Virus record (IMG/VR): IMGVR_UViG_3300013021_000001
Reading direction: 5' to 3' (one strand)
Length of the DNA stretch: 64,000 nucleotides
Origin: a virus
Taxonomy: Duplodnaviria; Heunggongvirae; Uroviricota; Caudoviricetes
Part shown: piece by piece, positions 1 through 64,000 of the stretch
How positions within the stretch are numbered: position 1 is the stretch's first letter
How the letters are laid out: every line of letters starts with the position of its first letter
Made by a program: the position numbers and the translations under genes
The notes under the pieces: model-generated
Databases searched by the model: none
What the model was told of the DNA's origin: nothing
The model's input: the letters and a program-made list of their open reading frames with translations, nothing else

Positions 1-57
1 ATGCTTAGCTTTAAGAGAAAGAGAAACATTAGGGGTAGAGGAGGAAACATAAATTGA
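1..57 (+). CDS. 3' end of an upstream gene entering the window (partial)
   Basis: Open frame from the window edge ends at TGA 55-57 (…KRKRNIRGRGGNIN*). Too short to assign. Confidence 0.15.
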   Translation: MLSFKRKRNIRGRGGNIN

Positions 58-713
58 ATAAAACTAATTTGTCTTTATTGATATTAGCAATTTTATTATT
101 AACGACAACAATACTGCCTTCTAATGCGGAGGCAGTAAACTTACACAATTTTATGACAGAACGTTCTATGGATGTAAATAGGTGGTACTGCAGATACAGA
201 AGTGAGTTAACTGTTGATGATGCAATAACACTTGAGCAGGCTCAAAACAGAAGTGGATGGATAATTAAATATGCTTATGACCTAAACTATCTTCATCCTG
301 AAATACACCCTAGAAGAGTTGCCAAAGATTTCTTTGCTATAGTTGAGTTAGAAAGTCATTTTGTAAACTATTACGATATGGATAATGGTAGGTCGTTTGG
401 AATGACTGCACTAACATGGCAGACAGCTCAAGCAGCTTCTGACTTTTTTGGTGATGGATTAAAGCTCTATGGAAGTTCAAAAAATATCAATCACAAAGAA
501 TTGTTGCGTTCTGACGTTGAAAAACAGGTCAAATACGGTATCTGGTACTACTATAAGTTATTAAAACGCTACTACAATGGAGATAGATTATCAGCGATTG
601 TGGGCTATAACGTTGGCCCTGGACTTGATGTAAGCCAAAAGAAAAAAAGAGAATACTTCTTTAAAGCTATTGGAAGAATAAGTTATTATGAAATGCTTTT
701 TAAAGAATATTAA
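54..713 (+). CDS. Secreted lytic-transglycosylase-like protein (SLT domain)
   Basis: TTG start after AGGAGGAAACATAAA. N-terminal signal-peptide-like hydrophobic stretch. ES..F catalytic-like motif (AIVELESHF) followed by GMTALTWQ, resembling an SLT domain. Confidence 0.45.
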   Translation: MNKTNLSLLILAILLLTTTILPSNAEAVNLHNFMTERSMDVNRWYCRYRSELTVDDAITLEQAQNRSGWIIKYAYDLNYLHPEIHPRRVAKDFFAIVELESHFVNYYDMDNGRSFGMTALTWQTAQAASDFFGDGLKLYGSSKNINHKELLRSDVEKQVKYGIWYYYKLLKRYYNGDRLSAIVGYNVGPGLDVSQKKKREYFFKAIGRISYYEMLFKEY

Positions 714-730
714 ATAGCGGAGGTTTTTAG

Positions 731-1822
731 ATGGAATGTATAGTGGATAAAAAAGCACTACAAAATGTTTTTAAAAAAGTACAAAAATGTATTTCCACAA
801 GCACAAATATTTTAGAAATTTCATCTTCTGTTTTAATTTCTGTTAAATATGACAGGGTTATTATTAAAGCTACTAATTTTAATATGTATATCAAAGATGA
901 GATTGATGAAGTTAAAATAAAGGAGGAAGGAGATGTTTTAATTCCTTTCTCTTTGCTTAATAATTTAGTTAGAAAATATAAAAATGAAAAAATACACTTA
1001 AGATTAAATGACAGCAACTTAGAACTTGTAAGTAAGGATAACTTATTTAAGGTTCCAATTTTAAATATTGATTTTCCTGAAGAATACATTGTAGAAAAAG
1101 AAACAGAACTCACAATAAAAGAGTCAATAATTATGGATGTCTTTAAGCGTTTCATCAAAATAATACCTGATGAATCACATCAAAACTCAATAATAGGATT
1201 AAATATAAAGCTTAAAGAAGATGGCACTATTGATTTTGTTACTACTGATACATTTAGAATGTATTTTTCAAATCTAAAAGACTTTCATATAAGCGGAGAG
1301 AGAGAAGGCCAATATTTAATACCTAAGAATATGATTAAATATATCCTTGGGGTTTTAGATGGAGGAGAAAAGGAAGTTAAGCTAATTTTAAATAATGAAT
1401 ACATCAAACTTTTAAAAGATGATTTAGTTTTAAAGCACCAATTAATAGCAGGCAGCTTTCCTTTATACGAAAAAATTATTCCCAAAAATCTAGAATTTGA
1501 AAATAAGATTAAGACTTCAGAGTTTAAAGATGCTATCAATAGAGTTAAAATTATCAGCGATTTTATGATTGGAGATAAAGTTATAACAATTAAAACAAAA
1601 GATGAGAGTTTGTTTATTTATTCTTCAGATATGAAAAACCTTGAAAAGTTAAACTTTGATTTTAAAACTCCAATAGATAAAAATTTCGATTCAGGATTTT
1701 TATTGGACTTTATAAATGATACAAGAAGTGATGATTTTAAAATATCATTTAATAAGGGAAATACAGCTGTAGTTTTAAATGATAGAGATATAAATTATAT
1801 GTTAATGCCGATTAGAAAATAA
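731..1822 (+). CDS. dnaN: DNA polymerase III beta sliding clamp
   Basis: 363 aa. N-terminal pattern L..V..K....I......L...S...L.I......I.ATNF..YI.DEI is typical of DnaN. Length and position next to replication genes fit. Confidence 0.6.
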   Translation: MECIVDKKALQNVFKKVQKCISTSTNILEISSSVLISVKYDRVIIKATNFNMYIKDEIDEVKIKEEGDVLIPFSLLNNLVRKYKNEKIHLRLNDSNLELVSKDNLFKVPILNIDFPEEYIVEKETELTIKESIIMDVFKRFIKIIPDESHQNSIIGLNIKLKEDGTIDFVTTDTFRMYFSNLKDFHISGEREGQYLIPKNMIKYILGVLDGGEKEVKLILNNEYIKLLKDDLVLKHQLIAGSFPLYEKIIPKNLEFENKIKTSEFKDAINRVKIISDFMIGDKVITIKTKDESLFIYSSDMKNLEKLNFDFKTPIDKNFDSGFLLDFINDTRSDDFKISFNKGNTAVVLNDRDINYMLMPIRK

Positions 1823-4651
1823 ATGGAGGTGCAAATATTGAATTTAACACTTGATTTAAACAAGAAACAAAAAGAAGCAGTTTTGCACGATAAGGGGCCG
1901 TCACTTGTTGTTGCCGGGGCTGGTAGTGGAAAAACAAGAGTTATAACATATCGTATAGCAAGACTTATTAAAGAAGGTATTTTTCCTTCTGAAATCCTAA
2001 CTGTAACCTTTACAAATAAGGCAGCAAGCGAGATGGAAGATAGAGTAAAAAAGATTGTAGACTGTGATATATCAAGCATGTGGATTGGGACTTTTCACTC
2101 AATGTGTTTGAAAATCTTAAGCGAGAACTTAGATAAGATAGGCTACAAACCAAACTACCTCATATATGACACTGATGACTCTGTAAAAATAGTAAACGAT
2201 ATCATAAACTCAATGGGGCTTGATGATAAAGTCTATGAAGATAAAAAAGTATTCTTTAAAATAACAGAAGCTAAAAGAAACTTAATATCATTTGCTAATT
2301 ATCTGCAAAAGCTTGGTAGAGAGCCTTTTGAAAGAGATAGGTATATCCAGAAGATATACAAGGAATATTATAAAAGGTTAAAGAAAAATAATGCCTTTGA
2401 CTTTACTGACCTGATAACAAAAACAATTTATCTGTTTAGAAAATATCCTGAAGTTTTAGAACACTATCAAAATAAATTTAAGTATATTCAGTGTGATGAG
2501 TATCAAGACACAAATCACAGTCAGTATATAATACTTAAGATGCTGGCAGATAAACACAAAAATATTATGGCCGTAGGTGATTCCGACCAGTGCCAACCAC
2601 CAAATACCGAAGTCTTAACTACTAAAGGTTACAAAAAAATCAAAGACTTAGAGCCTGGTGTTGACAAGGTTCCTAGCTATGACAGGCGTGGTTCTTATGT
2701 AATTGGATTAAGTGATGATTATGGTTACGAAATTAAAAAAGGTATGAGAAATTACAAAGGCAAAATGTATGAAATAGAAACTGAAGATGGCAAAATATCT
2801 AAATCAACTTATAACCATAAATGGCTTGTTAAGTGGACAAATAAATCTACTAACTATAATGTAGTCTACTTGATGCAAAAAGATGACAAATTTAGAGTAG
2901 GATGGTGTCAATTATTTAAAGCAGATGGGGGATTTCATTTAGGAGTTAGGTCAAGAATCGAAAAAGCAGATAAAGCATGGATTTTAAAGGTTGTAAAAAC
3001 TAAAAAAGAAGCATTTGCCTGGGAAAGTATTATTGCTAGCAGGTATGGAATTCCACAATTAACTTTTCAGGAAACAAATGACGGAGCGACTAATGGTTAT
3101 TTAACAAAAGAAGTAATAAGTTCTGTTTATGAAAACTTATCATATGAAAGACTTTATAAAAATGCAAAAAAATGCCTCAAAGACCACGACAGAGAAATAG
3201 AATTTCCATTTTTTGACGTTGAAAATGTTTACCAAAGACGTGGCGGAAAATCTATTATAAAAATAAAAGCATGCAATTTTATTCCAGAACTTATGAAAGT
3301 TCCAGTCCATATTAAAGGAAAGAAGACAGAGTGGAAAAAAATAAAAAAGCTTAGAATTTATGATTATGATGGACCTGTTTATAGTTTAAATGTTGATAAA
3401 TATCACAAATATATAGCGGATGGAATTGTAACCTGCAATAGTATTTATGGATTTAGGGGTTCTGATATTCAGAATATAATAGATTTTGAAAAAGAGTATA
3501 AAAATGTAAATATAATAAAACTTGAAAGAAATTACAGAAGCACATCTAACATTATAGAAGCCTCAAATGAGGTAGTTAAAAACAATAAAAAAAGAAGAGA
3601 GAAAGTTGCTTTTACTAAAGCTAAGCCCGGGTTTCCTATAGTTATAGCTGAAACATTTGACTCATATAAAGAGGCTGACTTTATAGTCAATACAATCAAA
3701 ACTCTTACAGATGCAAATAATTATGACTATAAAGATATTACACTTCTTTATAGAAGTAATTATCAGTCGCAGAATTTCGAAACAGCTTTTGTTAATGCAG
3801 GAATACCTTACACAGTTGTTAAAGGTACAGGGTTTTTTGATAGAAAAGAAATAAAAGACCTTCTAGCATTTATTAGATTGACTGCAAATGTTGAAGACTC
3901 TCCTAGTTTAAATAGAATAATAAATCTAGAGAGTAACGGCATAGGTCCTGTAACTGTAGCAAAAATGCTTGAACACAGCTACAATACAATGCTTCCTCTG
4001 ATAGACGTAGTAAAGTCTCCCTCATCTGTAAAGGGTATAGGTAAAGTAAAGGGGGAGGCAGTATTAAAGATGTTTGATGAATACCTGAAGCCGATTATAG
4101 AGATTAGGAAAGAAGACCTAGGCCTGCAGGAGACAATACTAAAAATATACGAAGACGTTCACTTTGAAGATATATTACTACAGGATGAAGAAACTTATGA
4201 AAACAGAATGAAGAATGTAGAAGCATTTTTTGATTTTGTTAATAACTATGTTGAGAAAAATTCCAACGATGATTCACTTGTAGACTTTCTGCAAAATGTA
4301 AAGCTTATAAGTGACCAAGACCAGCTCGACCAGGACTCAGATAAGGTTAAATTAATGACTGTACATGCAGCCAAAGGTTTAGAATTTCCTGTAGTGTTCA
4401 TGGTTGGGATGGAAGAAGAGACATTCCCTCACAAGTTCTCACTTGAAGAGCCTGACGGAGAGGAAGAGGAAAGAAGATTATGCTATGTAGCTATGACAAG
4501 AGCTGAAGAAAGATTGTTTCTTACCTACTGCAAGAGAAGATTTCAGTTCTATCAGTTTGTAGATAAAAAGCCTTCAAGGTTTATAGATGAAATACCTATG
4601 AAGTATTCAAAGTTTATGATTTATAGTGATAAAAGCAAGAGGGCTATTTAG
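1823..4651 (+). CDS. UvrD/PcrA/Rep-family SF1 DNA helicase, interrupted by an intein
   Basis: LN..Q..AV....GP.LVVAGAGSGKTRVIT Walker A motif. The helicase motif GDSDQ|SIYGFRGSD is split by a 283-aa insertion. C-terminal motifs MTVHAAKGLEF and YVAMTRAEERL are present. Confidence 0.85.
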   Translation: MEVQILNLTLDLNKKQKEAVLHDKGPSLVVAGAGSGKTRVITYRIARLIKEGIFPSEILTVTFTNKAASEMEDRVKKIVDCDISSMWIGTFHSMCLKILSENLDKIGYKPNYLIYDTDDSVKIVNDIINSMGLDDKVYEDKKVFFKITEAKRNLISFANYLQKLGREPFERDRYIQKIYKEYYKRLKKNNAFDFTDLITKTIYLFRKYPEVLEHYQNKFKYIQCDEYQDTNHSQYIILKMLADKHKNIMAVGDSDQCQPPNTEVLTTKGYKKIKDLEPGVDKVPSYDRRGSYVIGLSDDYGYEIKKGMRNYKGKMYEIETEDGKISKSTYNHKWLVKWTNKSTNYNVVYLMQKDDKFRVGWCQLFKADGGFHLGVRSRIEKADKAWILKVVKTKKEAFAWESIIASRYGIPQLTFQETNDGATNGYLTKEVISSVYENLSYERLYKNAKKCLKDHDREIEFPFFDVENVYQRRGGKSIIKIKACNFIPELMKVPVHIKGKKTEWKKIKKLRIYDYDGPVYSLNVDKYHKYIADGIVTCNSIYGFRGSDIQNIIDFEKEYKNVNIIKLERNYRSTSNIIEASNEVVKNNKKRREKVAFTKAKPGFPIVIAETFDSYKEADFIVNTIKTLTDANNYDYKDITLLYRSNYQSQNFETAFVNAGIPYTVVKGTGFFDRKEIKDLLAFIRLTANVEDSPSLNRIINLESNGIGPVTVAKMLEHSYNTMLPLIDVVKSPSSVKGIGKVKGEAVLKMFDEYLKPIIEIRKEDLGLQETILKIYEDVHFEDILLQDEETYENRMKNVEAFFDFVNNYVEKNSNDDSLVDFLQNVKLISDQDQLDQDSDKVKLMTVHAAKGLEFPVVFMVGMEEETFPHKFSLEEPDGEEEERRLCYVAMTRAEERLFLTYCKRRFQFYQFVDKKPSRFIDEIPMKYSKFMIYSDKSKRAI
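2591..3439 (+). mobile_element. Intein in the helicase (283 aa; begins Cys, ends Asn, +1 Ser)
   Basis: Inserted between GDSDQ and SIYGFRG. Block A CQPPNTEVLTTKGYKKIKDL. Block B STYNHK. C-terminal blocks VYSLNVDKYHKYIADGIVTCN followed by S. Confidence 0.75.
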
Positions 4652-4848
4652 GAGTTGATATTTTGTTTAGTGTAAAAGAGTTTGATGTGAAAATAAAAAA
4701 AAATAAAAAAAGTAAAAACTATATTTTGTACAGAGACACAAACAACAAACAGGATGTTAAATCTCAAATAAATAGAATTATAGATAGTAAATTAAATTGG
4801 AATTGGTAAAAGTATGGTATACCTCACATATTTAATTCAAATGGTGAG

Positions 4849-5271
4849 GTGTACTATCTACATCCAGTAAGTAATTTAGAAATAGAGAAAGAATTTTTCA
4901 AATATGGATTAAGAGGTCAGAAATATTTATTTTCGGTAAACAAAGACCTATTTTCATTTTATTATTCCAAAGACGCATTTATCACACTTAAAAACTTTGA
5001 TTCTGAGCTTTATGAAGATGTCAAATCTTTATTCAAAAAGAAAAAATACGACAAGCTGATTTATACTTTTGCTATTGATTACACTAAGGAAAATATAATA
5101 TCAAAGAAGATTCATTTAGATGCTGATTACATGGATAAAAGTGATATTAATTTAATAGAAGAAATTTCTGGTCAAAAAATAGACAGCTTAAAAGAAAAAT
5201 TTAATATAAAACGAAAGCTAGACCTTATAGCTTTTAACAAAGATAAAGAGTTTGCGTTTTATTTTAAATAA
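4849..5271 (+). CDS. Hypothetical protein
   Basis: 140-aa ORF in the coding-dense plus-strand block. A hairpin overlaps its start. Confidence 0.35.
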   Translation: MYYLHPVSNLEIEKEFFKYGLRGQKYLFSVNKDLFSFYYSKDAFITLKNFDSELYEDVKSLFKKKKYDKLIYTFAIDYTKENIISKKIHLDADYMDKSDINLIEEISGQKIDSLKEKFNIKRKLDLIAFNKDKEFAFYFK

Positions 5272-5290
5272 AAAAAAAGGGGGAGATTAA

Positions 5291-5551
5291 ATGGTAGAAT
5301 GTCCAGTATGCCAAAAGGGAGAAATTGTAACTGAAAGAATCACAGAAGAATCAACAGTTTACTCAATGGGTCATGAAAGTCAGGATTCACCAAGGGTTGT
5401 AGAAATGGAGTTTTATGAACACAAAGAAACTGTGGACATCTTAGATGAAGAAGTTTACTGTACAAATTGCAAGACTAGTTTTGAGCATGAAGTATCCAAT
5501 GACACAGAATATTATATAACAGCAAATTTAGAAAAGGTGGTTTTAAAATAA
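5291..5551 (+). CDS. Small zinc-ribbon protein
   Basis: CPVCQ…CTNC Cys pairs. RBS GGGGGAG upstream. Confidence 0.4.
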   Translation: MVECPVCQKGEIVTERITEESTVYSMGHESQDSPRVVEMEFYEHKETVDILDEEVYCTNCKTSFEHEVSNDTEYYITANLEKVVLK

Positions 5552-7167
5552 TGCAGGTGACTTTATTAGAGGAAGGAACATCAAACAATCCAGTAATGAG
5601 TATAGCGATGGCTGCCAGTCGTTGCTATGATTCGGAACCGACAAAAGAGCTAGTCAGAAATGTATTGAATTCAGGACATAATTCTATGGCTGAGTTTGCA
5701 GCTTTTCATTTTAATATCAAAAAGGGAAGTAGAGTGTTTTCTCATCAGCTTGTAAGAAAAAGAGCGGGGGTAAGTTTTTGTTTAAGTGGTGATACAAGAA
5801 TATATTCAGACTATCAAAATGGTAGTGTACATCCTAAGACACTCAAAGAACTCTATAATACTACAATTAATGGATTAAAACACACAAACGTAAGATGTGT
5901 TGATGAAGAAAATAAAATAATTACTAAAAATAAACCAATATCCATAATAAAATCTGGTATAAAAGATGTTTATACTGTAAAAACAAAAGATGGTTATAGT
6001 ATAAAATCTACAAAAGAGCATAAATTTTTAACAGATAACGGCTGGAAAAGATTAAAAAACATAAAAGAAGGAGATATAATTTACACAAATGGAGAGCCAT
6101 TATATAGGGATAAAAACTGGTTAGAAAAAAAATATCACAAAGAAAATTTATCACAAAAAAAGATTGCCACTTTATGTAACTGTTCTCATCACACTATTAG
6201 GAAATGGATTAGAAAATATAATTTACAAAAAGAGTTAGGAAGTTGGTCTTTAGGTGTTGAGCCGCCAAATAAAGGAAAAACAAAAGATAATTATAAACCA
6301 ATGAAAATAAGCTCTGAAAAATTAAAAGGAGAAAATAACCCTAATTATAAAAAAGGTGAAAAATTTGTAGGAGAAAAAAATCATCAATGGAAAGGAAATA
6401 ATATCAAAAATACTGGTGGATATACTCGTGTCCAGAGGCATTTTGATAGAAAATATAAATGTGAAATTTGCGATAAAGAAACTAAATTTACCGAAGTTCA
6501 TCATATAGATAAAAACCCTTCAAATGATTCAGATGATAATTTAATAGAGCTTTGTAGAACATGCCACGCAGTCCAGCATTATGGAGTAAAAGTTAAACAA
6601 ATAAGACTTTCAGAAATTAAAAGCATTGAATATTCAGGAAAAGAAATGACTTATGATTTAGAAATGAAAAATCCACATCATAATTTTATAGCTAATGGTT
6701 TTGTTGTACACAATTCTCAGCGTTCACAGCGCTATGTAAATGAGGATGGTTTTGGTTATGTAACACCAGATACCATCAAAAAAGAGAGTTTTACTCACTA
6801 TGAATATGATGAAATGATTTCTAAGCTCCATGATTTATATAATCAATTTGTTGAAATGGGGATACCAAAAGAAGACGCAAGATTTATACTTCCAAATTCA
6901 ACTGAAACAGAAATAGATGTAATGATTAACCTTCATTCACTTATGGATTTAGCAAAAGAAAGGTTATGTACCAGAGCTCAGTGGGAAATAAGAGATATTG
7001 TCTGGCAGATGAGAAACCAGGTTGTGGCCAAATGGCCTATCTTTGGAGAATATATCAAGCCTAAATGTCAGGTTATAGGTTACTGTCCTGAGCATAAAAG
7101 CTGTGGTTTAACTATTCACAAAAGTGAGGTCAGAGATTTATTTAAACCAGGTAAAAAGGAGGCATAA
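5551..7167 (+). CDS. thyX: Flavin-dependent thymidylate synthase ThyX, interrupted by an HNH-containing intein
   Basis: N-terminal ThyX core SGHNSMAEFAAFHF and RKRAGVSF|…|SQRSQRY (RHR-x7-S-type motif split by insertion). C-terminal DARFILPNSTETEIDVMINLHSLMDLAKERLCTRAQWEIRDIV is ThyX-like. Confidence 0.8.
   Translation: MQVTLLEEGTSNNPVMSIAMAASRCYDSEPTKELVRNVLNSGHNSMAEFAAFHFNIKKGSRVFSHQLVRKRAGVSFCLSGDTRIYSDYQNGSVHPKTLKELYNTTINGLKHTNVRCVDEENKIITKNKPISIIKSGIKDVYTVKTKDGYSIKSTKEHKFLTDNGWKRLKNIKEGDIIYTNGEPLYRDKNWLEKKYHKENLSQKKIATLCNCSHHTIRKWIRKYNLQKELGSWSLGVEPPNKGKTKDNYKPMKISSEKLKGENNPNYKKGEKFVGEKNHQWKGNNIKNTGGYTRVQRHFDRKYKCEICDKETKFTEVHHIDKNPSNDSDDNLIELCRTCHAVQHYGVKVKQIRLSEIKSIEYSGKEMTYDLEMKNPHHNFIANGFVVHNSQRSQRYVNEDGFGYVTPDTIKKESFTHYEYDEMISKLHDLYNQFVEMGIPKEDARFILPNSTETEIDVMINLHSLMDLAKERLCTRAQWEIRDIVWQMRNQVVAKWPIFGEYIKPKCQVIGYCPEHKSCGLTIHKSEVRDLFKPGKKEA
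5779..6714 (+). mobile_element. Intein in ThyX with HNH homing-endonuclease domain (312 aa)
   Basis: Begins CLSGDTRIY and ends VVHN followed by S. Internal HNH motif CEICDKETKFTEVHHIDKNPSNDSDDNLIELCRTCHAVQH. TxxH block STKEHKF. Confidence 0.75.
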
Positions 7168-7360
7168 AATGGAAGAAAATTTAATTGATAGAATTGTTGA
7201 TGCTATAAACAATGATGATGTATCAAGTGACAAAAAAGAAATTTATATCACAGATTTTTATAACGAACTTAACTCTGATAAAAAAGCAGTTGTGGATGAG
7301 CTGATGATGGATTTAACAGGTTGGAGATTAGAAACCTTAATAAACAATGAGAATTATTAA
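7124..7360 (+). CDS. Hypothetical small protein
   Basis: 78-aa ORF, codirectional. Its 5' end overlaps the thyX 3' end; the true start may be the internal Met (MEENLIDR) behind AAGGAGG. Confidence 0.3.
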   Translation: MRSEIYLNQVKRRHKMEENLIDRIVDAINNDDVSSDKKEIYITDFYNELNSDKKAVVDELMMDLTGWRLETLINNENY

Positions 7361-7375
7361 AAGGAGGAATAAATC

Positions 7376-7567
7376 ATGAGTAAACAGGTAGGATGTTTAA
7401 TTTGGACAGAAGATGATGTTCTAGGAGCAATGGAGGACAATGAAATTGAATTAACAGAGGACAATATTGAAAGAGCAGTTTCTGCTGTTGAGAATGCCAA
7501 TATGGGGTATGCAATACAGATAGTAAACGAAGAAATTGATGAAGTTGTAAGCTCTGAGTTTAACTAG
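7376..7567 (+). CDS. Hypothetical small acidic protein
   Basis: RBS AAGGAGGAATAAATC ATG. Confidence 0.35.
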   Translation: MSKQVGCLIWTEDDVLGAMEDNEIELTEDNIERAVSAVENANMGYAIQIVNEEIDEVVSSEFN

Positions 7568-7578
7568 GAGGTAATTTT

Positions 7579-7734
7579 ATGTTTGGAGACAATATTAAAG
7601 AAGAAATTCTTTTTTATCCTGACGTTGAAGAAGATGAGGATTTTCTTATTAAAAGTATTCAGGAAGAGCATAACACAAGATTAGATGATGCTCTTGACCA
7701 TATAGTCGAAGAATTAAATAAAGATATATTTTAA
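7579..7734 (+). CDS. Hypothetical small acidic protein (51 aa, not in ORF track)
   Basis: ATG 7579 preceded by TAGGAGGTAATTTT. Open to TAA 7732-7734. Confidence 0.3.
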   Translation: MFGDNIKEEILFYPDVEEDEDFLIKSIQEEHNTRLDDALDHIVEELNKDIF

Positions 7735-7749
7735 AAGGGGGTATTAAAG

Positions 7750-8019
7750 ATGAAGAAAGAAATGTATGAATTTTCATTTCTATATGAGGTTGGAGGTTAT
7801 GATTTAGGATGTGATAATTATTCTGTTTTAGCTGAAAATCCTGATAATGCAATTGATTCATTTATGGAGGCTTTTGATTTGGAAAGTTATGATGTACTAA
7901 GCTGGAATGAAGAAGAAACCGAGTTCGAAATTAGACTTTATAAAGAGAGAAAACAAGAAGAACTGCTTAATCAATATTTTGTTTATAAAGTTTTGGCTTT
8001 AAATTCAAAAGCAGCATGA
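7750..8019 (+). CDS. Hypothetical protein
   Basis: RBS AAGGGGGTATTAAAG ATG. Confidence 0.4.
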   Translation: MKKEMYEFSFLYEVGGYDLGCDNYSVLAENPDNAIDSFMEAFDLESYDVLSWNEEETEFEIRLYKERKQEELLNQYFVYKVLALNSKAA

Positions 8020-8051
8020 CAGATTTATTAATAAAAAGGAGGGTTATATAA

Positions 8052-8636
8052 ATGAGTGATTATTATAATAATGTAATACACAAGATGGACAAAAGAGGCG
8101 AGATGCTGGTTGTTAAAGATATAACCAATGATGAGTGGGATGTGCAGGATTACAACAGTTTTAAGCTTGAATATGTTCAGTATAATAAAAGCAACACAGC
8201 TGTAAAAAGATATCCTGTATTTGTGGATGCAGATGAACTTAACGGCTGTCTATCACAGATATTAACTGGCAATTATTCAAAAACTATCGGCTGGCATGAA
8301 TTTTACGGAGGCAGCAAGAAAAGAGGTTTAGCTGAACAGCTTAAAGGCAAGGAAATGCAGCCTTTAGTAAACGGAGTTGAATCAAGAAAACTAACTATAG
8401 GTGTCAACAAAGGTGGCTGGTTTGACTTTAAAATCAGTATTGGAAGAGGTAGTGTAGGAAATAGAGGAGAGATTAAACCTTCTGGCAACCCTATTGATGA
8501 AGTTAAGTTTTCTATCAGTCCTAAACAGGCTGTAATTTTGGCAAAAACTATTGAAACTTATGTAATTGCTAAAAAGTCACTTGCTATAAGAATTTACACC
8601 AAAAACAAAATGCAAAAAATCAAGGAGGCTGGCTAA
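8052..8636 (+). CDS. Hypothetical protein
   Basis: 194 aa. RBS AAGGAGGG upstream. Confidence 0.4.
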   Translation: MSDYYNNVIHKMDKRGEMLVVKDITNDEWDVQDYNSFKLEYVQYNKSNTAVKRYPVFVDADELNGCLSQILTGNYSKTIGWHEFYGGSKKRGLAEQLKGKEMQPLVNGVESRKLTIGVNKGGWFDFKISIGRGSVGNRGEIKPSGNPIDEVKFSISPKQAVILAKTIETYVIAKKSLAIRIYTKNKMQKIKEAG

Positions 8637-8638
8637 TC

Positions 8639-9136
8639 TTGTCAGAGGAAATTAAAATAAAGTATTTAGATAAAAATATAGATAAATTAAAAAAAGTAGA
8701 GCATGGTGACTGGGTTGATTTGAGAGTCAGCTCAGTCAAATTAAGCAGGAATAAGAAGTCTTTTGTTGAAATAAGTAAAGCAGACCCCAAAGGAAAAGAG
8801 TTAAGTTTTAAAAAAGGTGATGTGTTAAAAATAGGTTTGGGAGTAGCAATGGAGCTTCCTAAAGGTTATGAAGCTAATGCAGTGCCAAGAAGCAGCACAT
8901 TTAAACACTACGGATTAATACAGCTCAACCATTTTGGGATTATAGACGAAAGCTATAATGGAAATAATGACCAATGGATATTTATGGGATATGCATTAAA
9001 AGATGGAAAAATATCTAAAAATGACAGGGTCTGTCAATTTAGAATCAATAAAAAGATGCCTGATATTAATTTTAAGATTGTTGAAGATTTAGAAAATGAG
9101 AATAGGGGCGGAATAGGTTCAACAGGTAAACAGTAA
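8639..9136 (+). CDS. dUTPase-like (dUTPase/dCTP-deaminase superfamily) protein
   Basis: TTG start after AAGGAGG. Motif III-like GIIDESYNG and P-R-S-S segment. Size 165 aa. Confidence 0.5.
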   Translation: MSEEIKIKYLDKNIDKLKKVEHGDWVDLRVSSVKLSRNKKSFVEISKADPKGKELSFKKGDVLKIGLGVAMELPKGYEANAVPRSSTFKHYGLIQLNHFGIIDESYNGNNDQWIFMGYALKDGKISKNDRVCQFRINKKMPDINFKIVEDLENENRGGIGSTGKQ

Positions 9137-9140
9137 AAAA

Positions 9141-9157
9141 GGGGGCCTTGTGCCCCC
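9141..9157. terminator. GC-rich hairpin GGGGGCCTTGTGCCCCC
   Basis: Perfect 6-bp GC stem directly after the dUTPase-like stop. No strong T-run follows, so it may be a structural or attenuator element. Confidence 0.35.
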
Positions 9158-9175
9158 GAAATAAGGGGGTACAAG

Positions 9176-9340
9176 ATGAGCGAAAGAATCACTAAAAAGT
9201 GGATTAGCAAACTTTCTAACGAAAGATTACTGGAAGTATTTGAAAGTTTAGCAGGAGAAGCATATATAAAAAACACTAAAAAATCCTATAGAGAACTAAG
9301 ATACTGTAAAGAAGAAGTCATGAAAAGAATTAAAGAATAA
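9176..9340 (+). CDS. Hypothetical small protein (54 aa, not in ORF track)
   Basis: ATG 9176 after AAGGGGGTACAAG. Stop TAA 9338-9340. Confidence 0.3.
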   Translation: MSERITKKWISKLSNERLLEVFESLAGEAYIKNTKKSYRELRYCKEEVMKRIKE

Positions 9341-9359
9341 AAAAAGGAGGGATATATAT

Positions 9360-9605
9360 ATGTTTATAGTAGGTCAGTGCAGCAAATGTAAAAGCTATGG
9401 ATTAATGGATATCGGAGAACACAGCAAAGAAGAGGTTAATGATTTTTTAAAAAAGGCTGAGTTTGGAGAATGTTCTTTCGGAGGCTGGCATGTTGAGTTA
9501 GGCAAAATGGATGAATATATAAACCTTGATTGGGATGAGGTTTATAAATCTAAAGAAGAAGCGCAAAAAGTAGTTGACAACAAAAATAAAAGGGGTGAAA
9601 ATTAA
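9360..9605 (+). CDS. Hypothetical Cys-containing small protein
   Basis: RBS AAGGAGGG. CSKCKSYG…C motif. Confidence 0.35.
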   Translation: MFIVGQCSKCKSYGLMDIGEHSKEEVNDFLKKAEFGECSFGGWHVELGKMDEYINLDWDEVYKSKEEAQKVVDNKNKRGEN

Positions 9606-9606
9606 T

Positions 9607-9927
9607 ATGGGAGCAACAGTAATAGCATTTGATTTAGAAGAATTAAAAGAAATTATGGAAAGAAAAAAACTAGATACACTTGATGATATAGAAAACACTG
9701 CCTATTTGACACAGAGCAATTTTGGTGGTATGGTTATCCTGGTTAATAAATCTGGTGATGGAGTATTTGTACAGGAAGTTTGGGATAGCGGCAGTAAGGA
9801 TATCGAAGAAGCTGAAATTTTTTACGACGAAGAGTGGGAATATGGCAACGAAGGAGAAGCTTACGCCTACTTTGATTATGAAGATGAAAAATACTATTTA
9901 GCAGAATTTATGAGAAAAAATTACTAA
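9607..9927 (+). CDS. Hypothetical acidic protein
   Basis: Internal ATG 9607 (after AAGGGGTGAAAATTAAT) preferred over the track start 9574, which overlaps the previous ORF. Confidence 0.35.
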   Translation: MGATVIAFDLEELKEIMERKKLDTLDDIENTAYLTQSNFGGMVILVNKSGDGVFVQEVWDSGSKDIEEAEIFYDEEWEYGNEGEAYAYFDYEDEKYYLAEFMRKNY

Positions 9928-9941
9928 TAGGGGGTGACTGA

Positions 9942-11183
9942 ATGCACTTCGATGATGAATTTATAAATGAAGTTAAAAGAGCTAATCCTCTAATAGAAAC
10001 TATGTCTGAATATACAAACATTGAAAGAAAAGGGGAGGGTGGTAGGTATAAATGTAACTGCCCACTCCCTAATCATGAGGATAAAAAGACACCATCAATG
10101 ACAATTTTCGATAATGATTCTGCCTATTGTTTTGGTTGTGACACAAACATTATGGATTCCATAGCTCTACTTGAACAGATGGAAGGTCTAAGTTTTCCAG
10201 AAGCAGTTATAAAACTTGCAGAAAGGGCTGGACTTGAAATACCATCTGAAGAAAATGAGAAGTTTAAAAGGGTAAGAAGCCAAAGAGAAGATATGATGCA
10301 GAAGGCAAGAGTTTTTTATAATAATCTGATGAATAAAAAAGAATACTCTTTTGCCAAAGATTACTTGATGAACGAAAGAGGATTAACTAAAGAGGTTATA
10401 GATAAATATAAACTTGGCTATTGTAACGAAGATTTTCTAAATGATGATGAATATAAGAAGTTTACAAACCGTATTATATTTCCTGTATTCAACCACTATG
10501 GAGAAATCTGTGGGTTTTCAGGCAGGAGTTTACCTAAAGACGAAGGTAAATATGCAAAGTATGTAAACAGCAGCAAGACTAAGAATCCTTTATTTAAGAA
10601 AAAGAAATTAATATATGGCCTAGACCTTGCGAAAAAGTCAATCAGGACAAACAACTTTGTAATCTGGTTTGAGGGATATATGGATGTTGCTTCAGCTCAT
10701 AAAGTCGGGGTTGAAAATGTAGTCGCATCAATGGGAATTGCGATTACAGAAGAACAGATAAAATTAATGAGTCGCTTTACAAAAAATATAATACTGTTTC
10801 TTGACGGAGACGATTCCGGAGTTAAAGCTATACATCGTAGTTTAGATTTGTTCGATAAACAAAACATACTACTGAAGATAGTTCACTGCAAAAATAATAT
10901 GGACCCTGATGATATGGCAAATATTATGGGAGCTAAATTTAAAGACTGGATTCTTAAAAATGCAAAAACCCCAGAGCAGTTTTATGCAAATAAATATTTA
11001 GAAGAGTTTAATTTAGAAGTAAATGAAGCTCAAAGAAAAGCAATAGAAAATGTTGCAGAAACTTTTGGAGATAGGCTGGATAGAATTGAGACAGAAATAG
11101 CGCTGAGTTCATTATCTAATAGCTTGGGTATAAGTATTGACGCTTTAAAGAAAAAAGCTGCTTCAGTAAGTGGAGGTGGGTAA
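9942..11183 (+). CDS. dnaG: DNA primase
   Basis: CHC2 zinc finger CNCPLPNHEDKKTPSMTIF…CFGCD. TOPRIM signature ILFLDGDDSGVKA. Confidence 0.8.
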   Translation: MHFDDEFINEVKRANPLIETMSEYTNIERKGEGGRYKCNCPLPNHEDKKTPSMTIFDNDSAYCFGCDTNIMDSIALLEQMEGLSFPEAVIKLAERAGLEIPSEENEKFKRVRSQREDMMQKARVFYNNLMNKKEYSFAKDYLMNERGLTKEVIDKYKLGYCNEDFLNDDEYKKFTNRIIFPVFNHYGEICGFSGRSLPKDEGKYAKYVNSSKTKNPLFKKKKLIYGLDLAKKSIRTNNFVIWFEGYMDVASAHKVGVENVVASMGIAITEEQIKLMSRFTKNIILFLDGDDSGVKAIHRSLDLFDKQNILLKIVHCKNNMDPDDMANIMGAKFKDWILKNAKTPEQFYANKYLEEFNLEVNEAQRKAIENVAETFGDRLDRIETEIALSSLSNSLGISIDALKKKAASVSGGG

Positions 11184-11679
11184 AATTAATATACCAGTAA
11201 CAATTGATGATTTTAACGAAAGAAAATGGAAAGAGGCCAGAAAGTTATGGGAGAAAAAAATAAAGAATGTAACTCTCCCTAAAGACCTGGCTTCTTCGCC
11301 AGAGATGATAGTAAAGGCTGAGTACGAACTGGATTTACTGCACAGTGAGGCTTCGTATCTTTTTAGTAAATACAGAGCAATGTATGAGAATATGGAAGAT
11401 TATATTGATGCAGTTAAGTATGTCTATCGGGATAAAGGCAACAATCCTGAAGAGAGAAAGTCACGAGCATATAAGATGCTGATTTATTATCCTTACGGGA
11501 CAGAAAGAGATGACGCTCAGAACTTAATTGAGATTAGAAATAGAATTAGAGAAAGATATTATTTCTTTAGAGACTTTGTAATAGCAACTATTAAAGCTAA
11601 AAGAGATGCGCTTAATACTGATATTGGTGCAGGTAAGATTGAGTCACAGATTATATCAGGTTATGGAGCAAGTGCTTAA
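11170..11679 (+). CDS. Hypothetical protein
   Basis: GTG start overlapping the dnaG stop. Confidence 0.35.
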   Translation: MEVGKINIPVTIDDFNERKWKEARKLWEKKIKNVTLPKDLASSPEMIVKAEYELDLLHSEASYLFSKYRAMYENMEDYIDAVKYVYRDKGNNPEERKSRAYKMLIYYPYGTERDDAQNLIEIRNRIRERYYFFRDFVIATIKAKRDALNTDIGAGKIESQIISGYGASA

Positions 11680-11685
11680 AGGAGG

Positions 11686-11982
11686 TTGATGTCGTTTGTG
11701 GGATACAGATGTTACAACAAAAGTTTAAAGGGTAAGTTTAAAGTAAGAAAGCATGCTAGAGATAGATTCAAAGATAGGCATGGTAATGAATATATAGGAA
11801 ATAAAAAGATTAAAAATATGGGTAAGCATACCTTAAATCAGAAAATAATTAAGTCAATCAAAAAAAGAAGAGAGAAAATAATCGAGCAAAGAGACGGCTC
11901 TCTTTTAGTTATAACAAAGGACTTTAAAGCTGTTGTGATGCCTGAGTTTTATAACTATGTAATAACTATATTGCCGGATTAA
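11686..11982 (+). CDS. Hypothetical basic protein
   Basis: RBS AAAGGAGG upstream. Confidence 0.35.
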   Translation: MMSFVGYRCYNKSLKGKFKVRKHARDRFKDRHGNEYIGNKKIKNMGKHTLNQKIIKSIKKRREKIIEQRDGSLLVITKDFKAVVMPEFYNYVITILPD

Positions 11983-11994
11983 GGTGGGGATAAA

Positions 11995-12525
11995 ATGATG
12001 GATGTGGATGACTGCGAAAAAGCAGCTCATTGTAAAAATGCAAATGAAAGATGTCTTTTTTGTGATGGACGCTCTCAATATAAAGAAGTTAAATATAAAA
12101 ACTACAACTCAATGAGTAAGTATAAAACGCCCTCTAAAAAGAAGAAAGGGATGGGTTTAGAGGAAAAAGTAAGAACAGAGTATAATCAGTACATGGCTAA
12201 AAGAATGCCCCTATCTGGAGGAATAACAGGTCTTGAGGGCGATGTTAAAACTGTGCACACATTAATTGAATGCAAAGAAAAAAACGTTAAATCAGGTGGC
12301 AAAAAACAAATAACAATTAAAAAAGAATGGCATGACCAAATTGAAGACGAAGCCTTTAATCATGGTTTAATACCTATTTTAATATATGGATTCAATGTTG
12401 AGGGAGAAAGTGATTATGATATGGAGGAGGTGTATTTTTCTACAAAATACGAGTACTTATTAGAACTACTTCATAAAGTAAAATACCTAGAAGAAAAAAT
12501 AAACAGACTAGAAAAGGAAGATTAA
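11995..12525 (+). CDS. Hypothetical protein with N-terminal Cys cluster
   Basis: CEKAAHCKNANERCLFCDG. RBS GGTGGGGA. Confidence 0.35.
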   Translation: MMDVDDCEKAAHCKNANERCLFCDGRSQYKEVKYKNYNSMSKYKTPSKKKKGMGLEEKVRTEYNQYMAKRMPLSGGITGLEGDVKTVHTLIECKEKNVKSGGKKQITIKKEWHDQIEDEAFNHGLIPILIYGFNVEGESDYDMEEVYFSTKYEYLLELLHKVKYLEEKINRLEKED

Positions 12526-12526
12526 A

Positions 12527-12730
12527 ATGGCTAAATACGGTGATGAATTTTTTAGATGTCCAAATTGTAACTATCCTTACTTTAAATTTGATGAAATTTA
12601 CTTGATTGCTAAAGATGTTGGGCTTGATTATCCTACAGCTCAATCAAGAGTTTTAAATAAAAAAACAGTTTTAGTATGTGCCGACTGCGGCAAAAAATAT
12701 ACAAGAGAGGAACTACTTAATAATGAATAA
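12527..12730 (+). CDS. Zinc-ribbon small protein
   Basis: CPNCNYP…CADCGKKY. Confidence 0.4.
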   Translation: MAKYGDEFFRCPNCNYPYFKFDEIYLIAKDVGLDYPTAQSRVLNKKTVLVCADCGKKYTREELLNNE

Positions 12731-13016
12731 CGAAAAAGTTGAAAAAGAAGATGTAAAAAAAGAGGCACTTGAGGGTTTTAAGATGTGGCTTGATGATGTT
12801 GGTATTGGCTCAGAAAATTTTGATGAAGAAATTTATGATACAGTTTTACTGCTATCATTATATCAAAATTACCAATTCCAAGTTGAACAGTACATGAGAA
12901 TGCAGGAAGCTGAGGAGAATAAAAAGGGCAGCAAGTTATTTGTGCCTGAAGATGCTGTAGACAAAAAGAAAAAAGGAAATGGCAAAATAATTAGACCAGA
13001 CTTTGGAAATAAATAA
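12723..13016 (+). CDS. Hypothetical acidic protein
   Basis: Start moved to ATG 12723 (MNNEKVEK), overlapping the previous stop. The track start 12678 lies inside the previous ORF. Confidence 0.35.
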   Translation: MNNEKVEKEDVKKEALEGFKMWLDDVGIGSENFDEEIYDTVLLLSLYQNYQFQVEQYMRMQEAEENKKGSKLFVPEDAVDKKKKGNGKIIRPDFGNK

Positions 13017-13023
13017 AAAAATG

Positions 13024-13046
13024 GCCCGGATAAAACCGGGCTTTTT
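13024..13046. terminator. Bidirectional rho-independent terminator GCCCGG-ATAAAA-CCGGGC + TTTTT
   Basis: 6-bp GC stem with a T-run on the plus strand and an A-run upstream that serves the convergent minus-strand gene. Confidence 0.7.
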
Positions 13047-13047
13047 C

Positions 13048-13458
13048 TTACTGCTTTAAATCAACGTAAACTGTTTTGTGTTCTTCATTAAAAGAAGCTT
13101 TGTATCTTTTTACTATATTGTCTTTTTGTCCTGAAATTTCTGTTATCTTTTCTACAAGTGGGCTTGAAATAACGACTTTAGATTCGCTAGTTTTATTTCC
13201 TTGTTTTTTGGCAGGGTAGCCAAGCTCATCATTGGAGTTAGTACATTCCAAGATAAGATAACGATTGTCATAAAAGCCAAAACGCAGATAGCCAGGACAG
13301 TCTATAAAATAATTTTTGACTAAAGCAGAGTTGAAATAAATCCTGTTTGAAGCATGTTTTGTGCTGACTGAAATAAACTCATCTTTGTTTGAACACTTGC
13401 TATTTTCTTTTTGAGGGTTGAACCAATAAAGTTTATTTTTATCAAATTCATCGCTCAT
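13048..13458 (-). CDS. Hypothetical protein on the opposite strand (moron-like)
   Basis: ATG (complement 13456-13458) preceded by GGAGGATTGATATAT. Ends at the bidirectional terminator. The only minus-strand gene in about 30 kb. Confidence 0.5.
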   Translation of the reverse strand: MSDEFDKNKLYWFNPQKENSKCSNKDEFISVSTKHASNRIYFNSALVKNYFIDCPGYLRFGFYDNRYLILECTNSNDELGYPAKKQGNKTSESKVVISSPLVEKITEISGQKDNIVKRYKASFNEEHKTVYVDLKQ

Positions 13459-13554
13459 AATATATCAATCCTCCAATTTTGCTAGTATTGATATTATAAC
13501 ATTCATAAAAAAGAAATGCAAAAAAACCCAAAAAATATAAAAAGGAGGTGTAAA

Positions 13555-13911
13555 ATGCCTGAAAAACATTGTAAAAACTGTAAGCATTCCAGAAATATAG
13601 AGAGTATTGTTACTGAAGATTTTCAGATAATACCTGAGCTAAATGAATGTTCTAATGCACATGTCACTATTAAATTTATGGAGTCACATGATTGGGACGA
13701 AAGTGAGTTGGCAAAAAATTGCGAACATTATGAACCAAAACCAGTTGGTAAATGTTCAAACTGTGATTATTATATTGCAACACCAATACATCAATGGAGT
13801 ATGTTTGTCAAAACTCTTTATGGAAAAGTTCCCGTTTGTTCAGAAAAATGCAAAGAAGAGCTTGATGAAAAAATGAAAAAATATTTTAAAAAAATTGATA
13901 ATGAAAACTAA
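13555..13911 (+). CDS. Cys-rich hypothetical protein
   Basis: ATG 13555 after AAAAGGAGGTGTAAA. Multiple CxxC pairs (CKNCKHS, CSNCDYY, CSEKC). Confidence 0.4.
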   Translation: MPEKHCKNCKHSRNIESIVTEDFQIIPELNECSNAHVTIKFMESHDWDESELAKNCEHYEPKPVGKCSNCDYYIATPIHQWSMFVKTLYGKVPVCSEKCKEELDEKMKKYFKKIDNEN

Positions 13912-13975
13912 AGAACTTGAATAATTTAGTTTTGTTTGATATACTTAACTTAAGAATAAAAAAGGAGGCTTCAAA

Positions 13976-14749
13976 ATGGAAAATAGAGCTACTGTTTATG
14001 ATATAAATACCGAAGCAAAAGAAAAGGTTGAGGAAATAGATGAGGTCGGAAGCAAGAAAGATTTAGCAACACTTTATTCTAAAGTAGCAAAAATTATGGG
14101 TAAAGTAGGTAAAATAAAAAAGAGTGGTTACAACAAATATGATGATTATGAATATGCAACAGCTGAAGATATTAAAGAAGCGCTAAGGCCATTATGTGCT
14201 GAAGAAAATTTATGGATTTCAAGTGAAGTAAAGGGATACAGCAAAAAGCAGGTCCAAACTCAAAGAGGTAACTCAACAGAAATTGAATTAGGCATGTACT
14301 TTACCTTACGATGTGGTGATACTGGGGCAAAAGTCAAGCTTTTATATTCAGGCTATGCTTTAGACGAAGGCGACAAGCACATCTATAAAGCTTATACGGG
14401 TGCTATTAAATACTTTCTTATCAACAATTTCATGTTGAGCACTGGTGATGACCCTGAAATGGATTCTCCTAAGATTAAACAGGAGGCTCCCAAGCCTAAA
14501 AAGAAAAAAACAAAAAAAGATATTCCAGTTCAGAAAAAAAGCGAGCATAAAGATAATAATATAGAAGAAATTAGACAGCTATGGAAAAAGAACCAATCAA
14601 TAACACAGGATATTGTTTTTGATGAACTCGAAAAAATGGGAAAAGAAAGGGATATAGCCCTTGTTTCTGAGATTAAAGATGAAGAAAAGTTATTAGAAAT
14701 TATAGAAAAAGTAAAAGAAAAAATAAAAGAAGAAAAAATCGAAGATTAA
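13976..14749 (+). CDS. ERF-family single-strand annealing protein
   Basis: KSGYNKYDDYEYATAEDIKEALRPLC resembles the P22 Erf motif …FGKYKYRSCEDILEGVKPLL…. Lys/Glu-rich C-terminal tail. Confidence 0.5.
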   Translation: MENRATVYDINTEAKEKVEEIDEVGSKKDLATLYSKVAKIMGKVGKIKKSGYNKYDDYEYATAEDIKEALRPLCAEENLWISSEVKGYSKKQVQTQRGNSTEIELGMYFTLRCGDTGAKVKLLYSGYALDEGDKHIYKAYTGAIKYFLINNFMLSTGDDPEMDSPKIKQEAPKPKKKKTKKDIPVQKKSEHKDNNIEEIRQLWKKNQSITQDIVFDELEKMGKERDIALVSEIKDEEKLLEIIEKVKEKIKEEKIED

Positions 14750-14794
14750 AGATAAGGAGGGTCTTGTACCTTCCTTATAAAAGGAGGAGATTAA

Positions 14795-15535
14795 ATGTAT
14801 AAAATAGAAGGTTTAATACCGCACTATTTTGATATTGAAACAACAGGATTGTCAGGTCTAGAAGATGATTTTGTTTGTGCAATAATAAGAAAAGAAAATA
14901 AAGTTTTAGATTTTAGAAGTCTTGAAACTTTCCTAAGCTATTGCCAAACTTTATCAGGAGCAATACTTGTAGGTTATAATACACAGACTTATCGTGGAGG
15001 ATTTGACCTGCCATTTTTAAGAACACAGGCTTTAAAAAATAATTTAAAATGGCCTTTTAAAAGCAGAAGACATTTAGATATGATGCCAATTGTTCAAGGA
15101 CACCTTGATACTAAAACTTACGAAGTTAAATTGCCTTCAAAGTCATCACTTAGAAAAGATGACCTAATGGAGCTTGCTTTTGCCAATTCTATTAAGTACA
15201 CAACAACTAAAGACACATATAAAAGATTAATGGAACTTGAGGAAGCAGAAGGATGTGACTGGTGTGGAAGAGATTCAGTAACTACATCAGAATCAAATTC
15301 TCTACAGGATGTTTATATTAACTTCTTTGACCCTAAAAAGGAAGAAGAATATCCATATATAGATGTTGGAGAACTTGTCAACCAGTACAAAAAAGGTGAG
15401 ATTGGTTTTGATGAGTTTCAAGAAACGCAAATAATTCATTGCAGTAATGATGTGAGAAGATTACAGGTTATTACAGAAAATATTTTACCCTTAATGCCTG
15501 AATATATTGTAAATAGAAATATAATGAATCTTTAA
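14795..15535 (+). CDS. DnaQ-like DEDD 3'-5' exonuclease
   Basis: Exo I motif YFDIETTGL near the N-terminus. 246 aa. Confidence 0.5.
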   Translation: MYKIEGLIPHYFDIETTGLSGLEDDFVCAIIRKENKVLDFRSLETFLSYCQTLSGAILVGYNTQTYRGGFDLPFLRTQALKNNLKWPFKSRRHLDMMPIVQGHLDTKTYEVKLPSKSSLRKDDLMELAFANSIKYTTTKDTYKRLMELEEAEGCDWCGRDSVTTSESNSLQDVYINFFDPKKEEEYPYIDVGELVNQYKKGEIGFDEFQETQIIHCSNDVRRLQVITENILPLMPEYIVNRNIMNL

Positions 15536-15541
15536 GAGAGG

Positions 15542-15913
15542 ATGTTTTTGATGTTTTTTGAGCCTATAAGAACCTGGGACGGAAGCGAAATGAACCATTT
15601 AATTTACAGTTGGGAGAGCGAAGGCTCAATGGGCTCTCCCGGTTGTTCAGATATTAATAATAATTTAATATATGAAAATGATATTTTGAAATACAAAAAG
15701 TATATATCAATTTTAAAAAGAGGAAAGTTTAGTTATAATGGAAAGACTTTAAATGGCTGGTACCTTGAATGCTATTACAAGGATAATAAAGTAATCAGTC
15801 CATTTTACCAAAATGAAAATTATGAAATTGTAGGTAATATATTTAAAAATAAAGATTTGTACAATAAAATTAAATTGAGAGAGGAAGTTAGAATAGATGA
15901 TTTTGTCGGATAA
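15542..15913 (+). CDS. Hypothetical protein
   Basis: 123-aa ORF. Confidence 0.3.
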   Translation: MFLMFFEPIRTWDGSEMNHLIYSWESEGSMGSPGCSDINNNLIYENDILKYKKYISILKRGKFSYNGKTLNGWYLECYYKDNKVISPFYQNENYEIVGNIFKNKDLYNKIKLREEVRIDDFVG

Positions 15914-16448
15914 AGATATTAAACGAAACATGGAGGCTGGCTTTATAGATATAAGACCTCTAAAAAAAGAGCAGATTGAACCCGCTTCCGTAGACTTAAG
16001 GCTTGGAAATAGTTTTTCTTTGATTAAAAAAGAAAATGAAATTATAAAATTTAATCAAAAAACAGAATACGAAGAATTAATTTTAGAAAAAGATGAGAAA
16101 TTTATACTAAAACCTCATGAATTTGTTTTGGCTACAACAAAAGAAAGTGTAAGACTTGACGGTAAGATAGCCGCTTTCGTTGAAGGTAGAAGTTCAATTG
16201 GTAGGCTTGGTCTTTTTATTGAGAATGCAGGCTGGGTCGACAACGGCTTCTGGGGTCAAATTACATTAGAGTTATATAATTCCAATGAAATCCCAATCGA
16301 ATTAACTCCGGGAACAAGAATTTGTCAGCTTGTATTTGCAGAAACTAAAAATGTACCTGACAATTTATACAACGGGAAATACAATGGTCAAAACGGAGCA
16401 ACAGGAAGTATGAGTTTCCGTGATAGAGAGTTTGTGAAAAATGGATAA
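15897..16448 (+). CDS. dcd: dCTP deaminase
   Basis: SVDLRLG, ICQLVF and a GQ-containing core typical of Dcd. 183 aa. Confidence 0.75.
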   Translation: MILSDKDIKRNMEAGFIDIRPLKKEQIEPASVDLRLGNSFSLIKKENEIIKFNQKTEYEELILEKDEKFILKPHEFVLATTKESVRLDGKIAAFVEGRSSIGRLGLFIENAGWVDNGFWGQITLELYNSNEIPIELTPGTRICQLVFAETKNVPDNLYNGKYNGQNGATGSMSFRDREFVKNG

Positions 16449-16452
16449 GAAA

Positions 16453-16596
16453 ATGATTAAGATAATCCCAACTCATGACCTAGTTAAAGAGCTTGAAAGA
16501 AATATTGTATTTCAAACATCTAATTACACATTAGAAAGAGAAGAAGAAATAAAATTAATGAAAAAAGAAATTATAGAGAGGGTTGAAAATAAATGA
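16453..16596 (+). CDS. Possible small ORF coupled to groES (47 aa)
   Basis: Stop overlaps the groES ATG (ATGA). RBS weak. Confidence 0.2.
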   Translation: MIKIIPTHDLVKELERNIVFQTSNYTLEREEEIKLMKKEIIERVENK

Positions 16597-16892
16597 TTAA
16601 ACCAATGCATGATTTTATTTTAGTTAAAAGAGAAGAAAAAGAAGGTAAGACAAAAACAAAATCGGGACTTATTATTCCTGAAAAGCAAACTGAAAAATAT
16701 GAAGTTTTAAAAGGAGAGGTAATTGAGGCTGGACCAGGTAGAAAAACTCCTAATTCAAATAAACTAATTGAAACAAGTGTTAATAAAGGTGACGAAATAC
16801 TTTATAAGCAGTATGCAGGTCATAAAATTGAAGTTGACGGAGAAGATTTATGGTTGATAAATGAAAGAGACATTATAGCAACAATAGAGTAA
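16593..16892 (+). CDS. groES: Co-chaperonin GroES / Gp31-like
   Basis: IKP..D.ILVKREE.E.KT.SGLIIPE…G.VIEAGPG…GDEILY..YAG..IE.DGED.WLI.ERDIIA matches GroES over the whole length (99 aa). Confidence 0.75.
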   Translation: MIKPMHDFILVKREEKEGKTKTKSGLIIPEKQTEKYEVLKGEVIEAGPGRKTPNSNKLIETSVNKGDEILYKQYAGHKIEVDGEDLWLINERDIIATIE

Positions 16893-16905
16893 AAGGAGGT
16901 ATTAA

Positions 16906-17490
16906 ATGAATTATTTAAAACACTTTGCAAAACTTAGGAGTAAAGGTTTCAAGCCTAAGATTGATTTAGATTTAGATGTAAAAGGGCCAAAAGAGTTGGG
17001 GGCAAGAATTAAAGTATCACTTACCCTTGATGATATTGGCACTAACACAGCTATTGGTTTTTTATCAGACAAACTTTTAAAAAAAACAGAGATAGAAAAC
17101 AAAATCTCTGAGCTTGTGGTTGAGCTTGTTGATAGTTTTGATATAGGCTTTAGCCTTAAAAAAGATAAAAGTAAAGTTGCTAATATAGAGACTAAAAGGA
17201 AAGAACCGCAAAATGAAAATGAGAAGATTTTAAAATCGGAACTGACTGATGAGGATATGAATAAATGGACAACCAAAAGTAGTATCTTTTATGCAGCAGA
17301 TGTAACAAAACTTCAGGAGTTAAAATCTAAACTAAGACTTAAGACTAACAGCGAGTTAATGCCTTATGTGCATGAATTTTTTGATGATAATTCAAAAAGT
17401 GTAGGAGATATTCTACCAAAGAATATAGAGGATTTTAACGATTTTCTGCAGGGAAAAATAGATTTGGAGGCAGGAGGTAAGGCTGTGTGA
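16906..17490 (+). CDS. Hypothetical protein
   Basis: RBS AAGGAGGTATTAA ATG. Confidence 0.4.
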   Translation: MNYLKHFAKLRSKGFKPKIDLDLDVKGPKELGARIKVSLTLDDIGTNTAIGFLSDKLLKKTEIENKISELVVELVDSFDIGFSLKKDKSKVANIETKRKEPQNENEKILKSELTDEDMNKWTTKSSIFYAADVTKLQELKSKLRLKTNSELMPYVHEFFDDNSKSVGDILPKNIEDFNDFLQGKIDLEAGGKAV

Positions 17491-18170
17491 AAATAGATGA
17501 TATAGTAAGGTGCTTTTTTCTGGTTTTGCACCCAAAGACTGTACCTTCAAAAAAATATGTTAAACAGATATATGAACAGTCAAAAAACTTACTCAGTCAG
17601 GGCTGGACTATAGCCAACATCACAAACAGGATTGTATCTTGCGATATCAACAGCATAGAGGGAGTGCAGAGTTTAAACGATGTTCCATACCTTAATAGCA
17701 CCCCTCCTCTAAAAAAGCCAAATAACCTTCTTGAGGATAAGTTTTATTACAACAGCAGGCTTCATAAAATTTCGGAGCCTGCCTCTCTTGATATTTCAAT
17801 TGAAGGAAAAATAATCGAGAAAAAAGAACCTTTTTATTTGGAGCTTGTTGAGTCTTTTACAGCAGAGGATTTAGTCCAGCATTTTTACGAAAGACTTGAT
17901 ATTAAAGATAAAGATGAGACTCTTTATGATAGAAATAAAAAAAGAATAAATGGATACTTAAAATCTTATGATTTAGATTTATTATTATTTACAATAGACG
18001 AAATAAAAAGGCTTGGAAGTGTAGAGAACTGGGATACAAAAGTTGCTGAGTCGATAATATACTATACAAAAGAAGGTAAAAAAAGAATGGAAAATGTCAA
18101 AAATTCAAGCTCTGGAAAAGTACACCCCTTCTATAAAGCTTACCTAAAGAAGAGGGGTGTAAATAAATGA
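17487..18170 (+). CDS. Hypothetical protein
   Basis: Start overlaps the upstream stop. 227 aa. Confidence 0.35.
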   Translation: MKIDDIVRCFFLVLHPKTVPSKKYVKQIYEQSKNLLSQGWTIANITNRIVSCDINSIEGVQSLNDVPYLNSTPPLKKPNNLLEDKFYYNSRLHKISEPASLDISIEGKIIEKKEPFYLELVESFTAEDLVQHFYERLDIKDKDETLYDRNKKRINGYLKSYDLDLLLFTIDEIKRLGSVENWDTKVAESIIYYTKEGKKRMENVKNSSSGKVHPFYKAYLKKRGVNK

Positions 18171-19297
18171 GCACAACTGCAATAGAAAACTTTTTAGAAA
18201 GTGAAGAGGAGTATGATTTTCAAAAATGGTTAGAAGAAGAAATAGATATAGAAGAAGATACTCCAGAAAAGGAGATAGAAAAAGAAGATATTCCTATAGA
18301 AGATTTATTAGTCAATTCAAATATCAAACCAGATGAGTTAAATGACATAGAAAAAGAAATGTACTATACAATTTTAAATTCCGACAAGGTAGCCTGGGAA
18401 AGAGGCGAAGGTTTCTCTACAGGGTTTAAACTTTTAGATGATAAATTTATGGGTATTCAGTCAGGTTTAGTATTTGTCGGAGCTCAGTCCAATGTTGGTA
18501 AATCAAGTTTTTTGTTATATGTAGCTAACCAATCATCTATTGCTGGTGATGTTTACAGCTTATATTTTTCTTTTGATGATGGTAGTAAGGATTTACTGCC
18601 AAGAATTGTTGCATCTGAAAAAAATATACCTATTAACGCAATCAGACTTCCTGAAAGGTATTTAGATTATCCAACGATACTTGAGAAAAGGAAAGATGGA
18701 ATTAGGGATTTGTATTCTTCTTTAGACAGGTTTAAAATCATCGACCAGGACAAAGGTAAATCGATTGAGCTTGTAGAGAAGGAAGTTGAAAAGCACCTAA
18801 ATTATTTAGAGGAGATAGGTTCTGACAGAAAGCTTTTTGTTCAGATTGACAACTTTCATGACCTTACATCAGAAGATAAGACATACTACAGCGAAAAAGA
18901 AAAATACAGCGACATAGCTGATAGATTAAGAAACTTATCAGAGAAATTTAATATTCCAATCTGGTGCACAGCTGAACTACGAAAGGGCTCATCTGGCCAC
19001 ACAAATGTTAGACCGGTAAAAGAGGATATCAAGGAAGCTGGAAAGATTGTTTACAGAGCAACAGCCTGCCTTATGCTTTACAATGAGGTTGGTTTAGAGC
19101 AGCAGAACGCAGCTGTCTTTTATAGAAGTCAGGATAGACCAGGTAAAAATCCTATAGTTGAAGTTCATTTCGACAAAAATAAACAAAGTTCATATAAAGG
19201 AAGGCTTTATTATAAGTTCGTTCCTGAATATGCATTATTTGTCGAGGCAACAGAAGGAGAAGTTGAGTATTACAACAATTTGATTTATCAAAATTAA
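18167..19297 (+). CDS. DnaB-family replicative helicase (RecA-like C-terminal domain)
   Basis: TGF..LD…G.Q.G.L…GAQSNVGKSSFLLYVA (Walker A). IQIDNFHDL corresponds to the DnaB H3 motif VxIDYLQL. IPIWCTAELRKG corresponds to the DnaB H4 motif PVIALSQLNR. Confidence 0.6.
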   Translation: MSTTAIENFLESEEEYDFQKWLEEEIDIEEDTPEKEIEKEDIPIEDLLVNSNIKPDELNDIEKEMYYTILNSDKVAWERGEGFSTGFKLLDDKFMGIQSGLVFVGAQSNVGKSSFLLYVANQSSIAGDVYSLYFSFDDGSKDLLPRIVASEKNIPINAIRLPERYLDYPTILEKRKDGIRDLYSSLDRFKIIDQDKGKSIELVEKEVEKHLNYLEEIGSDRKLFVQIDNFHDLTSEDKTYYSEKEKYSDIADRLRNLSEKFNIPIWCTAELRKGSSGHTNVRPVKEDIKEAGKIVYRATACLMLYNEVGLEQQNAAVFYRSQDRPGKNPIVEVHFDKNKQSSYKGRLYYKFVPEYALFVEATEGEVEYYNNLIYQN

Positions 19298-19370
19298 AGC
19301 TTATTCACTTTGTTGTCGAATTATGTAATAAATTGCTATTTAAAATTTGATGAAATTGTGATTATGACCC

Positions 19371-19399
19371 TTGCAAAACATATGTTTATGTGTTAATAT
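19371..19399 (+). promoter_or_regulatory. Sigma-A-like promoter TTGCAA-17-TAATAT
   Basis: Near-consensus -35/-10 with 17-bp spacer about 20 bp upstream of RBS AAGGAGGTG and ATG 19418. Confidence 0.4.
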
Positions 19400-19417
19400 T
19401 AAGGAGGTGCTTACCCG

Positions 19418-19651
19418 ATGGGTGTAGCAGAAAAACATGAAGAATTTGAAGGTCCGTTCGGAGAAAGAGTAATTAGGTATAAGGATGGCTACTATGAAGG
19501 CATTGAGTGCTCTCAGTACGCCCCTTGTCCTATTGATTATAGATGTGAAAATAAGAATAGTAAGTATGAATGGTGTAGAAGATGCAAAGTCCTTACCTGT
19601 TCTCACTCAACCAAAGAAAAGAATTTGCTTATTAGAAAGGTGGAGGAGTAA
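19418..19651 (+). CDS. Cys-rich small protein
   Basis: Strong RBS. Multiple Cys/His (CSQYAPCPIDYRCEN…CRRCKVLTCSH). Confidence 0.45.
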   Translation: MGVAEKHEEFEGPFGERVIRYKDGYYEGIECSQYAPCPIDYRCENKNSKYEWCRRCKVLTCSHSTKEKNLLIRKVEE

Positions 19652-19905
19652 TGAGAGAGGACTTAAAAAAAGAAGTAGAGGAGAAGTTGAGTTTTATAAA
19701 CAACACATTCAAACAGAGCGATATAGACCTTAAGGTCTACGCTACAGCAGATGAGTGTGAAGAGGAGAAACTAGATTTGTATAAATGTCCTGAATGCGGT
19801 GATTTTTTCTCAAATAAACTCGGAGATGAAGATTACGAAAAGCTCCAGTGTCCTAGTTGTGAGACTGAGTTCAAGATTGAGAGGGAAAAAGATGATACAA
19901 AATAG
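19651..19905 (+). CDS. Zinc-ribbon small protein
   Basis: CPECGDFF…CPSCE. ATGA-type overlap with the upstream gene. Confidence 0.4.
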   Translation: MREDLKKEVEEKLSFINNTFKQSDIDLKVYATADECEEEKLDLYKCPECGDFFSNKLGDEDYEKLQCPSCETEFKIEREKDDTK

Positions 19906-20116
19906 TGATAAAGCAAACCAAGAAATTAACAAAAAAGACAGAGTTGATAAAGATTATGGTGGACACACAAAATACTGCAAGTTCTGCGGTAAACAGCTTA
20001 TTTTTGTAAAGACAGACCACAATGGTAATGTAAATCAGAACAGAAAAAAAGAGTGGGAAGCTTCTGTTTGTCATAAGTGCTGGCCAAAAGAAGTAAGAAG
20101 AAGACATAAAATATAA
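19892..20116 (+). CDS. Zinc-ribbon small basic protein
   Basis: ATG 19892 after GAGGGAAAAAG. CKFCGK…CHKCW. The track start 19799 lies inside the previous gene. Confidence 0.4.
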   Translation: MIQNSDKANQEINKKDRVDKDYGGHTKYCKFCGKQLIFVKTDHNGNVNQNRKKEWEASVCHKCWPKEVRRRHKI

Positions 20117-20137
20117 AATTATTGGGGGAAGATAGAG

Positions 20138-20800
20138 ATGAATTACCTTAAATTCTTAGTAAATGATAAACTAGTTGATGCTGAAGGAAACTTAGTAGGA
20201 GAAGAAGCTGACCTTAAGAATATGACAAACATCTATGGAATAACAAACTTAACAGATGAAGAAAAAAATATAGTATTTGGCAGTGAAATAAATGATATTA
20301 AAAATTATAATGTAAAAGTTATAGTTATTAAAATTTTAGAAAGTTTACCAAATGAATTTTGGTTTAGGCCTAATAAATCAGAGTACGGCAAAACTCCTGA
20401 AGATGAAGAAGGTGTCGGAGGAGCTGTGCTCCACTCTAAAAAGGCATTTAAAATAGCTAAAAAGCTAATTAAAGCTTGGGATATTAGCGATTACAAGCGT
20501 GATATTGTACTTGCAGCAACACTTTTACATGATTGTTTTTTAGATTCATTTTCTACTGCTGATAAAGATGAAATTTTTCACTTGCATTTGATTCAGCCAA
20601 GAATTAAATTTTTAGACTATGAATACTTGATAGCAAACGAAGAAGATAAAGATGCTTTTGACTTGATAATGAAGGGGATTGAAGGCCACACAGGGGGTAA
20701 GTGCTTAATTCAATCTTTAAGGTATAGAAAAGAGAATGATTTTCTTAAGATAGTACATATTGCCGATTTTTTGGCAAATGACCAGGAGGTGGTAAAATAA
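20138..20800 (+). CDS. HD-domain phosphohydrolase-like protein
   Basis: H…HD…H…D pattern (AVLHSKK… ATLLHDCF…GIEGHTGG). Confidence 0.35.
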   Translation: MNYLKFLVNDKLVDAEGNLVGEEADLKNMTNIYGITNLTDEEKNIVFGSEINDIKNYNVKVIVIKILESLPNEFWFRPNKSEYGKTPEDEEGVGGAVLHSKKAFKIAKKLIKAWDISDYKRDIVLAATLLHDCFLDSFSTADKDEIFHLHLIQPRIKFLDYEYLIANEEDKDAFDLIMKGIEGHTGGKCLIQSLRYRKENDFLKIVHIADFLANDQEVVK

Positions 20801-20841
20801 ATAAATTTCTAGTATTTTTAGACAATGTAGAGATTTTTTTA

Positions 20842-21105
20842 ATGTCGCATGTTTCAACAATAAGCTATGTCTTAGGTTTAATCTTCGGAATATTATCAAT
20901 GGTCGTTTTTGTTAATTACTCATTAATATACTCAGCTTTAACACTGCTTTCAGGTTTTATAGTCTTTGAAGTATACAGGTATACATTCGCTGGAGAACCC
21001 GACTTTGTAATGCATTTTGACAAAGAGGATTTAGAAGACGGAGATGATTTTGGCAAAATAATGAGTAAAGTAATTGAAGAAGCAGAAAAGAGAGAGGATG
21101 ATTAG
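20842..21105 (+). CDS. Small membrane protein
   Basis: Two hydrophobic helices followed by an acidic tail. Confidence 0.35.
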   Translation: MSHVSTISYVLGLIFGILSMVVFVNYSLIYSALTLLSGFIVFEVYRYTFAGEPDFVMHFDKEDLEDGDDFGKIMSKVIEEAEKREDD

Positions 21106-21739
21106 TTTGTTTATAGTATTTGAAGGGCCCGATTGGGTCGGGAAATCAACCCTCTTAGAAAGCGTGGGAGAGGCCTTAAGGGCTTCTCCTTCCTTTAATA
21201 AGAGAGTATTGACAACTAAAGAGCCGGGAGGCTCAGAGTTTGGTTTAAAGTTAAGAAAGATTTTATTTGATAAAAATGAAAAAATATCTCCTTTAACTGA
21301 AACATTAATATTCCTGGCTGATAGGGCTGAACATACAAAAACATTAATAGAAAAAGAAAATGATGACAACACTATAATATTAAGTGATAGATACGACCTT
21401 TCAACAGCTGTCTATCAGTGCATGGAAAAGGGAGTTTTAGACTACAAAGATTTATTTAAGATAGAAGAGATGTTAGGATTTCCAACTCCGGATATGGGCG
21501 TTATAATGATAGCTAACGAACCATTTATCAGTAATGAAGCAGATACCTTTATGGAAAAATACAATTATGATTGGGACGGATTAAATAGAAAGTTTATAAC
21601 TCTAACTAAAAATCATAATTTAAAAATGCTTGATTACCCCAAAGTAATAATCAACTCAAGCCTTCATTCTATAGAAGAATCAACCGATAAAATATTAAAA
21701 GAGATAAAAACTTTAAAAGTGGACGGATTTGTGTTATAA
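21098..21739 (+). CDS. tmk: Thymidylate kinase
   Basis: FIVFEGPDWVGKSTL P-loop, TKEPGGSEFG, and LIFLADRAEH DRX motif. ATG 21098 is preferred; TTG 21074 is an alternative start. Confidence 0.8.
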   Translation: MISLFIVFEGPDWVGKSTLLESVGEALRASPSFNKRVLTTKEPGGSEFGLKLRKILFDKNEKISPLTETLIFLADRAEHTKTLIEKENDDNTIILSDRYDLSTAVYQCMEKGVLDYKDLFKIEEMLGFPTPDMGVIMIANEPFISNEADTFMEKYNYDWDGLNRKFITLTKNHNLKMLDYPKVIINSSLHSIEESTDKILKEIKTLKVDGFVL

Positions 21740-21790
21740 TTAGTTTAGTGAAGTAAAATAAACAAATCAACATAATATGAGGTGAATTAA

Positions 21791-22534
21791 TTGGAAATAG
21801 AATATCAAGCACTATTAGATTTTTTAGCATGTCCTGCCTTATATCTTTTCAAGCATCAAAGAAAAGACAAGGTTGAAAGCTACATGGGCAGAAAAGTAAT
21901 AGACGACATATTAACAAATACTATTTACTTTTTTTATAACACAATCCTTGAAGAAGAAAGAATACCTTCAGAAACTGAATTAAAAAATTTTTATGGAACT
22001 CAATTTGCTGAAAAAGAAGATTTGCTAAAATTTAAAACAAGCCAGCAAAAAAAGAGATATACACAAAAGTATCCGGGAGAGTTCATCAAAAAGTTTTACA
22101 TTAAACACAGGGATAACCCAGGAATACCGATAGCCGTAAATGAAAAGTTTGATGTTGAACTTGAAAATCACAAAATAAAAAACTGCAACTTGCAGCTGGT
22201 AAAGATGGTAGATAAAAAAACGCATATAATGTATTTCAGTAATGCTTCTCATAATCCTGATACATTTAGAAAAAATAATGACCTTAAATTTTCTCTTATG
22301 AGTTATGGATTCAGGAATATATTTAAGCAAAAAGAAGATAAGTTTATTTATAACAGTGTAAGAAAAGGAAAGTTTTTGGAGATATACAGAAGCAATTGGC
22401 AGTTTAAGAAGATGGTTGCAACTCTTGATAATATTGCAGAGATTATCAACCAGGAGCTTTACTGGCAGAATATAAACTACTTATGCAAGTCTTGTCCATA
22501 CAGCGAGATTTGTTATAACTGGCGCGGGAGGTGA
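21791..22534 (+). CDS. Hypothetical protein, possibly a PD-(D/E)XK Cas4/RecB-like nuclease with a C-terminal Cys cluster
   Basis: C-terminal CKSCPYSEICYNW cluster. Weak call. Confidence 0.25.
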   Translation: MEIEYQALLDFLACPALYLFKHQRKDKVESYMGRKVIDDILTNTIYFFYNTILEEERIPSETELKNFYGTQFAEKEDLLKFKTSQQKKRYTQKYPGEFIKKFYIKHRDNPGIPIAVNEKFDVELENHKIKNCNLQLVKMVDKKTHIMYFSNASHNPDTFRKNNDLKFSLMSYGFRNIFKQKEDKFIYNSVRKGKFLEIYRSNWQFKKMVATLDNIAEIINQELYWQNINYLCKSCPYSEICYNWRGR

Positions 22535-22657
22535 TTTTGATGTCCAAAAAAATTAACATAATTGAAGACCAAGAAAAAGGCTTAAAGATTGGCGAAGAAT
22601 GGTCAGGTAATTTATCAGAATCTGAATCAGACGAAGAAAAAAACAAAGAGGAAGTAG

Positions 22658-23221
22658 ATGATACAGAAGATGAAAAAGAGGATACTAGGGATTGACCCGA
22701 GCATCACCAGCACCGGCTGGGCAGTTTTGGAATATGAGGAAGACGAACTTGTAAATATAATAACACCTGAAAAAGAAGAGAGTTTGTTTAAAGGTAACTA
22801 CAAACCAGAGCTTTTAGATTATGACAATATAGAAACAGATTCGGATAAGACAGATAGAAAAAGATTTTATCAAATATATGAACAGCTAGAAAAAATTATT
22901 AAATTTTATAAGCCTGAAATAATAAGTATTGAAGACCAATACAGCTCTCTTAACCCTAAAACTTTAAAAAGATTAAGTCATGTAAGAGGGGTTTGCATGT
23001 TTTTAGCAGAGATGTATCAAAAAGATATGTACTTATATTATCCTACAAGTGTAAAAAAAATAGCTTCAGGAAATGGAAGAGCTTCAAAGGAAGAGATGAC
23101 AGAAGCAATAAATGAATACTTTGATTTAGGGTTAAATTTTAAGAAAGAAAATGATAAAGCAGATGCTATAGGAATCGCACTTTCTTTTCTTTTCAATAAG
23201 AAAAAGGGGCAAAAAATATAG
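22658..23221 (+). CDS. ruvC: Holliday-junction resolvase RuvC
   Basis: RILGIDPSITSTGWAVL, IEDQYSS, and KADAIGIALSF match the RuvC catalytic motifs. Confidence 0.8.
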   Translation: MIQKMKKRILGIDPSITSTGWAVLEYEEDELVNIITPEKEESLFKGNYKPELLDYDNIETDSDKTDRKRFYQIYEQLEKIIKFYKPEIISIEDQYSSLNPKTLKRLSHVRGVCMFLAEMYQKDMYLYYPTSVKKIASGNGRASKEEMTEAINEYFDLGLNFKKENDKADAIGIALSFLFNKKKGQKI

Positions 23222-23236
23222 AAGGCGTGATAATAA

Positions 23237-23530
23237 ATGAAATTTAATTTTGATAATTTCGATGTAGAAATGAGCTTTGATGAAATTTTTTCTGAACACC
23301 CACAGGATATTAAAGATTTTTTATGCATGTTAGGACAGGTAGACAAAGAAAGTCAAACTTTAGGGACTGAGATTGAATTTTTATTTTTTAATCCTTTTGA
23401 TAGTGCGGAAACAAACTTGTTAGTTGATAAAGGTTTGGATGATGGGTTTTCTGGAGATTACAATGGAAATATAGAAGATACTTTGAGGAAGTTAATAGAA
23501 GATTTTGAAGAGGGAAATTATGATGAGTGA
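23237..23530 (+). CDS. Hypothetical acidic protein
   Basis: 97-aa ORF. Confidence 0.3.
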   Translation: MKFNFDNFDVEMSFDEIFSEHPQDIKDFLCMLGQVDKESQTLGTEIEFLFFNPFDSAETNLLVDKGLDDGFSGDYNGNIEDTLRKLIEDFEEGNYDE

Positions 23531-24341
23531 AAAACTAAAGCTAATAGAAGAATACAAAAAAGGAAATAAAGAGTCAGGACAAAAACTTTTAGACATGTAT
23601 GATGCATTCATAAAAAACTTTGTTTCGCTTATTTATCACGGCTCTTATAAAAGCAACACTTCAGTTAAAAACTTTCTTAGACTTCTTCAGCCAGGAGGCA
23701 GCTCTTCAGTAGAAGAATTAACCAATGTTGTAAGTGTTATTAACGCAATATATTCAGCATATGATTTTGAAGATGTCTATCAGGATGTAAAATTATCTTT
23801 TTTAATTTCTTTAGATGTTTTTGATATATCAGAATATGATGAGAGAAAAGAAGTTGAAAGTCCATTTGATTATTTCTTGTCAATTTATTTTCCTTATATA
23901 CTAAAAAACAATACAGTAGACAATGTAAAGACAGAACCTTTATCAGATAATATAGAAAAGTGGCCTATGCAAAATCCATTTTTAGTCACAGAAAAAGATG
24001 AAGTTTCAAAAACAAGTATTGATAGAGATTGGGTTAATGGAAATACATGCAACAATAGATTTTCTGATTTAACAATTGAAGAAAGGTTAATTTTAAAACT
24101 AAGATTTGAAGACCATTTAATCTTAGACGAAATAGGTGAGAGATTAGGAAAATCTAAATCATCAATTTCAAGAAGGATTAATACTATCAGAAATAAACTT
24201 GAAAAAATAAAAGATAAGAACATAGAGAATAAAATAATAGCTAATGAGTACTTAGTTAATAACAAAACTGTTGAAGAAATAGGAGATATGCTGGATAAAA
24301 CTCCGATGACAATCTATAGAAGATTAAAAAATATAAAATAA
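23520..24341 (+). CDS. Sigma-70-family-like transcription factor (phage sigma factor candidate)
   Basis: N-terminal region-2-like helix (LLDMYDAFIKNFVSLIYH). C-terminal region-4-like HTH LTIEERLILKLRFEDHLILDEIGERLGKSKSSISRRINTIRNKL plus a second HTH. ATG 23520 after GAAGAGGGAAATT. Confidence 0.45.
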   Translation: MMSEKLKLIEEYKKGNKESGQKLLDMYDAFIKNFVSLIYHGSYKSNTSVKNFLRLLQPGGSSSVEELTNVVSVINAIYSAYDFEDVYQDVKLSFLISLDVFDISEYDERKEVESPFDYFLSIYFPYILKNNTVDNVKTEPLSDNIEKWPMQNPFLVTEKDEVSKTSIDRDWVNGNTCNNRFSDLTIEERLILKLRFEDHLILDEIGERLGKSKSSISRRINTIRNKLEKIKDKNIENKIIANEYLVNNKTVEEIGDMLDKTPMTIYRRLKNIK

Positions 24342-24344
24342 GGG

Positions 24345-24719
24345 ATGATATGTATGGCTTCTAAGAGATGGACAGCTACAGAAATGTTTTATCTTCTGCA
24401 ATATCCAAGGCTTTCAGCTAAAGAATTGTCTAAAGTTATAAACAGGACTGAAAATGCTATAAAGTGTAAAATCAATAATTTAAATATTAGTGATGATTAT
24501 AAAAACGAGAGAAGTGAAGAAGAATCTATAAATGTTTTTTGTTCAGATTGTCTTTATAGTCATAAAACATGTGGCCAAAATGTAAAAGATTGCCTAAATG
24601 ATGAGGCCTCAAAGCTTTATAAAAGATTTTATAATGTAAACTTAAACGAAGACCTTAAAGATAAAAAAATAGTAATAAATAAAAAACAGAAAGTAAAAAA
24701 TAAACGGTTAATAATTTAA
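24345..24719 (+). CDS. Hypothetical protein
   Basis: 124-aa ORF. Confidence 0.3.
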   Translation: MICMASKRWTATEMFYLLQYPRLSAKELSKVINRTENAIKCKINNLNISDDYKNERSEEESINVFCSDCLYSHKTCGQNVKDCLNDEASKLYKRFYNVNLNEDLKDKKIVINKKQKVKNKRLII

Positions 24720-24731
24720 AGGGGGAGTAAA

Positions 24732-27700
24732 ATGTCGTTTTATGTAATTAAAAGAGACGGAAGAAAAGTAGAATATAAAAATAAAAAAATTAAAGATGCA
24801 GTTTATAAAGCAGCGAAGGCAACAGCAGAAAAAAAAGGTGAAGATTTTTGGAATTTTGTTGCAAATAATATTGTTGAAGAAATAGAAGATAATATAAGTG
24901 GAATGATTAGTTCTGGATTAAACTCTGTTAATGTTGAGACTTTACAGGATATTGTTGAGTATGAATTAATGGAAAACAGACATTATGAAATAGCAAAAAA
25001 CTATATATTATATAGAAAGCAGCATGAAAAGTATAGAGATGCTCAAAAACTATACAATGGAATAAATGATACAGTTAATAATTACCTTGATTTAAGCAAT
25101 TGGAAAGTTAATGAGAACTCCAATATGGGTTATAGTCTTCAGGGTTTAAATAATCATATAGCAAGCGAGGTGACAGGCCATTATTGGTTAAATGAAATTT
25201 ACCCTAAACACATTAAAGAAAAGCATGTAAGTGGAGATTTGCACATTCACGACCTTGCTAATTTAAGTAATTACTGTTGTGGATGGGACCTTCAGGATTT
25301 ATTATTGGAAGGTTTTTCAGGAGTGTCAACCAAGATAGAGTCGGCACCACCAAAACACTTCAGAACTGCTTTAGGACAAATGGTTAATTTTTTATATACT
25401 TTACAGGGAGAGAGTTCTGGAGCTCAAGCTTTTTCAAGTTTCGATACTTATCTTGCACCGTTTGTATCTTATGATGGACTTGATTATGATGAAGTTTATC
25501 AGGCTATGCAGGAATTTATTTTTAATTTAAATGTACCGACACGGGTTGGATTTCAAAGTCCTTTTACAAATTTAACTATGGATTTAGTTTGTCCATCAAA
25601 TATGGCAGAGGACCCAGCTATTATTGGTGGCGAAATGCTTTATGACATGCCGCTTAAAAATTTCCAGAAGGAAATGGACATGATTAACAAGGCTTTTGCT
25701 GAGGTTATGCTGGCGGGAGATTCAAAAGGAAGAGTATTTTCTTTCCCTATTCCTACTTATAACATTACTCCAGATTTTGATTGGGATAACGAAATATTAA
25801 ATCCTGTTTGGGAAATGACAGCCAAGTACGGAATTCCATATTTTGCGAACTTCGTCAATTCCGATATGAAAGCTGAAGACGCTCGCTCAATGTGTCCACT
25901 TGACGGAAAAGAAAAGGTATTAGTTAAAACAGGTGATGACAATGTAAGATACTCCCAAATTAACCACACATATTATGACACTAAAGATAATGATGATATA
26001 TTAGTCTATTCTGATGGTAAATTTATAGAAGGTCGATTCAATAAGTTTGAAAATCAAAATATGATAAATGTAAGATTGGTTAACGGGCATGAGATAAAGA
26101 TGACTGAAGAACATTTAAATTTTGTTATCAAAAATAAAAATAAAGATATTGAAGAAATGTCAGGAAAAGACTTAAAAGAAGGTTATTATCTACCTTATAG
26201 CTTAACAAGTTTTAAAGGCGAAGGAGGAACTTATGACCTTGGCTATTTAATAGGAGCTTTTGCAGGAGACGGAAGCTGTGATAAAAATACAGGAACTGTT
26301 TTTTCTTTAAATAATAATACCAAGCTAACAGTGCTTGAAAATTTAAAAGAAATACTGACTAAACTTTTTGGGGCTAAATTTACCGAAAAAGAAGAAAAAA
26401 ATAATGTAGTTAAACTTTCAACATATAATCCAGCAGTAAAATCAATGATTGAAAGTTTTGTTGATGGGGATAATGCATTAAATAAATACTTCAAAGCAAA
26501 TGTTTTTGAAATGAGCAAACACTTTAGAACAGGATTATTTGATGGCTATTATGAAACTGATGGAGGAAACAAAAATAGAATTTATACATCATCAGAAAAA
26601 ATGGTAGAAAGCTTAAATATGTTAGCTGCTACTCTGGGAACAACAACCAATGTTTATACTGATGACAGAAAAAAAAGTGATGGAAGACTAGGAGATAATC
26701 CAAATTATGCTGTTTTATTTTACAAATTAAATAGAAATAGTTATGGCGACGTTTGGTTTAAAAAAGACTCAAAACTGTGGATGAAAATAGATAAAGTTGA
26801 AAAACTAAAAGAAAAACAAACGGCTTATTGTTTTGAAGTCAAAGATGGAGAACCAATGTTTACGGTTGGCACAACTGGAATCTTGACTCATAACTGCAGG
26901 CTGCGCCTTGATAATCGGCAATTAAGAAAGCGAGGAGGAGGTTTATTCGGCTCATCGCCTATGACAGGCTCTATCGGTGTAGTAACACTTAATATGCCCA
27001 GAATTGGACTTTTAGCAGAAAATACTGATGATTATTTAGAGAGAGTCTATGAATTAATGGATATTGCAAAAGAAAGTTTAGAAATTAAAAGAAGAATTTT
27101 AGAAGAGTTAACAGATGCAGGTCTTTACCCTTATTCTAAGTTTTATCTAAGAAGTATTAAGGAACGTTTTGGAGAGTACTGGAAAAATCACTTTAATACA
27201 ATCGGATTAAATGGAATGAATGAATCTGTTATGAATTTCTTAGGAAAAGATATGACAGAACATGAAGCTATTAAATTTACTAAATGGGTTATGTACAAAA
27301 TGAAAGAAAGAATGGTGGAGTACCAGGAAGAAACAAGTGACCTTTTTAACCTTGAAGCTACTCCAGCTGAAGGAACAAGCTATAGATTGGCCAAATCAGA
27401 CCTTGATAAGTTTGGGAAAGAAGAAGCTGTTTTTGCTAATGATAAAAGGGTTTATACAGAAGATGCTGACCCGTATTACACTAATTCAACTCAGCTACCT
27501 GTAGGGGCTACAGACGACCCTTTTGAAGCTTTAGATTGGCAGGATGAACTTCAGAAAAATTATACAGGAGGAACAGTTTTACATTTATTTCTAGGAGAGA
27601 GAATGCCTGGAATAGAGGCTACCAAAAAGTTTGTTAAAAGAGTTGCTGAAAATTATGAACTTCCTTATTACTCTATTACTCCTACTTTTAGTATTTGTCC

Positions 27701-27773
27701 AATACATGGGTATCTGCCAGGAGAACACGAATTCTGTCCTAAGTGTGATGCTGAAAACGGATATGAGGGTTAG
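24732..27773 (+). CDS. nrdD: Anaerobic ribonucleoside-triphosphate reductase NrdD (class III), with intein; lacks the glycyl-radical C-terminus
   Basis: N-terminal ATP-cone VIKRDGRKVEY. Active-site region SM|C…N|CRLRLD split by a 334-aa insertion. C-terminal zinc site CPIHG…CPKC; the ORF then ends with tandem stops without an RVxG[YF]…NxGK region. Confidence 0.85.
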   Translation: MSFYVIKRDGRKVEYKNKKIKDAVYKAAKATAEKKGEDFWNFVANNIVEEIEDNISGMISSGLNSVNVETLQDIVEYELMENRHYEIAKNYILYRKQHEKYRDAQKLYNGINDTVNNYLDLSNWKVNENSNMGYSLQGLNNHIASEVTGHYWLNEIYPKHIKEKHVSGDLHIHDLANLSNYCCGWDLQDLLLEGFSGVSTKIESAPPKHFRTALGQMVNFLYTLQGESSGAQAFSSFDTYLAPFVSYDGLDYDEVYQAMQEFIFNLNVPTRVGFQSPFTNLTMDLVCPSNMAEDPAIIGGEMLYDMPLKNFQKEMDMINKAFAEVMLAGDSKGRVFSFPIPTYNITPDFDWDNEILNPVWEMTAKYGIPYFANFVNSDMKAEDARSMCPLDGKEKVLVKTGDDNVRYSQINHTYYDTKDNDDILVYSDGKFIEGRFNKFENQNMINVRLVNGHEIKMTEEHLNFVIKNKNKDIEEMSGKDLKEGYYLPYSLTSFKGEGGTYDLGYLIGAFAGDGSCDKNTGTVFSLNNNTKLTVLENLKEILTKLFGAKFTEKEEKNNVVKLSTYNPAVKSMIESFVDGDNALNKYFKANVFEMSKHFRTGLFDGYYETDGGNKNRIYTSSEKMVESLNMLAATLGTTTNVYTDDRKKSDGRLGDNPNYAVLFYKLNRNSYGDVWFKKDSKLWMKIDKVEKLKEKQTAYCFEVKDGEPMFTVGTTGILTHNCRLRLDNRQLRKRGGGLFGSSPMTGSIGVVTLNMPRIGLLAENTDDYLERVYELMDIAKESLEIKRRILEELTDAGLYPYSKFYLRSIKERFGEYWKNHFNTIGLNGMNESVMNFLGKDMTEHEAIKFTKWVMYKMKERMVEYQEETSDLFNLEATPAEGTSYRLAKSDLDKFGKEEAVFANDKRVYTEDADPYYTNSTQLPVGATDDPFEALDWQDELQKNYTGGTVLHLFLGERMPGIEATKKFVKRVAENYELPYYSITPTFSICPIHGYLPGEHEFCPKCDAENGYEG
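25893..26894 (+). mobile_element. Intein in NrdD with LAGLIDADG homing-endonuclease domain (334 aa)
   Basis: Begins CPLDG and ends ILTHN followed by C. Two LAGLIDADG motifs (LGYLIGAFAGDGS and FRTGLFDGYYETDGG). Confidence 0.8.
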
Positions 27774-27776
27774 TAA

Positions 27777-28196
27777 ATGTATATTTTAAAATATTTACTT
27801 TATGTTTTAGAACACAAATGGAATGTTTTTAAAATTGCAATGGGTAAGGGTATGTTCGTTCATGCTTTTACCCATGATTTATCTAAATTAACTGGTAGCG
27901 AATTTTGGGCTTATGCAGGATATTTTTATAAAGATAAAGAAAAATACAAGCACCGATTTGAGATGGCATGGAGACACCACTATTATAATAATCCTCACCA
28001 TTGGAATCACTGGATAGGCCCACAGGGAAAACCTATGGAGATACCACTAAAATATATTCAACAAATGGTAGTTGACTGGGAGGCTATGAGTTTGAAATTT
28101 GGTGACACAGCCAAAGAGTATTACTTAAATAATAAAGAAAAAATTAAATTAACCGATAAGACAAGAACTATTTTAGAAAATGAATTAGAAATTTAA
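27777..28196 (+). CDS. Hypothetical His/Trp-rich protein
   Basis: 139-aa ORF immediately after the nrdD stops. Confidence 0.35.
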   Translation: MYILKYLLYVLEHKWNVFKIAMGKGMFVHAFTHDLSKLTGSEFWAYAGYFYKDKEKYKHRFEMAWRHHYYNNPHHWNHWIGPQGKPMEIPLKYIQQMVVDWEAMSLKFGDTAKEYYLNNKEKIKLTDKTRTILENELEI

Positions 28197-28207
28197 GGGG
28201 GTTAAAT

Positions 28208-28810
28208 ATGATATATATCTTAATGGGACCTTCAGGCTCTGGTAAAACTGCAATCGGTAAAGGCTCAGGATTACCTGAGCTTGTATCCCACACCTCAAGA
28301 GATATGAGAAAAGGAGAAGTTCACGGAGAGACTTACTATTTTGTTACCAAAAAAGACATAGACAAAATGAATAAAGCTGAGTTTACAGAATACGCCGGCA
28401 ACTATTACTGCCTCTCAACAAGAGAAGTTGAAAGAAAGTTAGAGGATAACGATTCTGTATTTGTAATTATGGACAGAAACGGAGTCAGACAAATGAAAGG
28501 CATGTATGGTGATGAGGTTAGAGTTATCTACATTGATGTACCATTCTATCAGCTTGCAAAAAGACTTTATAAAAGAGATGGGTTTAAAGCTGCATTCAAG
28601 AGAGTTTGGCACATGATTAAGACTCGTGAAAGAAAAAATAAAGAAATAGCGGACTACACTATTAAAAATAATGATGGAGAGCTTAAAAAGTCTATTGCTA
28701 TTTTTTATGAAATTATAAGGCTACATGGATTAGTGGAGATTGGCTTTGAGCAAATGCCAGCAGATGAAAAAGCTTTTGTAAAAAGGTTTGGTGAGGGTTT
28801 AAATGATTAA
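28208..28810 (+). CDS. Guanylate-kinase-like nucleoside-monophosphate kinase
   Basis: P-loop ILMGPSGSGKT. SHTSRDMRKGEVHGETYYFV…EFTEYAGNYY matches the Gmk TTR.PR.GE.DG.DY.FV…F.E.A…GN.YG pattern. Confidence 0.55.
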   Translation: MIYILMGPSGSGKTAIGKGSGLPELVSHTSRDMRKGEVHGETYYFVTKKDIDKMNKAEFTEYAGNYYCLSTREVERKLEDNDSVFVIMDRNGVRQMKGMYGDEVRVIYIDVPFYQLAKRLYKRDGFKAAFKRVWHMIKTRERKNKEIADYTIKNNDGELKKSIAIFYEIIRLHGLVEIGFEQMPADEKAFVKRFGEGLND

Positions 28811-29519
28811 ATTTGCAGGAATACAAAAGACTTCTTTGATGGATTATCCAGAACATATTTCTACAATCTTATTTACTCAGGGTTGTAATTTACGATGTCC
28901 TTACTGCCACAACCCATCATTAATAAGTGAAGATATAAAAGACAAAGAAAATTTAATTAACGAAGATGAAATTTTAATGTTCCTAAACGAAAGAAAAGGA
29001 AAGATAGATGGAGTTACTATTACTGGTGGAGAGCCCTTAATGCAGGATATTGATGATTTAAAATTATTCCTTGAAAAAGTTAAAACTATGGGATTAAAAG
29101 TTAAGATTGATACTAACGGTTCCTATCCTAAAAAACTTTTATACCTTGCGTCTTCTGGTCTTATAGATTATATAGCAATGGATTTTAAAATGCCATATGA
29201 GAGATACGGCTCATTAGGAGGCAAGATTAATTTAGATAAGATTAAACGCTCTTTATATAATATATATCAGGCCAAAGAAAAATATGATGTTCAGTATGAA
29301 ATCAGAACCACAGTAGTACCAGGAATGCATGAAAGTGAGGACATTAGAGAAATCGCCTATCAGATAATAAATTCTGACTGGTATTTTATCCAGAATTTCA
29401 AAGGTGATTCTACTTATAATAAAGAACTCTGTGGCAAAAATGGTTTTAGTGAAAAAAAGTTAAAGGAATTTAAAAGCATTGCTGAAGAGTATATTGATAA
29501 TGTAAGAATAAGAAATTAA
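28803..29519 (+). CDS. nrdG: Anaerobic RNR activating enzyme NrdG (radical SAM)
   Basis: GCNLRCPYCHNP CxxxCxxC cluster. ITGGEPL SAM-binding motif. Start overlaps the upstream gene (ATGA). Confidence 0.75.
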   Translation: MIKFAGIQKTSLMDYPEHISTILFTQGCNLRCPYCHNPSLISEDIKDKENLINEDEILMFLNERKGKIDGVTITGGEPLMQDIDDLKLFLEKVKTMGLKVKIDTNGSYPKKLLYLASSGLIDYIAMDFKMPYERYGSLGGKINLDKIKRSLYNIYQAKEKYDVQYEIRTTVVPGMHESEDIREIAYQIINSDWYFIQNFKGDSTYNKELCGKNGFSEKKLKEFKSIAEEYIDNVRIRN

Positions 29520-29537
29520 AGAAAGGAGGTGGTAATT

Positions 29538-29666
29538 ATGGAAAGCAAAAGAACTAGATGTGAAATTTATTCCAGAGTTGTTGGGTTTTTAACACCTATC
29601 TCTCATTGGAATAAAGGAAAAAAAGAAGAGTGGAAAGACAGAAAAACATTTGATAAAGTACTGTAA
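29538..29666 (+). CDS. Stand-alone 42-aa ORF encoding the NrdD glycyl-radical motif region
   Basis: ATG 29538 after AAAGGAGGTGGTAATT. YSRVVGFLTPISHWNKGKKEEWKDRKTF matches the class III RNR Gly-radical region RVCGYLG…N.GK.EE.K.R. Confidence 0.55.
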   Translation: MESKRTRCEIYSRVVGFLTPISHWNKGKKEEWKDRKTFDKVL

Positions 29667-29692
29667 ATATCTCTTAAAGGGGGAGGTATTAA

Positions 29693-38020: not shown

Positions 38021-39637
38021 GTGGTAAGTTTGAGCAAATTAAAAGTAGAAGATATACAAAAAAAACTAAATATAAATAAAATAGTAGCAGAGCTAATGGT
38101 GGATAGAGGTCTTGATAACGAGAAAGATTTAGACCTCTTTCTCAACGGCTCTTTAGAAGACCTGCACGAACCAGAAAAGATACCAAACATTAAAGATTTT
38201 GCAGATAAAGTAAAAGAGTATGCCTTCTTTTCAAAGATTGCAATCTATTCAGATTATGATGCTGATGGAGTTTCATCTGCTTATATACTGAGAACTGCAC
38301 TAAAAAAGCTGTCAAACAATGCTAAGGTGGATGTCTTTTTTGCTAATAGGTTTAAAGATGGTTATGGCTTATCAAAAAGGTCAATAGATATAATGAATCA
38401 TCAGGGGGCTAAGTTAATAATTACTTTAGATTGCGGTATATCTAATCAGGCTGAAATAGATTATGCACGCTCTTTGGGAATGGAAGTAGTTGTTATCGAC
38501 CACCACGAAAGTGATGATGGTGTTGATGCTCCCTTTATAGATTTAAAAGCAAACTCGGGAGATTATCCCTTCGCTGAACTGTGTGGAGCTGGAGCAGCTT
38601 GGAAGTTTTCTCAGTACCTTTTAGATGATTTATTCTTAGATGTAATCGACATAGCAGCAGTTGCTACAGTAGCTGATGTTGTACCTTTAGTTGATGAAAA
38701 CAGAATTATCGTCAGAGAAGGCCTAAAGCGTATGAGAAAGGGTATAATGAATTCCGGCCTAAAAAATATACTTGAAGTTAACGAGGTTGATGAAACAAAA
38801 CTTTCAGCAACTGACATAGGCTTTAAGATAGGCCCACTAATCAACGCTACTGGAAGACTTAAAACCGCTCGACCAGCATACGATATTTTATATACTGACA
38901 ATGAATATCAACGTTCTGAATTAGCTGATGAGCTTTATAGAAAAAACGTTCAAAGAAAAGACATCACTAAAAAGATATTGGATGAAATGAAAAATGATAT
39001 CGATGATAGTGATAAAGTAATAGTTTGTAATGGCAATATACCACAGGGCATAGTTGGACTTATTTCAGGAAGAATATCATCTTCTTTTGAGAAGCCATCA
39101 ATAGTTGTTGATAGAAAGAGTGGTAAGGGTTCAGGCAGAAGCATAGAGCCGTTTAATCTTTACGAAAATTTAAAAGTCTGCTTAGAAGAAGAACTCTTAA
39201 ATTCTGCAGGTGGACACTCGATGGCTGCAGGCTTAAATGTATCAATGAACAAATTTGACGACTTTAGCTTAAGGTTAAATGAGCTTGCTGAAAGTGTAGA
39301 TTTAATGCCAGTAACATATGACAAGGAAATAGATATAAGTGAGGTTTCAGAAGAGCTACTATACGACCTTGAGATTTTAGAACCATGTGGAGAAGGAAAC
39401 AGGAAGCCAGTATTCTATTCAAAAGATGTTGATATAACTTCAGTCTGGGTTCTGCCAGGAAATGAACATGTTAAATTTAAAGCTGGTGGGGTTGAAGCTA
39501 TAGCTTTTAGGCAGGCTGATATGGAAAGAACCTTGAGAGAGGGTAAAGTTAATCTGACATATACAGTTGGCTGGAATGAGTATAGAGGCAGAAAGTCACT
39601 GCAAATAATAGTTGAAAAGATAAATCCTTTTAAGTAA
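38021..39637 (+). CDS. RecJ-like DHH-family ssDNA exonuclease
   Basis: AIYSDYDADGVSS (DHH motif I), VVVIDHHESDDG (DHH), and GGHSMAAG (DHHA1 GGGH). Start is GTG 38021 or TTG 38030 after GGAAGGTGG. Confidence 0.7.
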   Translation: MVSLSKLKVEDIQKKLNINKIVAELMVDRGLDNEKDLDLFLNGSLEDLHEPEKIPNIKDFADKVKEYAFFSKIAIYSDYDADGVSSAYILRTALKKLSNNAKVDVFFANRFKDGYGLSKRSIDIMNHQGAKLIITLDCGISNQAEIDYARSLGMEVVVIDHHESDDGVDAPFIDLKANSGDYPFAELCGAGAAWKFSQYLLDDLFLDVIDIAAVATVADVVPLVDENRIIVREGLKRMRKGIMNSGLKNILEVNEVDETKLSATDIGFKIGPLINATGRLKTARPAYDILYTDNEYQRSELADELYRKNVQRKDITKKILDEMKNDIDDSDKVIVCNGNIPQGIVGLISGRISSSFEKPSIVVDRKSGKGSGRSIEPFNLYENLKVCLEEELLNSAGGHSMAAGLNVSMNKFDDFSLRLNELAESVDLMPVTYDKEIDISEVSEELLYDLEILEPCGEGNRKPVFYSKDVDITSVWVLPGNEHVKFKAGGVEAIAFRQADMERTLREGKVNLTYTVGWNEYRGRKSLQIIVEKINPFK

Positions 39638-39663
39638 TAATTATAGTTTATAAGGAGGTAAAA

Positions 39664-40086
39664 ATGTTTAAAAAATTATTGAATCTTTTTAAGAAAAATT
39701 CTTCCTTAGTTTCTGGAAATAACAATACAGTCGCCGGCAGAGATATAAACTCTGTTGGCGATAACAATTTAAAAAGCAAAGTTGTTATAAATGGAAGAAT
39801 GTATGAAGGTAACAATATTAGCATTTCAAATGGTGAGGTTCGTGTTGATGGCAGCAAAGTAGATGATATTGATGATGATATAAAATGTCTAAAAATAAAC
39901 GGAGATATAAACGGCAATTTAACTACTGACCTTGCTGTAAACTGCAACAATGTCGATGGAGATATAAGTTCTCACGGAAGTATTAACTGTGACGACGTTT
40001 TTGGAAGTGTATACTCTAAAGGCAGTGTAAATTGTGAAGATGTTAATGGTGATATTACAGCAAATGGAAGTGTAAATACTATATAA
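39664..40086 (+). CDS. Repetitive Gly/Asn/Asp-rich beta-helix-like protein (bactofilin-like repeats)
   Basis: Periodic GD/GN-[IV]-x repeats: NGDINGNLTTDLAVNCNNVDGDISSHGSINCDDVFGSVYSKGSVNCEDVNGDITANGSVN. Confidence 0.35.
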   Translation: MFKKLLNLFKKNSSLVSGNNNTVAGRDINSVGDNNLKSKVVINGRMYEGNNISISNGEVRVDGSKVDDIDDDIKCLKINGDINGNLTTDLAVNCNNVDGDISSHGSINCDDVFGSVYSKGSVNCEDVNGDITANGSVNTI

Positions 40087-40090
40087 GGTT

Positions 40091-40118
40091 GAGAAGGCAT
40101 TTCGCCTTCTCTTTTTTT
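40091..40118 (+). terminator. Rho-independent terminator GAGAAGGC-ATTTC-GCCTTCTC + TTTTTTT
   Basis: Perfect 8-bp stem, 5-nt loop, 7-T run. A TATAAT -10 follows immediately. Confidence 0.75.
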
Positions 40119-40148
40119 ATGTTATAATATGGTAAAAGGAGGATTAAA

Positions 40149-40547
40149 ATGACTAATGCTGAGGCTATGAAAGATTTGAGAGATAGAAGAAGAGAAAATG
40201 GTCTATGTACCCGGTGTGGGAAGGTAGTAGAGGACAATAGATATAGGATATGTTCTGAGTGCAGAAAATATTTAAATTTTTATAAAAGGTATGAAGTTCC
40301 TCCAGCCAGAGAAAAAACCTTGATTAGTCGCTCTCCAGTAAATGAAATAAAAAATGAAAAGCTTTATCAGGCCATGGTTAATAAAAGCCTTTCAACTAAA
40401 AAGCTTTCTAATAAAATAACAGCAACTCAAAGGACTGTTCAGCACTGGCTTTTTGATGGAACCGAACCCCGTAAATCAAACAAGATAGAAGTTAATAGTT
40501 TTTTTGAAAAAGATATATTTGAAATAAAGGAGGTAAAAAATGATTAA
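40149..40547 (+). CDS. Hypothetical protein with N-terminal Zn-finger
   Basis: CTRCGK…CSECR. RBS AAAGGAGGATTAAA. Confidence 0.4.
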   Translation: MTNAEAMKDLRDRRRENGLCTRCGKVVEDNRYRICSECRKYLNFYKRYEVPPAREKTLISRSPVNEIKNEKLYQAMVNKSLSTKKLSNKITATQRTVQHWLFDGTEPRKSNKIEVNSFFEKDIFEIKEVKND

Positions 40548-40764
40548 AACTTTAAAAGAAGATAATGGAGACTGGACTGTATATGATGATGAATCAATGA
40601 TTGCTGCTACCATATCAATAATAAATGAATATTCTATAATTCCAGAAGATGAAAAGACTAGAAAATACAGGGTTGATATGAGCGGAAAAACAGTAAGAAC
40701 ATATATAAAAAACTTCAACGATGCTGTGTCTGCAGCCGCTGAAGCTATAAGAGATAAAAAGTAA
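40540..40764 (+). CDS. Hypothetical small protein
   Basis: RBS AAGGAGGTAAAAA ATG. Confidence 0.4.
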   Translation: MIKTLKEDNGDWTVYDDESMIAATISIINEYSIIPEDEKTRKYRVDMSGKTVRTYIKNFNDAVSAAAEAIRDKK

Positions 40765-41100
40765 AATTATTTGCACATTAATATTAAATGTGTTATAGTT
40801 AAATTATAAAATATGTAGTATGTAGAGTGATACTTATCAAACTAAAATTAAAACAAAAAAAATAGGAGCGACCCACCAAGTCACTCCAGCAAACAAAAAT
40901 AAACTAAAACAAACAGAAAAAACAAAAATAACCATTTAATTGTTTAATTCTTGGATTAATAATAACACATATAGATAATATTAGTCAAGGGTTATTTAAA
41001 AGTTTTTCCTATTCTCGCCCACTGTTTGCTGGATACTTGCCAAGACTCTAGCAGCAGTGGGCTTTATTATGCTCCGAAAACAAAAGGAGATGTAGACGAA
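40765..41100. promoter_or_regulatory. Structured A-rich intergenic region upstream of the replication-initiator gene (putative regulatory or origin-associated)
   Basis: Near-palindrome CACATTAATATTAAATGTG at 40773-40791. A-rich tract with AAAACAAA-type repeats. Long-range perfect 10-bp inverted repeat CCAGCAAACA (40886-40895) / TGTTTGCTGG (41024-41033). 8-bp stem GCCCACTG (41017-41024) / CAGTGGGC (41055-41062). Confidence 0.35.
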
Positions 41101-41271
41101 ATGAATAAAAAGAAAAGAGAAAGCTTAAAAAAAGCAATGGAGATTTATAAGAATAAGGAAAAACAAAAACCAAAAGGGTACATAGAGACTAACATCAGAA
41201 TAAAGCATAGTATTTCAGAAAAACAATATGAGAAATTATTAGACTACCTATTATATGGAGGTGTTTTATAG
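41101..41271 (+). CDS. Small basic protein
   Basis: ATG 41101 after AAAAGGAGATGTAGACGAA. The track start 41026 lies inside the hairpin and has no RBS. Confidence 0.35.
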   Translation: MNKKKRESLKKAMEIYKNKEKQKPKGYIETNIRIKHSISEKQYEKLLDYLLYGGVL

Positions 41272-42224
41272 TGGCTAGACCAAGTGATATTTTACGAGGA
41301 GTAGGTAGACCAATAGCTTACTATCCAAGACTGAGAAAAATTACCGGTTCTACAGTTGCAACAATATTTTTATGTCAATTTATATATTGGAAGGGAAAAG
41401 AAAAAAGTGGGGATGGATGGATATATAAAGTGCAAGAAGAAATAAAAGAAGAAACTGGCCTTTCAAGATATGAACAGGAAACTGCAAGAGACCATCTAAA
41501 AGAAAGAGGTTTATTGTCCGAAAAAAAAGAGGGGCTACCATGCCAGACCTTTTATAAAATAAACTATGATGTTCTTGATAATTTATGGGATGAAAAAATG
41601 AACCCCGATGAGCCCCGTCATGTCCAGAATGGTGGATTACCACAAACAAGCATGGGGGATTCCAACAATCAAGAATGTGGAAATGCCACAAACCAGAATG
41701 TGGAAAACAATCAAACAAGTATGGGGGATTCCAACAAACAAGTTAGTGGAAATGCCACAAACCAGAAAAGTGCTAATAACCCCGAAATAACAGTTGCGAC
41801 AAAGGGTGAAATTTTACCAGAGAATACTACAGAGAATACTACAAATAATAATAATAACAAAAAAGCCGAAACTCAAAATTCAAAACTGCTTGTGGATAAC
41901 TTCCAAAAAGCATTCGGTAAAAAACCAAACAATTTTCAAAAGCAGAAGCTCTCAGAGTTTGTTGATAAAGGTGGCGATTTTGAACTATTGCTCAAAACAA
42001 TAGAGTACTGTGCACTAGGTGGCCACAACCAGACATTCTTTTTCAGGAGACTTGATATTCTGATGGACAAAGGTATTTATAAAAAAGATGACCTCAAAAA
42101 GATTTTTAGAAAAGACAATCTTAAAACAGCTGCAGGAGATTCTAATAAAACAGAGAAGAATAAAGTAGAGGATAATTATAAATGGAAGGATTTCTTTATA
42201 GATTTCGACAAATATAAGGAGTGA
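41271..42224 (+). CDS. Replisome organizer / replication initiator (DnaD-like) with internal repeats
   Basis: GTG start after GGAGGTG. The N-terminus P.D.L……IAYYP.LRKITGSTVATIFLCQFIYW…….W.YK..EEI.EETGLSRYEQETARDHLKERGLL resembles a phage replisome-organizer/DnaD winged helix. A 23-aa segment is duplicated internally. C-terminal DnaD/DnaB-like domain. Confidence 0.55.
   Translation: MARPSDILRGVGRPIAYYPRLRKITGSTVATIFLCQFIYWKGKEKSGDGWIYKVQEEIKEETGLSRYEQETARDHLKERGLLSEKKEGLPCQTFYKINYDVLDNLWDEKMNPDEPRHVQNGGLPQTSMGDSNNQECGNATNQNVENNQTSMGDSNKQVSGNATNQKSANNPEITVATKGEILPENTTENTTNNNNNKKAETQNSKLLVDNFQKAFGKKPNNFQKQKLSEFVDKGGDFELLLKTIEYCALGGHNQTFFFRRLDILMDKGIYKKDDLKKIFRKDNLKTAAGDSNKTEKNKVEDNYKWKDFFIDFDKYKE
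41643..41780 (+). repeat. Two tandem 69-bp direct repeats inside the initiator gene (iteron candidates)
   Basis: CAAACAAG[CT]ATGGGGGATTCCAACAA…GTGGAAATGCCACAAACCAGAA occurs twice back-to-back (41643-41711 and 41712-41780, about 85% identical), in frame (QTSMGDSNNQ…GNATNQ ×2). Confidence 0.6.
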
Positions 42225-42463
42225 GATTAATGATTCCTGTTGACAAGGATATTTATAATGAGCTCATACAGGCCAGACAAATCTATGTTAAAGATTTAGG
42301 CTTTGAGGATTTTGCTAATACTTTATTCAATGATTTGGACTATCTTATAAACAAACTTGCCTTTATAGGTTTTAGGAGGGCATACACCTGGGCCACCATG
42401 AATAAGTCTGAGTTTGCTCAGGGTATGGCTCAGGGTTTTGCGATAAGAAACGAAAGATTATGA
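42221..42463 (+). CDS. Hypothetical protein
   Basis: Start overlaps the upstream stop (ATGA). 80 aa. Confidence 0.35.
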   Translation: MRLMIPVDKDIYNELIQARQIYVKDLGFEDFANTLFNDLDYLINKLAFIGFRRAYTWATMNKSEFAQGMAQGFAIRNERL

Positions 42464-42541
42464 TGCAAATAATTGTATTTTAATTTAGTTTATAATACTA
42501 AACCTTGAAAAATGGATAGGGGTATGGTATACTTATTATAG

Positions 42542-43156
42542 GTTAAAAAGAGAGGGGGATTTACCATAAAGTTATATAAATGGCAGGAGGAAGTTTTTGA
42601 AGTTTTTAATGATAAGTCATCAGTTATAGAAGTTAAAGGAGCAAGAATAACAGGCAAAACAGAGCTTGCAAATAATTTATCTTTAAGAGATGAAGTTGTT
42701 GTAAGATACTTTAAATACAGTAGGCAAAAAGATGAATGTTTTAAATCAGCGATTAAAAAAATATCATCTCTTAAAAATCATATAAGTTATACTACTAAGG
42801 ATAGGAGAATAATTCAGTACTGGATTTTAAATAAAAATGATGAAATTGAAAGAAGAAAAATATTCTTTTTATCTGGAACATCAGATTCTGCGATTAGAAA
42901 TATATATGAAGGAGTTCATGGTTATACAGAAAAAATCGATACTTTAATTTTTGAGGATATGGAAGTCTCTGATAAAAAGGTAGCAAAAATAAGAGAACAT
43001 TTTATTAAAGACTATAATTTAAAACAGATATTTATTTTTAACTCAGCTCCTTTCAAAAGGAAACAATATATAGTAGATTTATTAGAAGTAAACAAAGAGT
43101 TGGCAGAAAACATGAAAAAACATATATCAGAAGATAGTTACAAAAAAAGAAGTTGA
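42542..43156 (+). CDS. P-loop NTPase (terminase-large-subunit-like Walker A) open frame with no canonical start codon
   Basis: Frame open from stop TAG 42539-42541 to 43156 (205 codons); first ATG only at 42959. VIEVKGARITGKTELA is a Walker A motif resembling PBSX-type TerL (GGRGSGKS). RBS AGAGGGGG at 42551-42558 has no ATG/GTG/TTG in frame downstream; the in-frame codon at good spacing is ATA (42566). Confidence 0.3.
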   Translation, partial: VKKRGGFTIKLYKWQEEVFEVFNDKSSVIEVKGARITGKTELANNLSLRDEVVVRYFKYSRQKDECFKSAIKKISSLKNHISYTTKDRRIIQYWILNKNDEIERRKIFFLSGTSDSAIRNIYEGVHGYTEKIDTLIFEDMEVSDKKVAKIREHFIKDYNLKQIFIFNSAPFKRKQYIVDLLEVNKELAENMKKHISEDSYKKRS

Positions 43157-43184
43157 ACTTATTGGGTACGAGGAGGTAGATGAA

Positions 43185-43358
43185 TTGCCTACATATAATT
43201 ATAGGTGTGAAGATTGCGGTTACCAGTTTTCTAAAATGCAGAAGATAAGTGAGGAGCCATTAGAAGAATGTCCTGAATGTAGAGGCAGCATAAAAAGAAT
43301 ATTTAAAAAGGCTCCGGGTATAAGTTTTAAAGGCAAGAATTTTTATGTAAACAGTTAA
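43185..43358 (+). CDS. FmdB-family zinc-ribbon protein (57 aa, not in ORF track)
   Basis: TTG 43185 after GAGGAGGTAGATGAA. YRCEDCGYQF…CPECRGS is the FmdB-type CxxCG…CPxC signature. Confidence 0.4.
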   Translation: MPTYNYRCEDCGYQFSKMQKISEEPLEECPECRGSIKRIFKKAPGISFKGKNFYVNS

Positions 43359-43380
43359 TTTTTTTAGCATTAAAGGTTTA

Positions 43381-43563
43381 GTGAAGTTTAATAAACCAAT
43401 CAAGCGAAAGGATGATTTTATGGGTTGGGGTTTTATGTTTATATTTTTTGTTTTATTAATAGTTATGGTTATAGGAGTATCAATCTTTTCTATATTTCCG
43501 AAGATAGGAAGTGCTATTAATAAGTATTTTAACTGGGAAGATGAAGAAAATAAAGATGAATAA
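43381..43563 (+). CDS. Small membrane protein
   Basis: Single TM (FMFIFFVLLIVMVIGVSIFSIF) and an acidic tail. Confidence 0.4.
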   Translation: MKFNKPIKRKDDFMGWGFMFIFFVLLIVMVIGVSIFSIFPKIGSAINKYFNWEDEENKDE

Positions 43564-43584
43564 AAAAATAGGGGGATTTATTTA

Positions 43585-44685
43585 ATGAATATTAAGCAAA
43601 AAGGTTTTATAGGACTTATAGTATTTGGTATTTTAGTAGTTTTAGCAGGTGTGGGATTTTTTATGGTGACAGATAACATAGAGCCAGGTTTTGTTGGTTA
43701 TATATATGATAGAACTATTGACCCTGATAACCCGGGAGAAAATAGTGTGCCTGTATTAGAAGGTACTTCAGTAATCAATCAACCACGATATGGATTGGTT
43801 TGGCTAAATCCTTTTACTCAAGAAATGTATATATCACCTACTACTATCATCAGCAGGAACTGGACTAAAAACGAGCAGGAAGGCTCAAAGCAGGACGATT
43901 CTATTGAAGCAGGAACAATTGAAGGTAAAAATGTAATAGTTGATATCTATATGTCAGTACAGCCTGAGAATGTTGCTAAGATTATCAAAAACTGGGGCGT
44001 TAAAAAAGACTTCGAGACTATCGTGGATGACGAACTTTACGGGGTTATGAAAGGTGAAGTTAAAAAAGTTACCAGAAAAACTTCAGTCTACAATTTCCAG
44101 GCTAAGGTAAGCGATATGCAGGCAGAAATCTTTGAGAATTTAAGAGATACACTCTCTGATAAATATGGTATCAAACTAATCAGATTTGAATTCGGAAATA
44201 TCTTAGTTCCACAGGAAATTCAGGCAGAGATTAACCGTAAAACATCAGCTATTAATGAGGTAGAACTTGCTGAATTAGATGCTAAAAGACAGGCGGAGGT
44301 TAACGCTAAAGAGGTTGCAAGACAGGAAGCTGAGTCAAAGCAGGAACTTATTCAAAGGAAGGCAGCTGCTGATGCCGATGCTTACGAGAAGGAAAGAAAA
44401 GCGGATGCAGAAGCTTATTCTATTGAAAGAAAAGCAGAGGCTATTAAAATGGCAGCCAAAAATAAATATGAGGCAGCTATCCTGGAAAAGAAAGCAGAAT
44501 TAGAAAAACAGCAGGCTTATACAGATGTATATTTTGCTGATAGAAAGCTTGACCTGCAGACTAAAGCAGTTACAAGTATCAATGAGAAGATGAAGATTAT
44601 CGTTACTCCAGAAGACGGAAGTGGTATAGGTTCAATGCCTGGTATAATGGGTATCTTAAATGAAATTAATGGAGCGATGGAATAA
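43585..44685 (+). CDS. SPFH/band-7 domain membrane protein (flotillin/YqiK-like)
   Basis: N-terminal TM. SPFH-like core. C-terminal Ala/Glu/Lys-rich coiled coil AKRQAEVNAKEVARQEAESKQELIQRKAAADADAYEKERKADAEAY typical of flotillin-type proteins. Confidence 0.65.
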   Translation: MNIKQKGFIGLIVFGILVVLAGVGFFMVTDNIEPGFVGYIYDRTIDPDNPGENSVPVLEGTSVINQPRYGLVWLNPFTQEMYISPTTIISRNWTKNEQEGSKQDDSIEAGTIEGKNVIVDIYMSVQPENVAKIIKNWGVKKDFETIVDDELYGVMKGEVKKVTRKTSVYNFQAKVSDMQAEIFENLRDTLSDKYGIKLIRFEFGNILVPQEIQAEINRKTSAINEVELAELDAKRQAEVNAKEVARQEAESKQELIQRKAAADADAYEKERKADAEAYSIERKAEAIKMAAKNKYEAAILEKKAELEKQQAYTDVYFADRKLDLQTKAVTSINEKMKIIVTPEDGSGIGSMPGIMGILNEINGAME

Positions 44686-44852
44686 TGATGTTTGATGAGG
44701 ATTTTATAGGACTAATGATTGGAGGATTTGGATTTTTCCTGATTGCAGTATCATTTTTACTGGCAGACATTGCTTTGTCGGGCAAGTTATTACTTGAGGG
44801 GTTTTTATTCTTGGTAGCTTGGCTTATTTGGGAGATGAAAAATTCATTGTAA
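44685..44852 (+). CDS. Small two-TM membrane peptide (55 aa, not in ORF track)
   Basis: ATG overlaps the SPFH stop (TAATG). Hydrophobic MMFDEDFIGLMIGGFGFFLIAVSFLLADIALSGKLLLEGFLFLVAWLIW. Confidence 0.4.
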   Translation: MMFDEDFIGLMIGGFGFFLIAVSFLLADIALSGKLLLEGFLFLVAWLIWEMKNSL

Positions 44853-44857
44853 AAAAA

Positions 44858-44880
44858 GAGAGGCGGATAATTCCGCCTCT
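44858..44880 (-). terminator. Terminator hairpin AGAGGCGG-ATAATT-CCGCCTCT with a T-run on the minus strand
   Basis: 8-bp GC-rich stem. TTTTTTT on the minus strand (A-run 44851-44857 on plus). Terminates the leftward gene 45107-44880. Confidence 0.65.
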
Positions 44881-45107
44881 TAATCTAAATCTTCTTCGAC
44901 ATACTTAGAGTGTGACTGGCCTAGTTTTTGGTATTTTGAGTAATATTTTTTAAGGATATAACGGTATCCTTCTTCGGTTAATTCATTTATATTACGCTTA
45001 ATACCAATCTTTCTAAGCCTTAAAGAAAGCATCTTAATTTCATAATACACGTCGGGGTCAATAGTGCCACTGAATTCTATTCTTTCTATTTTTTTCTTTT
45101 TCGACAT
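44880..45107 (-). CDS. Hypothetical basic protein on the minus strand, with its own consensus promoter
   Basis: ATG (complement 45105-45107) after ACAGAGGTGAGGTAT. 75 aa MSKKKKIERIEF… The track start 45176 has no RBS. Confidence 0.5.
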   Translation of the reverse strand: MSKKKKIERIEFSGTIDPDVYYEIKMLSLRLRKIGIKRNINELTEEGYRYILKKYYSKYQKLGQSHSKYVEEDLD

Positions 45108-45126
45108 ATACCTCACCTCTGTATTA

Positions 45127-45155
45127 ATTGTATCTCGTACGATTTTGATTGTCAA
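45127..45155 (-). promoter_or_regulatory. Sigma-A consensus promoter TTGACA-17-TACAAT (minus strand)
   Basis: Reverse complement of 45127-45155 reads TTGACAATCAAAATCGTACGAGATACAAT, placed about 20 bp upstream of the RBS of the leftward gene. Confidence 0.6.
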
Positions 45156-45293
45156 TAATACAATAAAAGAAGGCACCTTCTTATATAGGTTTACTTAAAC
45201 AACAAAAGTATAGGCAGTAAATTTTTTAATCTTACATTATAGAAAATAAAAAAGCAAATTTAATTTTAAAAAGGATTGGAAGTGGTTTATTTA

Positions 45294-45989
45294 ATGACAT
45301 GTGTAGTTGGATTTAAAGCAGAAAAAGAAAACAAAATATATATTGGCGCTGACACTGTTGGCTCTACAAATTACACAAAAGAAAACAGGAAAGACGGCAA
45401 GGTATTTGCTTCAGGTGATTTCACAATCGGTTTTGCGGGCTCTTATAGAATGGGACAGGTATTGCAGTATAAATTAGATGTTCCGGCACAGAAAGACTCT
45501 CAGACAGACCACGGCTATATGGCCACGACATTTATCGATGCAGTTAGGAGACTTTTTGATAAAAATGGTATTATGGGTGTCGACCAGGACAACAAGGAAT
45601 TTGGCGGTTTGTTTTTAGTAGCATATAAAAATGAGCTCTATAGAATCGACTATGACTTTCAGGTTGGTATCGGAAGTGAAGACTTTACCGCTATAGGTTC
45701 CGGTGGAGAGGTAGCTTTGGGGGCTATGTACGCTTTAAATAGTTTTGATGAAGTTGAGCCTACTGAAAAGATAACAATGTCTATTCTGGCGGCTATGGAC
45801 CTTACACCGTTTGTTGGTGGAGATATCGAAATTGTAAGCCACACTTATGTTGAAGAGACAGCAATTGATAAGGTGTATGACAAGCTTTCTGATATGACAG
45901 ACGAGGATTTGCTGGAGATTCAGGAATACCTTGATATGACTATCTGCGATAATAATATGATGGCTCTCGGTGTTGATGAGTGTGAGTAA
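45294..45989 (+). CDS. HslV/proteasome-beta-like Ntn-hydrolase peptidase
   Basis: ATG 45294 gives M-TCVVGFKAEKENKIYIGADTVGS. A Thr directly after Met (the expected nucleophile after Met removal) and the GxD.. pattern parallel the HslV N-terminus TTIVSVRR…IAGDGQ. Confidence 0.45.
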   Translation: MTCVVGFKAEKENKIYIGADTVGSTNYTKENRKDGKVFASGDFTIGFAGSYRMGQVLQYKLDVPAQKDSQTDHGYMATTFIDAVRRLFDKNGIMGVDQDNKEFGGLFLVAYKNELYRIDYDFQVGIGSEDFTAIGSGGEVALGAMYALNSFDEVEPTEKITMSILAAMDLTPFVGGDIEIVSHTYVEETAIDKVYDKLSDMTDEDLLEIQEYLDMTICDNNMMALGVDECE

Positions 45990-47649
45990 GAAAACTAAAT
46001 ATATATTCGTGACAGGAGGGGTTGTCTCTGGATTAGGAAAGGGGTTAACTTCTGCATCGCTTGGAATGTTACTTAAAGCTAGAGGGTTAAATATTAAGGT
46101 TCAGAAATTTGACCCCTATATAAATGTTGATGCTGGGACAATGAACCCTATAGAACACGGAGAGGTTTTTGTTACCAATGATGGAGCAGAAACTGATTTA
46201 GACCTTGGCCACTATGAAAGGTTTATTGATATAGAGCTTTCTGGAATTAATTCTGTCTCAACAGGTCAAATCTATCAGGAAGTTTTAGATAACGAAAGAA
46301 AAGGCAAATACTTAGGTAAGACAATACAGGTAATACCTCATATCACTGATGAGATAAAGCGCAGGATGACCCTGCCGGAAGACGATAAGACTGATGTGAT
46401 ACTAATTGAACTCGGGGGCACTGTAGGAGATATTGAAAGCTTCCCTTTTGTGGAGGCTGTAAGGCAGTTAAGACATGATTTAGGTTTTGATAACACATTC
46501 CATGTTCACTGCACATTAATTCCTTACATGCATAAAGTAGGAGAGTACAAATCAAAACCTACCCAGCAGAGCTTAAAGGAGCTTAGAAGTCTTGGCGTTC
46601 AGCCTGATGCTGTAGTCGGCAGAATTAAAGATAAAATGCCTGAAGAAATAAGGGATAAGATTTCTTTATTTGGAGATATAGACAAGGAATTAATATTTGA
46701 GTCAGTTGATGTAGAGCACATTTATGAAATACCTCTCAAATATGAAGGTCAGGATATGGCTAAAAAGGTAATGGAGAAACTTGGTTTTAAATCATTTCAG
46801 AGTTATCCTCAAGATATAGATGACTGGGGGCATATGCTTGTAAATTTACAAGAAAAAAAAGAAAAGGTAAATATAGCAGTTGTGGGAAAATATACACAGC
46901 TCGAAGATGCATATCTCAGCATCAAAGAGGCTTTAATACATGCAGGTCTTAAAAATCATCTCGATGTTGATATTACATTTATTGACTCTCAAGAGCTTGA
47001 AGATTTAAGCTGTGATGAAGCAGTTAGAATAACATTAAAAGGATATGATGGAATATTAGTCCCTGGTGGATTTGGTGAGAGAGGCATTGAAGGCAAGATA
47101 AAGGCGGCTAAATATGCAAGAGAAAATAAGGTCCCTTACTTTGGTATTTGTCTTGGCATGCAGGTTGCAGCTATTGAATTTGCCAGAAATGAGTTAGGAC
47201 TAGAAGATGCCAACAGCTTAGAGTTTGACAGTGAAACTAAAAACCCTGTAATAACCCTCATGAATGAGCAGAGAGAGGTTGTTAACAAGGGCGGAACAAT
47301 GAGGCTTGGCTCTTATGATTTTACAGCAAAGCCTTTAAAGTCAAGAGTTCACAGCGCCTACATCGACCATTTAGAATTAAAAGAAAGGCATCGTCACCGC
47401 TTTGAGTTTAACAATGATTACAGAAAGTTATTTGAAGCTAACGGGGTTGTATTCTCAGGTCTATCACCGGACGGAAAGCTTGTTGAAACAATGGAGCTTA
47501 AAGAACACAGATGGTTTGTTGGTGTGCAGTTTCATCCGGAGTTTAAGTCAAGACCTTTGAGGCCACACCCTTTATTTGTTGATTTTGTAAAAAATGCTTC
47601 TACGAGGAGATGGATACAATCAGTAATGAGTTCACAGGAAAAGAATTAA
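45976..47649 (+). CDS. pyrG: CTP synthase
   Basis: KYIFVTGGVVSGLGKG N-terminus. C-terminal GATase domain GICLGMQ and HRHRFE. 557 aa. ATG 45976 preferred; GTG 45970 is also in frame. Confidence 0.85.
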   Translation: MSVSKKTKYIFVTGGVVSGLGKGLTSASLGMLLKARGLNIKVQKFDPYINVDAGTMNPIEHGEVFVTNDGAETDLDLGHYERFIDIELSGINSVSTGQIYQEVLDNERKGKYLGKTIQVIPHITDEIKRRMTLPEDDKTDVILIELGGTVGDIESFPFVEAVRQLRHDLGFDNTFHVHCTLIPYMHKVGEYKSKPTQQSLKELRSLGVQPDAVVGRIKDKMPEEIRDKISLFGDIDKELIFESVDVEHIYEIPLKYEGQDMAKKVMEKLGFKSFQSYPQDIDDWGHMLVNLQEKKEKVNIAVVGKYTQLEDAYLSIKEALIHAGLKNHLDVDITFIDSQELEDLSCDEAVRITLKGYDGILVPGGFGERGIEGKIKAAKYARENKVPYFGICLGMQVAAIEFARNELGLEDANSLEFDSETKNPVITLMNEQREVVNKGGTMRLGSYDFTAKPLKSRVHSAYIDHLELKERHRHRFEFNNDYRKLFEANGVVFSGLSPDGKLVETMELKEHRWFVGVQFHPEFKSRPLRPHPLFVDFVKNASTRRWIQSVMSSQEKN

Positions 47650-48032
47650 AAGCAACAGAAGTTAGAATGTTTATGACCATGACATCTCAGGTAGCAAAAG
47701 ACCAGATTGAGTGGTATGACAGTATATCTAAGGATAGGTATTCTGTCGAATGTGAAATAAATACAGACGAAACAAGCCTTGATGACTTGTATGAGGCAAT
47801 AAATTCACTGCCTGAAATGTCTTATCATTATGTAATTGTTTTTAATAAAGAGGGTTTTGAAGAATTTAAAGAAACAATGCCTGTTGAGTTGAAAGAAAAC
47901 GCAGATAAGATTAGTTCTATATTTGGGATGAAAGTTAGGGTAATTGCAGGACTTGAAGAAAAGGTAGCAATTTACAAAATTCCTCTTGGCTCTGAAGGAA
48001 TTGAAGGGGTGTTAGACTTATGGAATTTTTAA
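47610..48032 (+). CDS. Hypothetical protein
   Basis: 140-aa ORF. Confidence 0.35.
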   Translation: MDTISNEFTGKELKATEVRMFMTMTSQVAKDQIEWYDSISKDRYSVECEINTDETSLDDLYEAINSLPEMSYHYVIVFNKEGFEEFKETMPVELKENADKISSIFGMKVRVIAGLEEKVAIYKIPLGSEGIEGVLDLWNF

Positions 48033-48268
48033 AAGAAAAGCCACCAAGAATTGATTATATCAAACACTTTTTTGCTGGAGGGTTAATAACACTAATTTTA
48101 AGTTTGATTAACCCATTCTTTGGATTAGTAACAGGAAGTACAGTTGGTATATTAAAGGAATATGTCTGGGACAAGTGGCTTGATAAAGGTTGCTTTGAAT
48201 GGACGGATATGGCTTACACTATAACAGGTTCAACACTTGTATATATAGTAATTATGCTTTGCATATAA
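48020..48268 (+). CDS. Small membrane protein
   Basis: Two TM segments. Confidence 0.35.
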   Translation: MEFLKEKPPRIDYIKHFFAGGLITLILSLINPFFGLVTGSTVGILKEYVWDKWLDKGCFEWTDMAYTITGSTLVYIVIMLCI

Positions 48269-48287
48269 AAAATGGAGGAATATAAAA

Positions 48288-48485
48288 ATGATTAAATGGA
48301 TTAAAAAAATCTTTTCGAAAGAAGCAAGAGCTAAAGTAGATAAAATAAAATACCATCTGCTTTTGGAAAAGACTTATTGGGATGGACGAGCCTATGATAA
48401 AACTGAAAAAGATTACGAAACAGTAAAGCACGAAACTATTTTAGATATAGAAAACATGGTAAAGGAAGTTTCAAATAAAGAGTAA
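48288..48485 (+). CDS. Hypothetical small protein
   Basis: RBS AAATGGAGGAATATAAAA ATG. Confidence 0.35.
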   Translation: MIKWIKKIFSKEARAKVDKIKYHLLLEKTYWDGRAYDKTEKDYETVKHETILDIENMVKEVSNKE

Positions 48486-48504
48486 AAACAAGGGGGATAA
48501 AATA

Positions 48505-48789
48505 ATGGCAGCTACACAAAAACTAAAAGAGTATGAGGATATTAAGAAGGAATTTTTTAATCTTCTAGATGAAAAGAATGAAGAACTTGAAGTTGGGTTT
48601 TTAGATGGGACATGGGATAAGTATAAAGGAACAATGTCTTTAATTGATAATAGAAGTTCTGTACCTAGAACAAAGAGATTTATGAAAGTAAAGTATGACA
48701 AGTACCTTAAAAAGTTTCAGTATAAAAACTGGCTAGGTCAACATACAAATTTAGAAAAGGAAATCGAGATTGGTCTCTCGAGATTTTAA
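48505..48789 (+). CDS. Hypothetical protein
   Basis: RBS AAGGGGGATAAAATA ATG. Confidence 0.4.
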   Translation: MAATQKLKEYEDIKKEFFNLLDEKNEELEVGFLDGTWDKYKGTMSLIDNRSSVPRTKRFMKVKYDKYLKKFQYKNWLGQHTNLEKEIEIGLSRF

Positions 48790-49521
48790 ATGGAAGATTA
48801 CTTAAAAAGATTTACAGAGCCTATTGTTATAAAGTCGCAAAAAGCAGCTGATAGGTTTTATGAACTTTTAGAAGAAGCTGAAAATCATAAATCTACACCA
48901 GAAGAAATAAATAAAAGAAAAACAAACATAAAGAAAACAATGGAAGAAATTGAAAGAGGAAAAAGGATAATTGAGTCAATCTTGGGTGTTAAAAATCTAT
49001 ATCTGATTGCTGACACCCATTTTGGCCATTATAACATTATAGAATATGAGAACAGACCTTTTTTAACAGCAGAAGAGATGGATGAATACATGATTGAAAT
49101 GTGGAATGATACTGTTTGTCCACATGACACAGTGCTTCATCTAGGAGATTTCTTTCTTACTAACACCAAACGACAGATTGAGATTATGGACCGTTTAAAC
49201 GGCAAAATTATACTCATTAGAGGTAATCACGACGGTCAATCACGAACAAAGCTCGTTGAAAGGCTTGGGTTTAAAGAAGTATATGACAGTTTTACCTTGA
49301 TGGTTAATGATTACACTTTCGTTTTAACTCACAGACCAATGGAATTGAGTATAGAAGATGAGCTTTATTTTAAGTCACACAACATAATTAACATTCACGG
49401 ACATGTACATGGTGTTAAGGAAGAGAAATCTAAGTTTCACAAATGTGTTTCAGCAGAAAATTTATTATTAAAACCTATAAACTTAAAAAGACTAATAAAA
49501 TTTATAGAGAATGAAAGGTGA
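48790..49521 (+). CDS. Calcineurin-like metallophosphoesterase
   Basis: LYLIADTHFGH (motif I), HLGDFF (motif II), IRGNHD (motif III), and HGHVHG. Confidence 0.6.
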   Translation: MEDYLKRFTEPIVIKSQKAADRFYELLEEAENHKSTPEEINKRKTNIKKTMEEIERGKRIIESILGVKNLYLIADTHFGHYNIIEYENRPFLTAEEMDEYMIEMWNDTVCPHDTVLHLGDFFLTNTKRQIEIMDRLNGKIILIRGNHDGQSRTKLVERLGFKEVYDSFTLMVNDYTFVLTHRPMELSIEDELYFKSHNIINIHGHVHGVKEEKSKFHKCVSAENLLLKPINLKRLIKFIENER

Positions 49522-49525
49522 TTAA

Positions 49526-49906
49526 ATGACAGAAAAAGAAGATTTAAATGGAGATATGCCTAGAATTATAGCTGTCGACTTTGACGGAACTATTGTTCAA
49601 AATAAATGGCCTGAAATTGGAGAGATTAATAAGCATGTTGTAGAAGAGATGAGAAGAGAAGATGAAGATGGCACTGTAATTATTCTCTGGACATGTCGGA
49701 CTGGTAAAGAGCTTGAGGAAGCTATAAAATTCTGCTACGAAAATGATATACCTATTGACTATGCTAATGAAAATTGTGAATGGGTTAAGAATAATTTTAA
49801 TGGCGAGGGAATAAAAGTGTTTGCTTTTCAGTATTGGGACGACAGAGCCCTTAATGTCGACGATATATCTGTTGGTATACCTTTAGATATTGGAGAGGAT
49901 GAATAA
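49526..49906 (+). CDS. Hypothetical protein, possibly HAD-like
   Basis: IIAVDFDGTIV DxD motif. Weak. Confidence 0.25.
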   Translation: MTEKEDLNGDMPRIIAVDFDGTIVQNKWPEIGEINKHVVEEMRREDEDGTVIILWTCRTGKELEEAIKFCYENDIPIDYANENCEWVKNNFNGEGIKVFAFQYWDDRALNVDDISVGIPLDIGEDE

Positions 49907-50310
49907 TGTATCAATACAATGCCGTGATAGATGAGGTTATAGATGGTGATACCTTTGATGCAACAATTGATTTGGGCTTTTCTACATTAAAAAAAGAAAG
50001 GCTCAGACTCAAGGGTGTTGATACACCAGAGATGAGAACATCTAATAATAGAGAAAAAAACGCAGCTATACTTGTTACTGAGTTTGTAAAACACCTATTA
50101 AAAGATAGAGAATTAGTAATTAAAACAAATAAAAAGGGTGGTTTTGGCAGGTATATTGCAGATATTTATCTACCAGAAGGTGGAACCTTGAGCGACTTTC
50201 TTCTAAAAAGAGGTTTAGCTAGGGAATATGAAACAGGAGCACCTGAATGGACCGAAAAACAATTAGCACATATTTTTAATGTACTTAATTTTATAAAGAT
50301 TGGAGATTAG
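49906..50310 (+). CDS. Staphylococcal-nuclease-like (SNase/thermonuclease) protein
   Basis: VIDGDTFDATIDLGF…LRLKGVDTPE…GRYIADIY matches the SNase fold signatures. Confidence 0.55.
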   Translation: MYQYNAVIDEVIDGDTFDATIDLGFSTLKKERLRLKGVDTPEMRTSNNREKNAAILVTEFVKHLLKDRELVIKTNKKGGFGRYIADIYLPEGGTLSDFLLKRGLAREYETGAPEWTEKQLAHIFNVLNFIKIGD

Positions 50311-50313
50311 AAT

Positions 50314-50646
50314 ATGATTGAGTTTAACATGGTAGAGCAGTTTGCAATTTTAATACTTATGCACTTAATGTATGACTTTCACTGGCAGGGAGATTTTGTC
50401 GGAACATACAAGGCTAAATACATTTTTATTTTATTCATACACTGTCTGACATGGGCTTTATTCTTGTCGCTTGGGTTAAAGATTCTTGGAATTTATACAC
50501 TCTGGAAGTTTATGTTTTTATTTGCTACACATTTTATTATCGACCTGGCGAAAATTTCATTGCAGCGCGAGGCTCATTATTCTGGCTACTTAATAGCAGA
50601 CCAGCTTGCCCATGTATTTACATTAATAATAGTCTTTATATTTTAG
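50314..50646 (+). CDS. Membrane protein
   Basis: Three hydrophobic segments. Confidence 0.35.
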   Translation: MIEFNMVEQFAILILMHLMYDFHWQGDFVGTYKAKYIFILFIHCLTWALFLSLGLKILGIYTLWKFMFLFATHFIIDLAKISLQREAHYSGYLIADQLAHVFTLIIVFIF

Positions 50647-50656
50647 GGGGGGTAAA

Positions 50657-50854
50657 ATGAGTCACCTTTGGAAAAACGCTCCTGGTTATCAGAAGTATCA
50701 ATCGCTTGAAGCTATGCTTTTAGCAAAGTGGGCTCTTGATGTAGGGAGCAGACAAAAAGCTTTAAGAATGAAAAAGATTGCTGATAAGATGGAGGATAAA
50801 AAAAGAAAATATAATGAAGGAAGAAGCTTTGTTTATCATTACAATCTAATTTAG
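50657..50854 (+). CDS. Hypothetical small protein
   Basis: RBS AGGGGGGGTAAA ATG. Confidence 0.35.
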   Translation: MSHLWKNAPGYQKYQSLEAMLLAKWALDVGSRQKALRMKKIADKMEDKKRKYNEGRSFVYHYNLI

Positions 50855-50865
50855 GAGGTAAATAA

Positions 50866-51255
50866 ATGAATTACGAAAAAATGTGGGAAGAATTAAAAGA
50901 TGAAATTTTACAGCAGGTAGAACAGTACGGGACAAATAAAGATACGCTATCTGCAATGATGGAAATAGAAATGATGGAAATAGAAAAGTCCAATAAAATG
51001 TCGATTAAGCCGCATGAATACCGTTTTGTAAGACTTGAAAATGGTCATGAATACCATTTTGTAAGACTTGAAAATGGTGAATGGGAAGGTTTTTATTTAG
51101 GCAACAAACTTGTAGCAGAAAATCATAGATTATCAGCTGATGATGTACTAAAGCATGTTGATGATGCGCTTGTTCTTTATATGAGGGAAGAAGACTTTGA
51201 AAAAATTAATCTTAGAATGCCAGAAGATTTTGCGGAATTAACAGAGGTGCTATAA
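50866..51255 (+). CDS. Hypothetical protein containing in-frame tandem duplications
   Basis: RBS GGAGGTAAATAA ATG. MMEIEMMEIE and HEYRFVRLENGHEYHFVRLENG arise from 15-bp and 33-bp tandem DNA duplications. Confidence 0.4.
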   Translation: MNYEKMWEELKDEILQQVEQYGTNKDTLSAMMEIEMMEIEKSNKMSIKPHEYRFVRLENGHEYHFVRLENGEWEGFYLGNKLVAENHRLSADDVLKHVDDALVLYMREEDFEKINLRMPEDFAELTEVL

Positions 51256-51498
51256 ATGATTGTTTTATTTGAGAGATTATTTTGGTTTTATTTAGCAGGA
51301 GTGATGGCCACAATGTTTTTGTGGCTGTCACAGTATTTAGTTAATAAACATATTTGGGAAGATGCACTTGAACATATTATAAAGGCTTCATCAGCAAAAG
51401 ATAAGAATGATATTTATTCTGCTATTTTTCTTTCATGTCTTTTAAGCTGGATTACAATTCTTGCATTTATTTATGTCAAGTCGATGTCTCCAAAATAG
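51256..51498 (+). CDS. Small membrane protein
   Basis: Two TM segments. Confidence 0.35.
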   Translation: MIVLFERLFWFYLAGVMATMFLWLSQYLVNKHIWEDALEHIIKASSAKDKNDIYSAIFLSCLLSWITILAFIYVKSMSPK

Positions 51499-51513
51499 AA
51501 AGCGAGGATTATT

Positions 51514-51747
51514 ATGGATTTTGAGCCAAACTTTATTAAACTTGATTATAATATAATAAATGTCAACTCAATTATTAATATTGAAATTTATGAAAAAGAA
51601 AATATGGTTGAGCCATATTATTTAGAAATAACATTAACAGATAAAAATATCGTTAAAACTTTTAAATACCGAATGCAAAGAGATTCGGTTATGAGAAAAC
51701 TTTACAACTATATAAAAGATAATGGAGTTTTACTAGAGCTAGAATAA
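51514..51747 (+). CDS. Hypothetical small protein
   Basis: 77-aa ORF. Confidence 0.3.
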   Translation: MDFEPNFIKLDYNIINVNSIINIEIYEKENMVEPYYLEITLTDKNIVKTFKYRMQRDSVMRKLYNYIKDNGVLLELE

Positions 51748-51761
51748 AGGAGAATTAAAAA

Positions 51762-51863
51762 TGGATTTCTTAATAGGAACAGTATTTACAATTGGAGCAC
51801 TTGTGATACTATATGCAATATTTAAAATATTAAAAGTATTATATTATTGGATGTTTTTATAAA
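51762..51863 (+). CDS. 33-aa hydrophobic peptide (not in ORF track)
   Basis: ATG after AAGGAGAATTAAAA. MDFLIGTVFTIGALVILYAIFKILKVLYYWMFL. Confidence 0.3.
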
Positions 51864-51892
51864 AAAGCTTCGCAAAAAAGTTTCGCAATATA

Positions 51893-51916
51893 TTCGTAAA
51901 ATGCTGATTTTACGAA
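51893..51916. terminator. Perfect hairpin TTCGTAAAAT-GCTG-ATTTTACGAA
   Basis: 10-bp perfect inverted repeat at the start of a 360-bp non-coding region. Flanked by a TTCGCAA direct repeat upstream and GTTTTCC downstream. Confidence 0.35.
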
Positions 51917-52113
51917 GTTTTCCTAGTAATTTACTATGAATTAATTAACATCTAAGTTTATTATTTCTAAATTCTGTCTCAATATCCCAAGATATCTAGG
52001 TTTTTGGGATAAAATGGAAAAAATGAAATAAATTATATGGCCTCATATCGTCAAAAGTTTTTAGTTTGTGGGTATAACTAAATACTTTTTTAAAATTAGA
52101 GGGGTTAGTTCTT

Positions 52114-52142
52114 TTGTTTCTATATTCATAAGTTCATATAAT
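52114..52142 (+). promoter_or_regulatory. Promoter candidate TTGTTT-17-TATAAT
   Basis: Located in the large intergenic region about 80 bp upstream of gene 52230. Flanked by TTCATAAG direct repeats. Confidence 0.35.
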
Positions 52143-52229
52143 GACTAAACATAATAACAATACATGTTTTTATATTCTTAAGCATACTTAGTTCATAAGA
52201 ATAAATAAATTTAAGAAGGAATGTTTTTT

Positions 52230-52832
52230 ATGGCAGATATTGTATTTCCAAAAAATGAGAGCTTTGAACATTTTACTTTAAAAGAAATTGGTAAGCTTTA
52301 TTTAAAACATAACCAGCTCTGCAACTTTGTGGCGGATGAATTTACTATCCCCCACTACTTCTCTCGTCTTGCAGAAAAACAGTTTGATTTAAAACTTGGT
52401 TATAAGATACATAACAAAAGTATTACAGATGCTTTTGGGTTTAAGGCAACCTACTCTGGTGATGTGACGATTAAATCGGTTGAGGCTAAGGCCTCTTATT
52501 CTGACTTTCAAAACGGTTTCTGCATCGGCGGTGAGTATAATTATCTCATAGCACCAAAAGGAGTTATCCCTGTGGATGAGGTCCCTTCTTTTGTCGGTTT
52601 GATTGAGATTGATTTTGATAAGTTCTACTATAAAGGTAATAGAATAAAGTCGGGTTATAAGACTATCCAGAGGGCCAGAAAAATAAAGATACCTAAAAAA
52701 AGAAAAGAACAAACTGTTGAAAGATTAAAGTGGAGGATGCTTTATAAATTAAGTAAGGATTTCTACATGAGAAATAACTGGCTTTATAAAACTAAACTAA
52801 GGAAAAAATATGGAGATAAATTTAAGGATTGA
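52230..52832 (+). CDS. Hypothetical protein
   Basis: Second ATG (52230) has proper spacing from AAGAAGGA. Basic C-terminus. Confidence 0.4.
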   Translation: MADIVFPKNESFEHFTLKEIGKLYLKHNQLCNFVADEFTIPHYFSRLAEKQFDLKLGYKIHNKSITDAFGFKATYSGDVTIKSVEAKASYSDFQNGFCIGGEYNYLIAPKGVIPVDEVPSFVGLIEIDFDKFYYKGNRIKSGYKTIQRARKIKIPKKRKEQTVERLKWRMLYKLSKDFYMRNNWLYKTKLRKKYGDKFKD

Positions 52833-53077
52833 GGTGTTTTAATTTGAGATTTAAAAAGGTAAAGGTATTTAAGAGCGAGCTATGGAATATCACTATTTAT
52901 GCATATCTTATAACTGTTCTTTTATATGCTCTCCTCTCTCTTTTTGAGCTTGGTAGAGAGGTCGAATATACATATACATTGGCTGCCTGGATTTTAGATA
53001 ACTTAAGATTTATTATAATGACTATTTTATTGTTCTACTATGGATACTATGAGAGGGAGCGGTTTAGTAATGAATAA
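52829..53077 (+). CDS. Small membrane protein
   Basis: Two TM segments. ATGA overlap with the upstream gene. Confidence 0.35.
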   Translation: MRCFNLRFKKVKVFKSELWNITIYAYLITVLLYALLSLFELGREVEYTYTLAAWILDNLRFIIMTILLFYYGYYERERFSNE

Positions 53078-53282
53078 AGAAGTTAGAAAAGTTTTTCGTC
53101 TTGAAGATGGTGGCGTTTTTAAAGAGGTTAACTTCTCCGATTTGAAAAAAGATGATATGTTTAAGATGTATGAACCAGATGGAATGCTTGTATCTGATAA
53201 GAATGACAGAGTTCTTTTTACATGTATTTCAGACGCATACATTAATGATGGAGTATATACTGTAGATATTAATGGGAGTTGA
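53070..53282 (+). CDS. Hypothetical small protein
   Basis: ATG 53070 after GAGAGGGAGCGGTTTAGTA. Confidence 0.35.
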   Translation: MNKEVRKVFRLEDGGVFKEVNFSDLKKDDMFKMYEPDGMLVSDKNDRVLFTCISDAYINDGVYTVDINGS

Positions 53283-53533
53283 TGATGATGATTAAAAAAG
53301 GAGATATTGTCTATCACAAAGGACTGCTCGAACGCCGTGGAATCAATAACAATTGTGAGTTTAAAGTTAATAAAGTAGAAAATGATAAGGCTGAAGTTGA
53401 GGTAGTTGTCCCTGCCGAGGACCCTTTCGATAGAGTCGGTATGAAGTGGACTAAAATACCAATTGAAAATCTAATTAAAGTTAGAGATTATAACCAAAGT
53501 GAAGTTAAAGAGTTTGATATGGAGGGATTTTAA
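53279..53533 (+). CDS. Hypothetical small protein
   Basis: ATGA overlap chain. 84 aa. Confidence 0.35.
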   Translation: MMMMIKKGDIVYHKGLLERRGINNNCEFKVNKVENDKAEVEVVVPAEDPFDRVGMKWTKIPIENLIKVRDYNQSEVKEFDMEGF

Positions 53534-53871
53534 TGAGTGAAATGGTACATTTTAAGGGTCAGTTAGTGCCTTTGACAAGGCCTGAAGGTATGACACTTGA
53601 AGAACAAATGAAAGATGTAGCTGGTATTACAGAGGTTAAAAGCTATTATGACAGCTTAGAAGAACAGTTTTTGGAAGCTGCTTACAAGAAGTTTGCTGTT
53701 ATCGATGATACTATCTACCGGATTGAAATGGAAGATGTTTATTATGATGATATCTTTGAATCTAATTTTAACGATGACGGAACTATAAGCTTTGAAACAA
53801 AGTATTATAATGGTGGCTGCTCTTTTTATGAGGCTTTAGGTTATGCCCTGAAGAGTGATAATAATGCCTAG
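53533..53871 (+). CDS. Hypothetical acidic protein
   Basis: ATGA overlap. 112 aa. Confidence 0.35.
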   Translation: MSEMVHFKGQLVPLTRPEGMTLEEQMKDVAGITEVKSYYDSLEEQFLEAAYKKFAVIDDTIYRIEMEDVYYDDIFESNFNDDGTISFETKYYNGGCSFYEALGYALKSDNNA

Positions 53872-53998
53872 AGCTTATTGCGATGCATCTGATTGCGAAT
53901 ATCATGATTTAGGCGAATGCTGGACAGATGAAGTTTTTTTAGATGAGAAGGGTAAATGCAGAAACTATAAAAAAGAGGATGATGACAACAATGAGTAA
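53864..53998 (+). CDS. Cys-rich 44-aa peptide (DUF1540-like C-x4-C…H…C pattern; not in ORF track)
   Basis: MPRAYCDASDCEYHDLGECWTDEVFLDEKGKCRN. Overlaps its neighbours by only a few nucleotides. Confidence 0.3.
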   Translation: MPRAYCDASDCEYHDLGECWTDEVFLDEKGKCRNYKKEDDDNNE

Positions 53999-54362
53999 GG
54001 AGCTTCTATTTTCTGTAACTAAAAACGACTTAGAAATTGAGACTTTTCGCTCTGGTGGCCCGGGCGGACAAAACCAAAACTCACGAGAAACTGGTGTCAG
54101 AATTAGACATAAAGAGTCAGGGGCTGTGGCCGAGTCAAGAAACCACAGGACTCAGGCTAAGAATAAAAAGGCTGCACTTGAAAGACTTGTAAAGACAGAT
54201 GAATTTAAAAAATGGCATAAGCTTAAAACAAGCTATGCTCTAAAGGGTGTTGATGACTATAAAAAGAAACTAGAAAAAGAAGTTGATGCCTGGATGAGTG
54301 ATAGTAATTTAAAAATAGAAAGTTTTAATAGTGAAAGTAAACAATGGGAGGAATTAAATTAA
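53991..54362 (+). CDS. GGQ-domain peptidyl-tRNA hydrolase, ArfB (YaeJ)-like ribosome rescue factor
   Basis: FRSGGPGGQNQNSRETGVRIRH parallels E. coli ArfB [21 protein letters not shown] (GGQ catalytic motif). About 123 aa with a basic C-terminal tail. ATG 53991 preferred over 53943. Confidence 0.55.
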   Translation: MSKELLFSVTKNDLEIETFRSGGPGGQNQNSRETGVRIRHKESGAVAESRNHRTQAKNKKAALERLVKTDEFKKWHKLKTSYALKGVDDYKKKLEKEVDAWMSDSNLKIESFNSESKQWEELN

Positions 54363-54661
54363 TGATAGAGATTACAACTGTAGAGGAATTCGAGGACTTT
54401 ATCAATCAGGACAAACATGTTGTGGTTGATTTTTACGCTAAATGGTGTGGAAAGTGTAAGCAACTTAAAGGAAGGTTAATGGCCCAGTATGCTGATAAGT
54501 TTGATATTTACACAGTTGATGTTGACTCTTTTGAGGCTTTAGCTGAAGAGTATAACGTAAAAGGACTTCCGAAACTTATATTGTTTAAAAATGGAGAGAT
54601 TGTTGAAGAACAGGATAAATCAGCTATGGTATTTCTAAAAAAGATAAAAACATTACTATAA
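54362..54661 (+). CDS. Thioredoxin-like protein (CGKC active site)
   Basis: VVDFYAKWCGKCKQL is a WCxxC thioredoxin-fold motif. 99 aa. ATG 54362 after GGGAGGAATTAAATTA. Confidence 0.65.
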   Translation: MIEITTVEEFEDFINQDKHVVVDFYAKWCGKCKQLKGRLMAQYADKFDIYTVDVDSFEALAEEYNVKGLPKLILFKNGEIVEEQDKSAMVFLKKIKTLL

Positions 54662-54667
54662 AAAAAG

Positions 54668-54693
54668 AAGCCGTCCTTTTAAGGGCGGCTTTT
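54668..54693. terminator. Bidirectional terminator hairpin between convergent blocks
   Basis: AAGCCGTCCTTTTAAGGGCGGCTT stem-loop followed by TTTTG on the plus strand and preceded by an A-run. Marks the strand switch. Confidence 0.6.
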
Positions 54694-54704
54694 GTCATTT
54701 CTAT

Positions 54705-55289
54705 TTAGTTTTCTATTAACAAATCAGCTGTAGAATAAATGGCTACACCTAATGCTATGTACTCAATTTTTTCTATAAAGCTCATTGAATACATCTTTTC
54801 CTGTTCATTTATTATATCGTCTTTAAGCATTAGCTGCTCTTTCTGCAGTCCTATCACCTGATTGGCGTTAGCTATTGCACTGTCAAAAGATTCTTTCTGG
54901 TTTTTAATAGAAACTTTAAGCATGTCATTTTCATCTTCTAAGGATAATATGTATTTATCTTGAAGTTCATTCTCCTTTTTTAATCCTTTTATTAAAGATT
55001 CCTGTTTGGCTACAATGCTTTTTAGTTTCGATACTTCATTTTCAAGAGATTTAATCTTATTTGCAACATCAATAGCTTCCTGTTCTGTTAAATCATATTT
55101 TTTACTTTCTATTATCTTTTTTAGAGTTTCTATCTCTGCCTCTTGAGCTTTTATAGTGTTGCTTAGTTCTACTATTGTTGCAGATTCAGCATTAGCCTTC
55201 TGGCTTCCCATCATCATTAATACTATCAATAATATAACTATAAGCAGCGTCGCCATCAGAGTCGCCAAATTCTCCGGGTGCATTCTCAT
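54705..55289 (-). CDS. Membrane-anchored coiled-coil protein
   Basis: N-terminal TM (LLIVILLIVLMMM), long heptad-like coiled coil, C-terminal hydrophobic segment. Overlaps the upstream gene by up to 98 nt; internal Met starts are possible. Confidence 0.4.
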   Translation of the reverse strand: MRMHPENLATLMATLLIVILLIVLMMMGSQKANAESATIVELSNTIKAQEAEIETLKKIIESKKYDLTEQEAIDVANKIKSLENEVSKLKSIVAKQESLIKGLKKENELQDKYILSLEDENDMLKVSIKNQKESFDSAIANANQVIGLQKEQLMLKDDIINEQEKMYSMSFIEKIEYIALGVAIYSTADLLIEN

Positions 55290-55632
55290 CGTCCTCGAGC
55301 TCCTTTTTTAGGGTTTCAATTTCCTTTTCTTTTTCCCTATTTTTTTCTTTCTGTTGTTCAATCTGTTTTTGAATTAAGTCTCTCTTCTCTTTCATCTCTT
55401 TGGTCTTCTGCATCGAATCCTCAAACTCTTTGTCATATTTCTTAGCGTCTTTTTTTAGCTGCTCCTGCCTGATTTTTACCTCTTCTCTAATTCTCTTTTC
55501 CTTTTCTTTTTTGCTTTTGATTTTTCTTTCTATCTCTTCTTTATCTTTACTTTTACTGAAGAAAACAAATGCTAAAGCAGCACCTATCCCTGATAGAATA
55601 TAAACCAAAGCTTCCTTTATTTTATTAAACAT
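55192..55632 (-). CDS. Membrane-anchored highly charged coiled-coil protein
   Basis: N-terminal TM followed by KEKEKRIREE… Lys/Glu repeats. Confidence 0.4.
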   Translation of the reverse strand: MFNKIKEALVYILSGIGAALAFVFFSKSKDKEEIERKIKSKKEKEKRIREEVKIRQEQLKKDAKKYDKEFEDSMQKTKEMKEKRDLIQKQIEQQKEKNREKEKEIETLKKELEDDENAPGEFGDSDGDAAYSYIIDSINDDGKPEG

Positions 55633-55652
55633 AAATTCGCACCTTCTTTTTT

Positions 55653-55898
55653 TTATTTAAAGTTCTTAAGCAGTTCCTTTAAAATACCTTTAAGCATCGT
55701 CATCCCGCCGGAAAGACCTACAACAAGATAAAAGACAATTTTTACATCTTCAAAATCAATCATCTTGAGGAAAAAAGCCGGCACAGTAATCAAAAGAAGC
55801 ACCAAGGCTAAGATATAATCTATAATTCTCTCCACTCTGTCATCTACTCCATCCTGGTCCCTGTCTAAAAACTCTCTTTTTTCTTCCATTAAGACCAC
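55653..55898 (-). CDS. Holin-like small membrane protein
   Basis: 81 aa. Acidic N-terminus and two TM helices. Location in the lysis region. Confidence 0.4.
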   Translation of the reverse strand: MVLMEEKREFLDRDQDGVDDRVERIIDYILALVLLLITVPAFFLKMIDFEDVKIVFYLVVGLSGGMTMLKGILKELLKNFK

Positions 55899-55943
55899 TC
55901 CTATTTAAATTTTTACCCCCTTTTTAACCTCCTTTTTATGCCT

Positions 55944-56324
55944 TTACCGTCTCTCAATATCCTTTTTTATACTTTCAATCTCTCCCTTTAAGTCGACCTT
56001 TACCTCGCTTAAATCCTTTCTCATTTCCGCTACAGCTGTTGCTATCTCCTTAATTGCGTGGCGGTGTTCTCCCATCTGCACTTCTAATGTATGTGCAAAT
56101 TTAGTCTGGTTTTTTTGTGACTGAGTTAAGAGCTTTCTCGTCTCTTCCGCATCACAGATTACTTTATCAAGCATCTCCGATTTTTCTTTTGAGTTTTCTC
56201 TTTCTCTTTCAATCATGACCTTGACTATTGAATAGATTACACCAACTAACATAGCTATCAAGTAGAGATAAGGGTTTGATAGTGTGTCTCCTAGTACTGA
56301 GATTAATTTTGTGAATTCTACCAT
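55944..56324 (-). CDS. XhlA-like membrane/coiled-coil lysis-associated protein
   Basis: N-terminal TM plus a coiled coil ending in a basic tail. Architecture like PBSX XhlA-family proteins. Confidence 0.35.
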   Translation of the reverse strand: MVEFTKLISVLGDTLSNPYLYLIAMLVGVIYSIVKVMIERERENSKEKSEMLDKVICDAEETRKLLTQSQKNQTKFAHTLEVQMGEHRHAIKEIATAVAEMRKDLSEVKVDLKGEIESIKKDIERR

Positions 56325-56382
56325 CTTCTTAAGTTACCTCCTAGACATATTTAATGTCCCCCCTGTGATAGCCCCTTTTGAA

Positions 56383-57492
56383 TTATAACTTATCACCCCC
56401 ATTTAAGATAATGTAGGACCTTGGCTCAATTTTAAACCCTTGAACCATTTCTGCGTTGCCTCCGTTGTTGATTATTAGTTCGTAACATCCTCTTTTAGCG
56501 TGGTAAATGTTACATGTTGATTTGATAATCTCAAGGCCCTCTTTTTCTGTTTCCTTTTTAACTCCGATAAGAGTATCTATTTGGTCTTTCAGTTCATATC
56601 TAAAGTAATCATCCCAGAAAACAACAACTGGATTGTCCTGGAAGAATATATATGCATATGCAAGCTCTTTTTTCTCTGAGATTGCATCCTTATTTGAACT
56701 TCTCTCTCTTCTTTCAATATCGTGATTAGCAAGAAAATTAACCCTTTTGTTTTTGTTTATTTCTTCAAGTTTTCTGATATCAAAATCAGGATTCATACAC
56801 ATATCTCTTAATTTGTAAAATAAGGGAAAATTTAATAAATTTAAGTCTGGATTATAAGAGTGAACCTCATTTAGTTTTGAGTCTGCCCCTTCCCAGTATT
56901 CACCCATAATAAATGTGTCAAGCTTAAAATATTGTGTGAATACTTTTGTAAAATCCCATCGCATATCTTTTATGTTATCTAGTCGAAAACTGTCGAAACC
57001 TATCTCATCTTTGAGCCATTTTGCCCAGTTTATTAAACCATCTGCCATATATTTATCATCAGAGTAATAACAGATTGTTTCTCCAAAGGAGTTGCGGCTG
57101 TCACAGTTTCCACATTCGTGACAGAAGTGTTTGTAATTTTTTTTAAATAATTCATCTTCAAATTTTGTGTATGTTTTTTTATCAAAATAAGGATTATACT
57201 CAAGCTCTCCTCCAAGCATATGGCCTAATACTAAATCAGCCATGACATTAACATCTTCTTTATGTAGTTTATTTATTAGTTTTTTGAGTGTTTCTTTAGT
57301 ACCAAACCTAGAATCTAAGTTGTAATGTTCTTTAATATCATAGCCCATTGAGTTAGCACCATTCATGCCCTTTGAAACAGGTGGAAGCCAGACTGTATCA
57401 AAGCCCTTGTTTGCTATCTCTTCAGCCAGATACTCTAAATGCTCCCACCAATTCTCAAGACAATTCCAATAAAACCCCTGTAAGATTACCAA
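56383..57492 (-). CDS. GH13 alpha-amylase-family glycoside hydrolase
   Basis: TTG start. ILQGFYWN…GFDTVWLPPVSKG…GYD…Y.L.SRFGTKETL. Region I DLVLGHM, region II SFRLDNIKDM (catalytic Asp), region III MGEYWEG (Glu), region IV LANHD. No domain C (369 aa). Confidence 0.65.
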   Translation of the reverse strand: MVILQGFYWNCLENWWEHLEYLAEEIANKGFDTVWLPPVSKGMNGANSMGYDIKEHYNLDSRFGTKETLKKLINKLHKEDVNVMADLVLGHMLGGELEYNPYFDKKTYTKFEDELFKKNYKHFCHECGNCDSRNSFGETICYYSDDKYMADGLINWAKWLKDEIGFDSFRLDNIKDMRWDFTKVFTQYFKLDTFIMGEYWEGADSKLNEVHSYNPDLNLLNFPLFYKLRDMCMNPDFDIRKLEEINKNKRVNFLANHDIERRERSSNKDAISEKKELAYAYIFFQDNPVVVFWDDYFRYELKDQIDTLIGVKKETEKEGLEIIKSTCNIYHAKRGCYELIINNGGNAEMVQGFKIEPRSYIILNGGDKL

Positions 57493-57506
57493 AGCCTCTC
57501 CACTCC

Positions 57507-58202
57507 TTAAAAATAGTAATTGTAATGTTTTAATGCTCCGTTTTCTATAACTACTGCTAGTGCTTCAAGTTCTTTTTTTATCTCGAATTTACTTTTTATA
57601 TTTTCTATTTTTTCATCTAATATTGTTTCGAATTCTTTTAAGTCTTCATCATTTAAAGGCTCTGATACATCTTCGTACTTTACTCTGTTTACTGTAAAAT
57701 AAAGTCTTAAATTATCTTCTATTTTGTTTGTCTCTAAATTATAATCAAGACCTATAAGGTAAGCTTTATCCAAAATAGAACTGCTTAAAACTAAATCATC
57801 AGTATCCGTCATACTATTAAGTTTGTTGAGCTGTTCATCATTTAAGCCCTTTTTGTACAAATAAAATGTTACGCTTTTTTTGTCGTAAGAGATAATTGAA
57901 TAAATCGAAGATAAGAAACTTAAGCTTGTAATATCAAAGAGCTTATTATTAATCTCCTGGTTGATAACATCACCAATCTTAAGCTCATCTAACACTTTTA
58001 AGTACTTTTCGGTGTCGGCAACTTTATACTCATTAAATGTATAGTAAACTTCCTTTTTATCTATATTAACTATGTCGGGTAGAGCTTCTTCGATTTCAAA
58101 GCCAAGCTCTTTTATTTTACTTTTTAGTTTTTCCTTGTTTTTGAACCTGTAGTCTTCATTTTTTATTAAGCCGTCACTAATCTTAGTCATTACTTTTTCC
58201 AC
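57507..58202 (-). CDS. Hypothetical protein
   Basis: GTG start after AAAGGAGGCAAATATAA. 231 aa. Confidence 0.4.
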   Translation of the reverse strand: MEKVMTKISDGLIKNEDYRFKNKEKLKSKIKELGFEIEEALPDIVNIDKKEVYYTFNEYKVADTEKYLKVLDELKIGDVINQEINNKLFDITSLSFLSSIYSIISYDKKSVTFYLYKKGLNDEQLNKLNSMTDTDDLVLSSSILDKAYLIGLDYNLETNKIEDNLRLYFTVNRVKYEDVSEPLNDEDLKEFETILDEKIENIKSKFEIKKELEALAVVIENGALKHYNYYF

Positions 58203-58218
58203 TTATATTTGCCTCCTT

Positions 58219-58842
58219 TTACAAGTTTAAAATAAAATTCTTAAACTCTGTTTTGTTAAGGTTGTTATCTTCTTTAGTCCACATATTTTTATCTAGAGTA
58301 AGGCCTCTTTTAATAATGCCGAAACCCTCAGTGTTATTTTTAGCTAAAAAGGTGAGTCCGTATTTTTCTGCATATCTTTCACCAAAGTACAAGGAAAGTT
58401 CACACCCTTCTGAGAATTTAAGTTCAGATGAAGGTAATAATATATGAACTTTACTTTCTTTTGCTTTTTTAATTAATTCCTTTTTAAATTTAAAACCTTG
58501 ACATAGCTCTATGTATGGAATTTCAAACTGTAAAACAGAATTTAAACTTTTAATGTCATATACTTTAGGCATCCATTTGATACCAACTTTTTTTGAATAT
58601 TTATCTATTTCTTTCAGTTCTTCTTTTTTAAGCTGTAATCTTCTCTCGCAATCTATATTGAGCATCTGGCCCCAGGGAGTATCAATCAGTTCAAACCAAT
58701 CATCTCTTGTGATTGATAGCTCTGGAACTTTAACATCAAAGGATATAATATCTGCTCCTGCCATAAAGGCTTCCTCTATTAGTTTTTTGGCGAATTCTAT
58801 ATTTCCATTATGGTTTGTTTTTGCGTCTGCTATTATTTTCAT
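58219..58842 (-). CDS. NeuB (sialic-acid synthase)-like TIM-barrel protein, degenerate
   Basis: IIADAKTNHNGNIEFAKKLIEEAFMAGADIISFDVK parallels NeuB IAEIG.NHNG.LE.AK.MI..A...GADAVKFQ. Later blocks are also collinear, but the metal-binding His-Thr position reads Asn-Thr (NTEG). 207 aa versus about 340. Confidence 0.45.
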   Translation of the reverse strand: MKIIADAKTNHNGNIEFAKKLIEEAFMAGADIISFDVKVPELSITRDDWFELIDTPWGQMLNIDCERRLQLKKEELKEIDKYSKKVGIKWMPKVYDIKSLNSVLQFEIPYIELCQGFKFKKELIKKAKESKVHILLPSSELKFSEGCELSLYFGERYAEKYGLTFLAKNNTEGFGIIKRGLTLDKNMWTKEDNNLNKTEFKNFILNL

Positions 58843-58886
58843 CTTTTTGTCACCCTTTTTATTTAAATGCTCCCCCTATTAAAATT

Positions 58887-59480
58887 TTAGCTGTTGTATC
58901 TTCTTACTGCATTAACTACATCATTCATCATTAGCTTTAAGTAGTCATCGTTATTTAGTTTCTTTTCTTCTTCTATATTTGTAATAAAACCCATCTCTAT
59001 CAAGACTGCTGGCATATGAGTGTTTTTTAATACGTATAAGTTCTTTCTTTCTTTAAGGCCTCTATCACGAGGATTAAGGTCCCTTATTACTTCTTCTTGT
59101 ATTAAGCCTGCAAGCTTTTTACCTCCTGTACTGGTAGGATAATGAAGTGTCTCAAAGCCTTCAGCACTCTCTGCATCTGCTGCATTAGCATGGATTGAAA
59201 TAAACAAATCTGCCTTTTCATTGTTTGCTATATTGCACCTTTCGCTAAGCTTTACATATTCGTCTTTATCCCTAATCATTACTACTTTGTGCTCTGTTTT
59301 TAGTTCGAATAAACTCTTAAGCATCTTTGCTGCCTTTAAGTTCTTTTCGCTTTCTTCTGTGTAGATTTCATCTTCATAAATATCATCATCATACTTTTTG
59401 TCTTTAGGGTCGACAGCCCCTCCGTCCTTTCCTCCATGTCCTGCGCTAATTGCAATTATTAAGTTTTCTTTATATGGCAT
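58887..59480 (-). CDS. N-acetylmuramoyl-L-alanine amidase (Amidase_3) - endolysin candidate
   Basis: AISAGHGGKDGGAVD and FISIHANA are zinc-binding Amidase_3 motifs. RBS GGGAGGTG. Confidence 0.7.
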   Translation of the reverse strand: MPYKENLIIAISAGHGGKDGGAVDPKDKKYDDDIYEDEIYTEESEKNLKAAKMLKSLFELKTEHKVVMIRDKDEYVKLSERCNIANNEKADLFISIHANAADAESAEGFETLHYPTSTGGKKLAGLIQEEVIRDLNPRDRGLKERKNLYVLKNTHMPAVLIEMGFITNIEEEKKLNNDDYLKLMMNDVVNAVRRYNS

Positions 59481-59538
59481 CTATAGTCACCTCCCTTCTT
59501 TTTTAGTTTTATTTAATAAACATTACTAAACACAAAAC

Positions 59539-59763
59539 TTAAAGTTTATTTTTTTTATTCTCATAAGTAAATTTAATATCGAATGGTTCTCCTTTTAGCT
59601 TACTTATTTCTGCTGCAAGTACATGAACCGCCTCTATTAATTCTTCTTTTGTAATGTAGTCTAGGTCGCTTGCTAGTTCAGCGTTTTCATCTGTTAATTT
59701 TTCGTAACCTTTTGAAATAACAATAGTGTTTTCGTTTTCGTTCATTATGTTAAATTTAGCCAT
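59539..59763 (-). CDS. Hypothetical 74-aa acidic protein
   Basis: RBS TAGGAGGTGGTCAA ATG. Sits between the radical-SAM trio and the amidase. Confidence 0.4.
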   Translation of the reverse strand: MAKFNIMNENENTIVISKGYEKLTDENAELASDLDYITKEELIEAVHVLAAEISKLKGEPFDIKFTYENKKNKL

Positions 59764-59774
59764 TTGACCACCTC

Positions 59775-60647
59775 CTAAAAAACTAATCCATTAACACTAG
59801 ATGCATGAGATTTTCCATCTGTGTTTCTGTGGCAGTTATTACATGCTTGAGGCATAGAGTTTTTATTACTGAATTTGGCCAGTATTTTTTTAGTTCTACT
59901 AGATTTATATATATCATCTATATCGCTTTTATAAAGGTTTCCAAGTATTAATTCTTTGTGAGAATCTGCATCACTTCTTGTGTGTGCACAAGGCATAACA
60001 GAGCCATTGTAGTCTATATATATCGAATCTAATGGTTCTGTACAGATTTCCGTTCTCTCTTCTCTGTTTTTTCTCCATTTTAATTTTGTTCTATTATGAA
60101 TTACTTCTTCTTGACTTAAAAGCCCTCCTCTATTTTCTAAAAGTGCATGTTTTGGCCAATCTACTCTGTATAGAGCTGTAGTTCCATATTTTGATTTTGA
60201 CAATATTTGCTTATTTTTTTTGTTGTATTTAATATTTTTAAAACCAGCCTCAGATATTTTTTTCTTCACCTTTTCTGCACCAAGGCAATCATAATCCATA
60301 ATGTTTAACCTTGTAGCATAAAAATCTTTTAAGTCAAGTTTTTCAACAAAATCTCCGTTAGTTTTTACAACTATATTTATATAAGGGAAAAATTTTTTTA
60401 TTTGCTTTATTCTTTTATTTAAAAGCCCTATATTTATTAGAGGCTCATGATATCTTGCAATGTAAACAGTTGCATTTCTATATAAGTTAAATTTGTTTAT
60501 TTTTAAATCATTTAACAACTTCAAAAAAACATCTTCATCAAGCTCTTTGTAGGAGGTTCTGTCTATATCTTTGTTTGGGCACCACTCGCATTTTCTGTTG
60601 CACTGGCTGTGAAATTCTAATTCTAGATTTTTTATTTTTGAAAACAC
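59775..60647 (-). CDS. Radical-SAM/SPASM-like enzyme, paralog 1
   Basis: GTG start. HSQCNRKCEWCPNK CxxxCxxC cluster. C-terminal Cys-rich auxiliary-cluster region IDYNGSVMPCAHTR…LGNL…CNNCH. Confidence 0.55.
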   Translation of the reverse strand: MFSKIKNLELEFHSQCNRKCEWCPNKDIDRTSYKELDEDVFLKLLNDLKINKFNLYRNATVYIARYHEPLINIGLLNKRIKQIKKFFPYINIVVKTNGDFVEKLDLKDFYATRLNIMDYDCLGAEKVKKKISEAGFKNIKYNKKNKQILSKSKYGTTALYRVDWPKHALLENRGGLLSQEEVIHNRTKLKWRKNREERTEICTEPLDSIYIDYNGSVMPCAHTRSDADSHKELILGNLYKSDIDDIYKSSRTKKILAKFSNKNSMPQACNNCHRNTDGKSHASSVNGLVF

Positions 60648-60648
60648 T

Positions 60649-61479
60649 TTATTTGTTACCCCCTTCAGGCTTATGACAATAAGTGCAAACTCCTGGCATA
60701 GTTTCTATTTTCTCGAATTTTTTCATTATTTTTTTAGCTTTTTCTGATTTGTATATCTCAACTATACTTTTTTCATGAAGATTTCCTAATATAAATTCTT
60801 GATGTTCTTTTGCATCATGCCTCATGTGGCAGCAAGGCATTACACTTCCATCATAATCAACAATAATTGTATTAAATGGCTCTCCACAAAGTCTATTTCT
60901 TTTTTTGTCTTTGTTTATCCATTCCATATCATTTATTGAGTTTGGGTCTAATAAACCAGCTCTATCCTCCAGTTCTACATTTCTCTTCCAGTTAGATTTA
61001 TATATAATAATTCTTGAGTTTTCATCCCTTGCGCGGATATATGAGTTTTTAGCTCTTATAAAATCAAAATTAAAACCTATATCATTTATTTTTATTAAAC
61101 ATCTTGCACTTCCAACACCGTCATAGTCCATTATGTTTAACCTATCAAATGGTATATCTTTTATGTTTTCTTTTGTTATAAAATCACCATTAGATTTGAT
61201 AAGTAGATGAACATCTGGAAGTATTTTTTTTATTTGCTTTGACCTTTTTCTTGCAAGCTCAGGATTAATAAATGCTTCATGAAATCTTGAAATAGATATT
61301 GTAGAAGAGTCTTTTTCTCCGAAGCCGTTTTCCTTTAAATCACTTAATAATTTTAGAAAAATATCTTCATCAAACTCTTTATAAAAAGTTCTATCTATAT
61401 ATTTATTTGGGCACCACTCGCATTTTCTATTGCACTGGCTGTGGAAAGCTATTTCTACACCTGAAATATGAGAAAACAT
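60649..61479 (-). CDS. Radical-SAM/SPASM-like enzyme, paralog 2
   Basis: Start set at the internal ATG (complement 61477-61479, MFSHISGVEIAFH) behind GGTGATATA. This matches the paralog N-termini and avoids a 92-nt overlap. SQCNRKCEWCPNK. C-terminal VMPCCHMRHD…LGNL…CTYCH. Confidence 0.55.
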   Translation of the reverse strand: MFSHISGVEIAFHSQCNRKCEWCPNKYIDRTFYKEFDEDIFLKLLSDLKENGFGEKDSSTISISRFHEAFINPELARKRSKQIKKILPDVHLLIKSNGDFITKENIKDIPFDRLNIMDYDGVGSARCLIKINDIGFNFDFIRAKNSYIRARDENSRIIIYKSNWKRNVELEDRAGLLDPNSINDMEWINKDKKRNRLCGEPFNTIIVDYDGSVMPCCHMRHDAKEHQEFILGNLHEKSIVEIYKSEKAKKIMKKFEKIETMPGVCTYCHKPEGGNK

Positions 61480-61483
61480 TATA

Positions 61484-62389
61484 TCACCAGCATTCCTTAA
61501 TATTTTTAATTTCTTCATTGTCCCTATATTTATGACATCTCTTGCATATTTTGGGGTAATCATCAATTTTCCCAAGCATTATGTTTCTAAATTTTTTAGA
61601 TTTTTTTGAGTAATATATATTTGATATACTTTTTTCGTTTATATTTCCGAGTATGAAATCCTCATGCTTTTTAGCATCACTTCTCATATGGCAACAAGGC
61701 ATAACGTTACCATTATAGTCAATAGAAATATAATTAAAAATTTCTATGCACTTTTTATTTCTTTGTCTGCTTTTCCTGTTGCTGTGCCACTCTATATTTT
61801 TGTACTCATGATTATGAGGGTCTTTAATTTTTATTTTGTTTTCAATATCTAAAAGTTCAGCTATATTTTCTATATTGTTATTCAGAGGCCAATTATAAAA
61901 ATACCTTAACTCAAAAGAGTTATCATCTATAGCTGATATATATTTATTTTCAGTGTCAAATCTTCTAACTTTTAGGCCTAGATTGTTTATTAGCTCAAAA
62001 CCATATGCTGTACCTCTGCAATCATAGTCCATAACATTTATTCTATCTAAATTAAGATTGCTAATATTCTTTTTGTTTAAAAAGTCGCCATTAGTATTTA
62101 CGTATAAATATACGTTATCAAGGATATTTTTTAATTGGTTAGACCTTTTTTTAAGTAATTTAATATCTGCCATTGGCTCAGAAAATCTATTAAATGAAAT
62201 CTTGTTGAATATTTTATTTTTATTTTTATTAAAATTATTTTTTTTAAGGTCTTGGATTAATTTTAAAAAAGTATCCTCCGGCATAGGAAGATTCTTATCT
62301 CTTTGAATATCCTTGTTTGGACACCAATGACATTCTCTATTACAATACCCATTAATCTCTATCTCTATTCTTTTTATATGAGAAAGCAT
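61484..62389 (-). CDS. Radical-SAM/SPASM-like enzyme, paralog 3
   Basis: ATG after GGGGGTTAAA. GYCNRECHWCPNK. C-terminal VMPCCHMRSD…LGNI…CKRCH. Confidence 0.55.
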   Translation of the reverse strand: MLSHIKRIEIEINGYCNRECHWCPNKDIQRDKNLPMPEDTFLKLIQDLKKNNFNKNKNKIFNKISFNRFSEPMADIKLLKKRSNQLKNILDNVYLYVNTNGDFLNKKNISNLNLDRINVMDYDCRGTAYGFELINNLGLKVRRFDTENKYISAIDDNSFELRYFYNWPLNNNIENIAELLDIENKIKIKDPHNHEYKNIEWHSNRKSRQRNKKCIEIFNYISIDYNGNVMPCCHMRSDAKKHEDFILGNINEKSISNIYYSKKSKKFRNIMLGKIDDYPKICKRCHKYRDNEEIKNIKECW

Positions 62390-62390
62390 T

Positions 62391-63299
62391 TTAACCCCCT
62401 ATGAATTTATTCCATTTATCTTCACTATTTATTATTTTGCTTGGTTTTATAATGTCTTCATTATTTTCTTTATAAAGCCAAAATATATCTCTCAACCAGT
62501 GTGACATACTTTGATTTGCATACAAAAGGTCGCTATAATTATATATTTTCATTTTAATTAGTTCTTTCTTTGGGTCAAAAAATGAAGCTCCATCTCTCTT
62601 AAAACATTTATCTTTAACAAATTCTTTTCCGTCTGGTGTATTATATTCGTCTCCATAAACTACAGAAAAAGGTAATACTTGTTCTATTGGTTTTTTTAAT
62701 TCTATAAATTCATTGCCATATTTTAATCCATAAAAATCTCTAGTTATTATATTTAAACATAACATCTTTTTATCTTCTGGCCATAAATTATTTTTATAAA
62801 GGCTTCTTATTGATAACATTCGGTGGCTACCTTCATAGACATAAAACAATCTTTGATACCTTCTGGCTGATATAACTAGTGGCCAGTAAGTACCGTTTTT
62901 TAACACGTCCAAGCCTAACTTTTCCTTATTGTTCCTGGATTCTACAAGGTAAGCATCTTTAAATTGATTTGCTTGATTTCTCATTGCCCACTGCTCTTCT
63001 TTCTTTTTCTTTTCTGTTATATAAATAAATTTAGGGTGAATCCATAAAAACCTAAAAAGCTCAGCTTCTAAAATATTTTTCAAATTATAATTAATATATG
63101 TATTGTACATATATTTTATATATTCTTTATCAAATATACATGAGTTTTCCTGGTTTAAATACGCCGTGTGTAAATGCCTGTAAAGTGCAGGCAGAACATG
63201 CCTATCATTTCTTTCATCATAATCAAGCTTTAGTCTATCTATTCTTTCATCATAATCAAGCTTTAGTCTATCTATATTATATCTGTTCAATAGTCCCAC
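62391..63299 (-). CDS. ParB/Srx-fold domain protein, paralog B (N-terminal 11-aa tandem repeat)
   Basis: GLDVLKNGTYWPLV…YVYEGSHRMLSI has a GxHR ParB/sulfiredoxin-type motif. About 200 aa are shared with the upstream paralog. IDRLKLDYDER ×2 at the N-terminus. Confidence 0.4.
   Translation of the reverse strand: MGLLNRYNIDRLKLDYDERIDRLKLDYDERNDRHVLPALYRHLHTAYLNQENSCIFDKEYIKYMYNTYINYNLKNILEAELFRFLWIHPKFIYITEKKKKEEQWAMRNQANQFKDAYLVESRNNKEKLGLDVLKNGTYWPLVISARRYQRLFYVYEGSHRMLSIRSLYKNNLWPEDKKMLCLNIITRDFYGLKYGNEFIELKKPIEQVLPFSVVYGDEYNTPDGKEFVKDKCFKRDGASFFDPKKELIKMKIYNYSDLLYANQSMSHWLRDIFWLYKENNEDIIKPSKIINSEDKWNKFIGG
63208..63273 (-). repeat. 33-bp tandem duplication inside ParB-like paralog B
   Basis: ATT(T)CTTTCATCATAATCAAGCTTTAGTCTATCT occurs twice consecutively. 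In frame, encoding IDRLKLDYDER twice. Confidence 0.6.
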
Positions 63300-63304
63300 C
63301 CTTG

Positions 63305-63982
63305 CTAATTATCTATATTTTCATTAAAAATTTCTCCTCCAACAAATCTATTCCATAAACTCTCATCATTAACAACTCTGCTTGACTTTATTGGAGTGCC
63401 TGTATCATTTTGATTTAACCATATAATATCTCTCATCCAGTGAGGCAATGCTTGAGTTAAAAAAAGTAAGCTGCTATAGTCATAAACTTCTTTTTTTAAT
63501 AGTATTTTTTTATCACTATGAAATTCAATATTATCAGATTTAAATAAGTTCTTTTCTATAAAATCTCTATCCTCTTTTTTATTATTTTCATCTCCGTAAA
63601 TTGTCACAAACGGAGCTAACTGTTTTACTGGTCTCTCTAATTTTATTACTTTTTTTCTAGCTTTGATTCTTTGGTAGTCGCCATTAACCCTCATACAAAG
63701 CACCTTTTTATCTTCTGGCCAATCGCCAGTTTCTACCATCTTTTTTATAGCAAAAGCTCTATGGTTACCCTCGTATACATATAAATCTCCATCTATTACT
63801 TCAACAACTATTGGCCAGTAAGTTCCGTTCTCTAAGATATCTAATCCTAAATTTACTTTATTTTCTTCTGTTTGTCTCAAATACATATCTGTATTATCTT
63901 GTATAACCCAGTTTTCTTCTATATCAAAATCTCTATTTTTTATTTTGCTTGGATGTTCCCAAGAAAATTCAAATACGCTCAA
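63305..63982 (-). CDS. ParB/Srx-fold domain protein, paralog A
   Basis: TTG start. GLDILENGTYWPIV…YVYEGNHRAFAI. Collinear with paralog B (WPEDKK.LC, PF..YGDE.N, YS.LL..Q..HW.RDI.WL, WN.F.GG). Confidence 0.4.
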   Translation of the reverse strand: MSVFEFSWEHPSKIKNRDFDIEENWVIQDNTDMYLRQTEENKVNLGLDILENGTYWPIVVEVIDGDLYVYEGNHRAFAIKKMVETGDWPEDKKVLCMRVNGDYQRIKARKKVIKLERPVKQLAPFVTIYGDENNKKEDRDFIEKNLFKSDNIEFHSDKKILLKKEVYDYSSLLFLTQALPHWMRDIIWLNQNDTGTPIKSSRVVNDESLWNRFVGGEIFNENIDN

Positions 63983-64000
63983 ATTAAGTAAATTCCTTAA

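What the first reader, a model, noticed from the sequence alone, without database searches (positions are those of the whole stretch)
40765..41780. Origin-like arrangement: structured A-rich intergenic region plus 2×69-bp iteron-like direct repeats inside the replisome-organizer gene
A 335-bp non-coding stretch upstream of the replication-initiator gene contains a near-palindrome (CACATTAATATTAAATGTG), an A-rich tract, and nested long-range inverted repeats. The initiator gene itself carries two back-to-back 69-bp repeats (41643-41780) that are kept in frame. Origins embedded in replisome-organizer genes are known for lactococcal and staphylococcal phages, and this looks like the same arrangement.
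Basis: partly seen in the sequence, partly recalled or inferred. Interest (0 to 1): 0.55.

Follow-up and report, generated by a model that had tools for sequence, protein, structure and literature searches.

The report
Replication origin inside phage initiator gene
The repeats inside this large phage's replication-initiator gene are six 23-bp binding sites followed by a conserved 12-bp motif and an AT-rich tract, which is a lambda-like replication origin embedded in the gene; this is a known arrangement, shared by hundreds of related phage genes, and the non-coding stretch upstream looks like the gene's control region, not part of the origin.

Summary
The 2x69-bp repeat (41624-41767) is a duplicated block of three 23-bp units, giving six or seven iteron-like sites (41620-41780). 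Because 23 is not a multiple of 3, the same DNA motif is read in all three codon phases. The array starts at codon 117. It lies in a predicted disordered linker between a winged-helix N-terminal domain and a DnaD-like C-terminal domain. Lambda's ori iterons start at codon 117 of gene O too.

In 76 non-redundant homologous loci the linker shows a sharp 23-bp periodicity, which the flanking coding DNA lacks. The sites share a dyad-symmetric consensus. They are followed by ACAGAGAnTACw repeats whose silent codon positions never vary while one amino-acid-changing base varies freely. A mosaic relative has swapped exactly the N-terminal domain plus the array and kept both flanks.

So an origin inside the initiator gene is well supported computationally, though not demonstrated. 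It is a known kind (lambda O/ori, SPP1 oriL, pSK41 rep).

The upstream 336 bp is better read as a control region: a promoter with a palindrome in its spacer, a candidate ~96-nt antisense RNA, and a terminator/anti-terminator pair. That part rests on one sequence only.

The parts
40771..40799 (+). Sigma-70-like promoter TTGCAC-N17-TATAGT with TG (extended -10). The near-palindrome CACATTAATATTAAATGTG (40774-40792) fills the spacer, which is an operator-like position.
   Evidence: The palindrome is unique in the window. It is kept in L006 with one central substitution even though L006 has a different initiator N-terminal domain, so it is probably not the initiator's own operator.
40855..40988 (-). 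Candidate antisense small RNA gene of about 96 nt. Promoter TTGACT-N18-TATTAT with TG (40988->40959). Predicted start near 40952. Intrinsic terminator GGAGTGACTTGGTGGGTCGCTCC + TATTTTTTTT (40887->40855).
   Evidence: this is one of the few strong terminators in 40-60 kb, and it lies opposite a block of + strand genes with no plausible minus-strand ORF. Three stem pairs are G-U on the minus strand and become C-A mismatches on the + strand (read from the sequence). The fold has z = -3.07. No Rfam family matches. It is a prediction only.
40891..40931 (.). A-tracts phased at 10 bp (AAACAAAAAT x4.2), a signature of intrinsically bent DNA, lying inside the antisense RNA region.
   Evidence: Their role was not established.
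40877..40895 (+). Candidate pre-emptor (anti-terminator) segment of the leader. It pairs with 41023-41039.
   Evidence: The duplex is 16 bp at -22.2 kcal/mol, and 2 of 300 shuffled leaders do as well. It is present in the predicted minimum-energy fold of every partial transcript ending between 41040 and 41056. It is covered by the candidate antisense RNA.
41017..41070 (+). Strong hairpin (41017-41062) followed by UUUAUUAU. It looks like a terminator or attenuator and sits about 30 nt before the start codon of the 56-aa ORF.
   Evidence: -27.5 kcal/mol, z = -4.2, 0 of 200 shuffles as stable.. There is no room for a promoter between it and 41101, so initiator transcripts must read through it.
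41101..41271 (+). A 56-aa ORF translationally coupled to the initiator (TAGTG overlap).
   Evidence: In L006, 8 of the 11 substitutions are at third codon positions, 7 of them silent, and there are 4 amino-acid changes. No family hit.
41271..42224 (+). Replication initiator, 317 aa. Winged-helix N-terminal domain at aa 1-112, disordered linker at aa 113-196, DnaD-like C-terminal domain at aa 196-280.
   Evidence: phrog_9773 E = 2e-47 and phrog_6493 'DnaD-like helicase loader' E = 1e-18. Pfam DnaB_2 scores 20 bits against a 22-bit cut-off. AlphaFold2 pLDDT is about 95 / 40-45 / 85-93 for the three segments. Foldseek finds winged-helix folds, including staphylococcal RepA_N initiators.
41620..41780 (.). 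Iteron array: six 23-bp units starting at 41620, 41643, 41666, 41689, 41712 and 41735, plus a degenerate seventh at 41758. The core is a dyad such as TGTGGAAATGCCACA (41676-41690). The arrangement is a-b-c-a'-b'-c', which is the 69-bp duplication.
   Evidence: The family shows the same 23-bp period.
41817..41840 (.). Two copies of the conserved 12-mer ACAGAGAnTACw (CCAGAGAATACT, then ACAGAGAATACT).
   Evidence: The silent positions are invariant across the family. The 12-mer is also the right-hand junction of the module swap in L006.
41841..41865 (.). AT-rich tract ACAAATAATAATAATAACAAAAAAG, a candidate DNA-unwinding element. The (AAT)n run varies in length between population variants.
   Evidence: it is the least stable 30-nt window in the gene and in the top 1% of the 64 kb; one AAT unit more or fewer in L007, L174, L176 and L008. 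Divergence in L005 begins at 41846.

Best explanation
The segment 41620-41865, inside the initiator gene, is a lambda/pSK41-type replication origin.

Proposed mechanism (binding, melting and recruitment are all inferred, not shown):
- The winged-helix N-terminal domain of the protein encoded by this same gene binds, probably as dimers, to six or seven dyad-symmetric iterons spaced exactly 23 bp apart.
- This forms a wrapped nucleoprotein complex.
- The complex destabilises the adjacent ACAGAGAnTACw repeats and the (AAT)n/A-rich tract.
- The DnaD-like C-terminal domain then recruits the helicase, loader or primase.

The origin occupies the part of the gene that encodes a disordered linker. That part tolerates constraints at the DNA level. 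Because the array must stay in frame, it can grow only in blocks of three units, which explains the 69-bp duplication.

Separately, and with lower confidence (about 0.35), the 336-bp upstream region is the control region of the initiator operon:
- a promoter with an operator-like palindrome;
- a convergent ~96-nt antisense RNA;
- a leader that can form either a pre-emptor helix or a terminator.

Antisense pairing would sequester the pre-emptor and attenuate initiator transcription, as in plasmids pT181 and pIP501.
For: Shown by computation:

1. A 23-bp period that cannot be a codon repeat. The same consensus, CAAACAAGAATGCGGAAAACC, appears in all three codon phases, with 66, 80 and 88 sites.

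2. Family-wide conservation.
- In 76 non-redundant loci, autocorrelation in the linker peaks at lag 23 (0.437) and lag 46 (0.399), against a background of about 0.26.
- The best lag is 23 or 46 in 64 of 76 loci.
- No such peak appears in the N- or C-terminal coding DNA.
- Of 160 gaps between successive sites, 142 are exactly 23 bp.

3. Dyad covariation at the two variable arm positions: 51-52% complementary against 34% expected.

4. The 12-mer is constrained as DNA.
- Within TE[NTIS]T motifs, codon ACA occurs in 93 of 93 cases (background 31%) and GAG in 93 of 93 (background 41%).
- The wobble T is kept in 92 of 93 cases.
- The amino-acid-changing middle base is free (N, I, T or S).
- The host ORFs range from 35 to 60% GC.

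5. Searching IMG/VR with the 12-mer DNA pattern alone returned at least 120 contigs.
- In all 120 the motif lies in the middle of an ORF of about 308 aa.
- The 200 nt upstream have a best lag of 23 or 46 in 86 of the 115 with enough upstream sequence.
- The ORFs fall into several N-terminal families. The four representatives scanned against PHROGs, covering the two largest families, are annotated as replication initiation proteins or DnaD-like helicase loaders.

6. Module swap. L006 is 97.8% identical over 40579-41270 and 94.4% over 41808-42251, but 41271-41807 is replaced. The replacement is a different winged-helix domain plus a different dyad repeat.

7. Same position as in lambda. Lambda's annotated iterons start at nt 349 of gene O and are spaced 20, 24 and 23 bp apart. 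Here the array starts at nt 350.

8. The origin DNA coincides with the disordered linker. The AT tract is the least stable 30-mer in the gene.

From the literature:
- Lambda and Stx phages have iterons plus an AT-rich tract in the middle of O (PMC7466680).
- SPP1 oriL lies within gene 38 (PMC6316719).
- pSK41 has Rep boxes in the centre of rep, encoding a dispensable linker. Plasmid pPR9 is a chimera in which the N-terminal domain and the origin were swapped together (PMC5703833).

Control region.
Against: - There is no experimental evidence of replication initiation or of protein binding.
- GC skew shows no inflection at 41 kb. The only turn, at about 54.7 kb, is a convergence of gene blocks. 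If skew reflected replication here, the origin would lie outside this window.
- This is a jumbo phage with its own DnaE: an identical neighbouring protein occurs on a 203.6-kb contig. It may use other origins or recombination-dependent replication.
- The N-terminal domain has no sequence homology to lambda O, and no Pfam hit to RepA_N, SPP1 G38P or any other N-terminal family.
- AT-rich windows are common in a 32% GC genome, so the AT tract is only moderately unusual.
- No recognisable helicase-loader gene follows the initiator.
- For the control-region model:
  - Promoter-like matches are no more frequent than in shuffled sequence.
  - The completed terminator is thermodynamically favoured over the pre-emptor.
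  - No diverged relatives exist, so covariation cannot be tested.
  - Antisense terminators upstream of the initiator are not a family trait: 3 of 57 loci.
Confidence: 0.75

Rival explanations
1. The repeats are only a protein-level feature: a low-complexity, recently duplicated linker peptide with no function as DNA.
For: The region encodes a disordered, N/Q/T-rich linker. The 69-bp duplication is in frame. Linker peptides often expand by duplication.
Against: - The 23-bp period is incompatible with a peptide repeat.
- The same DNA consensus occurs in all three codon phases.
- The period is conserved in 64 of 76 diverged loci.
- In the adjacent 12-mer, silent positions are fixed while an amino-acid-changing base varies.
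- The dyad arms covary.
Confidence: 0.04
2. The iterons are initiator-binding sites used mainly for something other than initiation, such as autoregulation, copy-number 'handcuffing', incompatibility or partition. The true origin would lie elsewhere, for example at the divergent end of the gene block outside this window.
For: In plasmids, iterons do double as control elements (general knowledge of iteron plasmids). GC skew gives no sign of an origin at 41 kb. One relative of a third specificity type sits next to a ParA gene (L169).
Against: - The full origin layout is present and conserved: iterons, then 12-mer repeats, then an AT tract, always in that order.
- No second copy of the iterons or the 12-mers exists in the 64 kb.
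- In lambda, SPP1 and pSK41 the equivalent intragenic sites are the origin.
Confidence: 0.1
3. The upstream 336-bp non-coding region (palindrome, phased A-tracts, inverted repeats) is itself part of the origin.
For: It holds a palindrome, 10-bp-phased A-tracts (bent DNA) and long inverted repeats. Origins often need nearby transcription, as lambda does.
Against: - It stays unchanged when the N-terminal domain and iterons are swapped (L006).
- It was not found in any other fetched locus.
- Each feature has a simpler transcriptional reading: the palindrome fills a promoter spacer, one inverted repeat is a strand-specific terminator, and another is a terminator/pre-emptor pair.
Confidence: 0.1
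4. The invariant 12-mer and AT tract are kept mainly as a shared recombination joint that lets N-terminal-domain/origin modules and C-terminal modules be exchanged, and not as an unwinding or loading element. This does not exclude the best explanation.
For: - In three independent comparisons the breakpoint lies here: L006 homology resumes at 41808, L005 divergence begins at 41846, and there is an (AAT) length change at 41844.
- The motif is shared by different N- and C-terminal families.
Against: A 24-48-nt tract is short for homologous exchange. Its fixed position next to the iterons, and the AT-rich DNA that follows it in the loci inspected by eye (window, L006, L169, L173), match the unwinding elements of characterised origins.
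Confidence: 0.15

Closest known systems
Phage lambda ori-lambda inside gene O (and the Stx-phage variants with six iterons)
   Same: - The iterons sit in the middle of the initiator gene and start at the same codon (117).
- They have dyad symmetry with an A-rich centre: lambda TCCCTC-AAAAC-GAGGGA, this family GCGG-AAAAC-CCGC.
- Spacing is 20-24 bp in lambda and 23 bp here.
- An A-rich, AT-rich tract follows on the coding strand.
- The N-terminal domain carries origin specificity, and the origin region encodes a linker.
   Different: - There is no detectable sequence homology to lambda O / Pfam PF04492.
- The C-terminal domain is DnaD-like, not P-binding.
- No P-like gene lies downstream.
- Spacing is strictly 23 bp.
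- There is an extra conserved 12-mer repeat.
RepA_N theta plasmids of Firmicutes, prototype pSK41 (with pPR9 as a chimera)
   Same: - The initiator is about 319 aa, with a winged-helix N-terminal domain of about 120 aa.
- The origin (Rep boxes) lies centrally in the gene and encodes a linker.
- The C-terminal domain is DnaD-like.
- A natural chimera swapped the N-terminal domain and the origin (~500 bp) while keeping the C-terminal domain and the upstream control region. L006 relates to this window in exactly the same way.
- An antisense RNA against the rep leader controls expression (PMC5703833).
   Different: - There is no RepA_N (PF06970) hit, only weak fold similarity at E = 0.03-0.15.
- This is a phage, not a plasmid.
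- The iteron sequence and number differ.
- pSK41 RNAI acts on translation, whereas the leader here looks like a transcription attenuator.
- The antisense RNA here is only predicted.
Bacillus phage SPP1 oriL inside gene 38 (replisome organizer G38P)
   Same: Direct repeats bound by the initiator, plus an AT-rich unwinding element, lie inside the initiator gene of a Firmicutes phage (PMC6316719).
   Different: No Pfam family was hit by the N-terminal domain. SPP1 has a second origin copy, oriR, whereas no second copy exists in this 64 kb.
Countertranscript-driven attenuation of rep genes in pT181 and pIP501
   Same: - A short antisense RNA is made from within the rep leader.
- A pre-emptor can pair with the 5' arm of a terminator that lies just upstream of the rep ribosome-binding site.
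- The promoters are convergent.
- A possible repressor operator overlaps the sense promoter, as with CopR in pIP501 (PMC5703833).
   Different: Everything here is predicted from one sequence. There is no homology to those RNAs and no Rfam hit. A 56-aa ORF lies between the attenuator and the initiator.

Membership tests
Lambda O / ori-lambda (Pfam Phage_rep_O, PF04492) | N-terminal domain homologous to PF04492 | tested here: not met
   No PF04492 hit at E <= 0.1, whereas lambda O itself hits at 5.7e-36. BLASTP E = 1.6. hhalign probability 0.2%.
Lambda O / ori-lambda (Pfam Phage_rep_O, PF04492) | Four or more dyad-symmetric iterons about 20-24 bp apart in the middle of the initiator gene, followed by an AT-rich tract | tested here: met
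   Six or seven units at 23 bp from codon 117, with dyad TGTGG-N5-CCACA, followed by the AT tract 41841-41865.
Lambda O / ori-lambda (Pfam Phage_rep_O, PF04492) | Initiator binds the iterons and the segment supports initiation | not testable with these tools
   Needs gel-shift or footprinting assays and an origin assay.
Lambda O / ori-lambda (Pfam Phage_rep_O, PF04492) | P-like helicase-loader gene immediately downstream | tested here: not met
   The downstream 80-aa ORF has no family hit. The next ORF (42566-43153, with a Walker A motif) has no PHROG hit.
RepA_N plasmid replicons (pSK41 type) | RepA_N domain (PF06970) at the N-terminus | tested here: not met
   No Pfam hit. There is only weak fold similarity to chains 4pql, 4pt7 and 5kbj (E = 0.03-0.15, target TM-score 0.44-0.50).
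RepA_N plasmid replicons (pSK41 type) | Origin in the central part of the rep gene, encoding a linker between the N- and C-terminal domains | tested here: met
   The array, 12-mers and AT tract span aa 117-199, which coincides with the segment of pLDDT about 40 (aa 113-196). Whether the peptide is dispensable was not testable.
RepA_N plasmid replicons (pSK41 type) | DnaD-like C-terminal domain | tested here: inconclusive
   PF07261 scores 20 bits against a 22-bit cut-off. TIGR01446 scores 18.6 against 24.95. PHROG 'DnaD-like helicase loader' hits at 1e-18. The model is helical with pLDDT 85-93.
pT181/pIP501-type antisense attenuation | Antisense promoter and terminator inside the rep leader | tested here: inconclusive
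   The minus-strand terminator is strong, and there is a 10/12 promoter match with TG. Promoter-like matches are not enriched over shuffles, and no transcript data exist.
pT181/pIP501-type antisense attenuation | Mutually exclusive pre-emptor and terminator pairings, with the pre-emptor inside the antisense target | tested here: met
   40877-40895 pairs with 41023-41039 (-22.2 kcal/mol; 2 of 300 shuffles as good). This competes with hairpin 41017-41062 (-27.5 kcal/mol, z = -4.2). The pre-emptor lies within 40856-40952. All of this is prediction only.
pT181/pIP501-type antisense attenuation | Conservation or covariation of the RNA structures in relatives | not testable with these tools
   Only near-identical copies of the leader were found: 0-3 substitutions, none in a helix.

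The most novel reading that the evidence does not exclude
The 12-mer ACAGAGAnTACw, repeated two to four times just downstream of 23-bp iterons, may be a previously undescribed sequence-specific core element of replication origins. It could be an unwinding, single-strand-binding or helicase-entry site. It is shared by several initiator N-terminal families in phages and prophages from widely different bacterial groups, including Enterobacterales, Pasteurellaceae, Acinetobacter, Firmicutes, Nitrospirota and Chloroflexota. That spread would imply recognition by a conserved surface of this initiator superfamily or by a universal host factor. In this jumbo phage the origin-carrying initiator would in addition be under plasmid-style antisense-RNA attenuation.
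Probability: 0.3. Interest if true: 0.65.

Novelty: new member of a known kind. Interest (0 to 1): 0.45.

Why it matters
It gives a concrete, testable origin for an uncultured jumbo phage (an identical neighbouring protein occurs on a 203.6-kb contig).

More usefully, it gives a sequence rule that appears to mark the origin in hundreds of phage and prophage initiator genes that have no Pfam N-terminal family. The rule is: winged-helix N-terminal domain, then 23-bp dyad iterons, then ACAGAGAnTACw repeats, then an AT tract.

The fixed silent positions next to a free coding position are a clean example of DNA function overriding codon choice inside a gene. The swap of the N-terminal domain and the iterons as one block shows how origin specificity moves between phages.

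The predicted antisense attenuator, if real, would extend plasmid copy-control logic to a large phage.

Tried and rejected
- **Known RNAs and tRNAs.** Rfam at gathering thresholds on the whole window, and at E <= 1 on 40700-41900, found no family. There are no tRNAs.
- **DNA similarity to phage records.** Megablast of 40000-43000 found nothing.
- **Homology to lambda O and to solved structures.** None by sequence.
- **GC skew.** It is monotonic through the locus and follows gene strand, so it says nothing about the origin.
- **A second origin copy in the window, as in SPP1 oriR.** None found.
- **The palindrome as the initiator's own operator, as in iteron plasmids.** Rejected, because L006 keeps the palindrome with a different N-terminal domain and different iterons. 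The palindrome shares only AATGTG with the iteron half-site.
- **Diverged relatives of the leader, needed for covariation.**
  - nhmmer against all fetched loci found only near-identical copies.
  - IMG/VR scans with the 132-aa and 56-aa neighbours found nothing.
  - A protein search with the 132-aa neighbour returned only an identical protein and one weak hit.
  - Population variants have 0 substitutions in 40765-41843.
- **Antisense control as a family trait.** A minus-strand terminator lies within 600 nt upstream of the initiator in only 3 of 57 homologous loci.
- **Literature searches for the 12-mer DNA or the TENTTE/TEITTE peptide.** Nothing relevant.
- **High-GC betaproteobacterial homologues (L356-L383).** They lack the 23-bp signal. 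They were not pursued.
Full report
**What is there**

The window carries a block of + strand genes (DnaE-like polymerase at 34682-37711, RecJ-like exonuclease at 38021-39637, small ORFs), followed by a 336-nt gap with no ORF (40765-41100). After the gap come a 56-aa ORF (41101-41271) and, overlapping its stop by one base, a 317-aa ORF at 41271-42224. The 317-aa protein is a replication initiator. It hits phrog_9773 'replication initiation O-like' at 2e-47 over aa 4-220 and phrog_6493 'DnaD-like helicase loader' at 1e-18. It gives a sub-threshold DnaB_2/DnaD hit at aa 209-273. The N-terminal half has no Pfam, NCBIfam or PDB sequence match.

AlphaFold2, run with a 93-sequence alignment, gives three segments:
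- a confident helix/beta-hairpin N-terminal domain (aa 1-112, pLDDT about 95);
- a disordered stretch (aa 113-196, pLDDT 40-45);
- a helical C-terminal domain (aa 196-280, pLDDT 85-93).

Foldseek places the N-terminal domain among winged-helix DNA binders, including the staphylococcal RepA_N initiators, but only weakly.

**The repeats**

Tandem Repeats Finder (TRF) confirms the 69-bp tandem at 41624-41767 (2.1 copies, 86% matches). It also reports a 23-bp period with more than five copies. The repeat finder gives copies at spacings of 23, 23, 23, 23. The 69-bp unit is therefore three diverged 23-bp units, and the array reads a-b-c-a'-b'-c'. Because 23 is not a multiple of 3, successive units are translated in different frames (QTSMGDSN, NQECGNAT, NQNVENNQ). 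An in-frame expansion has to add three units at once. Each unit has a dyad core, perfect in TGTGGAAATGCCACA at 41676-41690.

Two copies of a 12-mer follow (CCAGAGAATACT and ACAGAGAATACT, 41817-41840). Next comes ACAAATAATAATAATAACAAAAAAG. That tract is the least stable 30-mer in the gene and lies in the top 1% of the 64 kb.

**Evidence from relatives**

A protein search and three collection scans gave several hundred homologous loci.
- TRF found a tandem repeat just after the N-terminal domain in 127 of 149 loci. Very often its period was exactly 23, 46 or 69.
- In 76 non-redundant loci, the 180 nt after the N-terminal domain have a mean self-identity of 0.437 at lag 23 and 0.399 at lag 46, against about 0.26 at other lags. 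The best lag is 23 or 46 in 64 of 76 loci. The N- and C-terminal coding DNA shows no such peak.
- An iteratively refined position-weight matrix converges on CAAACAAGAATGCGGAAAACCCG. It finds 234 sites, and 142 of 160 gaps between sites are exactly 23 bp. That is 3.04 sites per linker, against 0.06 in N-terminal coding DNA and 0.25 in shuffled linkers.
- The same consensus is recovered separately in each of the three codon phases.
- Around position 18 the site is a dyad. At the two variable arm positions, complementarity is 51-52% against 34% expected. This fits a dimeric winged-helix protein whose specificity differs from phage to phage.

**The 12-mer is constrained as DNA**

Wherever the linker reads T-E-[N/T/I/S]-T, the codons are as follows:
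- ACA in 93 of 93 cases (background use 31%);
- GAG in 93 of 93 cases (background 41%);
- A-n-T with the wobble T in 92 of 93 cases, while the middle, amino-acid-changing base varies freely;
- AC(T/A) in 90 of 93 cases.

The host ORFs range from 35 to 60% GC.

In all 120 the motif lies in that reading frame, in the middle of an ORF of median length 308 aa. In 86 of the 115 with enough upstream sequence, the 200 nt upstream have a best lag of 23 or 46. The ORFs fall into at least two large and several small N-terminal families. The four representatives scanned against PHROGs, which cover the two largest families, are annotated as replication initiation proteins or DnaD-like helicase loaders.

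An E. coli Stx2d prophage gene annotated as replication protein O shows the same layout: 23 bp x2.7, then TACAGAGAATAC x3.7. Prophages and plasmids from many bacterial groups carry the 23-bp signal. A high-GC betaproteobacterial subgroup does not.

**Module swap**

Contig L006 is 97.8% identical to the window over 40579-41270 and 94.4% identical over 41808-42251. The segment 41271-41807 is replaced by a different winged-helix domain followed by a different repeat (21-bp units containing the dyad TGTTTcAAACA), and a short extra stretch with a small ORF is inserted just upstream of it. A third N-terminal type (P0007, L169) joined to the same kind of C-terminal domain has yet another set of dyads (GTTGAAATCAAC). 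These are followed by ACAGAAATTACT x2 and (TAA)7. The N-terminal domain and its repeats therefore travel together, while the 12-mer and AT tract are common to all types.

Among population variants of this phage, the array is identical. The only change is one AAT unit more or fewer at 41844, and divergence in L005 begins at 41846. The 12-mer/AT tract is thus also where recombination joints fall.

**Comparison with known systems**

- **Lambda.** In the lambda record the four ori iterons start at nt 349 of gene O and are spaced 20, 24 and 23 bp apart. Here the array starts at nt 350. Lambda iterons have an AAAAC centre between their inverted arms, as does this family's consensus, and an A-rich tract follows them. 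The literature describes the lambdoid origin as iterons plus an AT-rich tract in the middle of O (PMC7466680).
- **SPP1.** oriL consists of direct repeats plus an unwinding element inside gene 38 (PMC6316719).
- **pSK41.** Rep is a 319-aa protein whose N-terminal domain of about 120 aa binds Rep boxes in the centre of its own gene. That central DNA encodes a dispensable linker, and the C-terminal domain is DnaD-like. Plasmid pPR9 is a natural chimera in which the N-terminal domain and the origin were swapped while the C-terminal domain and the upstream control region were kept (PMC5703833).

The locus here works like these systems. By sequence it is not a member of the lambda O family (PF04492), and its N-terminal domain gave no hit to RepA_N, the SPP1 organizer or any other Pfam family.

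**The upstream 336 nt**

The palindrome sits exactly between TTGCAC and TGnTATAGT, spaced 17 nt apart (40771-40799), which is an operator-like position. It survives in L006, so it is unlikely to be the initiator's own binding site.

On the minus strand there is a strong intrinsic terminator (40887->40865 plus a T8 run). It is one of the few strong terminators in 40-60 kb, and the others close real genes. About 70 nt upstream of it lies TTGACT-N18-TGnTATTAT. Three of its stem pairs are G-U on the minus strand and would be C-A mismatches on the + strand. Together these features predict a ~96-nt antisense RNA.

On the + strand a 46-nt hairpin (41017-41062; -27.5 kcal/mol; z = -4.2) followed by UUUAUUAU lies about 30 nt before the start codon of the 56-aa ORF. 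There is no room for a promoter after it. Folding partial transcripts shows that, until the 3' arm of this hairpin is made, its 5' arm pairs with 40877-40895. That duplex is 16 bp at -22.2 kcal/mol, and 2 of 300 shuffled leaders do as well. The segment 40877-40895 lies inside the antisense target.

This is the pre-emptor/terminator logic of pT181 and pIP501. It rests on one sequence. No diverged copy of the leader exists in any collection searched. Antisense terminators are not a family trait. No Rfam family matches.

**Weak points**

- Nothing here shows initiation or binding.
- GC skew has no inflection at 41 kb and turns only at the convergent gene-block boundary near 54.7 kb. It tracks gene strand, so it neither supports nor refutes the origin.
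- The phage is large (an identical neighbouring protein is on a 203.6-kb contig) and has its own DnaE. Other origins or recombination-dependent replication are possible.
- No helicase-loader gene is recognisable downstream.

**Verdict**

An origin inside the initiator gene is well supported by comparative sequence evidence. Including the upstream region in the origin is not supported. The arrangement is a new member of a known kind. The family-wide 23-bp rule and the invariant 12-mer are the parts that may be new. Searches of the paper library for the DNA motif and for its peptide found nothing relevant.

Noticed in passing
window 42542-43156 (+): This frame is open for about 197 codons and encodes a Walker A motif (GARITGKT). 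It has no in-frame ATG, GTG or TTG before 42959. It follows a promoter-like site (TTGAAA-N17-TATACT, 42505-42533) and a strong ribosome-binding site (AGAGAGGGGGA), with ATA at 42566. It may use a non-canonical start codon. It had no PHROG hit.
   Followed up: partly
window 40540-40764 (+), compared with L007, L174, L176, L177 and L180: The 74-aa gene just upstream of the leader differs at 25 substitutions plus one compensated indel pair, all within 40557-40755, between population variants. The next ~1.1 kb (40765-41843) is identical. This is a sharp mosaic boundary at the stop codon.
   Followed up: partly
window 41844-41852: The (AAT)n run inside the initiator gene varies by one unit between otherwise identical metagenome contigs (L007, L174 and L176 have one more; L008 has one fewer). 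This changes the run of asparagines.
   Followed up: yes
whole window; P0121 look-up: An identical 132-aa neighbouring protein occurs on 20 contigs, the longest 203,621 bp, so this is probably a jumbo phage. Its DnaE is 45% identical to that of the 177-kb Moorella phage MTATph1. There was no DNA-level match in GenBank phage records.
   Followed up: partly
window about 54650-54710: Gene orientation and GC/AT skew flip here, so the two gene blocks converge. A strong hairpin lies at 54666-54693, between the last + strand genes and the first minus-strand gene (54705-55289).
   Followed up: no
L167 (phage lambda) 1121-1175: Lambda DNA just right of iteron 4 contains ACACTATTACAA and TCAGAGAATTC. 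These resemble the 13-mer variant ACACTAGATTACA and the 12-mer ACAGAGAATAC seen in this family. This could be chance or a trace of a shared origin core.
   Followed up: no
L169 1255-3528: An initiator with a third N-terminal type, but the same kind of C-terminal domain as the window, lies directly after a ParA-family ATPase gene and a 134-aa ORF. This suggests a plasmid or phage-plasmid replicon that uses the same origin layout.
   Followed up: partly
L356-L383 (high-GC Betaproteobacteria and relatives): In many of these loci the homologous match is stretched over about 1.1-1.3 kb. The group lacks both the 23-bp periodicity and the 12-mer. They may be a subgroup with an inserted segment or a different origin arrangement.
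   Followed up: no
window 40149-40547 (+): This 132-aa protein has weak N-terminal zinc-ribbon hits and a C-terminal helix-turn-helix-like stretch (ITATQRTVQHWLFDGTEP, judged by eye). It lies two genes upstream of the palindrome-containing promoter and is a candidate repressor for it. One source mislabels it 'RecJ-like exonuclease'.
   Followed up: no

What the first reader, a model, noticed from the sequence alone, without database searches (positions are those of the whole stretch)
59775..63982. Compact leftward cluster: two paralogous ParB/Srx-fold proteins followed by three tandem radical-SAM/SPASM paralogs, adjacent to the lysis genes
Five genes with 1-5 nt spacers form two paralog families. 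The ParB-like pair shares GTYWP…YVYEG[NS]HR… collinearity. The radical-SAM trio shares CNR[KE]C[EH]WCPNK plus a C-terminal VMPC(C)H…LGN[LI]…CxxCH SPASM/twitch-like auxiliary-cluster region. Tandem SPASM radical-SAM enzymes are typical of RiPP maturation (thuricin, subtilosin, PQQ). Here there is no obvious Cys-rich precursor; only a 74-aa acidic ORF follows. The partner proteins are ParB/Srx-fold, a fold seen in DNA modification and nuclease systems. A phage-encoded cassette of this composition next to holin, endolysin, amylase and NeuB-like genes does not match a described phage function. Candidates include DNA or virion-protein hypermodification, a RiPP-like toxin or lysis effector, or an anti-defence system.
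Basis: partly seen in the sequence, partly recalled or inferred. Interest (0 to 1): 0.85.

Follow-up and report, generated by a model that had tools for sequence, protein, structure and literature searches.

The report
Phage radical-SAM sugar-tailoring gene cluster
Five tightly packed phage genes encode two nucleotide-binding (ParB/sulfiredoxin-fold) proteins and three relatives of the sugar-oxidising radical enzyme BtrN; in related uncultured phages this pair sits beside genes that make an activated sialic-acid-like sugar, so it is most likely an undescribed sugar-modifying module, not a peptide-antibiotic pathway.

Summary
Five co-oriented minus-strand genes with 1-5 nt spacers form two paralog families (A/B 40% identity; C/D/E 37-46%). 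Two corrections apply: gene A runs off the window end (288 aa in near-identical contigs), and gene D starts at 61479.

The RiPP reading is not supported. The three radical-SAM proteins are full-length homologues of BtrN, the butirosin 2-deoxy-scyllo-inosamine dehydrogenase (profile E=1e-39; AF2 model TM 0.78). They keep the CX3CX2C motif and all four twitch-cluster cysteines. A and B have a ParB/Srx core with an E-G-x-H-R motif, like sulfiredoxin and the serine kinases SbnI and SerK. They belong to a rare new family of about 160 clusters.

The two families occur fused in both orders. In 30-31 of 32 related phage loci they sit next to a cytidylyltransferase and a NeuB synthase, often with a phosphomannose-isomerase cupin and a HAD phosphatase. 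Together these amount to a CMP-Kdn-type pathway.

This phage is atypical. It lacks the cytidylyltransferase and the cupin. Its NeuB-like gene has lost its catalytic residues, yet it is under purifying selection. The cluster lies with tail-fibre genes in a hypervariable module that ends at a sharp mosaic boundary. Substrate and target remain unknown.

The parts
63305..64000 (-). Gene A: ParB/Srx-fold protein, paralog 1. It is cut by the window end; the full gene is 288 aa and starts at about 64171.
62391..63299 (-). Gene B: ParB/Srx-fold protein, paralog 2 (302 aa).
   Evidence: 40% identical to A, E=1e-76; the family profile hits sulfiredoxin (E=0.004) and ParB (E=0.008) on the GTYWP...EGxHR motif.
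63202..63275 (.). 33-bp tandem repeat (2.2 copies) in the 5' part of gene B. It duplicates an 11-aa segment.
   Evidence: The segment is single-copy in L001.
61484..62389 (-). Gene C: BtrN-like radical SAM/twitch enzyme (301 aa).
   Evidence: SPASM, E=4.5e-14; the family profile matches BtrN at E=1e-39. AF2 model pLDDT 88; Foldseek top hit BtrN 4m7t, E=5e-14, TM 0.78.
60649..61479 (-). Gene D: BtrN-like radical SAM/twitch enzyme (276 aa; start corrected to ATG 61479).
   Evidence: start and 4-nt spacer; as a single sequence its only PDB hit is BtrN, E=2.6e-11.
59775..60647 (-). Gene E: BtrN-like radical SAM/twitch enzyme (290 aa; PCAH instead of PCCH).
   Evidence: CX3CX2C and all four auxiliary-cluster Cys equivalents are present.
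59539..59763 (-). 74-aa acidic ORF F. It is not a precursor peptide. The mosaic boundary with the sister phage falls inside it, at about 59721.
   Evidence: no Cys; no homologue in the 165 other related loci; 86% identical in L168; DNA identity jumps to 96% from 59721 leftwards.
58887..59480 (-). Endolysin (N-acetylmuramoyl-L-alanine amidase). Context only, in the conserved module.
   Evidence: Amidase_3, E=4.5e-48.
58219..58842 (-). Degenerate NeuB-like protein (207 aa). It is a relic or repurposed copy of the cassette's nonulosonic-acid synthase.
   Evidence: homologous to the cassette NeuB in 30 loci (HMM E=2e-33); catalytic Glu, Lys and Gln and both metal His are replaced or deleted; no PDB hit; dN/dS 0.22.
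56383..58202 (-). 231-aa protein of unknown function plus a GH13 alpha-amylase-like protein. Context only, in the conserved module.
   Evidence: the 231-aa protein is unrelated to the cytidylyltransferase or the ParB-like family; 95-99% identical in the sister phage.

Best explanation
The cluster is the tailoring half of a conserved cassette of uncultivated phages, and that cassette handles a nonulosonic (sialic-acid-like, probably Kdn-type) sugar.

Genes C, D and E are BtrN-type radical-SAM enzymes. Each uses a [4Fe-4S]/SAM site to abstract a hydrogen atom from a sugar carbinol carbon, and a twitch-domain auxiliary cluster to take the electron. This oxidises (or otherwise radical-rearranges) a secondary alcohol of the sugar.

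Genes A and B are ParB/Srx-fold nucleotide-binding partners with an E-G-x-H-R motif, as in sulfiredoxin and the serine kinases SerK and SbnI. They work physically together with the radical enzymes. Two roles are possible: phosphorylating or otherwise activating the substrate with an NTP, or holding the nucleotide (CMP) part of the activated sugar.

The extra paralogs (2+3) are lineage-specific duplications. They probably widen or alter the set of products.

The product is most likely used on a glycan that matters for host recognition, either on the virion tail fibres or on the host envelope.

Status of each step:
- Shown: the folds, the cluster ligands, BtrN homology, partnership through fusions and adjacency, synteny with CMP-sugar genes, and membership of a variable tail-fibre module.
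- Inferred: the substrate, the chemistry after H-abstraction, the role of the ParB-like protein, and the final acceptor.
For: (1) BtrN homology.
- The family profile matches BtrN over its full length at E=1e-39. The next PDB hits are at about E=0.004.
- Gene D alone hits only BtrN.
- The AF2 model of gene C has BtrN as its top structural hit (E=5e-14, TM 0.78), against anSME at E=2e-6.
- CX3CX2C and the four BtrN auxiliary-cluster Cys equivalents are conserved in C, D and E.

(2) ParB/Srx core.
- Profile against PDB: sulfiredoxin E=0.004, ParB E=0.008, SbnI E=0.41.
- BFVD returns only ParB/Srx hits.

(3) Partnership of the two families.
- Natural fusions exist in both orders: P0175 (rSAM then ParB-like) and an L077 ORF (ParB-like then rSAM).
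- In 23 of 32 loci the two are adjacent or fused.

(4) Sugar context.
- Of 32 related loci with a ParB-like gene, 31 have a PseF/KdsB-like cytidylyltransferase, 30 have NeuB and 21 have a phosphomannose-isomerase cupin. HAD phosphatases also occur, some fused to the cytidylyltransferase or the cupin.
- Neighbours of the wider rSAM family include epimerase/dehydratase, DegT aminotransferase and glycosyltransferases.

(5) Variable module.
- The sister phage L168 is 93-99% identical in the flanking lysis-side genes but only 38-48% in the ParB-like and rSAM genes and 32-41% in the upstream tail genes. The DNA boundary is sharp, at about 59721.
Against: - This phage lineage itself lacks the cytidylyltransferase and the isomerase cupin. 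This holds for the 64-kb window and for the 10 kb upstream in the sister phage.
- Its NeuB-like protein has lost its catalytic residues. The link to nonulosonic acid is therefore by homology with other phages, not by this locus.
- All three rSAM copies fall in an accessory clade. The copy that normally sits next to the cytidylyltransferase is absent. Support for that split is weak (0.57).
- No glycosyltransferase is recognisable in any cassette, so the fate of the sugar is unknown.
- The ParB/Srx match covers only about 100 of 288 residues at modest Z. Whether the protein is a kinase or a binding subunit is undetermined.
- Bacterial homologues of the rSAM sit in heterogeneous contexts with only moderate glycan enrichment.
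- There are no biochemical data.
Confidence: 0.55

Rival explanations
1. RiPP maturation. The three SPASM-type radical SAM enzymes would cross-link or epimerise a ribosomal peptide, with the ParB-like proteins as accessory factors.
For: The Pfam SPASM domain passes threshold. There are weak partial NCBIfam matches to peptide maturases such as DynA, PapB and GrrM. A small ORF follows the cluster.
Against: - BtrN is the overwhelmingly best relative (E=1e-39, against 0.004-0.04 for YydG and anSME).
- Only one auxiliary cluster's worth of Cys is present.
- NCBIfam scores are 10-50 bits against cutoffs of 170-850.
- The 74-aa ORF has no Cys and has no homologue in the 165 other related loci.
- The conserved neighbours are sugar-nucleotide enzymes.
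Confidence: 0.03
2. DNA hypermodification. The ParB/Srx-fold proteins, a fold common in DNA-modification systems such as DndB and DpdB, would act on phage DNA and attach or process a sugar on a modified base, with the rSAM enzymes tailoring it.
For: - The ParB/Srx fold.
- In some loci the cassette abuts replication genes such as DNA ligase, polymerase and thymidylate synthase.
- No protein glycosyltransferase is found.
Against: - No HTH or other DNA-binding domain is detected in the model or by Pfam.
- The only thymidylate-synthase-type gene in the window is a ThyX with an intein, not a ThyA-type pyrimidine hydroxymethylase.
- In most loci, including this one, the cassette lies between tail-fibre and lysis genes.
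- The motif is the His-Arg type of the small-molecule kinases.
Confidence: 0.1
3. Direct post-translational modification of a virion protein. The rSAM enzymes would act like anSME, a radical-SAM dehydrogenase that oxidises Ser or Cys in proteins, on tail-fibre residues. The ParB-like proteins would phosphorylate or recruit the target.
For: - anSME is the second-best structural relative.
- The cluster co-varies with the tail-fibre genes in a mosaic module.
- This lineage has lost the sugar-synthesis genes yet keeps and expands the pair.
Against: - Similarity to anSME is far weaker than to BtrN (E=2e-6 and TM 0.4-0.5, against E=5e-14 and TM 0.78).
- Only one auxiliary cluster is present, whereas anSME has two.
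- In 30-31 of 32 other loci the pair is embedded in a CMP-sugar pathway.
Confidence: 0.1
4. Production of a nucleotide-derived small molecule, by analogy with viperin. The pair would convert CTP or a CMP-sugar into an antimetabolite or signal used against the host or against host defences. No glycan would be built.
For: - No glycosyltransferase is found in any cassette.
- ParB-family proteins bind CTP (established knowledge).
- Viperins appear among weak rSAM hits.
- Minimal cassettes consist only of the fusion protein, a cytidylyltransferase-HAD protein and NeuB (L077).
Against: - The viperin match is confined to the N-terminal radical-SAM core (about 130 residues, E about 1e-5).
- There is no PADLOC hit.
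- The late-operon position next to tail fibres and co-variation with them fit a surface-glycan role better.
Confidence: 0.1

Closest known systems
BtrN (2-deoxy-scyllo-inosamine dehydrogenase, butirosin biosynthesis, Bacillus circulans; PDB 4M7S/4M7T)
   Same: - Small radical-SAM enzyme of 250-300 aa.
- Near-identical CNRxCxWCPN cluster motif.
- Full-length collinearity.
- A twitch domain with four Cys for one auxiliary [4Fe-4S] cluster.
- A carbohydrate-type genomic context.

   Different: - Only about 20-30% identity.
- No aminoglycoside (btr) genes nearby.
- Encoded by phages.
- Always paired, and sometimes fused, with a ParB/Srx-fold protein that BtrN does not need.
- Substrate unknown.
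CMP-Kdn / CMP-sialic acid biosynthesis: NeuB-type synthase, HAD phosphatase and CMP-sugar synthetase, as in Bacteroides thetaiotaomicron Kdn or the bacterial NeuB/NeuA and PseI/PseF pathways (own knowledge)
   Same: Related phage loci carry NeuB (NCBIfam NeuB_NnaB, E=1e-67 to 1e-72), a PseF/KdsB-like cytidylyltransferase, a HAD 'capsule biosynthesis phosphatase' and a phosphomannose-isomerase cupin, in one operon with the ParB-like and rSAM pair.
   Different: - The phage NeuB lacks the C-terminal SAF domain and scores below the equivalog cutoffs.
- No UDP-GlcNAc-derived steps and no sialyltransferase are present.
- In this window the pathway is reduced to a catalytically degenerate NeuB-like protein.
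ParB/Srx-fold small-molecule kinases and sulfiredoxin (SerK, SbnI, Srx)
   Different: - The N- and C-terminal parts have no structural match.
- No serine or cysteine metabolism context.
- Partner of a radical-SAM enzyme.
ParB/KorB CTP-dependent DNA clamps
   Same: The same N-terminal fold. A nucleotide (CTP) binding precedent that would suit a CMP-sugar pathway.
   Different: - The GERRxR arginine patch is replaced by E-G-x-H-R.
- No HTH or dimerisation domains are detected.
- Up to five paralogs per locus.
- An enzyme-operon context.
Virus-encoded glycan pathways that decorate virions (mycobacteriophage virion glycosylation; giant-virus sugar pathways). Own knowledge, not tested here.
   Same: Sugar-nucleotide genes are placed in or next to the structural gene module of a virus.
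   Different: Those systems use recognisable glycosyltransferases and NDP-hexose chemistry. None is known to use radical-SAM enzymes or ParB/Srx partners.

Membership tests
Radical SAM superfamily | CX3CX2C motif for the SAM-binding [4Fe-4S] cluster near the N-terminus. | tested here: met
   CNRECHWC (C) and CNRKCEWC (D, E). C16, C20 and C23 are conserved across 27 family members: C20 and C23 are invariant, C16 is in at least 90%. The Pfam Radical_SAM match is only sub-threshold (17-24 bits against a cutoff of 29.5).
BtrN-like twitch radical-SAM dehydrogenases | Full-length homology to BtrN. | tested here: met
   Profile against PDB: E=1e-39 over residues 6-273 of the profile and 6-242 of BtrN. 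Foldseek: E=5e-14, TM 0.78.
BtrN-like twitch radical-SAM dehydrogenases | Four Cys ligands of a single auxiliary [4Fe-4S] cluster (BtrN C169, C188, C232, C235). | tested here: met
   They align to C214, C232, C282 and C285. These are invariant in the family and present in C, D and E.
BtrN-like twitch radical-SAM dehydrogenases | Oxidation of a secondary alcohol of an aminocyclitol or sugar; aminoglycoside cluster context. | not testable with these tools
   No btr-type neighbours were found. The neighbours elsewhere are CMP-sugar genes. Activity needs biochemistry.
SPASM-domain peptide maturases (RiPP) | Seven-Cys SPASM motif binding two auxiliary clusters. | tested here: not met
   Only CX12GX4C(C) plus CxxC is present, that is 4-5 Cys. 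The Pfam SPASM model is matched nonetheless.
SPASM-domain peptide maturases (RiPP) | Adjacent conserved precursor peptide, usually Cys-rich or motif-bearing, and/or an RRE domain. | tested here: not met
   The 74-aa ORF has no Cys. It has no homologue in the 165 other related loci, only in the sister phage. No RRE was detected by Pfam.
ParB/Srx fold | Core alpha/beta fold with a P-(I/V) strand followed by the G-x-x-R nucleotide-binding motif. | tested here: met
   [not shown]
ParB partition/CTPase clamps | GERRxR CTP-binding box, HTH DNA-binding domain, parS/ParA context. | tested here: not met
   The motif is E-G-x-H-R. No HTH was found by Pfam or in the model. The matches cover only the N-domain. 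There is no ParA nearby.
Nonulosonic-acid (NeuB) synthases (the window's NeuB-like gene) | TIM-barrel catalytic residues, including two metal-binding His (SxH and ExH motifs). | tested here: not met
   E to D, K to S, Q to D and K to E substitutions. Both His motifs are deleted or replaced. About 70 residues are missing. There is no PDB hit, whereas the cassette NeuB of L007 hits NeuB and PseI at E=1e-30.
Known anti-phage defence systems | Match to a PADLOC model. | tested here: not met
   Only one marginal hit (E=0.039) for gene A and none for the others.

The most novel reading that the evidence does not exclude
The ParB/Srx-fold protein and the BtrN-like radical-SAM enzyme form a previously unknown two-component (sometimes fused) enzyme. 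The CTP/ATP-binding fold is reused to hold or activate a CMP-linked nonulosonic acid, while radical chemistry remodels it or even couples it to its acceptor. This would replace a conventional glycosyltransferase. Phages would swap and duplicate the pair together with their tail-fibre genes to diversify a host-range-relevant glycan.
Probability: 0.25. Interest if true: 0.85.

Novelty: new variant of a known kind. Interest (0 to 1): 0.62.

Why it matters
- It would add radical-SAM chemistry and a new ParB/Srx-fold enzyme family to the small repertoire of virus-encoded glycan pathways.
- It would be a phage route to sialic-acid-like sugars in anaerobes, where NAD- or O2-independent oxidation makes sense.
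- The family is absent from all cultured phage genomes searched, so it is invisible to current annotation.
- Its position in the swappable tail-fibre module suggests a role in host range or immune and antigenic variation.
- For enzymology, the natural fusions give a ready-made construct for testing what a ParB/Srx domain does for a radical enzyme.

Tried and rejected
- **GenBank phages.** Megablast and tblastn of the cluster, gene C and gene A found nothing. The cassette NeuB has only 3 hits.
- **Defence and family databases.** PADLOC gave nothing. PHROGs, Pfam and NCBIfam gave nothing for gene B, the 231-aa protein, the c33 and c44 cassette families or the 74-aa ORF.
- **Is the 231-aa protein a hidden cytidylyltransferase or ParB-like protein?** hhalign probability 0.1; rejected.
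- **Cytidylyltransferase or cupin elsewhere in the 64-kb window.** HMM search found none. Two weak HAD-like hits in the replication module are judged unrelated.
- **Source phage in IMG/VR.** An exact 46-mer search found nothing, so the remaining ~45 kb of the genome could not be checked.
- **AFDB50 fold search.** Unavailable.
- **Literature.** Searches on phage with NeuB and radical SAM, twitch with nucleotide sugar, BtrN homologues, ParB with sulfiredoxin and radical SAM, and phage Kdn returned nothing on this cassette.
- **Promoter and terminator scan of the cluster.** Fewer sites than in shuffles; uninformative.
- **Bacterial neighbourhoods of distant rSAM homologues.** Heterogeneous, with only moderate glycan enrichment. 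They do not identify a known pathway.
- **Bootstrap tree.** The first attempt timed out and was redone with a faster method.

Full report
**The observation**

The region holds five co-oriented minus-strand ORFs:
- A: 63305 to the window end.
- B: 62391-63299.
- C: 61484-62389.
- D: 60649-61479.
- E: 59775-60647.

They are followed by a 74-aa acidic ORF (F, 59539-59763), an Amidase_3 endolysin, a NeuB-like gene, a 231-aa protein of unknown function, a GH13 alpha-amylase-like gene and small membrane or coiled-coil proteins.

Paralogy is unambiguous. A/B are 40% identical (E=1e-76). C/D, C/E and D/E are 44, 37 and 46% identical (E=6e-60 to 1e-91). With D started at ATG 61479, the spacers are 5, 1, 4 and 1 nt, and Shine-Dalgarno-like sequences lie in the upstream gene ends.

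Two corrections are needed. First, gene A is not complete. The window is 99.98% identical to an ENA contig (L008) and 99.5% identical to a JGI contig (L001). In both, A is 288 aa, and its start falls about 170 nt beyond the window. Second, the listed 308-aa form of D overlaps C and is not the likely product.

**The radical-SAM trio**

Pfam finds SPASM above threshold in C, D and E. NCBIfam gives only weak partial matches to many maturase models.

An alignment of C, D and E with 24 homologues shows three conserved elements:
- C16, C20 and C23 (CNRxCxWCPN).
- C214-x12-G-x4-C232(C233).
- C282-x2-C285.

That is the first half of the SPASM signature plus one CxxC, which gives ligands for one auxiliary cluster.

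A profile of this alignment matches BtrN (4M7S/4M7T) over its whole length at E=1e-39. Everything else in the PDB is at E of 0.004 or worse. The four BtrN auxiliary-cluster cysteines align with the four conserved ones. Gene D alone finds only BtrN (E=2.6e-11). An AF2 model of gene C (pLDDT 88) has BtrN as its top structural neighbour (E=5e-14, TM 0.78), well ahead of anSME (E=2e-6).

BtrN is a radical-SAM dehydrogenase of an aminocyclitol, not a peptide maturase (established knowledge). The RiPP analogy therefore fails on its own refutation criterion of clear homology to a characterised enzyme class. The Cys ligands themselves are all present.

**The ParB-like pair**

Single-sequence searches give almost nothing (phrog_1033 at E=2.4e-5 for A only).

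A 12-member family profile hits sulfiredoxin (E=0.004), H. pylori ParB (E=0.008) and SbnI (E=0.41). All three hits fall on the segment GTYWPi...yvyEGnHR.

In every case only about 100 of 288 residues align. The N- and C-terminal parts are unmatched.

The invariant motif is G-x-H-R preceded by Glu, as in Srx, SerK and SbnI. It is not the GERRxR box of CTP-binding ParB.

An exhaustive HMM search of 1.84 billion cluster representatives finds only 162 members, 65 of them at E of 1e-10 or better. This is a rare, unnamed family.

**The two families work together**

- One representative (P0175, 494 aa) is a BtrN-like enzyme fused to a C-terminal ParB-like domain. An ORF in locus L077 (546 aa) has the opposite order.
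- In 23 of 32 related loci the two genes are adjacent or fused. In the rest they are one to three genes apart.

**Genomic context elsewhere**

The rSAM family has 448 relatives in IMG/VR and 262 in the genome collection. I analysed 165 loci.

| Loci | Number | Cytidylyltransferase | NeuB | PMI cupin | HAD hits |
|---|---|---|---|---|---|
| With a ParB-like gene | 32 | 31 | 30 | 21 | 21 |
| Without a ParB-like gene | 133 | 6 | 4 | 6 | 5 |

- The cytidylyltransferase is PseF/KdsB-like.
- The cupin is of the phosphomannose-isomerase type (PF01050, E=4e-17).
- The cassette NeuB matches NeuB_NnaB at E=1e-67 to 1e-72 and solved NeuB and PseI structures at E=1e-30.
- The cytidylyltransferase is sometimes fused to a HAD 'capsule biosynthesis phosphatase', and the HAD to the cupin.

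Read together, this is a self-contained route (inference from the family assignments): fructose-6-P to mannose-6-P, then with PEP to a nonulosonate-9-P, then to the free acid, then to the CMP-sugar. That is a Kdn-type pathway.

The cassette usually lies between tail-fibre-like genes and the lysis genes. Some extended cassettes add a family with a PP-loop-like AGKDS motif. No glycosyltransferase is recognisable in any ParB-like-positive cassette.

**What is unusual in this window**

- The window has no cytidylyltransferase or cupin (HMM search of all ORFs).
- Its NeuB-like protein has lost the catalytic Glu, Lys and Gln, both metal-binding His motifs and about 70 residues, and has no PDB hit.
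- That gene is nevertheless under purifying selection (dN/dS 0.22 against the sister phage, similar to the endolysin). It is a retained pseudo-enzyme or repurposed protein, not a decaying gene.
- In an NJ tree, C, D and E group with one rSAM of the sister phage (bootstrap 0.80), so they are lineage-specific duplicates.
- They fall in a weakly supported (0.57) clade of 'first-position' accessory copies. The copy that normally abuts the cytidylyltransferase is missing.

**Mosaic structure**

A sister phage (L168-L170) has one ParB-like and two rSAM genes in the same place.

| Region compared with the sister phage | Amino-acid identity |
|---|---|
| Genes from F leftwards | 86-100% |
| A and B | 42-48% |
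| C, D and E | 38-48% |
| Two upstream tail genes | 32-41% |

At the DNA level, identity is 96% up to window position about 59721, which is inside F. Beyond that it collapses to scattered patches of 64-75%. The cluster therefore belongs, with the tail-fibre genes, to an exchangeable hypervariable module.

**Interpretation**

The best-supported reading is that A-E are pairs of a nucleotide-binding ParB/Srx partner and a BtrN-type radical dehydrogenase that tailor a sugar. In most phages that sugar is a phage-made CMP-nonulosonic acid. In this lineage it is presumably a host-supplied precursor. The likely destination is a glycan relevant to host recognition.

The substrate, the chemistry after hydrogen abstraction, the role of the ParB-like protein (kinase or CMP-binding subunit) and the acceptor are all inferences.

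Rivals:
- DNA hypermodification. No hydroxymethylase is present; the thymidylate-synthase gene is an intein-containing ThyX.
- Direct anSME-like protein modification.
- A viperin-like nucleotide product.
- RiPP maturation.

The first three cannot be excluded. RiPP maturation is very unlikely.

**Novelty**

Nothing comparable was found in 50,697 GenBank phage records, in PADLOC or in the literature searched.

The enzymes are new members of known folds. The ParB/Srx-plus-radical-SAM partnership and its attachment to a phage CMP-sugar pathway appear undescribed.

Noticed in passing
window 63202-63275: A 33-bp tandem repeat (2.2 copies, 95% match) inside the 5' part of gene B duplicates the 11-aa segment DRLKLDYDER(I/N). 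The near-identical JGI contig L001 has a single copy, so the repeat number is polymorphic.
   Followed up: partly
window 58219-58842: The NeuB-like protein has lost essentially all catalytic and metal-binding residues and about 70 residues. It is nevertheless 93% identical in a sister phage, with dN/dS 0.22. It is a conserved pseudo-enzyme of unknown role, next to a conserved 231-aa protein of unknown function and a GH13-like protein.
   Followed up: partly
window 5551-7167: The flavin-dependent thymidylate synthase (ThyX) gene is interrupted by an intein with an HNH endonuclease. DnaB-intein matches fall at residues 106-172 and the ThyX match at 408-486.
   Followed up: partly
window 24732-27773: The anaerobic ribonucleotide reductase NrdD ORF is unusually long (1013 aa), and its NrdD-like matches fall into separate stretches. 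It may also carry an insertion or intein.
   Followed up: no
window 54666-54693: A strong 12-bp-stem hairpin with a T-run sits exactly between the convergent plus-strand replication block and the minus-strand late/lysis block. It is probably a bidirectional terminator.
   Followed up: no
window ~53991-54661 (L008 10566-11236): An RF-1-domain (ArfB-like peptidyl-tRNA hydrolase) gene and a thioredoxin gene close the plus-strand block. This is an unusual pair for a phage.
   Followed up: no
L004/L007 7957-10014; L019 13666-14364; L089 11774-12628: Extended cassettes carry one or two copies of an unnamed 233-285-aa family with a PP-loop-like 'AGKDS' motif and a conserved CxxCH. The copies are interleaved with ParB-like paralogs. 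It may be an ATP-dependent sugar amidotransferase-like tailoring enzyme. No database hit was found.
   Followed up: partly
L168 1-978: The sister phage carries a TnpB/Cas12f-like gene about 9 kb upstream of the cluster, near the tail genes.
   Followed up: no
P0168 (510 aa): One family member is a tandem duplication of the ParB-like domain within a single polypeptide. This parallels the tandem gene paralogs seen in this window.
   Followed up: no
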